This document shows positions 1 to 64,000 of a DNA stretch of 64,000 bases, one piece after another. The notes under the pieces are model-generated. The model ran no database searches and was not told where the DNA came from. It saw only the letters and a program-made list of their open reading frames with translations. Origin of the DNA: an uncultured bacterium (GTDB lineage Bacteria > Fidelibacterota > Marinisomatia > Marinisomatales > UBA1611); NCBI GenBank assembly GCA_943788175.1, contig CALSPG010000003.1, forward strand, positions 83,088-147,087, in the 5' to 3' direction. A program made the position numbers and the translations under genes. The first letter of the stretch is position 1; each line of letters begins with the position of its first letter.

Positions 1-22
1 CTCTATGATTCTTTGGTTTAGT

Positions 23-1260
23 GTTTGATTTTTTTAAATAAGGAGTAAAGTAACAATGTCAAAAGCAAAATTTGAAAGAACAAAACCCCATGTAAATATT
101 GGGACTATTGGTCACGTTGATCATGGTAAAACAACGCTTACTGCTGCTATTACAATGCACCAAGGCGCTCATGGTTTAGCCGAGGTTCGTTCTTTTGATA
201 GTATTGATAATGCTCCTGAAGAAAGAGAGCGTGGTATTACGATTCAGACTGCTCATGTAGAATATGAGACTGAGAACCGTCACTATGCTCATGTTGATTG
301 TCCTGGTCACGCTGATTATATTAAAAATATGATTACCGGCGCAGCGCAAATGGATGGTGGTATTTTAGTTGTATCTGCTGCTGATGGTCCAATGCCTCAG
401 ACTAGAGAGCACGTTTTATTAGCGAGGCAGGTAAATGTTCCAAGTCTTGTTGTATTTATGAATAAGGTTGATCAAGTAGATGACCCTGAGCTTTTAGAAC
501 TTGTTGAGATGGAATTGCGTGATCTTCTTAATGAGTACGAATTTCCTGGCGATGACACTCCTATTATTATGGGTAGTGCGCTCAATGCCTTGAACGATTC
601 AAATGATGAAGTTGCTAACAAGTGTATTGTTGACTTGATGGACGCTTGTGATAACTTTATTCCTGAGCCAAAAAGAGACATTGACAAACCTTTTCTTATG
701 CCTGTTGAGGATGTTTTTAGTATTACTGGTCGTGGTACTGTCGGTACTGGTCGCATTGAAAGAGGAATCATTAAAGTTGGTGATGAGATAGAAGTCGTCG
801 GTATGGGTACTCTAACGAAGACAACTGTTACAGGTGTTGAAATGTTTCGTAAGTTATTAGATCAAGGTCAGGCTGGAGATAACGCCGGGCTCTTACTGCG
901 CGGTATTGATAAAGAAGATTTAAGTAGGGGGCAAGTATTGGCCCTGCCTGGCAGTATTACTCCACACACGAAGTTTAAAGCGAGTGTTTACATTTTGAAA
1001 AAAGAAGAGGGTGGTCGTCATACTCCGTTTTTTAATGGTTACAGACCGCAGTTCTATTTTAGGACAACAGATGTAACGGGAGTGGTTACATTGCCAGAAG
1101 GTACTGAAATGGTTATGCCTGGTGACAATGTAGAATTTGAAGTTTCATTAATTACATCAGTAGCGATGGATAAAGAACTTAGGTTTGCCATTCGTGAAGG
1201 TGGGCATACTGTTGGTGCAGGTGTCGTAACAGAGATTGTTGAGTAGGGTATAATATGGCT
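23..1260 (+). repeat. Direct repeat copy 1 of tuf plus flanks (partner 15445-16682)
   Basis: Near identity from GTTTGATTTTTTTAAATAAGGAG upstream to TAGGGTATAATATGGCT downstream; six substitutions found by eye. Confidence 0.93.
56..1246 (+). CDS. tuf: Elongation factor Tu (copy 1)
   Basis: [21 protein letters not shown] and FAIREGG motifs; AAGGAG RBS upstream. Confidence 0.99.
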
Positions 1261-1419
1261 GGTAATAGTAAAAGAAATATAATTCAGTTAGAAAGTACTG
1301 CGGGAACAGGATTTCGATATACTGTGACCAAAAGTAGAAAGCTACACCCTGAGCGTATTGAGTTTAAAAAATATGATCCAGTCATTCGTAAGCATGTGAT
1401 CTTTAAAGAGACTAAATAG
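1255..1419 (+). CDS. rpmG: 50S ribosomal protein L33, cysteine-free type (not in ORF track)
   Basis: Manual translation [54 protein letters not shown]; lies between tuf and secE. Confidence 0.96.
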
Positions 1420-1450
1420 GTAGTTAGGGGTGATTTTATAGATATTGCAT

Positions 1451-1523
1451 AGGAGAGTAGCTCAACTGGTAGAGCACCGGTCTCCAACACCGGGGGTTGC
1501 GGGTTCGAGCCCTGCCTCTCCTG
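1451..1523 (+). tRNA. tRNA-Trp (CCA); 3' CCA not encoded
   Basis: Cloverleaf: AGGAGAG/CTCTCCT acceptor, CCGGT-CTCCAAC-ACCGG anticodon arm, GGTTCGAG T-loop; usual position before secE. Confidence 0.96.
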
Positions 1524-1557
1524 CATAAAATTAATCTAAAAATTTAAATAATATAAA

Positions 1558-1740
1558 ATGATAAAAAAAGTTCAGCAGTTTGGGGTAGATGTTAAGTTTG
1601 AGATGAGTAAAGTTTCATGGCCTGATTGGGATAGTTTAAAAGGGTCTACTTATGTGGTTCTGATTTTGTCTTTAATTTTAACAATTTTTTTATTTATTGT
1701 GGATTTGTTTCTTTCTAAATCTATTTCAACAATTATGTAA
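1558..1740 (+). CDS. secE: Preprotein translocase subunit SecE
   Basis: EMSKVSWP motif plus one TM helix; lies between tRNA-Trp and nusG. Confidence 0.95.
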   Translation: MIKKVQQFGVDVKFEMSKVSWPDWDSLKGSTYVVLILSLILTIFLFIVDLFLSKSISTIM

Positions 1741-1744
1741 TTTT

Positions 1745-2278
1745 ATGAATTGGTATACACTAAGAGTTATTTCAGGAAAAGAAAAAAAGATAAGAGAAAG
1801 TATTCTCTTTGATGTAGAAACAGCAAATTTACAAGATCATATTGAAAATATTTTAGTTCCGACTGAGAATGTTTTGGAAATGCGTGATGGTAAAAAAAAG
1901 ATTAAAGAGAAGGTCTTTTTCCCTGGTTATTTACTGATCCATATTGAAATGAATAAAGAAACAAAATATGTTGTAGAGAACGTTAATGGTGTGATTAGTT
2001 TTGTTGGTTCTAGTGGTAAGCCAGAAGCTTTGAAGCCCGATGAAGTGAAAAGATTTCTAGGTGATCATGATGGTGCGGACGGGCCAATTGTGGTTACAGA
2101 GGCGGCTCCATTCAAGGTAGGCGATTCAGTCAATGTAAAGGATGGTCCTTTTGTAGATTTTTCTGGTGTCGTTCAAGAGGTTAGTCATGAGAAGCAAAAG
2201 TTAAAAGTTTCGGTAAGTATTTTTGGGCGTTCAACTCCAGTTGAGTTAGATTATCTGCAAGTCGCACTTGACAATTAA
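1745..2278 (+). CDS. nusG: Transcription termination/antitermination factor NusG
   Basis: NWYTL..SGKE, FPGY, KOW GPF..FSG, IFGRSTPVEL; start moved to ATG 1745. Confidence 0.97.
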   Translation: MNWYTLRVISGKEKKIRESILFDVETANLQDHIENILVPTENVLEMRDGKKKIKEKVFFPGYLLIHIEMNKETKYVVENVNGVISFVGSSGKPEALKPDEVKRFLGDHDGADGPIVVTEAAPFKVGDSVNVKDGPFVDFSGVVQEVSHEKQKLKVSVSIFGRSTPVELDYLQVALDN

Positions 2279-2293
2279 ATAAGGGTTTTATTG

Positions 2294-2719
2294 ATGGCGA
2301 AGAAAATTATAGGTTTTATTAAGTTGCAAATTCCTGCGGGTCAAGCGAATCCTGCTCCCCCTGTTGGGCCTGCGCTTGGTCAGCAAGGTGTTAATATCAT
2401 GGATTTTTGCAAGTCATTTAATGCTAAGACTCAAGATAAGGCCGGTGATGTAATTCCTGTTGAAATTACTGTTTATGCTGATAGGAGTTTTACGTTTGTG
2501 ACAAAAACTCCCCCCGCTTCAAGACTGATTTTAAAATCGGCTAAGTTAAGTAAAGGTTCTAGTGAGCCTAATAAAGAAAAAGTCGGGGCTATAAGTGAGT
2601 CTGAATTAGAAAAAATTGCCGGAGTTAAAATGGCTGATTTAAATGCTAATTCTGTTGAACAAGCCAAAGAAATGATAAGAGGGACTGCTAAGTCTATGGG
2701 TATTGAGGTGAAAGGTTAA
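2294..2719 (+). CDS. rplK: 50S ribosomal protein L11
   Basis: [21 protein letters not shown]. Confidence 0.98.
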
Positions 2720-2724
2720 ATAAG

Positions 2725-3411
2725 ATGGCTAAAATCAAACAAAAATCAATTGATGAATTTTATGATAAAGAAGTTGTTTACGATTTAAGTGATGCCGTTG
2801 AGATTGTGAAAAAAGTATCTTCTGTCAAATTTGATGAGACAATTGATTTGGCGATAAATCTAAATGTTGATCCGCGTCATGCTGAAGAGAATATTAGAAT
2901 TAGCACATCTCTTCCTAATGGCACTGGTAAAAAAGTTGTCTTGTTGGTTCTTGCTCAAGGGCCGAAGGTCCAAGAAGCCTTAGACGCTGGTGCTGATTAT
3001 TGTGGCAATAAAGACTATTTAGATAAAATTAAAGCTGGATGGGTTGATGTTGATAAGATTATAGCAACACCTGATATGATGGCTGAACTTGGTAAGCTTG
3101 GTAAAATTTTAGGTCCAAAAGGTTTGATGCCTAATCCAAAAAGTGGTACAGTTACTATGGATGTTGCCAAGGCTGTTTCTGACCAAAAAGCTGGTATGGT
3201 TGAGCTTCGTGTTGAAAAAACAGGTATCGTTCATACTGTTTGCGGAAAAGTTTCATTTGACAGTTCGGCTCTAGTTGAGAATATTTCTGTAATTTATAAT
3301 TCTTTACTAAAGTCGAGGCCTCCATCGGTAAAGGGTCAATATTTTGTGAAGATGTCTATGTCTTCGACCATGGGTCCTAGTGTAAAAATAAATATTAATT
3401 CTATAGGGTAA
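2725..3411 (+). CDS. rplA: 50S ribosomal protein L1
   Basis: [26 protein letters not shown]. Confidence 0.98.
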
Positions 3412-3418
3412 ATAAACT

Positions 3419-3943
3419 ATGCCTAATCAAAAAAATATTAAAAATCTTGAGCAGTTAACAGATAAGTTGTCCAAGGCAAAATCTATTTATTTTACAGATT
3501 ATTTAGGCTTAAATGTTTCTGACGTTACTGCACTTAGGAAAAAGTTTTTTGAAAAAAATGTTGAATACTTAGTGGTTAAAAATACATTGTTGAAAATTGC
3601 TTCGCAAAAAAATGATATTAACCTTTCCAGTGATTTGTTTGTTGGATCGACTGCTATTGCGTTGTCATATGATGAGCCTGTTGCAGCTGCAAAGGTAATT
3701 AAGGGTTTTCTTAAGGAGCATGATTTACCAACTGTTAAAGGTCTGGTTTTTGAAGGCGCCTATCATGAAGCTAATCAGTTTGAAAAAATTGCAAATTTAC
3801 CTAGTAAAGAAGAGTCTCTTGCGATTCTTGCGATTATGTTAAATAGTCCAATGCAAAATCTTGTGAATGTTCTCAATTCATCAATGGTGAAAGTCGTTAA
3901 TGTTCTTGAAGCTGTTAAGAATAATAAAAATATTGAAAATTAA
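3419..3943 (+). CDS. rplJ: 50S ribosomal protein L10
   Basis: DY.GLNV, VVKNTL, LPSKEE; synteny. Confidence 0.97.
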   Translation: MPNQKNIKNLEQLTDKLSKAKSIYFTDYLGLNVSDVTALRKKFFEKNVEYLVVKNTLLKIASQKNDINLSSDLFVGSTAIALSYDEPVAAAKVIKGFLKEHDLPTVKGLVFEGAYHEANQFEKIANLPSKEESLAILAIMLNSPMQNLVNVLNSSMVKVVNVLEAVKNNKNIEN

Positions 3944-3960
3944 AATAAGGAGTTAATAAA

Positions 3961-4335
3961 ATGGCTGTAAAAAAAGAAGATGTATTAGCATATCTAGAAA
4001 ATGCGAATATGATGGAAGTTTCTGAGCTAATATCTGAAATCGAAGAGAAATTTGGTGTCTCTGCTGCTGCCCCTGTTGCTGTAGCTGCTGCCCCTGCTGG
4101 TGATGCTGGCGGTGATGTTGCGCAAACTGAGTTTGATGTAGTTTTGAAGGCTGCTGGTCAGCAAAAGATAAACGTTATTAAAGCTGTTAGGGCAATTACT
4201 GATCTAGGTTTAAAGGAAGCTAAAGAGTTAGTTGATTCAGCTCCAAAGGCTATTAAAGAGGGTGTCTCTGAATCTGAAGCAAATGAAATCAAGACCCAGC
4301 TTGAAGATGCTGGTGCAGAGGTTGAATTAAAATAA
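3961..4335 (+). CDS. rplL: 50S ribosomal protein L7/L12
   Basis: [32 protein letters not shown]. Confidence 0.98.
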
Positions 4336-4379
4336 TTTTTTATTTAGCTTTTTTATTAAACATTACATCGGAGGATTAA

Positions 4380-7300
4380 TTGGAATCTTTTAACGTTTCA
4401 AAAAACAATAGGGTTACTTTTACCCATATACAAGAACTATTAGAAATACCTGATTTGCTATCTATTCAAACAAAAGCATATCAGCAATTTTTGCAAGAAT
4501 ATGAAGCTCCTGAAGCTAGAAAAGATTTAGGTCTGCAAGCAGTCTTGAATAGCGTCTTTCCGATTGAAGATTCTCATAGAAATTATATCCTTGAGTTTAA
4601 TGCTTACTATTTAGGACAGCCCAAATATACCGGTGATGAATGCATTGATAGGGGTGTGACCTTTTCAGTGCCGCTTCGTGTTAAACTTTCTCTTCACATT
4701 ACAGACGAAAGCAATAAAAATGAGTATGCTCAGAGCATTGAGCAGGATGTTTATTTTGGAAATATACCTTATATGACTGAAAAAGGCACATTTATTATTA
4801 ATGGTGCCGAAAGAGTTATTGTTTCTCAATTGCAGCGTTCTCCAGGTGTCTTCTTTGATGAGTCGACCCACCCGAATGGAACTAAATTATTTCAAGCTAG
4901 AATTATTCCAGCTAGGGGTTCGTGGGTTGATTTTACTACTGACATAAATGATTGTCTCTTCGTCATTATTGATCGGAGGAGAAAGTTCCCAGTTACGATG
5001 TTACTTCGCGCTCTTGGTTATTCTTCAAATAGCGATATATGTAAAGCTTTTGGTAATTTAATAACTAAGAAAGTAAAGGGTAAAGGTCTTGAAAAATATA
5101 TTGGTGCTACTATAACTGAGGATGTAATTGATACAAAAACTGGTGAGATATTTTTTGAAAGTGGTACGGAATTATCTGGCGATATAATAGAAAAACTCAA
5201 AGAAAATGGTGTTGATGAAATTAATCTTGTTGATGGTAATAAAGATTTTTCATCTATGTTGCTATTAAATACTATTAGCAAAGACCCTACCCGCGATACT
5301 GAAGGTGCACTTCAAGTTGTTTATCAATTGTTGCGAACTAGTGAGCCGCCTAATCTTGAGACAGCTCAAAAGTTTATTGAACGTATCTTTTTCAGTCCTA
5401 AAAAATATGATTTAGGTCAGGTTGGGAGATATCGTTTAAATCAACAATTTAATCTTGATGTTCCTGTTGAAGAAACTGTCCTTACCATGGAAGACATTAT
5501 TCAGGTTCTTGTCACTCTAATAGATATGAGAAGAGGTGATAGAGGTGTTGATGATATTGATCACTTGGGTAATAGAAGAGTTAAGACTATTGGTGAACAA
5601 TTAACTAATCAATTTAGTATTGCTTTGAGTAGAATGATAAGAACGATTCATGAACGTATGAATCTCAGAGAATCTGAGAGTATTACGCCTCAAGATTTAA
5701 TCAATTCTAGAGTTGTGACTACTGTTATTAATACTTTCTTCGGTACTTCTCAGTTATCCCAGTTTGGTGATCAAACAAATCCGCTTGCTGAAATTACTCA
5801 CAAACGAAGAATATCTGCGTTGGGTCCTGGTGGTTTAACCAGGGAAAGAGCTGGTTTTGAAGTTAGGGATGTTCATTATACTCATTATGGGCGATTGTGT
5901 CCAATTGAAACTCCTGAAGGTCCAAATATTGGTTTAATATCTTCTCTTGCTATGTTCGCTGAAGTCAACAATCACGGTTTTATTGAATCTCCTTACAGGG
6001 AGGTTGTAAAGTCTAAAGGGAAGTCGAGAGTTACTGATAATATCAAATACTTATCTGCAGATGACGAAGATCGTGTTATGGTAGCGCAAGCCAGTACAGA
6101 GTTGGATTCTGAAAAAAACATTACTGAAAAAAACATAAGAACTCGTGTTAAAGGTGATTTTCCAATAGTTGGCCCTGAGAGTGTAGATTATGTAGAGGTT
6201 TCCCCAACTCAGATTTTAAGTGTTGCTGCAGCCTTGATTCCTTTTCTAGATCATGATGATGCTAACAGAGCCCTGATGGGTTCTAATATGCAACGACAAG
6301 CTGTTCCTTTAATGTATCCTCAGTCACCAATTGTTGGTACTGGAATGGAAAGTCGTGTCGCTAAAGATTCAAGGTCATGTGTTGTTTCTCCTGTTTCTGG
6401 GCGTGTTGTTTATGTTGATGCAGAAACAATTCATATAAAAAGGAAAGATGTTCAAGATAGTCTAACTCTTTTTGAAGGTGAAGCTATTCATGAGATAAAA
6501 TTAAAAAAATATTTCAGAACAAATCAAAATACAGTTCATAATCAACGACCTCTCGTTACCGAAGGTCAGAAAATTGAAGCTGGAGATGTTGTTGCTGATG
6601 GTGCGGCTACAGAAATGGGTGAGTTGGCTCTTGGTTCAAATGTCCATGTTGCTTATATGGCATGGCGTGGCTATAATTTTGAAGATGCTATCGTTGTAAG
6701 CGAGCGTCTAGTCAAAGATGATACTTTTAGTTCTGTTCACTGTAATGAGATTGAAGTTGAGGTTAGGGATACCAAGCGAGGTCAAGAAGAGCTTACACCT
6801 GAAATTCCAAATGTAAGTGAAGATGCTACGAAGGATTTAGATGAGGAAGGTATTGTTCGAGAAGGTGCGCGTGTAAAAGAAGGTGACATTCTTATTGGTA
6901 AGGTTACCCCTAAGGGTGAGTCAGACCCAACTCCTGAAGAAAAATTGCTTCGAGCTATTTTTGGTGAAAAAGCTGGTGAGGTAAAAGATGCATCTAAGAG
7001 GGCTGAACCAGGTATTAAAGGTTGCGTGATTCGAACAAAATTATTTGAAAAACAGGCGAAGAGAACAAAAGCAGAAGAGAGAGAGCAGATTCGAGAATAT
7101 CAGAGGAAAGCGTCCGAAGATAAGAAAAATTTAAAAATTTCCCGAGATGAAAAGTTATTAGCTTTAATGTTGGATCAAGTTTCTAATGGAATTCGTAGTG
7201 TTTCTAGTAATAGGACGCTAATTAAAAAGTCTACAAAGCTTACTTCAAAAAGATTGTCAGGTTTTGATTTAGAGAGATTCGCTCAAGATGTAGCTTGGGT

Positions 7301-8159
7301 TGAGGATACAAGGACATGGAACAAAATTTCTAAAGTTTGGCTTTCTTTTAGAAAAGAATGGTCAAGATTAGAAACTCAGCTTGAGAGGCAAGTATTTAAG
7401 TTGAAGATTGGTGACGAACTGCAACCTGGTATTCTTCGAATGGCAAAAGTTTATGTTGCACAAAAGCGTAAGCTTCAAGTTGGTGACAAAATGGCTGGTA
7501 GGCACGGTAATAAAGGTATTGTTGCGACTATCGTACCTGAGGAAGATATGCCATTTTTAGAAGATGGTACTCCTGTTGATATTGTTTTAAATCCGCTGGG
7601 TGTGCCTTCAAGGATGAATTTAGGCCAGTTATATGAGGCGATGTTGGGCTGGGCTGGTATGGCTACTGGTAATAAATATTCTACTCCAGTTTTTAACGGT
7701 GCTTCGCCTGAACAGGTATTAAATGAGTTGAATAGTGCTGGCTTGCCTATTACAGGCAAAACTAAGCTTATTGATGGTGTCACTGGTGAAGCATTTGATA
7801 ATCCTGTTACTGTGGGTGTTTCTTATATTATGAAGCTTAGTCATATGGTTGATGATAAAATGCACGCTAGGTCAACAGGTCCGTATTCGCTAATTACTCA
7901 GCAGCCATTAGGAGGGAAAGCTCAGTTTGGTGGACAGCGTTTTGGTGAAATGGAGGTCTGGGCTTTACAAGCATATGGTGCCGCTCATACATTGCATGAG
8001 ATCTTGACTGTTAAGTCTGATGATGTAGAAGGTCGGTCTAAAGTTTATAATGCTATTGTAAGAGGCGAGCAAATGCCGGAGTTTTCAGCGCCTGAATCAT
8101 TTAATGTCATGATCAAAGAGCTCCAAGGTCTTTGCATTGATGTAGAACTAGATAATTAA
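4380..8159 (+). CDS. rpoB: RNA polymerase beta subunit (TTG start)
   Basis: GDKMAGRHGNKG, GGQRFGEMEVWAL, PEGPNIGLI. Confidence 0.99.
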   Translation: MESFNVSKNNRVTFTHIQELLEIPDLLSIQTKAYQQFLQEYEAPEARKDLGLQAVLNSVFPIEDSHRNYILEFNAYYLGQPKYTGDECIDRGVTFSVPLRVKLSLHITDESNKNEYAQSIEQDVYFGNIPYMTEKGTFIINGAERVIVSQLQRSPGVFFDESTHPNGTKLFQARIIPARGSWVDFTTDINDCLFVIIDRRRKFPVTMLLRALGYSSNSDICKAFGNLITKKVKGKGLEKYIGATITEDVIDTKTGEIFFESGTELSGDIIEKLKENGVDEINLVDGNKDFSSMLLLNTISKDPTRDTEGALQVVYQLLRTSEPPNLETAQKFIERIFFSPKKYDLGQVGRYRLNQQFNLDVPVEETVLTMEDIIQVLVTLIDMRRGDRGVDDIDHLGNRRVKTIGEQLTNQFSIALSRMIRTIHERMNLRESESITPQDLINSRVVTTVINTFFGTSQLSQFGDQTNPLAEITHKRRISALGPGGLTRERAGFEVRDVHYTHYGRLCPIETPEGPNIGLISSLAMFAEVNNHGFIESPYREVVKSKGKSRVTDNIKYLSADDEDRVMVAQASTELDSEKNITEKNIRTRVKGDFPIVGPESVDYVEVSPTQILSVAAALIPFLDHDDANRALMGSNMQRQAVPLMYPQSPIVGTGMESRVAKDSRSCVVSPVSGRVVYVDAETIHIKRKDVQDSLTLFEGEAIHEIKLKKYFRTNQNTVHNQRPLVTEGQKIEAGDVVADGAATEMGELALGSNVHVAYMAWRGYNFEDAIVVSERLVKDDTFSSVHCNEIEVEVRDTKRGQEELTPEIPNVSEDATKDLDEEGIVREGARVKEGDILIGKVTPKGESDPTPEEKLLRAIFGEKAGEVKDASKRAEPGIKGCVIRTKLFEKQAKRTKAEEREQIREYQRKASEDKKNLKISRDEKLLALMLDQVSNGIRSVSSNRTLIKKSTKLTSKRLSGFDLERFAQDVAWVEDTRTWNKISKVWLSFRKEWSRLETQLERQVFKLKIGDELQPGILRMAKVYVAQKRKLQVGDKMAGRHGNKGIVATIVPEEDMPFLEDGTPVDIVLNPLGVPSRMNLGQLYEAMLGWAGMATGNKYSTPVFNGASPEQVLNELNSAGLPITGKTKLIDGVTGEAFDNPVTVGVSYIMKLSHMVDDKMHARSTGPYSLITQQPLGGKAQFGGQRFGEMEVWALQAYGAAHTLHEILTVKSDDVEGRSKVYNAIVRGEQMPEFSAPESFNVMIKELQGLCIDVELDN

Positions 8160-8170
8160 GAGGAATAAAA

Positions 8171-11100
8171 TTGACTTATATACAATCAAATAACTTAGAT
8201 ACTTCAAAATCTTACAGTTCGATTACCATTGGTTTGGCCTCTCCTGAGTCTATTTTGGCCAGGTCTTATGGTGAAATTTTAAAGCCCGAGACTATTAATT
8301 ATAGGTCTTACAAGCCTGAAAAGGATGGTCTTTTTTGCGAGAAGATTTTTGGGCCAGTTAAGGACTACGAATGTCACTGCGGTAAATATAAAGGTATTCG
8401 CTACCGCGGTATTATTTGCGACAGATGTGGTGTCGAGGTTACTAGAAAAAAAGTAAGAAGAGAAAGAATGGGGCATATTACTCTTGCTGTACCGATTGTC
8501 CATATTTGGTATCTGAGGTCTATTCCAAGTAAGTTGAGTTATTTAGCCGGTAGAAGCACAAAAGAGCTTGAGCGGGTAATTTATTATGAGATGTATATGG
8601 TGCTTGATCCTGCTGATAGTGGTCTTAAGCCTTTTGATCTAATAGAAGAAGAAGATTATCTAGATTACGAGCAAAAATTTGGTTTTTCTGCTGTCAGCGA
8701 GGAGCGAAGAGATAATGATGATTATTTTTATGCTGCCATGGGTGGGGAAGCAATTAAAGAAATGCTTGCTAGAATAAATATAATGGAGCTCAAAAAAGAG
8801 CTTGAAGATATTGTTAAAACGTCCAAATCTAAACAAAAAAGGACGGATGCATTAAAAAGGCTGAAGGTTACTTATTCTTTTGTGCCAGACCCAACTAAAA
8901 AACGTCTGAATAAGCCAGAATGGATGATTGTTTCTATCCTTCCCGTTATTCCTCCGGAGCTTAGGCCATTAGTGCCCTTAGAGGGCGGTAGGTTTGCTGC
9001 TAGTGACTTAAATGACCTTTATAGAAGGATCATTATTAGGAACAATAGATTAAAGCAGTTGATGGAGATTAAGGCGCCTGATGTAATTTTAAGAAATGAA
9101 AAAAGAATGTTGCAAGAATCAGTAGATGCGCTTTTTGATAATAGTCGAAGAAAGACTGCTATTCGAAGCGGTTCTCGTCGACCTTTAAAATCTCTTTCTG
9201 ATATGCTCAGAGGTAAGACTGGTAGATTTAGGCAAAACTTGCTTGGTAAGAGAGTTGATTATTCAGGTAGGTCGGTTATTGTTGTCGGTCCACAGTTAAA
9301 ATTGCAAGAATGTGGATTGCCTAAAAATATGGCTTTAGAGCTGTTTAAACCTCATATGATTCGAGAGTTGATGGGGCGCGGATATACCCAAACTCCTAGG
9401 AGCGCAAAATTGATGATTGAGAATCATGAGCCAGTTGTATACAAAGTTTTAGAATATGTGGTTAAGGATCATCCTGTCATGTTAAATAGGGCTCCAACTC
9501 TTCATAGGCTTGGGATTCAAGCTTTCCAACCGGTGTTGGTTGAAGGTAAGGCTATCCAGTTACATCCACTAGTTTGCTCTGCTTTTAATGCTGATTTTGA
9601 TGGTGACCAAATGGCTGTTCATGTGCCGTTATCTCTTCCTGCTCAGATGGAGGCTAGGATGTTGATGCTCGCAAGTCATAATATTTTGCACCCAGCTAAC
9701 GGTCAGCCTATTGCTGTCCCTTCTCAGGATATGATTCTTGGCTCTTATTATCTGACAAAGTTAAAAAATGGTGATTTAGGCGAAGGTAAACTTTTTGGGT
9801 CTATTGATGAGGTGGTTTTAGCTCATGAAAATAGGGTTGTAGGTATGCATGCCAAAATCTCTGTTAAGCATAAAGGTGTATGGATAAAAGATACTACTGT
9901 TGGTAGGGCTATTTTCAATTCGATTTTGCCTACTGAAATGGATTTTATTGATGCACTTATTGATAAAAAACTATTAACAGAAGTTGTCAATCAATGTTAT
10001 CTAGTAGTTGGTAATTATAAGACAGTAATCTTTTTAGACGACTTAAAAGATTTAGGTTTTAAAATGGCTACACTTAGTGGTCTTTCAATTTCTATTAGTG
10101 ATGTATTAATACCTGGCGAAAAGGATAATATTCTCGCAATTGCTTTTGATAAAGTAAATGATATCAAAAATAAATTTGACAGACATGTTTTAACAGAAGG
10201 TGAACGTTATAATAAGGTTATCGATGTCTGGACGCACACTACAAACCATGTAGCGCAAGTTATGGAGCAGGAGTTGAGAAAGGACAATCAAGGGTTTAAT
10301 GCGCTTTCCATGATGACAGATTCTGGTGCTAGGGGTAGTAAGGATCAGATAAAGCAGCTAGCGGGAATGCGAGGCCTGATGGCAAAGCCTCAAAAGTCTA
10401 TGAAAGGTGGTGTCGGTGAGATTATTGAGTCTCCAATAACATCGAATTTTAAAGAAGGATTGTCTGTTTTTGAGTATTTTATTTCAACTCACGGTGCTAG
10501 AAAAGGTCTTGCTGATACAGCTTTAAAAACTGCTGACGCTGGGTATCTTACTCGGAGGCTAGTCGATGTAGCTCAGGATGTTGTTGTCTATGAAGAGGAT
10601 TGTGGTACAATTAATGGTATTCTTATTTCAGACTTAAAAGAGGGTGAAGAAATTATCGAACCTATTGCTGATCGTATTTTAGGTAGAACTATTCTTGATG
10701 ATTTTATTGATAGAGGTAAGGTTGTTGTGAAGGCTGGTTCTGTTTTATCTGAAAAGGAAGCAGAGTTAATTGGTGATAGCGGTGTTGAGAGTGTTCAGAT
10801 TAGGTCTGTTCTGACTTGTGATACTAAAAGAGGTATATGCGCTAAGTGTTATGGTTGGGATTTGTCTCTTCACAAAATTGTTGATATCGGAACATCTGTT
10901 GGCATAAGAGCCGCTCAAAGTATTGGTGAGCCTGGAACTCAGTTAACTCTTCGAACATTTCATATTGGTGGTACTGCTAGTAGAGTCATTGAGCAATCTG
11001 AAATGAAAAATAAACGCGCTGGAGTTGTTGAATTTTCTGATAATTATGATTATGCTATTACCAGAGATGAGGCTGGTCTGGAGGTTCGTAGATGTATGGT

Positions 11101-12415
11101 TAGACATGCGAAGCTAACTATTACGCAAGGCGAGAAAGAATCAAAAGCTGTTTTTAATGTTCCCTATGGTGCAACAATGTTAGTCGAAGCTGGAGAAAAA
11201 ATAAAAGCTCAGACAACGATGTTTCAATGGGATCCCTATACTGATATTATTCTTGCTAGAGAGACTGGTTTGGTTAGTCTGAAAGATTTTGTTGAAGGTG
11301 AAACTTATTCTGTTGAGTCAGTAGAGACTGGGAAAAAGCAAATTGTTGTTATCGAGGCTCGGGATAGAAAGCTAAGTCCTCATTTGGAAATTGTAGATAA
11401 AAATGGTGAAATAGTAGCGGGTAGTACAATTCTCCCTGTGAAGGCGACGCTAGTTGTCAATGACAAAGAAGAAGTTGAGCGGGGGCAGACTTTGGTAAAA
11501 ATACCTAAAGATATAGGTAAAACTAGAGATATTACTGGTGGCTTGCCTCGAGTAGCTGAATTGTTTGAATCTAGAAAGCCCTCCAATCCGGCTGTGATGA
11601 CAGAAATTAATGGAACTGTTAAGTTTGGTGAAACGCGAAGAGGTATTAGAAAAATTCATGTTGTTGGCTCTGATGGAGATGACAGGTCATATTCTATTCC
11701 CTATGGTAAACATGTAATAGTTCATGAAGGTGATTTCATCAATGCTGGTTCTTCTTTATGTGAGGGTGCAATCTCTCCAAGTGACATACTTAGGGTTCTG
11801 GGTCCGTCTGCTGTAGTTGAATATCTAGTAAATGAAATCCAAGAAGTTTACAGGCTTCAAGGTGTAAAAATAAATGACAAGCATATCGAAATTATTGTAA
11901 ATCAGATGATGCAAAAAGTTAGTGTAAAAGAAATTGGTGACTCTAGGTTTCTTCAAGAAGATAGGATAAGTAAAAACGATTTTATGATAGAGAATGAAAG
12001 ATTATCCAAGATGGTCGTTGTTACGGTACCTGGCGATACTGGTTTAGATGAAGATGTGATGATTGAAAAATCAGAACTCAATGAGTTAAATAAAGAGGTT
12101 AAGGCTGAAGGAAAAGATGTCGCTAAATATCGGAAAACTATTCCTTCTACATTTGAACCAATACTGATGGGTATTACTAGGGCCTCTCTTAATACCGAAA
12201 GTTTTATCAGTGCCGCTTCTTTTCAAGAAACTACGAGGGTGTTAACAGATGCTGCCACTGCAGGTAAAACTGATTATTTATACGGTTTAAAAGAAAATGT
12301 AGCAGTTGGGAGAATAATTCCGGCTGGAACTGGCACTCCAAAAATAGCGGATGTTCTGGTTGGCGTGGATGGAGTTAACGATTCTTCGATGGATGTTGAT
12401 GATGCAGTTGCATAA
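8171..12415 (+). CDS. rpoC: RNA polymerase beta' subunit (TTG start)
   Basis: NADFDGDQM catalytic motif, zinc-finger cysteines, SFQETT. Confidence 0.99.
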   Translation: MTYIQSNNLDTSKSYSSITIGLASPESILARSYGEILKPETINYRSYKPEKDGLFCEKIFGPVKDYECHCGKYKGIRYRGIICDRCGVEVTRKKVRRERMGHITLAVPIVHIWYLRSIPSKLSYLAGRSTKELERVIYYEMYMVLDPADSGLKPFDLIEEEDYLDYEQKFGFSAVSEERRDNDDYFYAAMGGEAIKEMLARINIMELKKELEDIVKTSKSKQKRTDALKRLKVTYSFVPDPTKKRLNKPEWMIVSILPVIPPELRPLVPLEGGRFAASDLNDLYRRIIIRNNRLKQLMEIKAPDVILRNEKRMLQESVDALFDNSRRKTAIRSGSRRPLKSLSDMLRGKTGRFRQNLLGKRVDYSGRSVIVVGPQLKLQECGLPKNMALELFKPHMIRELMGRGYTQTPRSAKLMIENHEPVVYKVLEYVVKDHPVMLNRAPTLHRLGIQAFQPVLVEGKAIQLHPLVCSAFNADFDGDQMAVHVPLSLPAQMEARMLMLASHNILHPANGQPIAVPSQDMILGSYYLTKLKNGDLGEGKLFGSIDEVVLAHENRVVGMHAKISVKHKGVWIKDTTVGRAIFNSILPTEMDFIDALIDKKLLTEVVNQCYLVVGNYKTVIFLDDLKDLGFKMATLSGLSISISDVLIPGEKDNILAIAFDKVNDIKNKFDRHVLTEGERYNKVIDVWTHTTNHVAQVMEQELRKDNQGFNALSMMTDSGARGSKDQIKQLAGMRGLMAKPQKSMKGGVGEIIESPITSNFKEGLSVFEYFISTHGARKGLADTALKTADAGYLTRRLVDVAQDVVVYEEDCGTINGILISDLKEGEEIIEPIADRILGRTILDDFIDRGKVVVKAGSVLSEKEAELIGDSGVESVQIRSVLTCDTKRGICAKCYGWDLSLHKIVDIGTSVGIRAAQSIGEPGTQLTLRTFHIGGTASRVIEQSEMKNKRAGVVEFSDNYDYAITRDEAGLEVRRCMVRHAKLTITQGEKESKAVFNVPYGATMLVEAGEKIKAQTTMFQWDPYTDIILARETGLVSLKDFVEGETYSVESVETGKKQIVVIEARDRKLSPHLEIVDKNGEIVAGSTILPVKATLVVNDKEEVERGQTLVKIPKDIGKTRDITGGLPRVAELFESRKPSNPAVMTEINGTVKFGETRRGIRKIHVVGSDGDDRSYSIPYGKHVIVHEGDFINAGSSLCEGAISPSDILRVLGPSAVVEYLVNEIQEVYRLQGVKINDKHIEIIVNQMMQKVSVKEIGDSRFLQEDRISKNDFMIENERLSKMVVVTVPGDTGLDEDVMIEKSELNELNKEVKAEGKDVAKYRKTIPSTFEPILMGITRASLNTESFISAASFQETTRVLTDAATAGKTDYLYGLKENVAVGRIIPAGTGTPKIADVLVGVDGVNDSSMDVDDAVA

Positions 12416-12490
12416 TAATTAAAATTAGATGAAAATCATTGTTATGTATTCAAATATTAGATTAACTTACGAGGCTGTGGAGAAATATAT

Positions 12491-12868
12491 ATGCCAACAA
12501 TAAATCAATTAGTGCGAAAAGGTAGGAAGAGAATCTTGAAAAAGACCTCTACTCCTGCACTTATGAGTAATCCTCAAAAAAGGGGTGTTTGCACACGCGT
12601 ATATACTACGACACCAAAAAAACCAAATTCAGCATTACGAAAAGTTGCTAGGGTAAGACTTACAAATTCTACAGAAGTAACTGCGTACATTCCTGGCGAG
12701 GGCCATAATCTTCAAGAGCACTCAATTGTGTTGATTGAAGGTGGTCGTGTAAAGGATTTACCTGGTGTGCGTTATCACATTGTTAGGGGTACCTTGGATA
12801 CTGCTGGTGTTGACGATAGAAGGACTAGTCGCAGTAGATATGGTGCAAAAAAACCAAAAGCTAGTTAA
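12491..12868 (+). CDS. rpsL: 30S ribosomal protein S12
   Basis: [20 protein letters not shown]. Confidence 0.99.
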
Positions 12869-12874
12869 AATATT

Positions 12875-13339
12875 ATGAGAAGAAGAAGACCAGAAAAAAG
12901 AACGATTTTGCCTGATACGAAGTATGATGATCTTTCTGTCGCAAAATTCATTAATTATATCATGGAAAGTGGAAAAAAAGGTGTAGCTGAAAAGATTTTT
13001 TATGGTGCTATGGATATTATTCAGAACAAGACTAAAACTGATGGTCTAAAGATATTTAAAAAAGGTATTGAGAATACTTCTCCAAGCGTAGAGGTTAAGT
13101 CAAGAAGAATTGGTGGCGCTACTTACCAAGTCCCAATTGAAGTGCCAAGAAAGAGGGGGTTTTATCTCGCTTCTCTCTGGATTATTAAGGCTTCAAATAA
13201 TTCATCTGGAAAGCCTATGGCTGATAAGCTGGCAAGTGAATTAATTGCTGCTGCTAATGGCGATGGTAACGCTATTAAAAAGAAAGAAGATGTTCACAGG
13301 ATGGCTGATGCAAATAAAGCATTCGCTCATTTTAGATAA
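12875..13339 (+). CDS. rpsG: 30S ribosomal protein S7
   Basis: EVKSRRIGGATYQVP, HRMADANKAFAH. Confidence 0.98.
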   Translation: MRRRRPEKRTILPDTKYDDLSVAKFINYIMESGKKGVAEKIFYGAMDIIQNKTKTDGLKIFKKGIENTSPSVEVKSRRIGGATYQVPIEVPRKRGFYLASLWIIKASNNSSGKPMADKLASELIAAANGDGNAIKKKEDVHRMADANKAFAHFR

Positions 13340-13359
13340 TTTAAGGTCTGGATTTTAAT

Positions 13360-15450
13360 TTGAAGAGCAATGATTTAAATAGTTTTAGGAATATCGGCAT
13401 TATGGCTCATATAGATGCTGGAAAAACCACCCTTACTGAAAGAATTTTGTATTACACTGGTGTTACGCACCGTATCGGTGAAGTTCACGATGGTGCTGCA
13501 ACAATGGATTGGATGGAGCAGGAGCAAGAAAGAGGTATTACCATTACTTCTGCTGCGACTACATGTAACTGGGATGATCATAGGATAAATATTATTGATA
13601 CGCCAGGGCACGTCGATTTCACTGTAGAGGTTGAGAGGTCCTTAAGAGTTTTGGATAGTGCTGTTGCAGTGTTCTGTGCTGTTGGCGGTGTTGAGCCTCA
13701 GAGTGAGACAGTATGGAGGCAGGCTGATAAATATGATGTCCCAAGAATTGCTTTTGTTAATAAAATGGATAGAGTAGGCGCAGATTTCTTCAATGTTATG
13801 GAAATGGTTAAGGATAGGCTTGGAGCGAATCCTCTTCCGGTTGTTATTCCAATTGGTACTGGTGAGACCTTTACCGGTATTATTGATCTTATTTCTATGA
13901 AAGCTATTTTGTACAACGAATCTACGATGGGTTCTAGATTTGAAGAAGCTGATATACCTTCTGATATGGTTGAGGTTGCAGATAAATGGAGAAAGCATTT
14001 GATTGAGGAAACGGCCTCTTATGATGAAAATCTCTTAGAAAAGTTCGTTTCTGATGAAGATATTTCTGCTGATGAGTTAAAGGCAGCGATAAGAAAGGGC
14101 TGTTTAGATAATACTTTTATCCCGATGTTTTGTGGTTCTGCTTTTAAGAATAAGGGAGTTCAAAGACTTCTAGATGCTGTAGTTGACTTCTTACCTTCTC
14201 CTGTTGATATTGGTGAAGTTGTAGGTACCGACCCTAGGGATTCTGACCTTGAATTGAAGAGGCAGCCTGATGTAGATGCTCCCTTTAGTGCATTGGCCTT
14301 TAAAATAATGACTGATCCTTATGTTGGCAAATTAACCTACATGCGTGTTTATTCAGGTAGCTTAGATGCGGGTTCTTATGTCTATAATGCTAATAATGGT
14401 AAAAAAGAAAGAATTAGTAGGGTGCTTTTAATGCATTCAAATAAAAGAGAAGACCGTGACGGGGTTGTTGCTGGAGAGATAGTAGCTGCCGTCGGTTTAA
14501 AAAATGTAAAAACCGGTAATACTCTATGTAATCAATCTGATCAGATTGTTCTAGAGTCAATGGATTTTCCAGAGCCTGTTGTTGCTGTTTCTGTCGAGCC
14601 TGTTAGTAAGGCTGATCAAGATTCACTGTCAAAATCTTTGGCTAAATTGGGTGAAGAGGATCCCACCTTTAGAGTTTCAACTGATGAGGAAACTGGGCAA
14701 ACTATTATAGCTGGTATGGGTGAGCTTCATCTTGAGATTTTGGTTGATAGATTAAAAAGAGAATTTAAGGTTAAGGCTAACATTGGTAAGCCTATCGTAG
14801 CTTACAGAGAGTCTATTACTGAGGCTATTAGTGATGTCGAAACAAAATTTGTCCGCCAGTCTGGTGGTAAGGGTCAATATGGTCATGTCGTTATTAACGT
14901 GGAGCCTAACGAACCTGGTAAAGGGTATCATTTTGAAAATAAAATTACGGGTGGTGTTATTCCTCGAGAATATATTCCCTCAGTTGATAAAGGTATGCAA
15001 GAGGCGCTGAAAAATGGTGTTATTGCTGGATATCCTATTGAAGATATTAGAGTTGAGCTCATATTTGGTTCTTATCATGATGTAGACTCTTCGGAAATGG
15101 CATTTAAAATTGCCGGTTCTATGGCAATTCAATCAGCTTGTAAAAAAGCTAGTCCTAAGTTAATGGAACCAATTATGGCTGTAGAGGTAATCACGCCAGA
15201 TGAGTACTTAGGAGATGTTATGGGAGATATTAGTTCTAGGCGCGGTAAAATTGATGGTATGAGCCAAAGAAATGAGGCTCAGGTAATTAAAGCTAATGTT
15301 CCATTGAGTAATATGTTTGGTTATGTAACTGATTTGAGATCTGTTACTCAAGGTAGAGCGGTCTTTCACATGCAGTTTGCGCACTACAGTATTGTGCCTT
15401 CTTCTGTAGAAGCTGAAATTATGGAAAGAGTTCATGGCAAAGCCGTTTGA
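13360..15450 (+). CDS. fusA: Elongation factor G (TTG start)
   Basis: [33 protein letters not shown]. Confidence 0.99.
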
Positions 15451-16682
15451 TTTTTTTAAATAAGGAGTAAAGTAACAATGTCAAAAGCAAAATTTGAAAG
15501 AACAAAACCCCATGTAAACATTGGGACTATTGGTCACGTTGATCATGGTAAAACAACGCTTACTGCTGCTATTACAATGCACCAAGGCGCTCATGGTTTA
15601 GCCGAGGTTCGTTCTTTTGATAGTATTGATAATGCTCCTGAAGAAAGAGAGCGTGGTATTACGATTCAGACTGCTCATGTAGAATATGAGACTGAGAACC
15701 GTCACTATGCTCATGTTGATTGTCCTGGTCACGCTGATTATATTAAAAATATGATTACCGGCGCAGCGCAAATGGATGGTGGTATTTTAGTTGTATCTGC
15801 TGCTGATGGTCCAATGCCTCAGACTAGAGAGCACGTTTTATTAGCGAGGCAGGTAAATGTTCCAAGTCTTGTTGTATTTATGAATAAGGTTGATCAAGTA
15901 GATGACCCTGAGCTTTTAGAACTTGTTGAGATGGAATTGCGTGATCTTCTTAATGAGTACGAATTTCCTGGCGATGACACTCCTATTATTATGGGTAGTG
16001 CGCTCAATGCCTTGAACGATTCAAATGATGAAGTTGCTAACAAGTGCATTGTTGAATTGATGGACGCTTGTGATAACTTTATTCCTGAGCCAAAAAGAGA
16101 CATTGACAAGCCTTTTCTTATGCCTGTTGAGGATGTTTTTAGTATTACTGGTCGTGGTACTGTCGGTACTGGTCGCATTGAAAGAGGAATCATTAAAGTT
16201 GGTGATGAGATAGAAGTCGTCGGTATGGGTACTCTAACGAAGACAACTGTTACAGGTGTTGAAATGTTTCGTAAGTTATTAGATCAAGGTCAGGCTGGAG
16301 ATAACGCCGGGCTCTTACTGCGCGGTATTGATAAAGAAGATTTAAGTAGGGGGCAAGTATTGGCCCTGCCTGGCAGTATTACTCCACACACGAAGTTTAA
16401 AGCGAGTGTTTACATTTTGAAAAAAGAAGAGGGTGGTCGTCATACTCCGTTTTTTAATGGTTATAGACCGCAGTTCTATTTTAGGACAACAGATGTAACG
16501 GGAGTGGTTACATTGCCAGAAGGTACTGAAATGGTTATGCCTGGTGACAATGTAGAATTTGAAGTTTCATTAATTACATCAGTAGCGATGGATAAAGAAC
16601 TTAGGTTCGCCATTCGTGAAGGTGGGCATACTGTTGGTGCAGGTGTCGTAACAGAGATTGTTGAGTAGGGTATAATATGGCT
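15445..16682 (+). repeat. Direct repeat copy 2 of tuf plus flanks (partner 23-1260)
   Basis: Includes the last codon and stop of fusA and the first two codons of rpsJ. Confidence 0.93.
15478..16668 (+). CDS. tuf: Elongation factor Tu (copy 2)
   Basis: Protein identical to copy 1 except D193E. Confidence 0.99.
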
Positions 16683-16985
16683 AACCAGTCAATAAGAATA
16701 AGTTTAAGAGCGTATGACCATATTTTGCTAGATAAGTCTACAGATAAAATTGTAAAAACAGCCAAGTCTACAGGTGCTATCATATCTGGTCCTATTCCTC
16801 TTCCTACTAAGCGTTCTATTTATACAGTTCTTCGTTCGCCTCATGTAGACAAAAAATCCAGAGAGCAATTTCAGACAAAAATTCATAAAAGAATGATTGA
16901 TATAATTAATTCTACGCCAAAGACTGTTGAGTCTCTTATGAAGTTAGATCTTCCTGCTGGTGTTGATATTGAGATAAAGGTTTAG
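16677..16985 (+). CDS. rpsJ: 30S ribosomal protein S10
   Basis: [20 protein letters not shown]. Confidence 0.99.
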
Positions 16986-16991
16986 CTGTTT

Positions 16992-17609
16992 ATGCGAGGA
17001 TTAATAGGAAAAAAAATTGGTATGACAAGGGTCTTCAATTCAGGCGGCCGTGCAATTCCAGTCACTGTTTTGGAAGTTGGTCCTTGTTATGTTACGCAGG
17101 TAAAAACCATTGAAAATGATGGTTATGATTCTGTTCAAATTGGTTATATTGAAGCAAAGAGTAAGCATGTGAACAAACCTAGTGCGGGGCATTTTTTAAA
17201 AAACAATGTAAAGCCAACTAAGGTTCTAGCTGAATTTCAAAAAGTTCCAAAGTTTGACTATAAACCTGGGCAAGTATTTAATGTGAGCCTCTTCAATGAG
17301 GGAGATTTTGTCAGTGTATCTGGTAAGTCGAAAGGTCATGGGTTTTCAGGTACTGTTAAGAAGTATAATTTTAGTACTCAAAGAAAGACTCATGGTCAGG
17401 GAGATACATATAGACATGTAGGTTCGATTGGTAATGCCTCTGACCCTTCGCGTGTATTCCCCGGGAAAAAAATGCCAGGTAGGTATGGTAATAAAACTGT
17501 GAGTGTTAAATCTCTTGAAGTTATTAAAGTAAATGAGCTAAAAAACCAATTGTTAGTTAAAGGTAGTGTACCTGGGTCAACTAACGGCATCGTTGTTATT
17601 ACGAGATAA
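16992..17609 (+). CDS. rplC: 50S ribosomal protein L3
   Basis: GKKIGMT, SKGHGF.G, VKGSVPG. Confidence 0.98.
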   Translation: MRGLIGKKIGMTRVFNSGGRAIPVTVLEVGPCYVTQVKTIENDGYDSVQIGYIEAKSKHVNKPSAGHFLKNNVKPTKVLAEFQKVPKFDYKPGQVFNVSLFNEGDFVSVSGKSKGHGFSGTVKKYNFSTQRKTHGQGDTYRHVGSIGNASDPSRVFPGKKMPGRYGNKTVSVKSLEVIKVNELKNQLLVKGSVPGSTNGIVVITR

Positions 17610-17611
17610 AT

Positions 17612-18235
17612 ATGAAAATAGAAGTACATAATAATTCAGGTAAAGTTGTTGATAGTATTGATATTGACAATAATGTTTTTGATGTTGAATTGAATCCATC
17701 TGTGATAAGGCAAGCTGTTCTTGCAGAGTTGACTAACTTAAGACAAGGCACTCATAGTACTAAAAATCGTTCTGCTGTCAGGGGCGGTGGTAAAAAGCCG
17801 TTTAAGCAGAAGGGTCGTGGTGTTGCTAGGGCTGGCACCATTCGTTCTCCATTATGGAAAGGTGGTGGTGTTGTTTTCGGTCCTGAACCTCATGGATATA
17901 GTCATAAAATGCCAAAAAAAATGAGCAAATTGGCCCGTAAATCAGTGATTTCAAAAAGAATAAAAGATGGTGAAGTTGTGATTTTAGATATCATTGATAT
18001 AGAATCTAAAAAAACTTCTAATTTTATATCTTTTTTAAAAGATATAAAGGTTAATCAAAAAAAGACCTTAATTTTAGTGGACTCATTCCAAGAAAATTTA
18101 GTTTTAGCTTCAAGAAATATTCGAAATGTTTTCATTGAAAATGCTAGAAGTGTAAGTGTTTATGACCTGCTTGACTCAGAGATTATTTTAATCGACAAAG
18201 TGGGTGTTAAAATCTTATCGGAGGTTCTAGCTTAG
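17612..18235 (+). CDS. rplD: 50S ribosomal protein L4
   Basis: RQGTHSTK, KPFKQKG.G.ARAG. Confidence 0.98.
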   Translation: MKIEVHNNSGKVVDSIDIDNNVFDVELNPSVIRQAVLAELTNLRQGTHSTKNRSAVRGGGKKPFKQKGRGVARAGTIRSPLWKGGGVVFGPEPHGYSHKMPKKMSKLARKSVISKRIKDGEVVILDIIDIESKKTSNFISFLKDIKVNQKKTLILVDSFQENLVLASRNIRNVFIENARSVSVYDLLDSEIILIDKVGVKILSEVLA

Positions 18236-18239
18236 TATT

Positions 18240-18557
18240 ATGTATCAAAAAATAATTATTCGTCCAATATTAACAGAAAAAATGGCAATAATGCAGGAGC
18301 GTCAAAATAAATATGCTTTTATAGTTTCTGCGGACTCTAACAAAATTCAAATCAAATCTGCCGTTGAAAGTAAGTTCGATGTTTCTGTGTCAAAAGTTGC
18401 TACTATGAACATAGACGGCAAGCTAAAGCAGATGACTACTCGAAGCAACGGAAAATCTATTAGAACTCAAGGAAAGAGGTCTAGCTATAAAAAAGCAATT
18501 GTTACTCTTATTGATGGTGATGCAATTGATTATGTGAACAGTGGAGCAGAGGACTAG
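18240..18557 (+). CDS. rplW: 50S ribosomal protein L23
   Basis: RPILTEK, KKAIVTL. Confidence 0.97.
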
Positions 18558-18558
18558 G

Positions 18559-19383
18559 ATGGGTGTAAGAAATTTAAAACCAGTTACGCCAGGAAGTAGA
18601 TTTGCTTCGAGAGCTGATTTTTCTGAACTAACTACAGATAAACCAGAAAAGTCCCTTACTGTTGCGCTTAGAAAAAAAGGTGGTAGGAACAATACTGGCA
18701 GAATTACTGTTCGTAGAAGAGGTGGTGGTCATAGAAGAAGATACAGAATTGTAGATTACAAGAGAGATAAATTTGATGTGAAAGGTAAAGTAGCTACTAT
18801 TGAATATGATCCGAATAGGTCTGCTTATATTTCGCTAATTCATTATGAAGATGGGGAAAAAAGATATATCATTGCTCCTTCAGATCTTCCTGTTGGCTCT
18901 CACATTGTTTCTGGAGAAAAAGTTCCTTTAAAAGTTGGTAACGCTTTAAAATTATTTAATATTCCTACAGGTCTTCTGGTTCATAATGTTGAAATGATAC
19001 CTGGTAAAGGTGGTCAAATGGTTCGCTCTGCTGGCGGATATGCTCAAATAATGGCCCATGACAATGGTTTTACTACTCTTAAGCTCCCCTCTGGGGAAAT
19101 CCGTCTTGTTTCGGAGAAGTGCATGGCAACTATTGGACAAGTCGGTAATAGGACATTTGAACAAATTGTTTCTGGTAAAGCCGGTCGCTCTCGTTGGCTT
19201 GGTAAACGTCCGAAAGTAAGAGGCGTTGTTATGAACCCTGTTGATCATCCGCATGGTGGCGGTGAAGGTAAAACTTCAGGTGGTCGTCATCCTGTTACTC
19301 CTTGGGGTAAGCCAACAAAAGGATTTAAGACTAGAAAGAAAAACAAAAAATCAAATAGTATGATAATCAAGAGGCGTAAATAG
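18559..19383 (+). CDS. rplB: 50S ribosomal protein L2
   Basis: [21 protein letters not shown]; start moved to ATG 18559. Confidence 0.98.
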
Positions 19384-19385
19384 CG

Positions 19386-19652
19386 ATGGCTAGATCATTA
19401 AAAAAGGGTCCATTTGTTGATCAAAAACTAATGGGAAAAGTTTTGAAGAATAATGAGAACGGTAAGAAGACTGTTATTAAAACCTGGTCTCGTAGATCAA
19501 TGATAATTCCTGATTTTGTTGGGCATACTTTTGCTGTACATAATGGTAATAAGTTTATTCCTGTTTTCGTTTCTGAAAATATGGTTGGGCATAAATTAGG
19601 TGAGTTTTCTCCCACAAGGACATTTAGAATGCACTCTGGTGATAGGAAATAA
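19386..19652 (+). CDS. rpsS: 30S ribosomal protein S19
   Basis: [17 protein letters not shown]. Confidence 0.99.
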
Positions 19653-19657
19653 GTATT

Positions 19658-19999
19658 ATGGAAGCTAGAGCTACACTAAGGTATAATCGCCAGTCTCCTC
19701 GGAAGGTTAGAAAAGTATTAAATCAAGTACGTGGATTTAATGTTGGTAATGCGATAAATTATCTTCATTTTTCATCTGAAAAAGCTTCGGTTGCTATTGA
19801 AAAGACTATTCGATCTGCAGTAGCGAACTTGTTACAATTAGATGGAAATAATGATATTGATACAGACCTTATTAGGATTAAAGAAGCGTATGTGAATCAA
19901 GGCCCTGTCATGAAACGTTTTCGTGCTGCATCAATGGGGAGAGCATCTAAACTTCGTAGGCCTTCTAGTCACTTAACTATAATTTTAACTACAGAATAG
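19658..19999 (+). CDS. rplV: 50S ribosomal protein L22
   Basis: SPRKVR, SAVAN, SHLTI. Confidence 0.97.
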   Translation: MEARATLRYNRQSPRKVRKVLNQVRGFNVGNAINYLHFSSEKASVAIEKTIRSAVANLLQLDGNNDIDTDLIRIKEAYVNQGPVMKRFRAASMGRASKLRRPSSHLTIILTTE

Positions 20000-20015
20000 T
20001 CAACGAGGAAAAGAA

Positions 20016-20636
20016 TTGGGACAAAAAACACATCCAGTAGGTTTTAGATTAAATGTAAACAAAGGTTGGAAATCAACCTGGTTTGCTGATAAAAATAATT
20101 TTTCAGAGCCGTTAGAAGAAGATGTTAAAATTCGTAATTATATCTCTTACAGGCTTCCAAACGCTGGTATATCCAGTGTGGAGATAAATAGAACATCAAA
20201 AAAAGTTTCAGTTACTATTCATACTGCTAGACCTGGTATTGTGATTGGTCGAGGTGGCGAAGAAGTTAATAAACTAAAAAAAGAGCTTAGGCAATTAACT
20301 AATAAAAAAGATGCTCAAATTAATATTTCAGAGGTTAAAAGGCCTGAGCTAGATGCTGCTCTAGTTGGTTCAAATATAGGCCAACAGCTCAAAAAGAAAA
20401 TCTCTTATCGCAGAGTTATTAATAAATCAATGCAGGCGACTATGCGAATGGGTGCTAATGGTATTAGAATCAATGTTGCTGGTAGGCTCGGTGGTGTTGA
20501 AATTGCTAGAAGCGAAAAATATTCTGATGGTAGTGTTCCTTTGCATACTTTGAGAGCAAATATAGATTATGCTCTCACTGAAGTTCATACAGCATACGGA
20601 ATAATCGGTGTAAAAGTCTGGATTTGTAAACCTTAA
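20016..20636 (+). CDS. rpsC: 30S ribosomal protein S3 (TTG start)
   Basis: GQKTHP.GFR, RPGIVIG, PLHTLRA.IDY. Confidence 0.98.
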   Translation: MGQKTHPVGFRLNVNKGWKSTWFADKNNFSEPLEEDVKIRNYISYRLPNAGISSVEINRTSKKVSVTIHTARPGIVIGRGGEEVNKLKKELRQLTNKKDAQINISEVKRPELDAALVGSNIGQQLKKKISYRRVINKSMQATMRMGANGIRINVAGRLGGVEIARSEKYSDGSVPLHTLRANIDYALTEVHTAYGIIGVKVWICKP

Positions 20637-20650
20637 AAAATAATTAGATT

Positions 20651-21064
20651 ATGCTTGAACCAAAAAAAATAAAATATAGACGCCATCATCGTGGTAACAG
20701 GCGTGGAATGTCTGCACGTGGTAATCATGTTGCCTTTGGAACCTACGGACTTAAAGCGCTAGAAGCTGGTTGGGTTACAGCCAGACAAATTGAAGCGTCT
20801 CGTATTGTGATTTCTAGAATAGTTCGAAAAGTTGGTAAAATGTGGATTCGCATATTTCCTGATAAGCCTATTACTGCTAAGCCTGCGGAAACTAGGATGG
20901 GTAAGGGAAAAGGCTCTCTTGATCATTGGGTTTCTGTAGTTAAGCCTGGAAGAATTCTCTTTGAAATAGAGGGTATTGATAAGGAAATGGCTGAGGAAGC
21001 ATTTAGGAATGCTGGTCACAAACTGCCTATCAAGACAAAATTAGTTGAAAGGAGGCCAATGTAA
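20651..21064 (+). CDS. rplP: 50S ribosomal protein L16
   Basis: [16 protein letters not shown]. Confidence 0.98.
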
Positions 21065-21265
21065 ATGGCTGAAAAACAAAAATTGCTTAGCTCATTAAAA
21101 GATCTTAATTCTAGCCTAGTTGACTATCAAGAATCTTTGCAAAATTTAATATTTCAAAAAACTATGCAACAGTTAGAGGATTTGTCTCAAATTAAAAAAA
21201 CTAGAAAAAAGATTGCAAGAATAAAGACTCTTTTAAATGAGAATCTTTTATCGAATAACAACTAA
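21065..21265 (+). CDS. rpmC: 50S ribosomal protein L29
   Basis: RKKIARIKT motif; synteny. Confidence 0.92.
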   Translation: MAEKQKLLSSLKDLNSSLVDYQESLQNLIFQKTMQQLEDLSQIKKTRKKIARIKTLLNENLLSNNN

Positions 21266-21278
21266 ACAACGATATAAT

Positions 21279-21545
21279 ATGATTGAAAATAAAAGTATAC
21301 AAAGTCTCATAGGAAAAGTAGTATCTACAAAAATGGATAGTACTGTCAGTGTAGAGGTTACTAGGGTCGTTGCTCACCCTGTTTATCAAAAAAGAATTAA
21401 GAAGCATAAAAAATTCTTATCTCATGTTGCTAAAGTGGTCCCTAAAGAAGGCGATGTGGTGAAAATAGTATCCACAAAACCGATTAGTAAGAATAAAAGG
21501 TGGCGTGTAAGTGAAATCATACAAGAATCAAAAAAATTAGGTTAA
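21279..21545 (+). CDS. rpsQ: 30S ribosomal protein S17
   Basis: GKVVS.KMD, HPVY.K, PISKNKRW; start moved to ATG 21279. Confidence 0.96.
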   Translation: MIENKSIQSLIGKVVSTKMDSTVSVEVTRVVAHPVYQKRIKKHKKFLSHVAKVVPKEGDVVKIVSTKPISKNKRWRVSEIIQESKKLG

Positions 21546-21548
21546 AAA

Positions 21549-21917
21549 TTGATACAACAAGAAACTAGATTAAAAGTAGCCGATAATACTGGAGCGAAGG
21601 AAGTTTTATGTTTTAAAGTTTTAGGCGGTTCTGGTCGCAAGTACGCTAGTGTAGGTGACCAAATTGTCATAACTGTTAAGAAGGCTATTCCTGGTGGTAT
21701 GGTTAGTAAGGGAGAAGTCCATCGTGCTGTTGTTGTTAGGACAAAAAAAGAGTACGGTCGCAATGATGGGAGTGTGATTAGGTTTGATGAAAATGCTGCT
21801 GTTTTGCTCAACTCTCAGGGAGAGCCAAGAGGAACAAGAATTTTTGGCCCTGTCGGTAGGGAATTGCGTGATTCTGGTTTTATGAGGATTATATCATTAG
21901 CACCGGAGGTTTTATAA
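21549..21917 (+). CDS. rplN: 50S ribosomal protein L14 (TTG start)
   Basis: [23 protein letters not shown]. Confidence 0.99.
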
Positions 21918-22229
21918 ATGTTGATTAAAAAAGGTATGAAAGTCCGCGTTATCAGTGGTGCTCATAAAGGTTCAGAGGGTAAAGTTTTATTTACCTCTCC
22001 CAAAAAACAAAGAATTATCGTTGAAGGTGTTAATTTTATCAAAAAATCAACTAGGCCGTCTCAAGAAAATCCAAATGGTGGATTAGTGGAAAAAGAGGCT
22101 GCCCTGCACGTATCCAATGTTATGGTTGTTCAAGGGGGTACGGTTTCTAGACTGGGTTATAAATTTTTAGATGATGGTTCTAAAGTTAGGGTCATTAAAA
22201 AAACTAATGAAGAATCTGAGATACAATGA
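21918..22229 (+). CDS. rplX: 50S ribosomal protein L24
   Basis: KOW VISG..KG, VEGVN, EAALHVSNV. Confidence 0.97.
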   Translation: MLIKKGMKVRVISGAHKGSEGKVLFTSPKKQRIIVEGVNFIKKSTRPSQENPNGGLVEKEAALHVSNVMVVQGGTVSRLGYKFLDDGSKVRVIKKTNEESEIQ

Positions 22230-22852
22230 ATAAGAAAATAGATACTAAGTCAAAAAACAATATTGAAAGCTCTTCTCGTGTTCCAAATATGTTGAATCTT
22301 TATAGGACTCAAGTTATTTCTAGCATGGTTACTAGATTTAATTACAAAAATTCAATGCAGGTTCCAAAAATACGTTCAATTTCTTTGAACATGGGTATAG
22401 GTGATGCAAAAGCCAACAGTAAAAAACTCGATAGTGCGATTAAGGAAATGGGTCTTATTACTGGACAGAAACCATTAGTAACAAAATCAAAATCTGATAT
22501 TTCTAATTTTAAAATTAGAAAAGGTTATCCCGTCGGTTGTAAAGTAACCTTGAGATCTACCAAAATGTATGAATTTTTCGAACGTTTAACCTGTGTCGCT
22601 CTTCCAAGGAGTAGAGATTTTCGTGGTCTGTCATTTAAATCATTTGATGGGCGTGGCAACTACAACTTTGGGATAAAAGAGCAGATCGTGTTTGCAGAAA
22701 TTAATTATGATGATATTGATTCTGTTCGTGGCCTTAATGTTACAATAAGTACTTCGGCTAAAACTGATGACGAGGCATATTGGCTTTTAAAAGAATTTGG
22801 TTTTCCTCTAAGAGAAAAACCCACAACAAAAACAATTGATGAGGCTGCGTAA
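22226..22852 (+). CDS. rplE: 50S ribosomal protein L5 (start uncertain; N-terminal extension)
   Basis: [22 protein letters not shown]. Confidence 0.97.
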
Positions 22853-23157
22853 TGGCAAAAAAATCTAAAGTAGTACGTGAGAAAAAATTAATTAAGAATG
22901 TTGAAAAATATGCAACTGTTAGAGCAGAATTAAAAGCAGTAATTAAAAATTCAGATACTTCCTATGAGGATAGAGAAGCTGCAGTAGCAAAATTAGATAA
23001 TTTGCCAAAGACTTCAAGCCGAATTAGGATTAGAAATAGATGTTTTAAAACTGGCAGGCCAAGAGGTGTTATTAGAAGATTTAAATTATCTAGGCTTTGT
23101 TTTAGAGAAATGGCTTTAAAGGGTGAAATTCCTGGTGTAACAAAAGCAAGTTGGTAA
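22852..23157 (+). CDS. rpsN: 30S ribosomal protein S14, long 101-aa type without an intact Zn ribbon
   Basis: RNRC..TGRPRG...[15 protein letters not shown]. Confidence 0.97.
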
Positions 23158-23169
23158 GGAAATAATAAA

Positions 23170-23568
23170 ATGACCATGACAGATCCGATAGCAGATTTTT
23201 TAACAAGAATAAGAAATGCTTTTAGAACAGATAAGCGTTGGGTAGATATACCTTCCTCAAATATGAAAAAAAGAATGGCTTATATTTTGAAAGAAGAAAA
23301 ATACATTAAAGATTTCTTCTTTATTAATGACGGCAATTTTCAAACTATTAGAATTTTTCTTAAATATGACTTCAACGGTGGTTCAGTCATCGAAAGTATT
23401 CAAAGGCGTAGTAGGCCTGGACAGCGTATTTATGTTGGAAGTGGTGAAGTTCCGAGAGTATTAGATGGGTTAGGGATTTCTATCCTTTCTACTTCGAAAG
23501 GTGTTATCAGTAACAAAACTGCATCTAAGTTAGGTGTTGGCGGTGAATTGCTCTGTGAGGTATTTTAG
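23170..23568 (+). CDS. rpsH: 30S ribosomal protein S8
   Basis: DPIADFLTRIRNA, STSKG, GGELLC. Confidence 0.98.
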   Translation: MTMTDPIADFLTRIRNAFRTDKRWVDIPSSNMKKRMAYILKEEKYIKDFFFINDGNFQTIRIFLKYDFNGGSVIESIQRRSRPGQRIYVGSGEVPRVLDGLGISILSTSKGVISNKTASKLGVGGELLCEVF

Positions 23569-23569
23569 G

Positions 23570-24106
23570 ATGTCTAGAATAGGAAATAACCCGATAAGTA
23601 TTCCAGATGGTATTAATGTCAAAGTTGAAAATAAAAAAATTGAAGTTTCTGGTAAAAAGGGTTCTCAAATAGTAGTTATTCATGAGAATATTAAAGTAGT
23701 TAATGAAGACAATACTTTAACATTTTCTCGAATTGATGATAGTGCGGTTAGTAGATCTATGCATGGTACGACAAGGCAAATTGTTAATAATATGATTGTA
23801 GGTATTTCGGAAGGTTTTAGAAAAGATCTTGAAATTGTTGGTGTTGGTTACCAAGCTTCTATTCAAGGTTCTAGGTTGAAGCTTCAATTAGGGTATTCCC
23901 ATGATATTTTCTTTGATCTGCCAGATGGTGTTAATATTTCTGCAGAAAGAACTTCTATATCTATTGAAGGTAGTAATAAGCAACTTGTAGGTTCTGTTGC
24001 TTCAAAAATAAGATCTTTTAGAAAACCAGAGCCATATAAAGGTAAAGGTATTCGATATAAAGGCGAAAATATTAGGATTAAGCAAGGTAAAACGGTTGGT
24101 GAATAA
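23570..24106 (+). CDS. rplF: 50S ribosomal protein L6
   Basis: MSRIG, PEPYKGKGIRY; start moved to ATG 23570. Confidence 0.98.
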   Translation: MSRIGNNPISIPDGINVKVENKKIEVSGKKGSQIVVIHENIKVVNEDNTLTFSRIDDSAVSRSMHGTTRQIVNNMIVGISEGFRKDLEIVGVGYQASIQGSRLKLQLGYSHDIFFDLPDGVNISAERTSISIEGSNKQLVGSVASKIRSFRKPEPYKGKGIRYKGENIRIKQGKTVGE

Positions 24107-24477
24107 TGGGAATTTTAAACAATAATATAAAAAGAAAAAGTCGCAGAAGAAATAGAAGTAAGTCTACATCAATGTTTCATTCTAAGTATCCTCGACTTGT
24201 TATATATCGAAGTAATAAACATTTCGAAGGTCAGATTATCAACGATTTTGAGTCAAATACTTTAGCTTCTTCTTCTTCGAAAGATAGTAGCTTGAAGAAA
24301 GAAATTAAAAGCTCTAAAAGTAAAACTGACGTTTCCATTATAGTTGGAAAAACTATTGCTGAAAAAGCTATCAAGAAAAAAATCAAAAACGTAGTTTTTG
24401 ATAGAAATGGTTATCCTTTTCACGGTCGCGTCAAAGCATTTGCTGATGCTGCACGTGAAGCTGGATTAGAATTTTAA
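24106..24477 (+). CDS. rplR: 50S ribosomal protein L18
   Basis: PRLVIYRSNKH, FDRNGY.FHGRV. Confidence 0.98.
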   Translation: MGILNNNIKRKSRRRNRSKSTSMFHSKYPRLVIYRSNKHFEGQIINDFESNTLASSSSKDSSLKKEIKSSKSKTDVSIIVGKTIAEKAIKKKIKNVVFDRNGYPFHGRVKAFADAAREAGLEF

Positions 24478-24488
24478 AGGAGTCGAAA

Positions 24489-24992
24489 TTGACAACAATC
24501 AACCCATCTGAATTAGATTTATTAGAAGAATCTGTTATAAAGATTAATAGGACTGCGAAAGTTACCTCTAGGGGCAAAAGATTTAGATTTTCAGCTCTTG
24601 TCGCTGTGGGAGATGGTAAAGGACATATTGGTATTGGTCTAGGTAAGGCAAATGAAGTTATTGTTTGTATTCAAAAAGGAAAGGAAATTGCGAAGAGGAA
24701 TCTCTTTAAAATACCAATAATAAATGGTACGATTCCTCATAAAATCATTGGTAAACATGGTGCGAGCAGGGTAATGTTAAAACCTGCTGCTCCGGGAACT
24801 GGTATTATTGCCGGAGGTCCGGTAAGGTTTGTTATGGAGCAAGTTGGGATTCATAATATATTAACGAAAAGATATGGTTCAAAAAATGCTATGAATCTTG
24901 TTTTTGCAACACTAGATGGCTTACTGAATCTTAAAGATGCGGTTGCTATAGCGAATAAAAGGCAGATAACTATTAGAGAGGTTTTTAATTAA
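24489..24992 (+). CDS. rpsE: 30S ribosomal protein S5 (TTG start)
   Basis: [21 protein letters not shown]. Confidence 0.98.
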
Positions 24993-24996
24993 AGCT

Positions 24997-25176
24997 ATGT
25001 TAGAAATCACATTAGTAAAAAGTACTATTGGTTACAAGCCCAAAGCGAAGCTTACTGTTGCCGCTCTTGGTTTAAAAAAGCTCAATCAATGTGTTGTGAA
25101 ATCTGATACTCCCCAGATTAGAGGTATGATTAATAAAGTTAATTACCTTTTAAAAGTTACAGAGGTGAAGAAATGA
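24997..25176 (+). CDS. rpmD: 50S ribosomal protein L30 (not in ORF track)
   Basis: Manual translation [59 protein letters not shown]. Confidence 0.96.
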
Positions 25177-25614
25177 ATTTAGAATCATTAGTTCCTATTA
25201 AAGGTTCAACATCTAAAAGAAAAAGAATTGGAAGGGGTCATGGTTCTGGTCTAGGTAAAACTGCAGGGCGAGGACACAAGGGCGCTGGGCAACGTTCGGG
25301 TAATAAAAAAAGAGCATGGTTTGAAGGTGGTCAAATGCCTCTGGCTAGGAGATTACCTAGAAGAGGTTTTACAAATATTTTTAAGAGAAAAATATCAGGT
25401 CGTTAATATCGGTGATTTAAATGAGATTAAATCTAGCGTTCATGTTGATCCTTCTTATCTTGAAGATAACGGTCACATAAGATCTTCACTTAAACCTGTT
25501 AAAATATTAGGTAATGGCGAAATTGGTAAAAAAATTAAATTTAGTGCTTCTGCTTTTAGTGCTTCTGCGCAAGAAAAAATTGAAAAAGCTGGTGGAGAAA
25601 TAATCATTTTATGA
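25173..25614 (+). CDS. rplO: 50S ribosomal protein L15, split by a +1 frameshift near 25378-25392
   Basis: N-half ([19 protein letters not shown]) in one frame and C-half ([24 protein letters not shown]) in the +1 frame; removing one A from the A5 run restores a full ORF. Confidence 0.93.
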
Positions 25615-26924
25615 TTGACAAAATTAGAACAATTTTTAGTATTCCTGAATTGAGGGCTAAGATTTTGTACACACTGGCAATTTTAATTGTTGTTAGAATT
25701 GGTGCTCATATACCGATACCTGGTGTTGATGCTAATGCTCTAGCTGGTGCCTTTGATAGATTGCAAGATACGTTGTTTGGTTTATTTAATATGTTTGTTG
25801 GTGGTGCTTTTGAAAAAGCTTCTCTTTTTTCTCTTGGTATTATGCCGTATATATCATCTTCTATTATTATTCAGCTCATGGGCTCTGTTCTTCCTTATTT
25901 TCAGCGATTACAAAAAGAGGGTGAAGCTGGTAGAAAAAAAATCACTCAAATCACTCGTTATGGAACAGTGCTGATTGCTACAATGCAATCTTATGGGGTC
26001 ACAGTCTTTCTTGAAAAAGAACTTCAAGTGGTAATTAATCCTGGCGCTCTTTTTGTTTTTACGGCTGTAGTTAGTATGGTTACAGGGACAATTTTGCTCA
26101 TGTGGATGGGTGAAAAAGTTACTGAGCGTGGTATTGGAAATGGTATATCCTTGATAATCATGGTCGGTATAATATCACGTCTTCCTTTTGTTGTTGGTAA
26201 TGAGATTAGAGCAGTTCTAGCAGGTGAAAAACTTTTTATTTCAGAATTAGTTCTGATGGGTATCATGTTCCTTGTTATTTGTTTTGTTGTACTATTAACT
26301 CAAGGAACCAGAAAAATTCCAGTTCAATACGCGAAGCGTGTTGTTGGACGTAAAGTTTATGGTGGTCAAAATACTCATATTCCACTAAAAGTGAATACAG
26401 CGGGTGTAATGCCTATTATTTTTGCTCAATCAATCATGTTTATACCAAGTACTGTATCAACTTTCTTTTCTGATAGTGAGTTTTCTGCAAGTATTATGAG
26501 ATGGTTTTCATTTGAGCACCCAGTTTACTGGGTAGTTTTTGGTTTGATGATAGTTTTCTTCACCTATTTTTATACTGCAATTGCTTTTGACCCTATTCAG
26601 GTTAGTTCTCAAATGAAACAGCAAGGTGGATTTATCCCTGGTGTAAGACCAGGTAAAAAAACATCAGAATACATAGATAATATTCTATCAAAGGTGACTT
26701 TCCCTGGATCGGTGGCTCTGGCTGTAGTTGCAATATTTCCATACATACTTATGCAGGCAATGGATGTCGAGTATGATTTGGCTTCTTTTTTTGGCGGAAC
26801 TAGTTTATTAATTATTGTAGGCGTTGCTCTTGATACTCTTCAACAGCTTGAATCTCATTTAATGATGCGTCATTATGATGGTTTTCTTACAAAAGGTAAG
26901 ATACGTGGGCGGAGGAGAATGTAA
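25611..26924 (+). CDS. secY: Preprotein translocase subunit SecY
   Basis: LGIMPYI, GIGNGISL, IPGVRPG, GGTSLLI. Confidence 0.99.
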   Translation: MIDKIRTIFSIPELRAKILYTLAILIVVRIGAHIPIPGVDANALAGAFDRLQDTLFGLFNMFVGGAFEKASLFSLGIMPYISSSIIIQLMGSVLPYFQRLQKEGEAGRKKITQITRYGTVLIATMQSYGVTVFLEKELQVVINPGALFVFTAVVSMVTGTILLMWMGEKVTERGIGNGISLIIMVGIISRLPFVVGNEIRAVLAGEKLFISELVLMGIMFLVICFVVLLTQGTRKIPVQYAKRVVGRKVYGGQNTHIPLKVNTAGVMPIIFAQSIMFIPSTVSTFFSDSEFSASIMRWFSFEHPVYWVVFGLMIVFFTYFYTAIAFDPIQVSSQMKQQGGFIPGVRPGKKTSEYIDNILSKVTFPGSVALAVVAIFPYILMQAMDVEYDLASFFGGTSLLIIVGVALDTLQQLESHLMMRHYDGFLTKGKIRGRRRM

Positions 26925-27673
26925 TGGTATACACGCGTTCAAACAATGAAATCGAGATGATTTCTAAAAGCTGTCAAATTGTAGCAAATACACTTGAAAT
27001 GATTTCTGAATTTGTTGTCCCTGGTGCCTTACTATCTGATTTAGATAAAAAAGCAGAAAACTTTATTGTTTCAGCTGGTGCTCGGCCTGCTTTTAAAGGC
27101 TATATGGGGTTTCCCTCTACTTTGTGTATATCAATTGAAGATGCTGTTGTGCACGGTATTCCTCATGATATTGAACTTGAAGAAGGTCAAATAGTGGGTA
27201 TCGATTGCGGTGCGGAATTGAATGGCTATTATGGAGATCATGCTAAAACTTTTGCTGTCGGCAATATTAGCGCTGAAAAAGAGAAATTAATGATGATTAC
27301 TGAAGAATCATTAAACAAGGGTATTGAAATGGCTATTCCTGGAAATTGTGTTGGCGATATTGGTCATGCTGTACAAACACATGCAGAATCTAATGGGTAT
27401 TCAGTGGTTAGAGAGTTAGTTGGTCATGGCATTGGTCAAAATTTACATGAAGAGCCTCAGGTTCCAAATTACGGTCGACCAAAAGAGGGCTATAAATTAC
27501 ACGCTGGAATGTGTATTGCAATAGAGCCGATGATTAATCTTGGAAAAAAAGAAGTATATACATCTGAAGATGGGTGGACTATTTTAACAGTTGATGGAAA
27601 AGCTTCTGCTCATTTTGAGCATACAATCGCTATTATGGAAGATGGTCCTAGAATTTTAAGCACGACAAGGTAA
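26924..27673 (+). CDS. map: Methionine aminopeptidase type I
   Basis: VVHGIP, GHGIG..LHEEP, IEPM, SAHFEHT. Confidence 0.98.
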
Positions 27674-27675
27674 AA

Positions 27676-27903
27676 ATGGCTAAAGAAAAACCAATAACTA
27701 TTGATGGTACGATTAAAGAAACTTTGCCCAATGCAATGTTTCGTGTTGAGGTAGAAATCGGAGGCGACAGTCATATTGTTTTAGCTCATGTAAGTGGAAA
27801 AATGAGGATGCATTTTATTAAAATATTACCTGGTGATATAGTGACTCTTGAAATGAGTCCTTATGATTTAAATAGAGCCAGAATAGTATATAGGAAAAAA
27901 TAA
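27676..27903 (+). CDS. infA: Translation initiation factor IF-1
   Basis: [18 protein letters not shown]. Confidence 0.98.
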
Positions 27904-27906
27904 TTT

Positions 27907-28020
27907 ATGAAAGTTAGAGCTTCGGTAAGAAAAATGTGTGCTAAATGTAAAGTGGTGAAGCGTAAAGGAAAACTGCTTGTCATTTGCGAAATTCCTAAGC
28001 ATAAACAAAGGCAAGGATAA
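27907..28020 (+). CDS. rpmJ: 50S ribosomal protein L36, Zn-ribbon type (not in ORF track)
   Basis: Manual translation [37 protein letters not shown]. Confidence 0.97.
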
Positions 28021-28024
28021 TAGA

Positions 28025-28402
28025 ATGGCTAGAATAGTTGGTGTAGATATACCTAGAAATAAAAAAATTGCTTTTTCTCTGTGCTATATTCACGGCATTG
28101 GGTTATCAACAGCTTTGAAAATATGCGAGAAAGCTAAAGTAGATACAGCAAAAAGGGTTCAAGAATTAACTGAAAAGCAAGTCAGTAAGATTCGTGAGAT
28201 TATCAGTTCCTTAGAAATCAATGTTGAAGGTGAACTTAGATCTTTTAATGCAATGAATATCAAGCGCCTTAAAGATGTAGGTGCCTATAAAGGCATAAGA
28301 CATAGAAGAGGTTTACCTGCTAATGGTCAAAGAACGAAGACCAATTCAAGGACAAGAAAAGGTAAAAAACGAACAATTGGTTTAGGTAAAAAAGCTATTT
28401 AA
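28025..28402 (+). CDS. rpsM: 30S ribosomal protein S13
   Basis: [24 protein letters not shown]; start moved to ATG 28025. Confidence 0.98.
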
Positions 28403-28422
28403 TTAAAAATTGAGGTAAAGTT

Positions 28423-28806
28423 TTGGCTGAAAGCAAACAGAAAAAAAAGAAAAAAGTCGTTGATCCAAATGCCATCGCGCATATTAAATCAACTTTCAAT
28501 AATACACACGTTACGATATCTGATAAATTTGGAAACGTTCTCATATGGCAAAAGGCGGGTTCATCTGGTTTTAGAGGTTCTAGAAAAAGCACAGCATATG
28601 CTGCTACTCTTACAGCTCAAAAGGTAGCTGAGACTGCTCTTTCTATGGGCATTGTTAGTATATCTGTTGAGGTTAAAGGGCCTGGGGCCGGTCGAGAATC
28701 TGCAATAAGAGCATTAGCAGTCTCTGGTTTACAAATAACATCCATCAAAGATGTTACTCCGCTACCCCATAATGGTTGTCGTCCGCCAAAGAGAAGACGT
28801 GTATAA
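28423..28806 (+). CDS. rpsK: 30S ribosomal protein S11 (TTG start)
   Basis: [24 protein letters not shown]. Confidence 0.98.
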
Positions 28807-28831
28807 CAAAAAATAAACGAGAATATTTAAT

Positions 28832-29449
28832 ATGGCAAAAACAAATCAGGCTAGAGGGAAATTGGTTCGAAAATTCGGCGAGAATATCTTTGGCAATCCA
28901 AAATATGATAGGTTGTTAAACCGTAAACCTTATGGCCCCGGTCAGCATGCTCAAACTAGAAGAGGAAAAATATCTAACTATGGGACCCAGCTAAAGGAAA
29001 AGCAAAAAATAAAATTCATGTATGGTTTGTTAGAAAAACAATTTAAAATTACTTTTAAAAAAGCTGAAAAACTTAAAGGAGAAACCGGTACTAATATGCT
29101 GCAACTCCTTGAGAGTAGATTGGATAATGTGGTTTTCAGGCTCGGTTTTGCTCCAACGAGGCCGGCTGCTAGACAGTTAGTAAATCACAAGCATTTTTTA
29201 GTGAACAATATTGCAGTTAATATACCTTCCTATGTGCTTAAAATTGGAGATAAAATATCTGTTCGCAACAAAAGTAAGAAGATGGATATAATTCTGAATT
29301 CAATTAGAACCATTAAAGGCGATATAGATCTAGCTTGGCTTGATCTAGATAAAGCTAAAATGACTGGAACTTTTTTAAGTGTTCCAGAAAGAGATCAAAT
29401 GAATTTGACAGTTAATGAGCAGCTAGTTGTTGAACTGTACTCAAAATAA
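28832..29449 (+). CDS. rpsD: 30S ribosomal protein S4, cysteine-free
   Basis: PGQH, LESRLDNVV, ARQLVNH, VELYSK. Confidence 0.98.
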   Translation: MAKTNQARGKLVRKFGENIFGNPKYDRLLNRKPYGPGQHAQTRRGKISNYGTQLKEKQKIKFMYGLLEKQFKITFKKAEKLKGETGTNMLQLLESRLDNVVFRLGFAPTRPAARQLVNHKHFLVNNIAVNIPSYVLKIGDKISVRNKSKKMDIILNSIRTIKGDIDLAWLDLDKAKMTGTFLSVPERDQMNLTVNEQLVVELYSK

Positions 29450-29479
29450 ATTAAGATAATAAAAAAGGATAAATTTTCA

Positions 29480-30451
29480 ATGGATAAATCATTTAATTTA
29501 ATAGTTCAAACTGATGAAAAGTCTTTATCAAAAACGGATGGTCAATTTACAATTGAACCGCTAAGTAGGGGTTACGGTATTACATTAGGTAATGCTATGA
29601 GAAGAGTTTTGCTTACTAGTATACCTGGTGCGGCTATTACTCATCTGCAAATCGAAGGTGTCGATCACGAATTTTCTACTCTTAAAGGTGTTAAGGATGA
29701 TGTTGCTGACATCATAATGAATTTAAAGAAAGTTAGATTTAAGTTAATGGATAATAATCCTGACAAAATAAACCTTACTTTTAAGGGTAAAAGTATTGTA
29801 ACTGCAAAAGATTTACAAAATGCTAGCAACCAATTTAAAATTTTAAATCCAAAACAGTATATTACTGAAGTAAACTCAAGTGGTAAACTTGAGATGGAGA
29901 TTAGAATTGGTATTGGTATGGGTTATGTGCCCTCTGAGGAAAACGATTTACCTAATTTGCCGCTTGGAACTCTATCCATTGATAGTATATTTAATCCTGT
30001 TACAAAAGTTACTTATGACGTTAAACCTGTTCCAGGTGCAAAAGAACCTATTGAGATTTTGACTATGAATGTACAAACAGATGGTTCAATTTCGCCTAAG
30101 GATGCTATTAGCTACTCTGCTACATACATAAGAGAACATTTAAAATTCGTTGAAGCAATTGCAAATCCGGAAATTTTAGAAATTTCAAAAGGTGTTTCTG
30201 ATGAAACATTAGCATTACGTAATCTATTAAATCAGGCAATTGATGAAATGGAGTTATCAGTTAGAAGTTTTAATTGTTTGCAGGCAGCTGGTATCAAATA
30301 TATTCATGAATTAGTGAGTAAGGAAGAAAACCAAATGTTGAAATATAAAAACTTCGGAAGGAAATCCCTTACTGAGTTAGTTGATAAACTCAGTTCGATG
30401 GGGCTTCATTTTGGTATGGATATAAGCAAAATTATGGCAGAAGAGGGTTAA
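29480..30451 (+). CDS. rpoA: RNA polymerase alpha subunit
   Basis: GYGITLGNAMRRVLL, LSVRSFNCL, NFGRKSL. Confidence 0.98.
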   Translation: MDKSFNLIVQTDEKSLSKTDGQFTIEPLSRGYGITLGNAMRRVLLTSIPGAAITHLQIEGVDHEFSTLKGVKDDVADIIMNLKKVRFKLMDNNPDKINLTFKGKSIVTAKDLQNASNQFKILNPKQYITEVNSSGKLEMEIRIGIGMGYVPSEENDLPNLPLGTLSIDSIFNPVTKVTYDVKPVPGAKEPIEILTMNVQTDGSISPKDAISYSATYIREHLKFVEAIANPEILEISKGVSDETLALRNLLNQAIDEMELSVRSFNCLQAAGIKYIHELVSKEENQMLKYKNFGRKSLTELVDKLSSMGLHFGMDISKIMAEEG

Positions 30452-30455
30452 TCAA

Positions 30456-30860
30456 ATGCGCCACAAGAAAAAAGGACGCAAATTAGGCAGGAAGGTTGGT
30501 AATCGCAGGGCATTACTAATGAATTTAGCATGCCAGTTGATAGTTCATAAAAAAATTAAAACTACAGATCCAAAGGCAAAAGAACTTAGATCATATATTG
30601 AGCCTTTAATTACTTTAGCAAAAAAAAATAGTCTTCATTCAAGAAGGTTAGTAATAAAGAAGATTCCTAAAAAGAATATTGTACGAATTCTTTTCGAAGA
30701 AATTGCACCGATATTTTCTGATAGACCTGGTGGGTACACTCGGATTACTAAACTTGGTTATCGGGATAATGATAGAGCACCTGTATCGGTCATAGAATTC
30801 GTTGAATCATTCGAAACTGTGGCAGTTGAAAATTTATCTTCTGAAAAATCTGAAAAGTAA
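30456..30860 (+). CDS. rplQ: 50S ribosomal protein L17
   Basis: MRHKK, RPGGYTRI. Confidence 0.98.
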   Translation: MRHKKKGRKLGRKVGNRRALLMNLACQLIVHKKIKTTDPKAKELRSYIEPLITLAKKNSLHSRRLVIKKIPKKNIVRILFEEIAPIFSDRPGGYTRITKLGYRDNDRAPVSVIEFVESFETVAVENLSSEKSEK

Positions 30861-30887
30861 ATTTTAAAGATAGCTTATCGTTTTCTT

Positions 30888-31994
30888 TTGCGTCAAAAGT
30901 ATCTTCTTCTTTTTTTTTTAAATTGCATTCTCATATCTTCAGATAACAGTCCCTCTGTAAAAGCACTTTGGGTAGTGCGAGATCATATGGTTAGTAAGGA
31001 CCTAATTGATAACGTACTAGATTTTGCTGAAACTAATGGTTTCAATCATATTTTTGCGCAAGTAAGAGGACGAGGTGATGCTTATTATAATTCAAGTTTT
31101 GTTCCAAAATCACACCTTGTTGATGCTGATTTTGATCCGTTAGAATATTTAATAACTTCTAACAAAAGTAGTAGTATTAAAATTCATGCATGGATCAATA
31201 TTTATTATTTATGGTCTTCAAAAACATTACCTAAACAAAAAAAGCATCTTTTACTCAAAAATCCTGAATGGTTAGATAGATCTAATAAAGATAAATATAT
31301 AAAAACCGCTCAATATCTTAGTGATAAAAACTCTATGAAAATAGATGGAGAAGGTTTCTATTTAGCACCTACAAATTCATCTGTTAAAGATTATTTGTTA
31401 AATGTTATATCTGAATTATCTGAAAAATACTTACTTGATGGAATTCATTATGACTATATAAGATTTCATAATACAAAATATGGATTTAATGAAACAGGAT
31501 TAACTGAGTATAGGGCATTAAATAAAATAAATGCTATTAATTATGGTGAAGATGATAGTGTTATTTTTTCTGAATTTAAGAGAAGTTCGATAACTAGGTT
31601 TGTTAAAGAAGCCAAAGAATTAATAAAGCAAAATTTGCCAAATTCAATTATTTCCGCTGCTGTAAAGCCTAATATTTATGATGCTAAATTACTATTCTTT
31701 CAAGAATGGGATTTATGGCTATCTGCTGGTTATTTAGATTGGGCTGTCCCCATGAATTATGTAGTGGATAATGATAAATTCGTTCAAAATATGTATATGG
31801 TGAAAGATAACATTCCTTCTCAATATCATAAAAAAATCATTGTTGGTATTTCTACATATAATCAAAGCGCTAGAATAGTTGGAAAAAAAATAAAAAGGTT
31901 AAGGAATATGAGGTTTAATAATATATCTATATTCTCCTATAATGTTTTTGTCGATAATCCTTACTATTGGAAAAAATTAAAAAAATATTTTTAA
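30888..31994 (+). CDS. Secreted glycosyl hydrolase-like 10 (GHL10/DUF187) family protein
   Basis: Signal-like N-terminus; [38 protein letters not shown] motifs. Confidence 0.85.
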
Positions 31995-32002
31995 TAAAAA
32001 CT

Positions 32003-33649
32003 ATGAAAAGAAATATTATACCGCCTGTTGGATCAAAACTAAATTGTAAAAATTGGCAAATCGAAGCTGCTTATCGAATGATTCAGCATAATTTAGATAA
32101 AGATGTTGCTGAAGATCCTGACGAATTAATTGTTTATGGAGGTAAAGGTAAAGCTGCTCGTGATTGGAAAAGCTTTGATTTAATATTAGAAACATTAAAA
32201 AGGCTAAATCATGACGAAACATTAATAATACAGTCTGGAAAGCCTGTAGCTGTTTTAAAAACTCATTCATATTCACCTCGTGTTTTAATTGCAAATTCAA
32301 ATCTAGTTCCAAATTGGGCTAATTGGGAACATTTTGATAAGCTTGAAGCCGAAGGTTTAATGATGTATGGACAAATGACTGCAGGAAGTTGGATCTACAT
32401 TGGTACGCAGGGAATTCTTCAAGGTACATATGAAACTTTCATTGCAGCAGCCAAAAAACATTTTGGTTTAGAAAATCTAGCTGGAAAACTAGTACTGACA
32501 TCAGGTCTTGGAGGCATGGGCGGTGCTCAACCTTTGTCTGTAACAATGGCTGGAGGTGTAGCAATTTGTATTGAAATAGATGAAAACAGGGTAAAACGCC
32601 GTCTTGAGACTAAATACCTTGATAAAGCAACAAACAACCTTGATGAAGCTCTAAAATGGGCAAAATCAGCTGTAAATAATAAAAAGCCACTAAGTATCGG
32701 TCTTATTGGTAATGCTGCTGAAGTCGTGCCTTTATTTGCTAAAAGAAAGGTGATTCCTGACCTTGTTACTGATCAAACTTCTGCGCACGATGAATTAGTG
32801 GGTTATATACCTGCAGGTTATAGTATTGATGAAGCAAAAAATCTTCGAGAAAAAAATAAAACTTTATATATAGAAAAGTCCATACAGTCTATGGGAATTC
32901 ATGTCGAAGCTCTTTTAGAATTGAAGTATCTTGGATCTATTGTTTTTGATTATGGTAATAATATTCGAGCACAAGCAAAAAAAGCAGGTGTTAAGAATGC
33001 ATTTGACATACCAGGTTTTGTACCTGAATACATCCGACCTCTTTTTTGTGAAGGGAAGGGGCCATTTAGGTGGGTAGCTTTATCTGGGGACAAAAATGAT
33101 ATATATAAAACTGATGAAGTTGCTTTAAAAATGTTTTCTAAAGACAAAGCTCTATGTCATTGGATAAAAATGGCAAATCAAAAAGTTTCATTTCAAGGAT
33201 TTCCATCAAGAATTTGCTGGTTGGGCTATAAAGACCGTGTACGGTTTGGTCTAAAATTGAATGAGATGGTTAAAAAAGGTGAATTATCAGCACCAATAGT
33301 AATTGGACGAGATCATTTGGATTGTGGATCTGTAGCTTCTCCAAACCGAGAAACAGAGGCAATGAAAGATGGCTCTGATGCTGTAGCTGATTGGCCTCTT
33401 TTAAACGCCTTAATAAATACTGCTAGTGGTGCGACATGGGTATCAATTCATCATGGTGGTGGAGTTGGAATGGGATATTCGGTTCATGCTGGTCAGGTCA
33501 TTGTAGCTGATGGAACAGAAGAAATGGATAAAAGAATTTCTAGGGTTTTGACAAATGATCCAGGTATTGGAGTTGTTCGCCATGCTGATGCTGGTTATTC
33601 TGATGCTATAACTAACGCTGAGGATTGGTCGATAGATATTCCTAAATAA
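32003..33649 (+). CDS. hutU: Urocanate hydratase
   Basis: [37 protein letters not shown]; start moved to ATG 32003. Confidence 0.97.
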
Positions 33650-33650
33650 A

Positions 33651-34859
33651 ATGAATAATAACTCTTTAAAGTTAATGAATGTTGGTACTTTGGTTTCTTA
33701 TGATTCTGAACAGGATTCTATGGTGTCAAGCAAGAACCTAGAAATAGTCATTGAGGGCGGGAAAATAAAAGAAATAGGTAGAAATTTGAATTCAGCGGAT
33801 GACATATATGACTGTAAAAATAAATTATTAACGCCTGGGTTTGTTGATTGCCATACTCATCCAGTTTTTTTTGAAGATAGGCACAGAGAATTTAAAATGA
33901 GAGTTGATGGTTTATCATATGATGAAATTGCTGAAAGTGGAGGAGGTATTAATAGTAGCGTCAGTAGTTTAAGGTCAGCCTCAGAAATAAATTTAAAAAA
34001 TAGAGTTCAGACTAGAATGGATAACTTTCTGAAACTAGGTACAACAACAATTGAGGCAAAAAGTGGATATGGCTTAAATCTTGATAGTGAATTAAAATCT
34101 TTGAAAGTCTTAAATGACCTTAAATCAACTCATTTGATTGATATTGTTCCTACTTTTATGGGAGCTCATGCAATCCCAAAAGAGTATAAAAAAAAGCCCG
34201 ATGAATATGTTGATTATCTGTGTGAAGTCGTTATTCCAGAAATAGCAAAACAAGGGATAGCAGAGTATAATGATGTCTTTTGTGAAGAAGGATATTTTAA
34301 TCTAGAGCAAACAAAGAGAATTTTAGAGATGGGTTGTGAATATGGACTAATTCCAAGAATTCACGCTGATGAATTTAAAAACATTGGTGGCTCCAGTATT
34401 GCTGGAATCTTAAAATGCGTCTCCGCAGATCATTTAATGAAAATTAATGATGAAGATATAGCGCATATGCTAGAGTCAAATGTAACAGCAGTATTATTAC
34501 CTGGGACTACATTTTTCCTTGGGGAAAAAGCGTATGCACCTTATGAAAAACTTAAAAATACGGGGTTAGATGTTGCTATAGCAACAGATTATAATCCTGG
34601 CAGTTGTAATATTCAATCAATGACCTTTATTATCATGCTATCGGTTTTATATATGAAAATGAATATTTCTGATGCAATCTATTCCAGTACATACATTCCT
34701 GCAAAAGTATTAAATAGGCATAAAACAAGCGGTTCAATAGAGGTTGGCAAAATTGCAGATATAATTATATGGGATGTTTTAGAACTTATTGAGATTCCTT
34801 ATAACTTTTCAATAAACCCTATACGCGACGTAATAAAATCTGGAAATTTTGTATTTTAA
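33651..34859 (+). CDS. hutI: Imidazolonepropionase
   Basis: PGFVDCHTH, EAKSGYG, DVFCE, IHADE, ATDYNPGS. Confidence 0.95.
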   Translation: MNNNSLKLMNVGTLVSYDSEQDSMVSSKNLEIVIEGGKIKEIGRNLNSADDIYDCKNKLLTPGFVDCHTHPVFFEDRHREFKMRVDGLSYDEIAESGGGINSSVSSLRSASEINLKNRVQTRMDNFLKLGTTTIEAKSGYGLNLDSELKSLKVLNDLKSTHLIDIVPTFMGAHAIPKEYKKKPDEYVDYLCEVVIPEIAKQGIAEYNDVFCEEGYFNLEQTKRILEMGCEYGLIPRIHADEFKNIGGSSIAGILKCVSADHLMKINDEDIAHMLESNVTAVLLPGTTFFLGEKAYAPYEKLKNTGLDVAIATDYNPGSCNIQSMTFIIMLSVLYMKMNISDAIYSSTYIPAKVLNRHKTSGSIEVGKIADIIIWDVLELIEIPYNFSINPIRDVIKSGNFVF

Positions 34860-34869
34860 TATTTGTTAG

Positions 34870-34885
34870 AAACTCTCAAGAGTTT
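34870..34885. promoter_or_regulatory. Perfect 7-bp palindrome, possible operator
   Basis: AAACTCT-CA-AGAGTTT in the 41-nt spacer before ORF 34901. Confidence 0.3.
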
Positions 34886-34900
34886 AATTTTAAGAATCAA

Positions 34901-35350
34901 ATGAACAAAATATATCACAAAACAGCTAAGTATATTTCAATTCTAACTTGTTTATCACTTCTAGTTTTTAACTATACTTTTGCTAATTATGCATTTAAAA
35001 AGAAAATAAAAAGTGTATGCTCCTCATACAGAGTCTCGGTTAATGCATCCGCTATGGATTTTGACAGTAACTTATTTTCTTTAACATTAGAAAGTAATAG
35101 AAATAATTTTGAAATGGTTATGTTAGTAGGGTTTGCCTCTGCTGGGCAAGCTGTATCACATCAAAATAGCTTGGGACTTTCCAATGCGTATGTTCCACAA
35201 GAAATAAGTATTAGAGTAAATGTACCTTCATCAAAGGGTGAAACGATGGTTTTTGAAGCAACGTGTTCATCCAATGATGCTATTCAGCTCGCTGCAGGTA
35301 CATTAGACTCTTCAGAGTTTATGCAAAAAATTGATTTACAAACTTCATAA
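34901..35350 (+). CDS. Hypothetical exported protein
   Basis: 149-aa ORF with a hydrophobic N-terminal segment; no family recognised. Confidence 0.75.
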   Translation: MNKIYHKTAKYISILTCLSLLVFNYTFANYAFKKKIKSVCSSYRVSVNASAMDFDSNLFSLTLESNRNNFEMVMLVGFASAGQAVSHQNSLGLSNAYVPQEISIRVNVPSSKGETMVFEATCSSNDAIQLAAGTLDSSEFMQKIDLQTS

Positions 35351-35359
35351 GGAGAAATT

Positions 35360-35593
35360 ATGATTGGCTTAGGATTAGAAGAAACTTTATTACAGTATGT
35401 GCGTGCCGTAGGCTGGTCTGTTACAGCAGCAGTCGGTTTTGCATTTGGGGTAGGAATTGCTTTGAAAGTTTTTGACTGGTTATCAACAGACATAGATGAA
35501 TGGGAAGAAATAAAAAAAGGGAATATAGGCGTCTCTTTAATATTTATTTCTTTAATCGTTATGGTTGGGTTACTGGTTTATAAAGTGATTTAA
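35360..35593 (+). CDS. DUF350 small membrane protein
   Basis: Two TM helices flanking D.W.EIKKGNIGV; AAGGAG RBS. Confidence 0.82.
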   Translation: MIGLGLEETLLQYVRAVGWSVTAAVGFAFGVGIALKVFDWLSTDIDEWEEIKKGNIGVSLIFISLIVMVGLLVYKVI

Positions 35594-35619
35594 GCATTAT
35601 TTAGAAATTATTATTATCT

Positions 35620-35649
35620 AAAAGAGCCTTATCTTAGGCTCTTTTTTTT
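35620..35649. terminator. Intrinsic terminator, probably bidirectional
   Basis: AAAAGAGCCT-TATCTT-AGGCTCTTTT followed by a T run, between convergent genes. Confidence 0.85.
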
Positions 35650-37108
35650 ATAAAACTGTGTCGATAGTAATTAAAAATAAAGGTGATGAAACTGTACAAA
35701 GAAAGTTGACGGCGTCATTGTTCAGTCTTTTATCCCCAGTAAAAAGATAATAGTTTTTAATATAAGACTCAGAAATAATTAAACCACTTTTTGATATAAA
35801 TCGACTCTGGAATGAGCTTCCTATTATTGAATCAAAAAGAGAGGCAAAAAAACCAGACATAAATATCATCATTAGATATTTAACATCAATTTTAAATAAA
35901 TATCCAGTTAGACTAATTAATAGTGACCCCAATAAAGATCCAACTATTCCCATGGCAGTTACACCGCCCGATTCTCCCGTTTCTAATTTTTTTCTAGATA
36001 TTATATCGATTGGGTTTGTTTTGGAAAACTTTCCAATTTCAGTACCCCAAGTATCAGAGTTTGCGGCTGCGATTGCTGCAATGAATGAATAATATAAAAA
36101 GTTGTTAGGATAGAAATGATTAATAATACATAAAAGCAAAGCTAAGCCCCCATTAGCAAAAACCTGAGCAGCATTACGATTACTTTCAAGATTCATAGTC
36201 TGATGATTATTGAACTTTGAAAGGATTGTTGAAGATATAAAAAAAATACTAATTGGAATTAAATGATCTAAGCCGCCAAATCCTACAATGAGCGTTCCCA
36301 TGAAATTTGCGCTTATGAATCCACTTAACGATAAGTGTTTTTTTCTAAAGAAATAGAAAAGAAAAATAAAAATCAGGATAATTATAAATAAAAATTCACT
36401 TAAAAAGTTATTTTGGTTTAAATGATTAAATAATTCTATAAAAAGAAATGCTGTGATGGGGATTGTTAGGTTATCAGAACCTTTAAAACTTATTGATTCG
36501 GAAAAAGTAATCGCAATTGAACAAATAATTATGGCAATTGTAGTATTTAAAATGTCAAAATCGATAAAAATAAAGTGAGAAACTAATGTCATTAAAACTA
36601 GAGTAGCTGTAAACATAGCAGCAGAACCTTCAATTGACTTTATATCTCCAGCGATATTGTATTTATGTACACTTCTTTTCCTGTTTCCAACAAATGAAGC
36701 TAAGGGGTCAGCAACCGCTAAAATTATATAGGAGGCAGCTATTTGATATGAATAATCCCAAAATAGACCACAAATTAGTATGAAAGAAAGCGGAAAATAA
36801 ATTGTACCGAGCGATTCCCTTCCAATATCATGAAAACTATTCAATTTATTATTTTTGTAACTAATTAAATTTATGAAGAGAAATAAAAAAGCTAATATTA
36901 TTGGCTGAATTTTATTTGGAAAAAGAAAAGGGCTTGATGAAACTGCCAGCCCTGTAAAAAGATGTATTATGGCTCGGTTTGAAGAGGCTGATAATATTTT
37001 TTTTTTGTAACCGAATTCACCGAAAAGGATTAAAAATAATATTAAAAAAAGAAATAAAACAAATAATTCCCACGGACTGTCCAATTGGTATAAAATTTGA
37101 TTAAACAT
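35648..37108 (-). CDS. Polytopic membrane protein: phytol/dolichol-kinase-like N-half fused to DUF92 (TMEM19-like) C-half
   Basis: R..IH, AD..AS.VG, KSIEGS, GSDNL.IP, then QVFANGG, DTWGTEIG, SGGVT..G, DS.IG, NNDAVN. Confidence 0.8.
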   Translation of the reverse strand: MFNQILYQLDSPWELFVLFLFLILFLILFGEFGYKKKILSASSNRAIIHLFTGLAVSSSPFLFPNKIQPIILAFLFLFINLISYKNNKLNSFHDIGRESLGTIYFPLSFILICGLFWDYSYQIAASYIILAVADPLASFVGNRKRSVHKYNIAGDIKSIEGSAAMFTATLVLMTLVSHFIFIDFDILNTTIAIIICSIAITFSESISFKGSDNLTIPITAFLFIELFNHLNQNNFLSEFLFIIILIFIFLFYFFRKKHLSLSGFISANFMGTLIVGFGGLDHLIPISIFFISSTILSKFNNHQTMNLESNRNAAQVFANGGLALLLCIINHFYPNNFLYYSFIAAIAAANSDTWGTEIGKFSKTNPIDIISRKKLETGESGGVTAMGIVGSLLGSLLISLTGYLFKIDVKYLMMIFMSGFFASLFDSIIGSSFQSRFISKSGLIISESYIKNYYLFTGDKRLNNDAVNFLCTVSSPLFLITIDTVL

Positions 37109-37174
37109 TATAGCATCAAATTATTTGTTTTTTTAAATATTCTGCAAGGTTATTACTTTTAATAAATTCTAAAT

Positions 37175-37753
37175 ATGAAAGTAGCCGTAAATGATTTCGT
37201 AAAGAGGCAGACAGAATTATCTGGTAAAACCTTTTCTAATGATCTTTCTTTTGGGTTTTTTGCTAATCATGCGAAGGATAAAATGATAAAAAATGAATTC
37301 TTGATTGGTTATCGAAAAGGAGTCCGGATTGTTACGATTGACAAGAAATATGTCCATAAAGTATTTTGTCCATATGTAAAAATTACCAAAGATATTAAAC
37401 TCGTCTCAAAGCTGGTAAAAAGAAAAGAAAATGAATTGCCTTATATTCAGACTCGAGCCATAAATGGTATTCCTGTTAAGGCCGGTTCGGTAGATCTTAT
37501 TTTATATAGTCATAAAGTTTTACTTGAGAATGATGAAAATACTACAGATGCTGACTGGGAGTTAGTAAGTATAAATGCGATACCGGATGGTGAAGACACA
37601 ATGCCTATTGCTCCCGTAACAATGATGAGAAATCAACTTAATTTGGCTGGTGGGACTAAAGCTCTCTACTCAACTGAAGAATGGGCCAAATCAGTGCAAT
37701 TTTGGCAAAAATATGCTTCATTAAACCCAGTAAATTCAATAGACGAAGATTGA
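37175..37753 (+). CDS. DUF3228-like protein
   Basis: GYR.GV, LILYS, W..VSI, P.TMMRN.L...GG, SV.FW motifs. Confidence 0.7.
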   Translation: MKVAVNDFVKRQTELSGKTFSNDLSFGFFANHAKDKMIKNEFLIGYRKGVRIVTIDKKYVHKVFCPYVKITKDIKLVSKLVKRKENELPYIQTRAINGIPVKAGSVDLILYSHKVLLENDENTTDADWELVSINAIPDGEDTMPIAPVTMMRNQLNLAGGTKALYSTEEWAKSVQFWQKYASLNPVNSIDED

Positions 37754-37931
37754 ATTAATAGTCCTCTAAAGCCTTGTAATTAATAAATTAGCTATTTAAC
37801 TTGCCTAGCAACCTATTATTTGTTGTAAATAGTTAAATTAGCGGAGTCCATAAAACGAGGATTTATCTTCTGTTTGGAATTTAAATACATAAAATAGTAA
37901 TTGACGATATCAAATTGATGTAAATATATAC

Positions 37932-40900
37932 ATGCGTTCGAAAAAAATTATAAATAAGATTTTATTATTCTTTTTTATTGTGCTATCGATTATTTCAGGC
38001 CAGGCTTTTGAGATATCTGGTACTATTAAAGATGAAAGTGGTAAAAAAGTTTCAAATGCGAGACTGACTTTATACTCTTCAAAATATCAACTAGTAAAAA
38101 CAGAAAGAACTAAAGGTAATGGTAAATTTAAGTTTAAAAAAATTACACCAGATAAATACACCTTAAATATTTATGGGGCTGGAGGAAACTCTGCCACCAA
38201 AGAAATTGATTTAAGATCTAAATCATTAACAAAACTCGAAGTAATTACATCTCAAGATGACAGGCAGCCTCAATTAACTGTGGTATCAGAAGTTGGTAAT
38301 GTTATTTTAAAATGGGAACCAATAAATAATTCTGGTGAGTACATAATTTTTAGAAATAATACAGAACTCACTAAAACTTCAAAGCCATCATACAAAGATA
38401 AAGTAATTGGTGGAAAGTCTTATGCTTATAACATTACAGCTGTTGATAATAATGGTGAGAAGGGTACCAGGTCATTAACGGAACACGGAAAGGCTCTCTT
38501 AAAATCTCCTGCAAATATTAAAGCGCTAGCAAAAAAAAACACAATATCCCTTTCTTGGGATGAAGTTCAAAATGCAAATAGTTATAATATTTATAGAGAT
38601 GATGATCTAATTAATACAACAACGGAGTTAGAATATTCTGATTACAAATTGAAATATGATGAAGATTATGATTATACGATAGTTTCTGTTGATCACCACC
38701 AAGAAGAAGGGCCAAAGTCAAGTTCGAAGTCAATTTCTACCCATAAAGAAGTAAAAAAAATCAAAAAGATCAAAGCAGAAGCTGGTGAGAGCATTGTCGA
38801 TCTTGAATGGACTAAGCATGAACTCGCTGTCAAGTATAAAATATATCAAAATGGAACTCTAATTGATTCAGTTAAAGCTATTAAATACACTGCTAAGACT
38901 GATCCTGGAACTGAAAACTGTTTTACAGTCTCTGCTGTTGATAAACACGGAACAGAAGGGCCTCAATCTGTACCAGCTTGTGATAAAGCACAGTTTCCTC
39001 CTCCTGAAAAAATTAGTTTAACTCTTGGAGAAAAATATTCTGATGAAATGAATTCTCTTAGAATTGAATGGGTCCCGGTTGAAGGCCCATCCTCATATAA
39101 TATATATCGAGATGGTAAATCTCTAACAAATTCTAAAAACACTAGCTATCATGATAAGGACTTAGACTTTGGCAAAGAATATACTTATGAGATTTCATCT
39201 CTTTCTGATGATGGGTTAGAGGGGCCATTATCAGAACCTACTAAAGAGCAGACGCCAAAAATATTTAAAATAAATGGTCAACTTATTAATGAAAAAGGAC
39301 AGCCTAAGATTGAAGAAGCAAAAGTTTTCTTGTATAATGATAATAATGTTTTATGGGAAGAGTATACTTCGGGCTCAAATGGAAAATTTACATTAGAGAA
39401 CCGTATAATATCTGGTAACTACAGAATTAAAGTATTCGGAAACGGACATGGTAATAATGGGGAATATGCTGGTAATGGTGGGATAAATATTAACATAAAA
39501 AATAAAGATGAGAGTCCAAAAATAAATTTATCAACAGATGGACTCAGGCCTGAATTATCTGCGAAACGAGGAGTCCAAAGAGTTCTTGTAAGGTGGAAAG
39601 CGCTCCCACATGCAGAATCTTATACAGTTTATAAAAATAATAAACCTGTAGCTGATAAAATTAAAGAAACTAAATATATTGATAATGTTGCCCCTGGAAA
39701 ATTTTATGAATACCATGTTAGGGCATGGGATTTGTATGATTTGGAGGGGCCAGAGTCTAATAAAGAAAAGCAAAAATCGTCGTATCAATTTCCAACTTTA
39801 AAACCTAGTATTAAAATGAATGCTCTTAAAACTGAAGGTAGCGGGCGAATTGTTACGCTTGAGTGGATTGCAATTCCGAATGTGGAAAAGTATGCTATTT
39901 ATAGAGATAGTGTGCTAATATCAAAACAAGAAGAATTAACCTATGTTGATTCTTTAGAATGGGGTAAGGAATACAAATTTAGTATTAATTCTATTGATCC
40001 AGATAACGATGAGGGCGCCATATCTGAAGATGTTATTGTTGTTACTCACCCTGAAGTTTTAACACCTGAACTGAAAGCGTTAGGGAATGTTAATGCAGTA
40101 GATTTAACCTGGACGGATTTAAGTCCTATTGCTACCTTTTATAAAGTGTTTCGTAATGGAAGTTATCTTGGAGATTTCGATAATCCATCCTTTTCTGATA
40201 ATGTTGCTCCCGGAAAAGAATATTGTTATTCAGTGTCAGCGGCAGATCAATATGGAACAGAAGGTGAACAATCAACAACTGAGTGCGGAAAAGGTCAGTT
40301 TGCCCCTCCTTCAAATTTTTCGGCTGAAGTAATGCGTAATACAGTTCGGTTTAATTGGAAGTCCGTGGAGGGTGTTAGTGGATATCATCTATACAGGAAT
40401 GGTGAACTCATCCTTACAACTCAAGATTTCTCTCATTTAGATGAAAATATAGAATATGATAAAGACTTTCAGTATGATATTGCTTCATTTGATCAAGATG
40501 GAGACGATGGACCTATAGTAAGCGTAAAAGTACGTACTCACGAAGAAATAACTAGTCCAGTGATGGCTGGTGCTGCAGATCTAAAGCAAGTTACTTTAAC
40601 TTGGAATCAGCTACCATTACGTATTGACCATGTTTACAAAGTTTATAGGGATGGACTCCTCCTTGCTGATTTAACCGATACTTTTTATGTCGATATTGTA
40701 GATCCCGGGCAATATTATTGTTACAAAATTACGGCTAAAGACTCTTATGGTACAGAAGGTCCAGCTTCAAATGAAGAATGCTTTAAAGTTTTAGTTAATT
40801 ATCCAAAAGGATTCACTCTAACAGGAGATGTTAAAAGAGTCTTGTTTAGATGGAAGCAGATGTTAGGAGCAGTACAATATAATATTTACACTCATAATAA

Positions 40901-42713
40901 GGATAACGGTGAAACTACCTTTATGACTAAAACGAAAAGTAGTTATTATATTCATAAAGGTCTAGAGTTTGATACAGAATATTGTTATAAAATGTCATCT
41001 ATAGATGCTGATGGAGATGAGGGTCCATTATCTCCAGTAATGTGTGGCTGGGTCCTGCCGCCTCCTCATTTAACGTTAGTCGAAAAGTTTTTTGTTGAGC
41101 AATCTGATAACCAAATCCTAGATGGAAAAGAGGATGGTTTAATTGTTGTTAAAATAGTAAACGATGGAAGAAGTCCAGCTAGAGAACTAAAACCATTTTT
41201 AGAACCATTAAATTTTTCAAACACACCATCTCTGATTATTGATACTGTTGCGACTATTCCTATCTTGGGCGTTGGGGATTCCATTACAATTAATTTCCCA
41301 ATTTCAGCAAAATTAAAAATTGAATCTGGTGATAGAAATTTTAATATAAGAATTGATGAATATGCAGGTATGAACTTAGATCCAGAACTCATATCCTTCC
41401 CCACATTAGCAGTCGTACCACCAAATCTTGTAATAGCTGATTTCGCTATTGATAATGAATTTGGACATCACTATATACCAAAAAATGAAACAACTACTCT
41501 AACAGTGAGATTTCAAAATTTATCAATTGGGAAAACGGATACTGCTGTTTTAGCTTTTAGAAGAGGCGAGGGCTTTGAAAATGATTTAGACGAGATAAAG
41601 ACTTTTGGCTTGGTCCCAGGTGGAGCATGGTTTGATTTTAGTTTTGAACTGTTAGCAAAAGAAAATCGGTTTACAATCTATTTTGATACATATGATTACT
41701 TTGATGTAAGAAAAACAATTCCTATACACCTTGAAACTTTAAAACATTATAAGGGCAAAGACGATTTAAAAGCCATCGATATTGCCATTAATGACTTTTC
41801 ACCTCCTGGTCAAAAGTCAAAAGACCATCGCTTGCTGTTAGACCTTCCTTATGCTAATATGAATCGAGAAATGATAGGTGTCGTGATTGGAAATAAGCAT
41901 TTTTGGACTGAAAAAATTCCAGGCAATCAGTCAAGTGAAGAAGATGTCAAAATTGTAAGGCAATATTACAATAAGCTTTTTGGAATGAAAAATCACCAGA
42001 TGGTACCTTCTCAATTTTGGCTTTTTGAAAATGGAGTTACGATTAATAACTTCAATGAGATTTTCAACCCAAATCTTGGATTTATTAAGGATAAGATCGA
42101 GTCAGTAGTGGAATATTCAAAGTTGGATACAATTGACTTAATGTTATACTATTCAGGAGAGGGAACCACAGTAGCAGGTGAAAAATGTATTATTCCATAT
42201 GATGCTGATAAAAATAAAATCCACTCATTTTTTAAGATAAAAGATTTGTACTCAATGCTTAAAGAAATTAATAAAATTGATAATATCGGAGATATTTTTG
42301 TTTTTATGGATGTTGATTTTAATAACTCGGGATTCAAACAAAACTTAAAAACTGCTGAGCTAGATAATCCAAAAAAGAAAAAGAAAAAGAAAAAGAAAAA
42401 AGAAGAAGAACCTAAACCGATTTTTCCAACGGAGTTAATACCTCCTAAGGGCATTACAATTTTTTACGCTGCAAATACTACAGAAAAATCTTATGATCAT
42501 CCTGATGCGAAAAATGGAATATTTACTTATTATATGTTAAAAGGTCTTCGAGGTGATGCAGACAATGGTGATAAAGCAATTACAGTTGGTGAATTGCATA
42601 ATTACATTCGTAAAAATGTTCTTGATACCACAAAAAATCTCTATTCTAGCTTGCCACAAACACCTCAATTATTTACTGAAAATCCTGATAGAGTATTGTT
42701 ACGACTGCCATAG
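37932..42713 (+). CDS. Large secreted protein: two carboxypeptidase-regulatory-like domains, about 10 FN3 repeats, Ig-like domains and a C-terminal caspase-like (C14) domain without the catalytic dyad
   Basis: Signal peptide; repeated L.W....Y.IYR.G...Y.D motifs; YYSGEG in place of YSGHG, MDVDF in place of LDAC; GIFTYYMLKGLRGDAD..ITVGEL...QTP. Confidence 0.85.
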   Translation: MRSKKIINKILLFFFIVLSIISGQAFEISGTIKDESGKKVSNARLTLYSSKYQLVKTERTKGNGKFKFKKITPDKYTLNIYGAGGNSATKEIDLRSKSLTKLEVITSQDDRQPQLTVVSEVGNVILKWEPINNSGEYIIFRNNTELTKTSKPSYKDKVIGGKSYAYNITAVDNNGEKGTRSLTEHGKALLKSPANIKALAKKNTISLSWDEVQNANSYNIYRDDDLINTTTELEYSDYKLKYDEDYDYTIVSVDHHQEEGPKSSSKSISTHKEVKKIKKIKAEAGESIVDLEWTKHELAVKYKIYQNGTLIDSVKAIKYTAKTDPGTENCFTVSAVDKHGTEGPQSVPACDKAQFPPPEKISLTLGEKYSDEMNSLRIEWVPVEGPSSYNIYRDGKSLTNSKNTSYHDKDLDFGKEYTYEISSLSDDGLEGPLSEPTKEQTPKIFKINGQLINEKGQPKIEEAKVFLYNDNNVLWEEYTSGSNGKFTLENRIISGNYRIKVFGNGHGNNGEYAGNGGININIKNKDESPKINLSTDGLRPELSAKRGVQRVLVRWKALPHAESYTVYKNNKPVADKIKETKYIDNVAPGKFYEYHVRAWDLYDLEGPESNKEKQKSSYQFPTLKPSIKMNALKTEGSGRIVTLEWIAIPNVEKYAIYRDSVLISKQEELTYVDSLEWGKEYKFSINSIDPDNDEGAISEDVIVVTHPEVLTPELKALGNVNAVDLTWTDLSPIATFYKVFRNGSYLGDFDNPSFSDNVAPGKEYCYSVSAADQYGTEGEQSTTECGKGQFAPPSNFSAEVMRNTVRFNWKSVEGVSGYHLYRNGELILTTQDFSHLDENIEYDKDFQYDIASFDQDGDDGPIVSVKVRTHEEITSPVMAGAADLKQVTLTWNQLPLRIDHVYKVYRDGLLLADLTDTFYVDIVDPGQYYCYKITAKDSYGTEGPASNEECFKVLVNYPKGFTLTGDVKRVLFRWKQMLGAVQYNIYTHNKDNGETTFMTKTKSSYYIHKGLEFDTEYCYKMSSIDADGDEGPLSPVMCGWVLPPPHLTLVEKFFVEQSDNQILDGKEDGLIVVKIVNDGRSPARELKPFLEPLNFSNTPSLIIDTVATIPILGVGDSITINFPISAKLKIESGDRNFNIRIDEYAGMNLDPELISFPTLAVVPPNLVIADFAIDNEFGHHYIPKNETTTLTVRFQNLSIGKTDTAVLAFRRGEGFENDLDEIKTFGLVPGGAWFDFSFELLAKENRFTIYFDTYDYFDVRKTIPIHLETLKHYKGKDDLKAIDIAINDFSPPGQKSKDHRLLLDLPYANMNREMIGVVIGNKHFWTEKIPGNQSSEEDVKIVRQYYNKLFGMKNHQMVPSQFWLFENGVTINNFNEIFNPNLGFIKDKIESVVEYSKLDTIDLMLYYSGEGTTVAGEKCIIPYDADKNKIHSFFKIKDLYSMLKEINKIDNIGDIFVFMDVDFNNSGFKQNLKTAELDNPKKKKKKKKKKEEEPKPIFPTELIPPKGITIFYAANTTEKSYDHPDAKNGIFTYYMLKGLRGDADNGDKAITVGELHNYIRKNVLDTTKNLYSSLPQTPQLFTENPDRVLLRLP
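42372..42410 (+). repeat. (AAAAAG)n tract encoding K10E3
   Basis: AAA AAG alternating, then GAA x3. Confidence 0.9.
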
Positions 42714-42762
42714 AGTTATTTATAAAGGGTATTAAAATCATAAAGATTTTTAAGCTGGGTTT

Positions 42763-45720
42763 TTGAAGACAATGAAATTTCTTCTATTTTTACTATTCAT
42801 TATTAATATTTGTTTTGCAAATACTGTTTCAATATCAGGAAGTATTTTTAATGACGAAGGCAAACCATCTCGTAAAGCTGAAGTAGAACTTTTAAATATT
42901 TTTGATGAGGTTGTATATGTAGTGAAGACGAATCGAAAAGGAAGATTTGAGATGCTAAACGTCGACCCAGATTACTATTATCTCACTGTGAATCATCCTA
43001 AAGACGGTTCAGTTAGAATCAAAATTAACCCAAGAAAAGAAAGAAATCGTGATCTTATCTTGAGGTTATCTCTTCAAAAAGACAATTCGGATGTATTGAT
43101 TTATACATTTTCTAATGTAAAACCTATTTTAAAAGACCCAGCCCTAAGGATAAAAAGTTTAACATCAAATGTTGATGAAAAGGCAATTACTTTAAATTGG
43201 AAAAAGTCAAAACAGGCAGTTAAATATCAAATTACTCGAAATGGAAATTCTATTGTTGAAACATATGAAAATGCATTTATTGATTCTTCATTATTACCTG
43301 GAGTTAAGTATTGCTATAGAATTACAGCAATAGGCAAATATAATTTGAAAGGCGTAGAAAGCGAACCTTCTTGCAATAGCGCTCTCACAATGGCGCCAAA
43401 AAATATTTCAGGTGCTGTTAATAAAAATAATATAACTTTAAAATGGGATAAGGTTAATGGCGCTCAAAAATACATTGTTAAACGAAATGGCCTCAATATA
43501 GGATTGTCTGACTTAGAGATTTTTAATGATAGTGATTTGGAATATTCTAGAAAATATTTTTACTCTATTACCTCTTTAAGTTCGATTGGAGTTGAAGGGC
43601 TTACATCTGCTCCATTTGAAATAACAACCAGAGCTTATGTTGAGCCACCAGCATTATCATCTATTATTCAGCAAACTTCCATTAAGCTAATCTGGAATGA
43701 AGTAGAACTAGCAGTAAGTTATAACCTATATAGAGATGGTGGATTAATTGGTAATATAATTGAGAATTCTTACGAAGATAATTGTTATCCTGGGGAAACA
43801 CATTGTTATCAAATAACGAGCATTGATAAATACAATGTTGAGAGTGGATTTTCCGGTAAACATTGCTCGAAATTAAATTTAAAATCACCAAGTAGTTTAA
43901 ACGTATTAGGTGGTATTAAATCTAATCGTTTGAGCTGGACAGGAGTTCAAGGCGCATTTGAATATTTGATATTCAAAAGCATTGGAAAAGATTCTACTTT
44001 ATATCTCAATAAAACAAAAAACACTTCTTTCTTGGATAATGATTTAGGATACAATGAAGATCATTGCTATGTTGTTCAAGGATATGACTCTGAAGGTGAT
44101 AAGAGTGGTTTTTCAAATATCGTTTGTGGCACAACAAATAATCCACCACTCTTAAAAATAAAGAATGTCAAGCTCATTGATGATTCTCAAAACAGTATTC
44201 TAGAAGCTGAAGAAAGTGGGAAATTAAGATTTGCTATTATAAATGAAGGAGGCAGTCCGTCAAAAAATATAGAAGTAAAAATTGAAAACCATTCATCTGA
44301 AAATAGTTTTCTACAATATGACTCTTTAAAATTGATTGAGGCAATAAATGTCGATGAAGCTAAATATATTGATTTTATTGTAAAGGCTGATTTAAAAGTA
44401 AAATCGGGTGATCTAAAATTCCAAATAATAGCTTTAGATGAAAATGGTTTTAAAAATGATAAACCATTTGAATTTATTATTAATACAAAAGCGGTTGAGC
44501 AACCGAATATAATTCTAGCGGACTATTCGATTGAAAATAGTTTTGGTACTAACTATATTCCAAAAAATGAAATTGTCAATCTTACACTTAGAATTCAAAA
44601 TGTAGGTTTAGGGCTTACAGAAAAAGTTGATTTTATCCTTATCGAGAACCATACTTTCTCAACAGAAGATTTCACCGGATTAATTCAAATCAAAAAATTG
44701 AAACCTGGAGATTATCAAGACTTAGATATAAGTGTAAAAAGTGAAAAAGACCAGTTCGCCATAAAGTTTAAAACAGTAGATTACCTAGATAATGAAATCG
44801 TTCATCAAGTTGATTTAGAGCTAATGAATCATTATAGATCAAAGGAGAGTTTAATTAGCCAGGAAATTGGTGCTGTAAATAGTAATCCATACCCAATAAA
44901 AGTTGGTGAGGTAGATGTAGAAAAAAATATTCCAATTGGGAAAAGAAATGTTAATAATATGGCCATCATATTAACAATTGATGATTATGAAGATATCGAT
45001 TTAAACATAGCAAAATATTCTGGACGAGATGGTGAAATTTTTAGGCTGTATATGCAAAATTTATTTGGGATGGATGATTATCAGCTTTATCCATCAAAAA
45101 CATGGCAAATGGAGAAAGGACCATCTAAGAGTGACTTTAACAAGGTATTTGACCCACATCAGGGCGTAATACGTAATAGAGTGATATCTTCAAGTAAATA
45201 TTCAGATGTTGATTTTGTAGATATTAGTATTTTTTATTCTGGATTAGGAATTTGGTTAAATAGTAAACCTTATATAATTCCGCAAGATGGTAAAAAAATT
45301 GATCCACTTTCTTACGTAAGTATTGAAGAATTATTAAATAGTTTATCTTTGTTATCGGTTTTGCAAAATATAAAATCTATTACGGTGTACTTAGACGTTA
45401 AATATATCAACTATGTGGAAGCATTGAAAAATTATCAATACCCAGAATTATCAAAAAAAATATCTGTCTTATTATCTTCATCTCCAGGAGAAAATTCTCA
45501 AGAAAGTGATGATATGAAACATAGTATCTTTTCGTATTTTTTATTTAAAGGGCTAAAAGGCGATGCTATGGGAGAAGATAATATTCTTGAACTAGGAGAA
45601 CTCGCAGAATATTTATTTAGAAAAATACCTGATTATTCAGAAAAACTCAATGAAGGCTTTTTACAAAACTCTGAATTTATTGGGTCAGATTTAAAAAGAG
45701 TCTTAATAGATTTAAGATAA
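42763..45720 (+). CDS. Paralogous secreted protein: carboxypeptidase-regulatory-like domain, 4 FN3 repeats, Ig-like domains and an inactive caspase-like domain (ATG 42772 is an alternative start)
   Basis: Shares ADY.IEN.FG..YIPKNE and F..VFDP..G.I with the upstream gene; VDVEKNIP lead-in; FYSGLG and LDVKY at the dyad positions; FSYFLFKGLKGDA. Confidence 0.85.
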   Translation: MKTMKFLLFLLFIINICFANTVSISGSIFNDEGKPSRKAEVELLNIFDEVVYVVKTNRKGRFEMLNVDPDYYYLTVNHPKDGSVRIKINPRKERNRDLILRLSLQKDNSDVLIYTFSNVKPILKDPALRIKSLTSNVDEKAITLNWKKSKQAVKYQITRNGNSIVETYENAFIDSSLLPGVKYCYRITAIGKYNLKGVESEPSCNSALTMAPKNISGAVNKNNITLKWDKVNGAQKYIVKRNGLNIGLSDLEIFNDSDLEYSRKYFYSITSLSSIGVEGLTSAPFEITTRAYVEPPALSSIIQQTSIKLIWNEVELAVSYNLYRDGGLIGNIIENSYEDNCYPGETHCYQITSIDKYNVESGFSGKHCSKLNLKSPSSLNVLGGIKSNRLSWTGVQGAFEYLIFKSIGKDSTLYLNKTKNTSFLDNDLGYNEDHCYVVQGYDSEGDKSGFSNIVCGTTNNPPLLKIKNVKLIDDSQNSILEAEESGKLRFAIINEGGSPSKNIEVKIENHSSENSFLQYDSLKLIEAINVDEAKYIDFIVKADLKVKSGDLKFQIIALDENGFKNDKPFEFIINTKAVEQPNIILADYSIENSFGTNYIPKNEIVNLTLRIQNVGLGLTEKVDFILIENHTFSTEDFTGLIQIKKLKPGDYQDLDISVKSEKDQFAIKFKTVDYLDNEIVHQVDLELMNHYRSKESLISQEIGAVNSNPYPIKVGEVDVEKNIPIGKRNVNNMAIILTIDDYEDIDLNIAKYSGRDGEIFRLYMQNLFGMDDYQLYPSKTWQMEKGPSKSDFNKVFDPHQGVIRNRVISSSKYSDVDFVDISIFYSGLGIWLNSKPYIIPQDGKKIDPLSYVSIEELLNSLSLLSVLQNIKSITVYLDVKYINYVEALKNYQYPELSKKISVLLSSSPGENSQESDDMKHSIFSYFLFKGLKGDAMGEDNILELGELAEYLFRKIPDYSEKLNEGFLQNSEFIGSDLKRVLIDLR

Positions 45721-45783
45721 AATGGTTTCATTACATATAAGATATGTGGACAAGTATATTCTAAAATTTATATATTTATGTAG

Positions 45784-46299
45784 ATGAATAGAGGATTTGC
45801 TATATTTCTCATTGTTTTAGTAGGCTGCGGCTTATTTGGTTGGAGAGAGTATGAACGCCAAATGAGAGAAAAAGTGTACAAGAATAGAATTAAATTAAAA
45901 CTTGCTCAGCAGCAACAAAAACAAGATCAATTGCAAGAATTAGAAGGAATTGAAAAAGAGGAAAAAACAAAATTTAAAGTACAAATTCCTCATGATGGTA
46001 AACCTGAAACAAATACCTACCCAATGATTCTTGATGCCACTAGCTCTTTTGATCCGGATCAAGGTGATCGTATAAGGTATGGGTGGAAACAGCTGAGTGG
46101 TAATAAAATTCGATTAAGACCAAATTCTAGTTCAGGTATTGTATCATTTGAAGGCACGCCTGGAGAGTACACTTTTGAATTAACTGTTTCCGATAATTAT
46201 GGTTTGGCTACAGTTATTACTAAGACAGTTAAGATTGAGAAGGAACCTAATCAAGCTCCAATAGTAGATTTAGAGATTCGTCAAGGAGTCACTGATTAA
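45784..46299 (+). CDS. Membrane-anchored or lipoprotein PKD/Ig-like domain protein
   Basis: N-terminal hydrophobic segment with LVGC lipobox-like motif, charged helix, LDATSSFDPD..Y.W.Q..G, GEYTFELTVSD. Confidence 0.75.
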   Translation: MNRGFAIFLIVLVGCGLFGWREYERQMREKVYKNRIKLKLAQQQQKQDQLQELEGIEKEEKTKFKVQIPHDGKPETNTYPMILDATSSFDPDQGDRIRYGWKQLSGNKIRLRPNSSSGIVSFEGTPGEYTFELTVSDNYGLATVITKTVKIEKEPNQAPIVDLEIRQGVTD

Positions 46300-46367
46300 T
46301 ATTTGCATAATTTTAGCTCAGTAAATCTTTTTAAGCTTAATTGTATTTCTTCATTTAATTTATAATT

Positions 46368-47321
46368 TTGAAAAGCAGTTACTATTCACTTGGTATTGAT
46401 ATTGGAGGTACAAACACCGTGTTTGGTGCTATATCAAACGATGGCCTAATATTAAAGAAAGATTCAATATTAACTAGATCGAGTGAAGATCCCGGTCAAT
46501 TATTTGATAAAATTTTTGAAAAAAATAAGGTATGGAAAAAAGAACTTAATAATAGATATCTTTTTAAAGACATAGGTATTGGTGTTCCTAATGGTAACTA
46601 TTTCACAGGTATGGTCAAAGATCCACCAAACCTAGGTCAGGAATGGCAAAATTTAGATTTAGTTAAGTTTGTAAAAAAATATCAAGATATCCCTGTAAAG
46701 ATTACAAATGATGCAAATGCTGCAGCGATGGGAGAAAAATCTTTTGGAGTTGCAAAAGAAATGAATAATGCTGTAGTTATTACTCTTGGTACTGGTTTAG
46801 GTAGCGGATTAATTATTGACGGTAAGGTGTTTTATGGCCATGATGGTTTTGCTGGGGAATTAGGTCATATTATAATTGACCCAAAAGGTCGTATTTGTGA
46901 ATGTGGAAGGCAAGGATGTTTGGAAATGTATGTTTCTGCAAAGGGGTTAAAATACACGATTGATGACTATTTATCTCGTTTTCCAAACGATAAAACATTA
47001 TTAAATCTGAAAGATAATAATTTTGACGGAAAAAAGATGGATGAATTATTTGATGTTGGAGAAAATATAATTCAAGAAATCTATGAGTTTACGGGTGATA
47101 TACTTGGCCAAGGCCTTGCTCAAGCTTCCACAATTCTTTCTCCGGAAGCATTTATATTTTATGGAGGTTTAAGTAATGCAAAACATCGAATACTTAAATT
47201 TGCAAAACAGTCAATGGATGCTAATCTATTAGGCTTTCAAAAAAATAATATAAAAATACTTTTATCTAAATTACCAGATGGTGAGGCAGGCATAATTGGT
47301 GCTTCGTGCTTACATAAATAA
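46368..47321 (+). CDS. ROK-family sugar kinase (glucokinase-like)
   Basis: GIDIGGT, NDANAAA.GE, TLGTGLGSG, GELGH...C.CG..GCLE. Confidence 0.93.
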   Translation: MKSSYYSLGIDIGGTNTVFGAISNDGLILKKDSILTRSSEDPGQLFDKIFEKNKVWKKELNNRYLFKDIGIGVPNGNYFTGMVKDPPNLGQEWQNLDLVKFVKKYQDIPVKITNDANAAAMGEKSFGVAKEMNNAVVITLGTGLGSGLIIDGKVFYGHDGFAGELGHIIIDPKGRICECGRQGCLEMYVSAKGLKYTIDDYLSRFPNDKTLLNLKDNNFDGKKMDELFDVGENIIQEIYEFTGDILGQGLAQASTILSPEAFIFYGGLSNAKHRILKFAKQSMDANLLGFQKNNIKILLSKLPDGEAGIIGASCLHK

Positions 47322-47344
47322 TTTTTCAAAGAAAATATAACATA

Positions 47345-49702
47345 TTACTGAATATCCCCATTAGGGTCTGTTTTTAAATGTAAGATTTTACTTATTCCAT
47401 TGAAGATAGTTTCCCCAGTAACTATATAACCGTTATCTTTCGTTTGATTAATACTTTTAAAGGTGTCTATGCTTTCATCACCATACAGTTTTTCCCAAAT
47501 TTGATTACCCTGAGCATCATAACAAGCCAACCAACCTTGATAATTATTGTTGTCTAGACTTTTACCAACAATAATATAATTACCCATGTGATTTTCAATC
47601 ATATCTAATGCAAAATTATCGCCAGGTATTAATGTTAAAAAGTTTTGTTCACCATTAGTGTTTGTATTAATTATCCAAGAATTACCATTTTCTTGGTTAT
47701 TATTTTCAGACGAATATCCACAAATAGTATAGCTGCCATCAGATGAATGAATTAATCTTTTTGGATAATCATATGTGTCCAAATTCCAAGTTTTTGTCCA
47801 TACCGTATCACCATTGCTAGAAATATTGGTGTCGAATTGTGATAACAAAATATTTGATGGAGCCAAAGAAGAGGATTGAGCTAATGATGCAAGAATTATA
47901 AAACCATTGTCTACTTTAATTATAGATTTTCCACTTTCTATAGTTCTTTGTGAAGATGGAGCAATTGAAATACTATACTGATTGTCGATATTACCTAATT
48001 CATTAATTTCTAAAATTAATATATCAGGATGTTGTGCATGATATTGCCCAATGATAATATAACCATTTTCAGATGACAATATTATGTCATCAACTCTATC
48101 AAGACCATACGCAACATTCTCTCCAGCTGAATCATACCCAATGATTGAATTCCATAGTTGAGTACCATCTTGCATGGTCTTTGTTATTCTTATATCACTA
48201 TCTTGATTGTTGTTAACAATATTTGATACAAAAACATATCCATTATTATCTTGTGTCTCAATTAATTTTACAGGTGTCTCGTCTTGGCTATAATTATAAG
48301 AGGAAGATGAGGTTACAATTCCATACCTGTTAACACTTGTCAAAATGACATCACTATTATTCTTTGCAATGATTCTATAATCTTCAGTAGTTGTTTGGAT
48401 GCCGTAGAAGCCTGCAATTGGTTCAGCATCAGAACCATAACTTTGTAAAAATGTAAAGTATTTTGGTGTAGCTGAGTGCATATTGCTAAATACCTCATAT
48501 CCCCAATCATCAATTATCGAAACAACAAAGTAATAGGTCGTCTCATAATCATTTTCAATAGAGAAATAGCTTGTATCTTCACTACTATACGAAGTGTAAA
48601 TATCTACTTTATCACTCATGCTAGCATCTAGAGATCTGTAAAGTTTATAGCTATTAAAATCTGATGATTGATAACCTGACCATTTTATTGTGAGCTCATT
48701 ACCAAAAGAGTCGATCGAGTCCAATGAAACTGCTTGTGGTGCAGGTCTAACAGTATTTGACATAAAACCGCCTTTCGTACTCTGATTTAGAGTGTCATAA
48801 ACGATTATTCTAAAATAATTACTTAAATGTGGATCAAAGTCATCGATAGAATAACTAGCTTCAGATTTAATCATGACACTATCAATAAGAGTATTATTTG
48901 AGGTATCATTAATAGCAGAATATAGTTCATATTTTAAAAAATCTGAATCCGGTGATTCATTCCAAGATACATGCATCAATGCTTCATCATATGTTATTGA
49001 TGTGATATTGATTGGTAATGGTTTTGGATCTAAAGAAGATATGAAAACATTACTTTTTGAGGAATAATTAAACGAGTCTGAAACAGTTATATAAAAATAG
49101 TTTAGAATCAAAGGATTTACATCTTCTAAAAAATAAGTTATACTTTTTACATCGTTGGAACTAAAGATAAGTGAATAGTTATTTTCGTTTTCTAATGTTG
49201 AATGATAAAGGTCATATTGATAAAAATCTGTAGCATTTGATTCTTCCCAAGAAATATCAAAACCTGCATTATTAAAAACTACAGATTCAATTTCAATTGT
49301 ATCTGGAACAGATAAAGTATTATCAATGGTATAGTCTATTGGGGGACTCTCAGTACAATTATCATCACAATCGCAAATGCTTACTGATAATGAGACTGGT
49401 CCGTCAGGAAGCTCATTTGTATTCAAGCTTATTTTAACTGGCTCATTGTTGATATTTCCTAATATCTCGCTTAATGGTATATCTATTTTGAGATCATTAA
49501 TATTGATTTCAACGCCACATATACCATCTGGGTCACTAGCATCAATACCTAATGTTACAATTTCGTTGCATGTCGCCCCATCCTGGGGGAAAGTTATTAC
49601 TCAGTAACCTGGCTTATCTTCAACGCGCCATTTACAAGAATGCAAGAATGTTGTAGCGAGTATTAATAAACTTAGTTTAATTATTTGAATTTTTAACATC
49701 AT
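47345..49702 (-). CDS. Predicted 785-aa lipoprotein (Ig-like, 3 FN3-like, beta-propeller) with in-frame TGA at codon 34 (49601-49603); Sec candidate or point error
   Basis: ATG 49702 gives MMLKIQIIKLSLLILATTFLHSC (lipobox-like) KWRVEDKPGY*VITFPQDGATC..., in frame with the 693-aa track ORF and with no other stop. Confidence 0.8.
49573..49600 (-). promoter_or_regulatory. Candidate bacterial SECIS hairpin
   Basis: mRNA UGA-GUAAUAACUUUC-CCCCA-GGA-UGGGG: 5-bp GC-rich stem with a G-starting loop 17 nt after UGA. Confidence 0.4.
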
Positions 49703-49707
49703 ACTAT

Positions 49708-51108
49708 TTATTTAAATATTTTATTCACTTGGAAACCAAATCGTAATTTTTGATCATTATCTAAAATACCAATATCCTCTGCAAGTGCTGTTCTATTTAG
49801 ATGATATAAATTTGAAACAGATAAATCAATTTCTATTGAATTGATAGAATACTGAATTCCCGTTTTAAAGCCAGTTTTAACTGCAGATGAAATTTCATTT
49901 TGTGTTATTTGGTTCGATAAATTAGCATAAAACTGAACATGATTTTTATAAAACCAATGCAACCCTGATTGGGCAAACCAAACATCCCAGGGGTAGCCTT
50001 TAGGCTTTAATTTTGTATCAACTAGATTTATATGAATGAAAGTAGGAGCTAATGAAAATATTATGTTTTGTTTGAGTTTATATTCAAAAATAATTTGATT
50101 TAAAAAACTGAGTTTATCGTAGTCATCAAAAATTACAGGTTTGCCAGGATGCGTGCTTATTATGGATTCATAAACAATATTTATCGGATAATTTAAATTT
50201 TTAATTAATCTGTTTAAATAATTTGTTCTAAAAGAAAAATCAGATGTGTTTAAAAAATTGGTTTTTGAAATTTCAATAGTTAAAAAGTCTTTGATACCAT
50301 ACCCTAGGGTAAGTCTAGATTGCTGACTAATTGTTGAACCGAATCTATTTTCTAGTTGAAGTTTAATGGCACCCTCGGGCAAAAGTAGTTTGGAATTTGT
50401 ATCAAGCTGTCGAATCTTTTTATTATCACCGGTCCTCTTTTTTGTCCTTTTTACTTTATATAAAGCTGATATATTGAAAGTGTTATTTTTATAATTAAGA
50501 GAGTCCATCAATGTTTTTTTCACATCTGCCATCCCTAAAAAGCAAGAGGCTCTGAATCCAAAATTATTATTTAGCATATATTCTGCGCCAATGTGGAGAC
50601 CAACATCTACATCAAAATCTTTAGGCTTAAGCTTAAGTTCATCTGACTGGCTGCTGTTATAATCTGTAAACTTTAACTTTGTAAGTGAAATTCCTCCAAG
50701 GGAGCTACCAAATTGTAAACCCATAAAAGAATTAATTTTACTACTGTGTGATATTGGGTAGTAAATATGAGTAGATAAGTAATTAAAAACCTCATAGCCG
50801 TCAATATTAATTTTGTAATCTACACCACCAATATTAACTAGTGTATTGTCCTCTAATTTAGAACCTCTTTGAAGGTAACTAACGCCAGCAATAAATCGAC
50901 TGATTGGATATTCAAAGCCAATGTTAAATCCATTTCGGGAGCTTATATTAATACGATTATTAATGGTATTATCATTGTATTGAATTTTTGAAGAATTAAC
51001 CCCACCAAAAATTGTCAATTTGCTTTGTGCGTAAATAGAGGATACTAAAAGAATTGTTATAATATTTGATTTTACTAGACTGAAAAAAAGGGTGAATAGT
51101 TTTATCAT
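49708..51108 (-). CDS. Outer-membrane protein: PorT/OMP_b-brl_2-like barrel fused to a DUF5777-like barrel
   Basis: Signal peptide; GG.N.S, GFNIG, Y.QRG, KNNTFNIS; then ENRFG, RL.L.YGI.D.L.I, L.PTFIH.NLV, LRFGFQV. Confidence 0.65.
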   Translation of the reverse strand: MIKLFTLFFSLVKSNIITILLVSSIYAQSKLTIFGGVNSSKIQYNDNTINNRINISSRNGFNIGFEYPISRFIAGVSYLQRGSKLEDNTLVNIGGVDYKINIDGYEVFNYLSTHIYYPISHSSKINSFMGLQFGSSLGGISLTKLKFTDYNSSQSDELKLKPKDFDVDVGLHIGAEYMLNNNFGFRASCFLGMADVKKTLMDSLNYKNNTFNISALYKVKRTKKRTGDNKKIRQLDTNSKLLLPEGAIKLQLENRFGSTISQQSRLTLGYGIKDFLTIEISKTNFLNTSDFSFRTNYLNRLIKNLNYPINIVYESIISTHPGKPVIFDDYDKLSFLNQIIFEYKLKQNIIFSLAPTFIHINLVDTKLKPKGYPWDVWFAQSGLHWFYKNHVQFYANLSNQITQNEISSAVKTGFKTGIQYSINSIEIDLSVSNLYHLNRTALAEDIGILDNDQKLRFGFQVNKIFK

Positions 51109-51131
51109 AGTTTTTAGTAAGATTGTTAATG

Positions 51132-51205
51132 TAGCGGAGGAGGGATTCGAACCCCCGACACCCGGATTATGATTCCGATGCTCTAACCAACTGAGCTACT
51201 CCGCC
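51132..51205 (-). tRNA. tRNA-Met (CAT), elongator type; 3' CCA not encoded
   Basis: Reverse complement GGCGGAGTAGCTCAGTTGGTTAGAGCATCGGAATCATAATCCGGGTGTCGGGGGTTCGAATCCCTCCTCCGCTA; lacks the initiator C1:A72 pair and GGG/CCC stem. Confidence 0.93.
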
Positions 51206-51327
51206 ATTAAAGCACTAAGTATTGTCTATTAAATTAATTATCTATAATTAAAAAAACTAATGATAGAAAAACAAAAAAATTGATTATTTGAAGCCATAAA
51301 TACATAGTATATTTTATAATATTTTAG

Positions 51328-52683
<1,356 letters not shown>

Positions 52684-52687
52684 ATTT

Positions 52688-55660
52688 CTAGATTCCAGAG
52701 GAATCTTCTTCGTCCATTTTCTCTACTGTCTCGGGTTTAGGAATAATTACCTTTCCTGTTCCAGATAGTCCATCTATAATAGAGCTGAATGGCTCTTTAA
52801 ATTGATACCAGCTGATATGATTTTTCTCTTCTTTAGGATGATTTTTTTCTAGCCATTTTGAATTTAAAAAATCATTTTTGCTTTTGTGGTCAATAGTTAA
52901 ATAACCAATATGAAGGCTAATAATATTTTGGAAAAAATGACTACCGAATGATGGGTCAACTGGAAAATCTTGATGTCCTAGCTCTATAATCATTTTTGTA
53001 TTTGATATTTGTTGCCAATTTATTGGTACACCCAACCATGGGTCTGAAGAACCCCACCTACCAGGGCCAACAAGAATATAGGGTCTGTTTCTACCCATTT
53101 TATTATTAAAAAATTCTATTTCTTTAGCAATATCAAACGATTTTGAAGGATCGTACCTATCTGGAGATAAGTATAATAAATCCTTTATTTGGTTAGTCGA
53201 ACCATTTCCTAATGTTATTTGACTAGATGCGAAAATATCTCTTTTTCTAAAGGTTTTTTCTGAGATAGTCTTATTTGTTGATATTAGCATGGGTTTTATT
53301 TGTAATAAGTAAAATTCAGATGGTTCATTTTTCTTCATATTTACAGCAAACTCTATTTCAACAGGGCATCCGAGAGCTTGTTTTCCAAGTACAAGTAATT
53401 CATTTAGTATTTCACATAAGGGTATAATCTTCCAATCAAGAATTGGAGAAAAATTAACTACCCTTGTTCCTTTATAAGATAGAGAATTTCTTAGAATGTT
53501 ATCATCTGAAGTAATGACTCCTCCTAGCCATTCTAATGACTTGTCTATTTCAGCTTTTGAAAGGTTAAGAAGTTTTAAGTCATTTTTTAATTTGAAATTA
53601 GCACCTTCCATTTCGAGTGAATAAAAACTTGATTGGGAATTTGCTAAGGTTGATTTTATTGTTGAAAACTGAGGTTTGATGGCAGGGTATCTAGGAGAGA
53701 TGCCAAGGCATTTTCCACCGTCTACAATAGTTTTGCCAAAACCAAGCGCTAAATAGCATACTCCTTCATCTCTCTTCATATATGAAACGGGATAAAAGTT
53801 TATACTTTTTAATACGCCACTAAATGTTGGGTAAAATCTTCCGGCATCGTATTCTTGCCCAGCAATTTCCATTAAAATCACTGCCATTTTTTCTTCTTCT
53901 GTTCGATGGGCACTATTTGCAAAATATGATTTTGATTCATTATAAAATATTGATGCGAAAACTAATTTTATAGCATTAATTAATTGATTTATACGATCTT
54001 TAAATAACGTTTGGTTATTTGGTAACATAAATGTTGAATACGCCCCCGAAAGAGGTTGATATTGTGAGTCTTCTAGTAAGCTAGAGGACCTGACGGCTAA
54101 AGGATAATCACAATATTTTAAAAATGCTTCTACCTTAAGTGTGAGCTCCATCGACAACCGACTCTTAATAAACAATGTCTCAATATCTTGATCATTATTA
54201 GCTTTTAAGGCATTATCCCAAAGTTTATTATCTTTCATAAAACGATCAAATTCTTCTGTACCGATTATTGCCGTCTTTGGAATTTTTACATTTATGTTTT
54301 TGTATTTATTATTTATCCCTGACTGAATTATCATATCTTTTGCAAATGCTAATCCTCTTGCCTTACCACCTAAGGAACCTCCGCACATTTTATAAAACCT
54401 AGAACTTTTACCATTTTTAGGAGAAAAATCAGATACTTCACCAAACTTATGCTGTTCCTTCAAATTATTGATTTCTTTAATAATCATAGCTCTTATATCT
54501 TCTTTTTTAGAAAATTTTTGAACATTTATTCTTCTAAGTTTTGTTGCTAAATCAAAATTAGATCTAGCAGCAACCCAATTTGAAAAGTGATTGCTTTTAC
54601 CATGCAAAATAATGGATTCTATTGGCACTGTTTTTATGCCTTCAATTAGGTCTTCAATATTCGTTGCTTTTAGTAATTCATTGCCCTGATTATCCTTAAA
54701 AATAAAATCACCAAATCCAAAATTGATTAGCATGAAATTTCTTAAATCATTCAAGAGTGTGTTAGATTCTTTATGTAAAAAATCAGTTCCTAATTCTTCC
54801 GCTAATTTTCTATTAGAACTATCTGTTGATTGTAACATTATCGGCATGGACGGATGCTTTTCTCTGATAGATTTTGCAAATTTAGTTCCAGCTTTTGAAT
54901 CTTTTTTGCCATTATTTAAAAATTTAACATCAGATATTATTCCAACAATATTATCTCCATATTTAGTAGAAAACTTTTCAGCAGTTTCAAAATTTGGTGT
55001 TAGTAACACTTTGATTCTACCTCGCAGGTGCATTGATTTATAAGTAGAGCTAAAAGTTTTCTTCATAAGGGTTTTTGTAAGAGATACTATCTCTCGATAA
55101 ATAAGCGGAAGCAGTATTGAATACATCCGAGCAGAGTCTTCAATAAGAATTATTGCGCGCACATTACCTTGGATAATATCTTTTTCAGCATTTTTTCTAT
55201 CTTCAACATATTTAATGATTGCTGGAAAAACGGAAGCGTCACCTGACCATATAAAGATTCTATTAATTGAGCTCGGTGAAATTCGTGGAGTAAATTGTTT
55301 TATTTCTGTTTCATCAAAAGCTAGTAAGATTACTGGCATATTTGGATATTTCTTTTTTATGGACTTGCCAAGTGAAATTGGATCAGTATCTTCAATTCTT
55401 AGCATAACAATTACTAAATCAAAATTATTTTTTGATAAATCGTTCATTGCTGAAGCCGCCGTAGAGGACCTAGTTACTCTAGGAGCATAATTAAAATTCA
55501 TCCCGATGTATTCTGTCATAATTTGTTCAGTCAATCCTCCATCCTCTTCAAGTATAAAAGCATCATACGGGCTAGCGACTAATAGGATCTCATGAACTCT
55601 ATGTATCATCAGCTCATTGAAATTATCGCTATGATTAATATTGAAAGATTTATTTTTCAA
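52688..55660 (-). CDS. Receiver-like plus PEP/pyruvate-binding (PPDK_N) domain protein, without phospho-His and PEP-utilising C domains
   Basis: ILLVAS.YD.F.LEEDG, GSLGGKARGLAF, AVRSSSLLED, VEIEFAV, GPGRWGSSDPWLG, PSFGSHFFQN. Confidence 0.85.
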   Translation of the reverse strand: MKNKSFNINHSDNFNELMIHRVHEILLVASPYDAFILEEDGGLTEQIMTEYIGMNFNYAPRVTRSSTAASAMNDLSKNNFDLVIVMLRIEDTDPISLGKSIKKKYPNMPVILLAFDETEIKQFTPRISPSSINRIFIWSGDASVFPAIIKYVEDRKNAEKDIIQGNVRAIILIEDSARMYSILLPLIYREIVSLTKTLMKKTFSSTYKSMHLRGRIKVLLTPNFETAEKFSTKYGDNIVGIISDVKFLNNGKKDSKAGTKFAKSIREKHPSMPIMLQSTDSSNRKLAEELGTDFLHKESNTLLNDLRNFMLINFGFGDFIFKDNQGNELLKATNIEDLIEGIKTVPIESIILHGKSNHFSNWVAARSNFDLATKLRRINVQKFSKKEDIRAMIIKEINNLKEQHKFGEVSDFSPKNGKSSRFYKMCGGSLGGKARGLAFAKDMIIQSGINNKYKNINVKIPKTAIIGTEEFDRFMKDNKLWDNALKANNDQDIETLFIKSRLSMELTLKVEAFLKYCDYPLAVRSSSLLEDSQYQPLSGAYSTFMLPNNQTLFKDRINQLINAIKLVFASIFYNESKSYFANSAHRTEEEKMAVILMEIAGQEYDAGRFYPTFSGVLKSINFYPVSYMKRDEGVCYLALGFGKTIVDGGKCLGISPRYPAIKPQFSTIKSTLANSQSSFYSLEMEGANFKLKNDLKLLNLSKAEIDKSLEWLGGVITSDDNILRNSLSYKGTRVVNFSPILDWKIIPLCEILNELLVLGKQALGCPVEIEFAVNMKKNEPSEFYLLQIKPMLISTNKTISEKTFRKRDIFASSQITLGNGSTNQIKDLLYLSPDRYDPSKSFDIAKEIEFFNNKMGRNRPYILVGPGRWGSSDPWLGVPINWQQISNTKMIIELGHQDFPVDPSFGSHFFQNIISLHIGYLTIDHKSKNDFLNSKWLEKNHPKEEKNHISWYQFKEPFSSIIDGLSGTGKVIIPKPETVEKMDEEDSSGI

Positions 55661-55821
55661 AAGCCGAATGATTTTAGTTTTTGTATGTTTAATTTCATTT
55701 TAAACCTTATGCATTGTTTTGTAGTGATATAATTAACTAAAATAAAGCTTAAGTTAATTAACATATACAATATTATAATACTTTCTAGCCAAGTTAAACT
55801 CTAAATTAATACTACTTAAGG

Positions 55822-57009
55822 ATGCTAAGACCTCTAAAGTCTTTTGATATAAAAGGACAAACTATTCTAGTCAGGTTGGATTTAAATGTTCCAACTATAA
55901 ATGGTATCATCCAAGATGACTTTAGAATTAGAGCATGTCTACCTACAATTAATTATTGTTTGAAAGAAGGCGCTTCGGTTGTAATAATGTCGCATTTAGG
56001 AAGACCAGAAGGAACTCACAGCGACGACTTAAGCTTAATCCCGATTGGTGAGCACCTGGCATCATTACTTGAACTGCCAATAAAATTTTCTAAAGACTGT
56101 ATTTCTCAAGATGCAATAGACACTTCATTGTCTTTAAAACCCGGCGAAGTTCATTTACTTGAAAATTTGAGATTCTACAATGAAGAAATCCAGAATGATT
56201 TGGTATTTGCTAACAAGCTTTCAAAGCATGGGAGGCTCTACATTAACGATGCTTTTGGTACCGCGCACAGGGCGCATGCGTCTAATCACGGTGTTGTTGA
56301 TAATTTCAAAAACTTTGGTATAGGATATTTGTTTGAAAGAGAAATGAGGTATTTAAAAGACGTTATTAATAAACCTAAAAAACCTCTTGTCTTAATTCTT
56401 GGAGGTGCAAAGGTATCAACCAAATTAGAACTAATAGACAGATATGTACATCAAGCTGATTCGATTATTGTTGGAGGTGGAATGGCATTCACATTTTTGA
56501 AAGCTATGGGCTACAATGTTGGCAGTTCCTTAGTTGAATCAAAAATGATAAGTCAAGCTAAGAACATTTTGGACACCGCAAGGAAAAGCGGAAAAAAAAT
56601 AGTTCTACCAAATGATGTTGTTTGCTCTAACAATATAAACGCATCCTCCGATGGAAGTGTTATTAGTGTTCGTGATATACCTGATGGTATGATGGGGCTA
56701 GATATAGGACCCAAAACTATAGAAAAATATTCTGACATATTAACCTCAGCCAAAACAGTATTATGGAATGGCCCAATGGGTGTTTTTGAAAATAAGTTTT
56801 TTGAAAGTGGTACTAAATCGATTGCAGAAAAATTAGTTCAATTAGTAATGACTGATTCAATTGTCATTGCTGGTGGTGGAGATACAGCATCTGCATTGAG
56901 GCATTTTAAACTTGAAGAAAAAATCACGCATGTTTCTACAGGGGGTGGCTCCTCTTTAGAACTAATGTCAGGAAATCAATTAAAAGCGATAAATAAATTG
57001 GAGATATAA
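55822..57009 (+). CDS. pgk: Phosphoglycerate kinase
   Basis: RLDLNVP, SHLGRP, LENLRF, WNGPMGVFE, STGGG. Confidence 0.98.
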   Translation: MLRPLKSFDIKGQTILVRLDLNVPTINGIIQDDFRIRACLPTINYCLKEGASVVIMSHLGRPEGTHSDDLSLIPIGEHLASLLELPIKFSKDCISQDAIDTSLSLKPGEVHLLENLRFYNEEIQNDLVFANKLSKHGRLYINDAFGTAHRAHASNHGVVDNFKNFGIGYLFEREMRYLKDVINKPKKPLVLILGGAKVSTKLELIDRYVHQADSIIVGGGMAFTFLKAMGYNVGSSLVESKMISQAKNILDTARKSGKKIVLPNDVVCSNNINASSDGSVISVRDIPDGMMGLDIGPKTIEKYSDILTSAKTVLWNGPMGVFENKFFESGTKSIAEKLVQLVMTDSIVIAGGGDTASALRHFKLEEKITHVSTGGGSSLELMSGNQLKAINKLEI

Positions 57010-57014
57010 TAAGT

Positions 57015-57761
57015 ATGATTAATCCTATAGTAGCGGGTAATTGGAAAATGAATAAAACGCCGTCAGAAGGGAAAATCTTTTCTGAAAAGATGGTAGAAAA
57101 ATTAGATTCTAAAAGTAGCGTGGATATAATAGTATGTCCGTCATTCACTGGCTTAAGTAGCTTGGTCACTTCTACTAAATTCCATTTAGGAGCACAAAAC
57201 TGTCACTTTGAAGGTTCTGGTGCTTTTACTGGAGAAATATCAACATCTATGTTGCTTAATTGTAATGTTGAATATGTTATTTTAGGGCATTCAGAAAGAA
57301 GATCGATTTTTCATGAAAAAAATAATGACATTGGTCAAAAAGTAACTAAGGTCCTTAGTGACGGGATGAAGCCTATTCTGTGCGTTGGAGAAACGATAGA
57401 TGAATTAAATGATGGGTTGGCGAAAGAGACAGTTCATCGTCAATTGCAATTAGGACTGAATAATGTAAATTCATTAAATAATATAGTAGTTGCCTACGAG
57501 CCAGTTTGGGCTATTGGAACAGGTTTGACAGCTTCTGTTGAAAAAGTTAGCGAAATCCACTCGTTTATACGAACTACTTTAAAAGATCTTTTTTCAGAGT
57601 CAGAAAGTAATAATGTTCCAATTATTTATGGCGGTTCAGTAAATTCGGATAATGCCGATGAGTTAATTAATGCTCATGGTGTCAATGGCTTTCTAATTGG
57701 TGGTGCGAGTTTAGATGTTGATAAATTTGTAGAAATCATTAATATTGTTGATAAAATTTAG
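57015..57761 (+). CDS. tpiA: Triosephosphate isomerase
   Basis: AGNWKMN, GHSERR, AYEPVWAIGTG, YGGSV. Confidence 0.98.
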   Translation: MINPIVAGNWKMNKTPSEGKIFSEKMVEKLDSKSSVDIIVCPSFTGLSSLVTSTKFHLGAQNCHFEGSGAFTGEISTSMLLNCNVEYVILGHSERRSIFHEKNNDIGQKVTKVLSDGMKPILCVGETIDELNDGLAKETVHRQLQLGLNNVNSLNNIVVAYEPVWAIGTGLTASVEKVSEIHSFIRTTLKDLFSESESNNVPIIYGGSVNSDNADELINAHGVNGFLIGGASLDVDKFVEIINIVDKI

Positions 57762-57775
57762 GAGTATTTTTTCAA

Positions 57776-58117
57776 ATGATTGGATTTTTAATTATAGTAC
57801 ACACTATTGTTAGTATTTTGTTAGTATCGTTAGTTTTGATGCAAGCTAGCCAGGGTGGTGGTCTTTCCGGGACTTTTGGAGGCCAGGCTGCTAGCTCAAT
57901 TCTTGGCGGGCAAGGTGCTGGGAATGTTTTAAGTAAAATCACCGGATGGTTAGCCGCAATATTTATTGGCTTAGCGATTTTAATAAGTACATTGAGCGGG
58001 CCGAATGAGGATAGTAGCTCCTCCCTAATAAAAAAAGCTGCTGAAGAAAACCCCATACCTATTGAGCAAAATTCAACTCAGCTTGAAGAAAAACAGCCTG
58101 TACTAGATTTAGAGTAA
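57776..58117 (+). CDS. secG: Preprotein translocase subunit SecG
   Basis: VLMQ...GGGLSGTFGG between two TM helices; tpiA-secG-tRNA-Leu synteny. Confidence 0.95.
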   Translation: MIGFLIIVHTIVSILLVSLVLMQASQGGGLSGTFGGQAASSILGGQGAGNVLSKITGWLAAIFIGLAILISTLSGPNEDSSSSLIKKAAEENPIPIEQNSTQLEEKQPVLDLE

Positions 58118-58148
58118 AATACTTAGTAAAAATAATTATTAACATTAT

Positions 58149-58232
58149 GCCGAAGTGGTGGAACTGGTAGACACGCAGTCTTGAGGGGGCTGTGAGGGTA
58201 ACCTCGTGCCGGTTCGAGTCCGGCTTTCGGCA
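58149..58232 (+). tRNA. tRNA-Leu (GAG); 3' CCA not encoded
   Basis: GCCGAAG/TTTCGGC acceptor, CAGTC-TTGAGGG-GGCTG anticodon arm, long variable arm. Confidence 0.95.
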
Positions 58233-58275
58233 CATTTTTTTAAAAATTAGATTAAATTTTTCTGTTTGTTCCTCT

Positions 58276-58318
58276 TTGCCATTTTCATTACTTAAGAGTA
58301 GATTTAAAATCTAATCTT
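58276..58318 (+). promoter_or_regulatory. Sigma70-like promoter overlapped by a 25-bp palindrome
   Basis: TTGCCA-17 nt-TAGATT; AAGAgTAGATTT-A-AAATCTAaTCTT at 58294-58318. Confidence 0.5.
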
Positions 58319-58337
58319 TATGGTTTCAATAATAAAA

Positions 58338-59507
58338 ATGAATAAAATCATTGTATCGCTTATAATCGGTTTAACTGCTCTGGGGTTTTCCCAGAATACA
58401 ACTATCTTGTTCTTAAGAGATGGATCTATTATACAAGGGACTATTACTCACGAAAAGCCTAATAAGATTTTTCTTAAAACCGATATGGGATTTATTCAAA
58501 TAAAACCTGAGGATATTATTGGAAGAGAAGACTTAGCAAAAAAAGGTGATTTAACCTATATGTCTGATCAGATAGAGTTTGTTAGAAGGTATGTTGAAAG
58601 TTTATCAGGTAAAACAGTTTCATGGAAAGATTCATTGCAGAGTAATATTGAAAATTTATACCAAATATATAGAGGCGTTGAAATTTTACAACAAGAATTT
58701 GAAGCAGATTTATTGCGGCTTTATACCAAAGAACAAGAGAAAACAAAACAATTGCTTGAAATCACACATGATATTGTTGAGCATGAGGTTGATATATCAT
58801 TAAACAGGCAAAATATTGGCTTAGTTGGTGATACTATTTCTAATATTAATAATGGCTTGGCAATCGCTGAGAATAATTTAGCGAAAAATATAAATCAAAC
58901 TTATGTGCTTTCCGGTTCGACAGCTAATATGATGGATGATATTGATGGTGTCTCGAATGAAATTATAAATAATAAAAGCCAAATAGATATTATGTCTGGT
59001 TCTGTGGCTAATTTATATCGTGAAGTTCAAAGAGTAGAAAAATCATTCGAGTTTATGAATAGATCAATTAAAGAGAACAGAGGGTCAATTGGCCTTAATC
59101 AAGAATCTATAAATGCAAACCATAATGCTATCATTGAACTAGGAAATGCTGTCGACAAAAAGATTGATGCTCTTCATGATTCTTTGAAGGTTTCACAAAA
59201 TGAATTGGTAAGTACTATGGAGCTATTATGGAAACAAAATAAAAAATCTGTAACGGACATCAATGATACTTTTAATGACAGTCTTTATAATGCTAACAGG
59301 AAAATTAAAAACATTGATACAAAAGTTGATGATATTGATAGCGATTTAGAAATCTATATCACTGAATTGAAGGCATCTATTGAATCTATAAATAAAGCGA
59401 TAGCTGTTATTAATGGTAATATTAATGGAATTGAAAATAGTGTAAACGGTGTTAGTTCAAAATTAGAATCACTATCTACTCAAGTTTCCAAAATCAAGAA
59501 AAAGTAG
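58338..59507 (+). CDS. Exported long coiled-coil protein
   Basis: Signal peptide from MNKII; small L.DG..I.G.I beta domain; about 300 aa of heptad-like sequence. Confidence 0.75.
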   Translation: MNKIIVSLIIGLTALGFSQNTTILFLRDGSIIQGTITHEKPNKIFLKTDMGFIQIKPEDIIGREDLAKKGDLTYMSDQIEFVRRYVESLSGKTVSWKDSLQSNIENLYQIYRGVEILQQEFEADLLRLYTKEQEKTKQLLEITHDIVEHEVDISLNRQNIGLVGDTISNINNGLAIAENNLAKNINQTYVLSGSTANMMDDIDGVSNEIINNKSQIDIMSGSVANLYREVQRVEKSFEFMNRSIKENRGSIGLNQESINANHNAIIELGNAVDKKIDALHDSLKVSQNELVSTMELLWKQNKKSVTDINDTFNDSLYNANRKIKNIDTKVDDIDSDLEIYITELKASIESINKAIAVINGNINGIENSVNGVSSKLESLSTQVSKIKKK

Positions 59508-59547
59508 ATATTTATAAAATTTATTATAATTATATGTTCAATAATTA

Positions 59548-60099
59548 ATGTTTAAACCAATTATTCAATTTCTTTTAGTCCTTCTATTTTTTACGAATTT
59601 ATATTCTCAAAACATAGAAACAGAAATAATAGAAATTAATCAGCATATTGAAAAAAGTGAAATAAATGATGCTGAGGCCAAATTAAATAAACTTCTATCT
59701 ACAGATCCTTCATATGCTCCTGGATATGTCTCCTTTTCAAAAATTTGGTTATTTCGTGCAAATATAAACAAGGCAACTGAGCATGCAAACTTAGCGGTAA
59801 GGATTGATGAAGACTTTAGATACTGGTGGGAAGAAATAAATAGTATCAGAACAAAAATCAAGACAGGCACCTTGGATGTCCATAAAAAAAACTATAATAG
59901 CGCAATTGAAATATTTTCTAGCTTATCAAAAGAATATCCTAAATACCCTGAACCTTTGTATTTATTAGGTTTGGCTAATTACAAACAAAAATCATTTGAA
60001 GAAGCAGCTAATTTTTTTAAACAATCAATAGATCTATATCCAGATTACATTAAAGCTCAAAAAGCTTTGATTAATGTCAATAAACGTATTCGCAAATAA
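59548..60099 (+). CDS. Exported TPR protein (short paralog of the next gene)
   Basis: Signal peptide, TPR motifs, DEDFRYWW..N.IRTKI. Confidence 0.85.
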   Translation: MFKPIIQFLLVLLFFTNLYSQNIETEIIEINQHIEKSEINDAEAKLNKLLSTDPSYAPGYVSFSKIWLFRANINKATEHANLAVRIDEDFRYWWEEINSIRTKIKTGTLDVHKKNYNSAIEIFSSLSKEYPKYPEPLYLLGLANYKQKSFEEAANFFKQSIDLYPDYIKAQKALINVNKRIRK

Positions 60100-60126
60100 T
60101 TATAAACTTTAAAAGGAAGAATTAAG

Positions 60127-61422
60127 ATGTGTAGGGTTTTTATATATTTAGTATCAGTATTACCATTCTTGGCCTTGGCTCAGGACCCAGAACAGTTGCT
60201 TATCCAAGCAAATCAAAAAATGGCTTCTGGCGAATTAAATAAGGCTGATTCATTATTAAAAGAAGCTCTTAAAGTAGATCCCTCTTTTGCACCAGCTCAT
60301 ATAGGGTTTTCAGAATTGTTTCTTCGAAAAGGTGATTTAAATAAAGCAAATGCTTCTGCAACAAAAGCTGTTCAAATGGACGAAGAATTTAGATCTTGGT
60401 GGAATGGTTTGAATGATATAAGAACTAAGATACAAAATGGTAAACGAAATGTTCAGCAAGGTCAGTTTGATATAGCAATGCAGGAATATCAATCAATAGC
60501 TGATAAATATCCTTATTTCCCAGAAACTCAGTTTTATATGGGGCTCACAAAATTTAGACAGAAAGATATTGAAGGAGCCGCTTACCACTTTAGCGAGGCC
60601 TTAAAAATTTATCCTGAACACATGAAAGCAAGGAAAGGCCTAAATAATGTTACTAAACAGTTATTAAACAATGGAAATAAGGCTTACAAAAGAGGTGATT
60701 TAGATAAAGCGACTGATTACTATAAAAAAGCAATTAAGTATGATTTAGGCTTTTATTTAGCTTTTTATCAACTTGGTGTTTTAGAGAAAAAAATTGGGAA
60801 CTCTGAAGAAGCAATTTCATACTTTAATAAGGCGATTAAGATAAAGCCTGATTTTCACAAGGCTTGGTTTACGTTAGGTACTGCTTACGAAGTAGATAAT
60901 AATTTAGATTCTGCTATTATAAAATATGAAAAAGCAATTGAGCTAAACCCTGGTTATACGAAAGCTTATAGTAATCTTGGCAACATAAGATTGATTAGAA
61001 AAGAATATGAAGAAGCAAAGAATATATTATTAACTGCTATTCAAACTGACCCCACTTATTCAGATGCCTATTTAAGGTTGGGTGTCGTTTATACTGAACA
61101 GGAATTATTTGTTGAAGCCTCTGAGCAGTTTAAAAAGTCTACTGAATATGATGAAAAAAATTATGACACTTGGTTTAGATATGCTTCATCACTTAATTCC
61201 ACAGAAAGGTTTAAAGAAGCATCCATTTCAGCACAAAAATGTATAGACCTTAAGTCAAAATTCGGTGGTGGTTGGTATGAAAAGGGAGTGGCGGAATTTA
61301 AAAGTGGTAAAAAGACAAGAGCGTTAAAATATTTTGAAGAAGCAAATAAAGACAGAGATTGGAGAAAACTTGCTCAGCGAAAAATTGATGAGATAAATAA
61401 TCCGACTAAATATCAAAAATGA
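60127..61422 (+). CDS. Exported multi-TPR protein
   Basis: Signal peptide and many A...LG..Y......A...Y.KA...P repeats. Confidence 0.9.
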   Translation: MCRVFIYLVSVLPFLALAQDPEQLLIQANQKMASGELNKADSLLKEALKVDPSFAPAHIGFSELFLRKGDLNKANASATKAVQMDEEFRSWWNGLNDIRTKIQNGKRNVQQGQFDIAMQEYQSIADKYPYFPETQFYMGLTKFRQKDIEGAAYHFSEALKIYPEHMKARKGLNNVTKQLLNNGNKAYKRGDLDKATDYYKKAIKYDLGFYLAFYQLGVLEKKIGNSEEAISYFNKAIKIKPDFHKAWFTLGTAYEVDNNLDSAIIKYEKAIELNPGYTKAYSNLGNIRLIRKEYEEAKNILLTAIQTDPTYSDAYLRLGVVYTEQELFVEASEQFKKSTEYDEKNYDTWFRYASSLNSTERFKEASISAQKCIDLKSKFGGGWYEKGVAEFKSGKKTRALKYFEEANKDRDWRKLAQRKIDEINNPTKYQK

Positions 61423-62126
61423 TTCTCTCAAATAATATCCCAATTAAAGGAGTTATCTTTGATTTAGATAATACATTGCTAGATTTTATGAAAATGAAGC
61501 AAGTAGCTGTTAAGTCAGCTATTCGTGGTATGATTGAAGCAGGTATGGTTATAAATGAGTCGAAGTCTTTCGATGACATTATTGCACTTTATGAGAAGAT
61601 AGGTTGGGAAAATCAAAAAGTTTTTGATGTTTTTTTAGAGGAATCAATAGGATATGTTGATAATAAGTATCTTGCTGCTGGTATTGTCGCTTACAGGCGA
61701 GCGAGAGAAGCCAACTTATTGGCTTACCCTAATGTTAACAGAACTTTAATTGATCTCACAAAATTAGGGGTGAAGCTTGCAGTCGTTTCAGATGCTCCAA
61801 GTCGTGAAGCTTGGATGAGAATATATTATTTAAACTTGCATCACTTTTTTGATGCTGTTATTACATTCGATGATTCAGGAGAGAGGAAACCTTCATCTGT
61901 ACCATTCGAAATGGCTTTAAAAAAATTAAATCTTGAACCAAAATCTAGTTTAATGATTGGCGATTGGCCTGAGAGAGACGTTGTTGGTGCTAAAAAAATT
62001 GGTATGCGCACGGCTTTTGCTGTTTATGGAGATACCTTTGGCACTAAAAACTCTGGTGCTGATTGGGATATAAAAGATATATCTGAACTTACTTCTATTA
62101 TTAAAAGAACAAATAATATTGTCTAA
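61419..62126 (+). CDS. HAD-superfamily hydrolase, subfamily IA
   Basis: FDLDNTL, VVSD, KP, MIGD..ERDV.GA. Confidence 0.9.
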   Translation: MILSNNIPIKGVIFDLDNTLLDFMKMKQVAVKSAIRGMIEAGMVINESKSFDDIIALYEKIGWENQKVFDVFLEESIGYVDNKYLAAGIVAYRRAREANLLAYPNVNRTLIDLTKLGVKLAVVSDAPSREAWMRIYYLNLHHFFDAVITFDDSGERKPSSVPFEMALKKLNLEPKSSLMIGDWPERDVVGAKKIGMRTAFAVYGDTFGTKNSGADWDIKDISELTSIIKRTNNIV

Positions 62127-62484
62127 TTATTTTCCTGGAATTGATATTGTTGATGTCGCTCGAATCAAAAATTCTATAGAAAATTATAAAGGAAAATTTC
62201 TTAATAAAATTTTTTCAGAAGAGGAACAATCCTATTGCTTTTCAAAGGCTAATCCATACATTCATTTTGCGGGAAAATTTGCAGCAAAAGAAGCAGTGAT
62301 CAAATCTTTACTCTCTAGTAAAAGCATTAAGCAAATTGGTTTCTTAAATATATTTATTTTAAATGATGATAAGGGCACTCCAATAGTTAAGATTAAAGAT
62401 TTAACGGAAAATGATATTAAAGTTTCTATCTCTCATACTGAATCTCAGGCTATTGCTTTTGCTATTTTTAATTTAGAAAAATGA
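62119..62484 (+). CDS. acpS: Holo-[acyl-carrier-protein] synthase
   Basis: GIDIV, AGKFAAKEA..K, G.P, VSISH. Confidence 0.93.
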   Translation: MSNYFPGIDIVDVARIKNSIENYKGKFLNKIFSEEEQSYCFSKANPYIHFAGKFAAKEAVIKSLLSSKSIKQIGFLNIFILNDDKGTPIVKIKDLTENDIKVSISHTESQAIAFAIFNLEK

Positions 62485-62598
62485 GGTATGGTTTAACATT
62501 TTATAAAAAAATAAATTATTTTTTCATTCAAAACTTTTTTCACTATTAAATAATTTAAATTTATGGAAAATCATTATAATAATATTTTTGTCTGTAAT

Positions 62599-62976
62599 AT
62601 GAAACAATTACTATCTGATTCAAGAATAACTGGTTTATTAACTGTCTCGTTTATAGTGTTAATGATTTTTGGTTCATCATTTGAAGGAAATAGTATCCCA
62701 AAATCCTATATTTTTACCTTAGATAAACTTCTTCACATTTTAGAATACTATATTTTTGGGACCCTTTTGTTTTTTGTTTTCTTATCTGCTTCAAAAAAAC
62801 CAGCTATTATTAGTTTAATAATTGGGATATTTTATAGTTTTATTGATGAATTATACCAGTTAACAGTAAAAGGAAGAGATTCTAGCATTCTTGATATAGT
62901 AGCTGATATAACTGGGTTAATTTTAGGATTAGTATTTATAAAAATAATTTTGAATTCACTTATTTATGATAAATAA
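62599..62976 (+). CDS. VanZ-family membrane protein
   Basis: DKLLH..EY, DELYQ....GR.SS..D..AD..G; start 62599 or 62563. Confidence 0.85.
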   Translation: MKQLLSDSRITGLLTVSFIVLMIFGSSFEGNSIPKSYIFTLDKLLHILEYYIFGTLLFFVFLSASKKPAIISLIIGIFYSFIDELYQLTVKGRDSSILDIVADITGLILGLVFIKIILNSLIYDK

Positions 62977-64000
62977 TGTAATAATTAAAGACTTTGCAAT
63001 TATTGATGAAATAAATATTGGATTTCATCCTGGACTAACTGTTATAACTGGAGAAACTGGTTCTGGAAAATCAATTATTCTTCAAGCTATTAATACATTA
63101 GTTAATGGAAAACCTCGAAAGTCAATATTGAAGTCTGGGGCAAATCAAGCTGTAGTTGAGTTAGAGTTTACTAATAATTTTTATAGGAAAATTATTAGTA
63201 AAAATGGAAGATCTAGATCATATATGGGCGATACACCTATGGCTTTATCTGATTTTAAAAAAGAATTCAATTATAAAATTGAATTTCATGGTCAGAATGA
63301 CCAACAATTAATATTGAATAGTGAAAATCATATTCATTATTTAGATTATTTTTGTGGTAATCAAAAGGATGTAACGGAAATAAAAAAAATCTATTTTGAA
63401 ATTGAAAATGCTAAAAAACGACTAAAAGATTTGCAGTTAAACGCGAAAATTTATAAAGAAAAAAAAGAGCTACTTATGTTTCAATTAAATGAAATTAAAA
63501 TGGCAGATATTCAGGAAAACGAAGATACTACCTTATATTCAGATTATAAAAGGCTCAGTAATCAAGAACTATTAATAAACACTCTAAATGATGTTAAAAA
63601 TTCTTTGAATGAGTATGATAACGGAGTTGTTTTGAAACTGACAAATATGCTTAGTGAAATAAATAAGTTAGTTAGATATGATAGCTCTATTAAAAATATT
63701 TCTGATCTAATAAATACTATAGTTTTACAGCTTCAAGAAGTTGAAATAGATATTGAAGGAAGATTAACTAATGATGAATTTGATAAATCTAGATTGCCAA
63801 TTATTGAGGATAGAATAAGCGTAGTAGAAACTTTAAAAAGGAAATATGGAGGCTCGATTGAATCTATTTTTGAAAATGAAAAACAAATTAAAAAACAAAT
63901 AAATGAACTTTCTACTTATGCTCAATCAGATTCTGATTTAAAAAATAAAATTAAAGATTATGAAAATAAATATATTAAAGTTGCTAATAAAATTTCCGCA
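62966..64000 (+). CDS. recN: DNA repair protein RecN, 5' part (runs off the window; not in ORF track)
   Basis: Manual translation MINNVIIKDFAIIDE...GLTVITGETGSGKS; FHGQNDQQ and LKRKYG in the same frame. Confidence 0.92.
   Translation, partial: MINNVIIKDFAIIDEINIGFHPGLTVITGETGSGKSIILQAINTLVNGKPRKSILKSGANQAVVELEFTNNFYRKIISKNGRSRSYMGDTPMALSDFKKEFNYKIEFHGQNDQQLILNSENHIHYLDYFCGNQKDVTEIKKIYFEIENAKKRLKDLQLNAKIYKEKKELLMFQLNEIKMADIQENEDTTLYSDYKRLSNQELLINTLNDVKNSLNEYDNGVVLKLTNMLSEINKLVRYDSSIKNISDLINTIVLQLQEVEIDIEGRLTNDEFDKSRLPIIEDRISVVETLKRKYGGSIESIFENEKQIKKQINELSTYAQSDSDLKNKIKDYENKYIKVANKISA

Follow-up and report, generated by a model that had tools for sequence, protein, structure and literature searches.

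An in-frame UGA followed by a short hairpin marks a probable selenocysteine-containing lipoprotein in marine Marinimicrobia

The SECIS of E. coli fdhF is a hairpin that immediately follows the UGA on its 3' side, within the coding sequence. Reviews state that nearly all selenoproteins have a Cys homologue. Exported selenoproteins carrying Sec on an Ig-like beta-sandwich are known from Geobacter sulfurreducens, in the form of MccSep/ExtKL (bioRxiv 10.1101/2025.11.18.688581). [quoted passage not shown] Other related systems are found in the genome described here. The UshA-like selenoprotein (NCBIfam NF041198; PCGU, CxU) has a copy at C1:245841-247013, and three thioredoxin-like UxxC selenoproteins (L093, L094 and L095) have a Trx/AhpC-TSA fold with the UxxC redox motif in its classical form, and are exported by T9SS, whose sorting domain they carry at the C-terminus.

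A gene sharing features with all of these proteins lies on the minus strand of the window, the whole stretch of 64,000 nucleotides that was analysed. The first-pass annotation had proposed that a 693-aa ORF extends upstream in frame to an ATG at 49702-49700, passing a single TGA at codon 34, and that the start codon is located 5 nt past the stop (TAA, 49710-49708) of a gene for an outer-membrane protein. The extension, the solitary TGA and the spacing of the two genes were all found as described. The features of the locus are listed below.

49708..51108, minus strand: outer-membrane beta-barrel gene (OMP_b-brl and DUF5777; DUF5777 E 6.5e-14, Pfam)
47345..49702, minus strand: full coding sequence of the putative Sec-lipoprotein, 785 codons and a TAA stop, UGA-34 being translated as Sec
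49634..49702, minus strand: lipoprotein-type signal peptide, ending with the invariant lipobox-like Cys23 (TGT, 49636-49634)
49604..49633, minus strand: linker KWRVEDKPGY, joining the lipid-anchor Cys to Sec, conserved and in frame with the downstream domain
49601..49603, minus strand: in-frame UGA, codon 34, the probable Sec codon
49573..49590, minus strand: SECIS-like hairpin, predicted structures, with invariant CCC and GGG codons
49328..49600, minus strand: Cys-rich Ig-like domain (Big_7), beginning directly past Sec, with invariant C45, C62, C110, C112 and C116
48413..49300, minus strand: three FN3-like repeats, residues ~135-430, pattern W..S...DF..Y.LY ... Y.F.V seen three times by eye
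47348..48415, minus strand: possible C-terminal beta-propeller-like domain, residues 430-785, a lead from the nearest Atlas clusters

The signal peptide has the lipobox-type end MMLKIQIIKLSLLILATTFLHS-C already pointed out in the first reading. In the sequence comparison, a hydrophobic stretch followed by [S/N]-C is present in every locus with a visible leader, and the Cys is invariant; position -1 of the lipobox is S or N, and the residue at -2 (H, F, Q, Y) is atypical. In the linker, the W, R, D, P, G and Y residues are invariant, and their codons vary synonymously (CGT/CGC/CGA, GAT/GAC, CCT/CCA/CCC, GGT/GGC/GGA). The domain past the TGA matches Big_7 (PF17957; residues 35-107, E 7.7e-7, 30.1 bits over a gathering cut-off of 24.1, Pfam), and its five Cys are those counted at first sight; Sec34 may, as proposed there, bring their number to an even one. 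FN3 repeats were not detected by Pfam in the protein itself (P0001) at E <= 0.01, and a PF00041 match is precomputed for the homologue P0009. Residues 430-785 have no Pfam match. For this region, scores of the nearest Atlas clusters are 0.95-0.97; SBBP (PF06739) is present on 46% of the members of one of them, and PQQ_2 on 20% of another. A beta-propeller-like fold is thus suggested as a lead only. Orthologues of the lipoprotein are 55-89% identical over residues 1-785, and carry one in-frame TGA apiece.

Compared with MccSep, the lipoprotein is similarly a predicted exported protein with Sec on an Ig-like beta-sandwich, but no CxxCH motif is found in its translation, it would be lipid-anchored, and its Ig domain would carry the Sec on the N-terminal edge; for MccSep the comparison rests on the available part of the preprint. 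With the UshA-like protein (L097), encoded by the same organism, it shares the lipoprotein-type leader, a Sec near the N-terminus of the mature chain, and a hairpin spaced almost equally from the UGA (in the UshA-like gene, the G-containing loop is GGUCU, nt 22-26). Unlike the lipoprotein, the UshA-like protein has a metallophosphoesterase/5'-nucleotidase-like fold and the CxU motif; it also has an NCBIfam model and a place in Table 1 of PMC13188914, whereas the lipoprotein matches no NCBIfam model (0 families at E <= 0.01). The three Trx-like proteins are likewise exported and have short G+C hairpins, the loops of L093 and L095 lying at nt 21-23 as in the lipoprotein gene. In contrast to them, the lipoprotein would have a lipid anchor, and its Sec would fall at the first Ig strand, in a Y-U-V-I-T context without an xxC partner. 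The Ig domain itself can be aligned to the PPTVxITSP...GxVxV pattern, which thousands of Big_7 surface-protein domains share.

The TGA is conserved at the codon-34 column in 51/51 orthologous loci, with protein identities of 43-100%. The loci come from nine species of two genera, plus 34 metagenome and 8 genome loci, and collapse to 32 distinct 132-nt sequences, all of which have TGA. No TGT, TGC or TGG was found at this column in any of the 51 loci, nor any other sense codon among the orthologues; one of the locus search patterns, PGYC[VI]ITF, was able to pick up Cys forms. Residues on both flanks of the TGA are invariant in the 32 sequences while their codons change synonymously. The TAC immediately before the UGA is invariant, and codon 36 is Ile throughout (ATT, ATA or ATC). 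At 49601-49603, where a check of the reads had been advised, contigs of four independent runs, X3 and X6 (DNA) and X8 and X17 (RNA libraries), exhibit no variant. Past the TGA, the first in-frame ATG, GTG or TTG is a TTG at 49426, codon 93, within the Ig domain.

The hairpin pointed out in the first-pass annotation, CCCCA-GGA-UGGGG, is found at 49588-49576, at a UGA-to-loop distance of 17 nt. The core stem is formed by C16-C19/G25-G28 (49588-49585 / 49579-49576) and the A20-U24 pair, and the apical loop by G21, G22 and A23 (49583-49581). Below the core stem, C29 is bulged, and C15-G30 and U14-A31 are paired. The stem starts 12 nt past the UGA, or 11 nt if the lower C15-G30 pair is included, and the GGA loop is located at nt 21-23. 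The codons involved (TTC CCC CAG GAT GGG GCG) end with G or C in 5/6 cases, as first observed. Conservation of the hairpin, which had been set as a test, was found in the primary sequence, as CCCC/GGGG is kept in 31/32 distinct sequences through invariant rare codons: P17 is CCC and G20 is GGG in 32/32, Q18 is CAG and D19 is GAT in 31/31. Genome-wide, CCC makes up 8.8% of Pro codons, GGG 12.8% of Gly codons and CAG 24.8% of Gln codons, and invariant Pro and Gly columns outside the hairpin use 3-4 codons. The D to V (L056/L059) and Q to L (L079) replacements strike bases of the loop or the closing pair, sparing the adjoining four C-G pairs. In a divergent clade, TTT...GAT codons introduce an extra U15-A29 pair, and the bulge is gone. 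In one divergent contig (L079) the TGA is kept and the hairpin is weakened by C16·U28 and U20·U24 mismatches, with an MFE of -6.0 kcal/mol.

Published bSECIS criteria, as given in the available text of PMC13188914, are a loop of 3-9 nt, an upper stem of 4-16 bp, a G in the first two loop positions, a distance of 16-37 nt from the UGA, and an MFE <= -7.5 kcal/mol. In our own implementation of these criteria, as that text words them, the candidate hairpin (-9.4 kcal/mol) falls within all limits, as do those of 5/7 other selenoprotein genes of the genome; the same limits accommodate 778/15000 random TGAs (5.2%) and 10/252 true stops. [quoted passage not shown] It differs from the consensus and from the fdhF SECIS in its much smaller size, the core consisting of four G-C pairs and one A-U pair, in the invariance of this core stem in 31/32 distinct sequences, and in having no Rfam match (scan of 49300-49750, E <= 10). 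A stricter positional rule, written after the hairpins, the candidate's included, had been seen, selects 156/93696 TGA triplets of the genome (0.17%) and 0/252 true TGA stops; combined with an open coding-like frame, it leaves 6 genome sites, which correspond to five known selenoprotein genes and the gene described here. Folding energies are no better than those of shuffled sequences (z = 0.01 for 75 nt, z = -0.56 for 45 nt). Compensatory covariation was observed by RNAalifold at 0/16 predicted pairs, because the stem never varies.

The genes for Sec insertion, whose presence had been named as a further check, are all in the genome: selA, selB, selD and tRNA-Sec(UCA) score above curated cut-offs. 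The single tRNA-Sec(UCA) gene (57.3 bits) is the only UGA-reading tRNA, tRNA-Trp having the anticodon CCA, and selD itself features one in-frame TGA. Co-occurrence with selA does not discriminate, since selA is nearly universal in the order (over cut-off in 56/61 relatives, including 8/9 of the genomes with the TGA, the remaining one being 64% complete). Seven other selenoprotein genes were identified, encoding two Prx, three Trx-like proteins with a T9SS tail, SelD and the UshA-like protein; in 4/7, the hairpin loop is located at nt 21-23, as in the candidate. With the lipoprotein gene, the number of selenoprotein genes in the genome is at least eight. Taken together, the sequence data indicate that the UGA at codon 34 is very probably a selenocysteine codon.

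Members of the family with Cys in place of Sec had been expected, and none were found. No Cys-containing homologue occurs among 30 protein matches (15 retrieved), and no Cys form among 42 metagenome and genome loci. A profile of the N-terminal region gave 2841 matches to protein representatives at E <= 0.001, and the best 150 are mostly giant multi-repeat Big_7 proteins. Among 14 inspected of these best 150, none is a Cys form, in a library clustered at 50% identity, which by itself leaves room for a Cys form within a cluster of orthologues. One of the 14 (P0043) is an orthologue fragment starting past the TGA; the other 13 are generic Big_7 repeats, which have Val or Thr at the Sec column, as distant Big_7 domains do, and lack both the whole Cys/Sec pattern, with C45, C62, C110, C112 and C116, and the KWRVEDQPGY linker. 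In distant Sec-less homologues, the lipoprotein leader is joined straight to the Ig domain.

Among the records matched, those with names are annotated as a truncated "hypothetical" or "Ig-like domain-containing" protein. GenBank records begin the protein just past the TGA (MTFPQDG..., for example). One protein (P0003) is printed by ENA gene callers with W at the Sec position; its N-terminus is the same as that of locus L070, whose DNA has TGA, and the W in ENA records most likely reflects code-4 gene calling. The proteins are widespread in marine metagenomes, where they form 90%-identity clusters of 84-245 members, and runs holding the whole or part of the stretch belong to 16 studies. Table 1 of PMC13188914 (2026), which covers 119 prokaryotic selenoprotein families or subfamilies, has no entry for a lipoprotein with Big_7, Ig, FN3 or propeller domains, nor for a YUV motif; the statement is limited to that table. 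In literature on Ig-like selenoproteins, or on selenoproteins of Marinimicrobia/SAR406/Fidelibacterota, no description of the lipoprotein family was found. As far as searched, the Sec-lipoprotein family appears to be restricted to one marine Marinimicrobia group (SAR406, Fidelibacterota).

The absence of a Cys homologue in the matches, the lack of covariation in the stem, the TAC fixed ahead of the UGA, suggestive of a context effect, and the W of the ENA records, the probable calling artefact aside, would all suit a Sec-independent read-through, in which a near-cognate tRNA (Trp or Cys) decodes the UGA inefficiently, the hairpin pauses or stimulates the ribosome, and the abundance of the lipoprotein is thereby held low or regulated. 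This explanation is improbable. Spacing and G-containing loop of the hairpin match those of selenoprotein genes of proven families in the same genome, where a complete Sec machinery serves at least seven other genes and no suppressor tRNA is found; the UGA falls among five invariant Cys, a usual setting for Sec; and the one protein with W has the N-terminus of a locus with TGA.

Lower still is the probability that the locus encodes two products, a 33-residue lipopeptide ending at the UGA and a leaderless Ig/FN3/propeller protein initiated at a non-canonical codon (ATA, ATT or ATC at position 36). The start of GenBank proteins just past the TGA and the unfailing Ile codon at position 36 fit such an arrangement, which is highly unlikely considering that the two parts share one frame without gaps in 51/51 loci, that homologues fuse the leader straight to the Ig domain, and that the downstream protein would have no export signal despite its Cys-rich Ig and FN3 modules; the rare CCC and GGG codons 13-25 nt downstream would also be left unexplained.

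A sequencing or assembly error, or a recent nonsense mutation making a pseudogene, kept as an alternative in the first-pass annotation and suggested only by the prior that in-frame stops are mostly errors or pseudogenes, has a negligible probability and is rejected, as the TGA is present in all loci across a wide range of identities, independent runs agree on it, and purifying selection acts on both of its sides; genome-wide TGA reassignment is rejected too, because TGA ends 252/1401 ORFs of >= 200 aa (in the window, the 696-aa ORF 13360-15450 and the ORF 21918-22229, in keeping with its first-noted role of normal stop) and tRNA-Trp has the anticodon CCA.

If the UGA is read as Sec, SelB·GTP·Sec-tRNA(Sec) would bind the short G+C hairpin when the UGA is in the ribosomal A site, and Sec would be inserted at UGA-34 in place of termination. 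The product would be a 785-residue pre-lipoprotein, in which the signal peptide is followed by the lipid-anchor Cys23, a conserved linker of 10 residues and Sec34, then by the Cys-rich Big_7 Ig domain, and finally by the three FN3-like repeats and the beta-propeller-like domain. We infer that it would be exported through the Sec translocon, lipidated on Cys23 (lspA is present in the genome), and positioned next to the DUF5777 beta-barrel at the outer membrane. Together with the five Cys that are invariant in the Ig domain next to the membrane, Sec34 might form a redox-active or thiophilic centre working with the barrel, a tentative reading, less probable than its converse. The centre might contain a selenylsulfide or a disulfide, or might bind a soft metal or a ligand of the sulfane-sulfur or selenium type. 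An AlphaFold2 model of the 120-residue N-terminal module (30-row alignment, Cys in place of Sec) has a mean pLDDT of 62.7, and values <50 at fragment residues 1-6 and 18-24, around the linker and around C45; as the Sec region is poorly modelled, it provides no structural rationale for Sec. Bolder, and rather unlikely, is the view of a family without any Cys counterpart, in which Sec34 and the five Cys capture a thiophilic ligand and hand it to the DUF5777 barrel. Ligands of this capture site could be a soft trace metal, polysulfide, or sulfane-sulfur or selenium species. If this were true, the pair would represent a selenium-dependent receptor or uptake module of the outer membrane, the first of its kind, and would belong to one of the most abundant uncultured lineages of the ocean (SAR406/Marinimicrobia).

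With the lipoprotein, the known selenoproteins would gain a family that is out of reach of standard search methods. Present searches for bacterial selenoproteins depend on Cys/Sec pairs, so that a family for which no Cys homologue is found, such as this one, falls in their blind spot; deep-Sep, according to the available text of PMC12013277, may miss selenoproteins without Cys homologues. The reach of Sec would extend to a non-thioredoxin, Ig-fold, lipid-anchored protein of the cell envelope. The very small and defined putative SECIS, with four G-C pairs, one A-U pair and a GGA loop, is suited to studies of SelB binding.

The barrel and the Sec-lipoprotein would form a defined two-gene module, with a searchable ligand. 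No paper dealing with DUF5777 was found in the literature. The DUF5777 barrel gene is located immediately upstream of the lipoprotein gene in 48/51 loci; of the remaining three, one (L026) has a lipoprotein gene that lacks its 5' part, and two (L068, L071) have too little flanking sequence. A predicted complex of the barrel with Ig residues 35-140 scored 0.35 (best control 0.00), which weakly supports a putative contact of the two proteins. The closest paralogue of the lipoprotein in the genome (C1:64613-66256) does not adjoin a DUF5777 barrel, and the sole other weak match to the barrel is at C5:511022; the pairing is therefore specific to the lipoprotein locus.

The gene read on the minus strand at 47345..49702 carries a real, conserved selenocysteine (Sec) codon with a minimal SECIS, and apparently represents a previously undescribed selenoprotein family of marine Marinimicrobia, without known Cys counterpart. 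At this locus Table-11 ORF finding returns nothing but a 693-aa ORF, whose TTG start at 49426 falls within a domain. The first-pass annotation had extended it upstream to an ATG at 49702, 5 nt past the TAA of the preceding gene, across a lone TGA at codon 34, and had drawn a hairpin 3' of the UGA. Extension, TGA and hairpin are all present, and the frame is otherwise unbroken as far as its TAA stop (47347-47345). The N-terminal sequence is MMLKIQIIKLSLLILATTFLHS-C-KWRVEDKPGY-(TGA)-VITFPQDGATCNE..., and residues 35-107 match the Big_7 bacterial Ig domain (Pfam; E 7.7e-7, 30.1 bits, cut-off 24.1). The protein is presumably lipidated and exported; lspA is present in the genome. The elements of the locus are as follows.

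51131-51205, tRNA-Met, just upstream of the barrel gene
49708-51108, minus strand, outer-membrane barrel gene (OMP_b-brl/DUF5777), with an N-terminal OMP_b-brl half
49603-49601, minus strand, in-frame TGA, codon 34
49588-49576, minus strand, hairpin CCCCA-GGA-UGGGG, loop at nt 21-23 counting from the U of UGA

The genome (2.27 Mb, 12 contigs, 33.4% G+C) uses TGA as a normal stop: genome-wide, TGA ends 252 of the 1401 ORFs that are 200 aa or longer, TAA 848 and TAG 301, and within the window a 696-aa ORF at 13360-15450 has a TGA stop. The tRNA-Trp anticodon is CCA, and the sole UGA-reading tRNA is tRNA-Sec. Genes selA, selB and selD all score over curated cut-offs, and selD has one in-frame TGA of its own. 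Among 61 relatives searched, selA is over cut-off in 56; Sec use is therefore regarded as a trait of the whole order, in which, judging from gene content, it seems universal. A sequencing error at codon 34 finds no support in the reads, as no variant appears at 49601-49603 in contigs of four runs, two of them independent DNA runs and two RNA libraries, the coverage in the latter being alone no proof of transcription. One base is missing at 49575, in the 3' flank of the hairpin, in one 79-nt contig of an RNA library (X8; depth 6 of 17.1), probably through misassembly or as a rare variant.

The TGA is conserved. In a six-frame search of 60 relatives and the own genome, 7 of the 9 genomes of the genus proved to contain a full-length orthologue (55-100% identity), each interrupted by a single in-frame TGA. 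G005, of the same genus, retains the C-terminal part alone, at a contig end, and the search found no orthologue in G008 (same genus, 81% complete). Both genomes of a second genus carry the TGA (63% and 47% identity), and the TGA column is identical in all nine TGA-bearing genomes. Contig scans added 34 metagenome and 8 genome loci, with TGA in 42/42. Leader sequences suggest that the 8 genome-contig loci come from relatives already counted; hence, for the 51 loci, all with TGA, the sounder figure is 32 distinct 132-nt sequences, again all with TGA. TGT or TGC forms, which the pattern PGYC[VI]ITF would catch, were not found among the scanned metagenome and genome contigs. On either side of the TGA the 32 sequences differ by synonymous codons (CGT/CGC/CGA, GAT/GAC, CCT/CCA/CCC, GGT/GGC/GGA), while the encoded residues (C, W, R, D, P, G, Y before it, and those that follow it) never change, the pattern that marks translation of a single frame across the TGA. 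Codon 34 very probably encodes Sec. By the public names of its homologues, the organism belongs to Marinimicrobia or Neomarinimicrobiota (SAR406, now Fidelibacterota).

Twelve ENA gene calls (P0002-P0013) print W at the TGA position. The N-terminus of one (P0003) is that of a metagenome-scan locus, L070, whose DNA reads TGA, and the W most likely stems from code 4 gene calling on short, A+T-rich metagenome contigs. Selenoprotein genes called in this way pass for genes of Trp-containing proteins.

The hairpin is marked by fixed codons. Among the 44 codons examined, degenerate invariant residues use at least two codons, except Tyr33 (TAC), Pro39 (CCC) and Gly42 (GGG), each fixed in 32/32 distinct sequences; Gln40 is CAG and Asp41 GAT in 31/31. 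Genome-wide shares among synonymous codons are 8.8% for CCC (Pro), 12.8% for GGG (Gly), 24.8% for CAG (Gln) and 23.1% for TAC (Tyr). Amino-acid changes within the hairpin leave the G-C pairs mostly untouched: GAT to GTT (L056, L059) alters a loop base, CAG to CTG (L079) the closing A-U pair, and in a divergent clade TTT...GAT gives a U15-A29 pair replacing the bulge. L079 is the exception, having also U at position 28 and a weak fold (-6.0 kcal/mol). Covariation was found at 0 of 16 predicted pairs, stability is no better than that of shuffles, and an Rfam search gave no match. On codon usage, the hairpin is to all appearance under nucleotide-level selection, and resembles the organism's own SECIS elements. 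Codon 33 (49604-49606), just before the UGA, is always TAC, whereas TAT accounts for 77% of the Tyr codons in the genome; the fixed TAC may reflect a sequence context that Sec insertion requires.

Other selenoprotein genes were sought by a coding-potential scan over in-frame TGAs, and seven were confirmed by Pfam or NCBIfam.

Two AhpC/TSA peroxiredoxins, T-P-G-U motif
C1:333769-334605 (L093), C8:48125-48898 (L094) and C6:71052-72536 (L095), three thioredoxin-like proteins with a T9SS sorting domain, UxxC motif
C7:396487-397527 (L096), SelD
UshA-like protein, PCGU motif

Four of the seven feature a short G+C hairpin with the loop exactly at nt 21-23 (GUU, GUU, GGC, UGC), the position of the GGA loop in the candidate. 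In selD two hairpins follow each other past the UGA, the first with its loop at nt 21-23 (UGC), the second with its loop at nt 37-39 (GUU). Under the bSECIS criteria, as worded in the Fig. 2 legend of PMC13188914 and in our own implementation, the candidate passes (-9.4 kcal/mol), as do 5 of the 7 reference genes, 778 of 15000 random TGA triplets and 10 of 252 true TGA stops. A stricter rule (at least 4 bp including at least 3 G-C, loop of 3-5 nt from nt 20-22, G within loop positions 1-2) is passed by 156 of 93696 TGA triplets and 0/252 true stops, and, if the frame must also be open and coding-like to either side, by six sites in the genome, which are five known selenoprotein genes and the candidate; since the rule was devised after the hairpins were seen, these figures measure specificity and are no unbiased test. 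With the candidate, the genome holds at least eight selenoprotein genes, above the threshold of six set for 'selenoprotein-rich' (PMC5029168). The thioredoxin-like proteins (motifs UGTC, UGTC and WUPSC in L093, L094 and L095) each combine a signal peptide with a C-terminal Por_Secre_tail (T9SS) domain, which suggests that the organism secretes selenoproteins, to its surface or the medium.

Cys homologues, expected by the first-pass annotation, were found neither among the protein and profile-search matches examined nor in the contig scans. The protein search gave 30 matches. Of the fifteen examined, twelve have a complete N-terminus, with W at the position, and three start downstream of the TGA; coverage of the query by the remaining 15 does not exceed 74%, so these too are apparently truncated. 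Searching 1.84 billion representatives with a profile yielded 2841 matches; 14 were examined among the best 150 of these. One is a truncated orthologue, and in the other 13, all generic Big_7 repeats, Val or Thr occupies the Sec column and the five Cys are absent. In distant homologues (genomes G028 and G022) the leader is joined straight to an ordinary Ig domain, without linker, Sec or Cys cluster. Sec34, C45, C62, C110, C112, C116 and the KWRVEDQPGY linker are all seven invariant in subfamily alignments; as the generic and distant homologues have none of them, they are viewed as a joint innovation of the subfamily.

The recoding mechanism is ordinary; the protein context and the lack of any Cys form found are unusual. 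The 119 prokaryotic selenoprotein families and subfamilies in Table 1 of a May 2026 review (PMC13188914) include no Ig, FN3 or propeller lipoprotein and no YUV motif, and NCBIfam release 20, which has models for many selenoprotein families, gives no match to the candidate. The seven new families of the GOS paper and the nine of deep-Sep (PMC12013277) were all found with Cys homologues and differ from the candidate; deep-Sep itself states that families without Cys homologues may be missed. Orthologue records in GenBank begin past the TGA and bear the names 'hypothetical protein' or 'Ig-like domain-containing protein'. As far as main texts, NCBIfam and literature searches show, the family is uncatalogued. 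The nearest functional precedent is MccSep/ExtKL of Geobacter (bioRxiv 10.1101/2025.11.18.688581), exported and with Sec on an Ig-like domain; it is a multiheme cytochrome, whereas the candidate has no CxxCH motif.

The barrel gene lies immediately upstream of the candidate in 48 of 51 loci; of the other three, L026 has no 5' part of the lipoprotein gene and two have too little flank. Gene order is gdh, tRNA-Met, barrel, Sec-lipoprotein, plus a convergent ROK kinase gene. We infer that the candidate protein partners the barrel. When the barrel and Ig residues 35-140 were predicted as a complex, the score was 0.35 (best of three controls, 0.00), and no fewer than 69% of contacts agreed between runs; 58 of 80 solved complexes reach the mark, as do 2 of 110 mismatched pairs, and scores up to 0.60 include only 7 of the 80 solved complexes, yet both passing mismatches. 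With partner pLDDT of at least 45 the fold of the partner is uncertain, and the prediction hints weakly at a barrel-Ig complex. Sec34 and the Cys cluster may form a redox or thiophilic-ligand centre, a tentative proposal; the AlphaFold model of the N-terminal module is too poor to place Sec34 relative to the Cys residues. Between clades, identity is 28-55% for the barrel versus 46-98% for the Sec-Ig module, the barrel evolving faster. In the divergent clade the OMP_b-brl half of the barrel is missing or unalignable, and only residues 230-465 align (28-31% identity).
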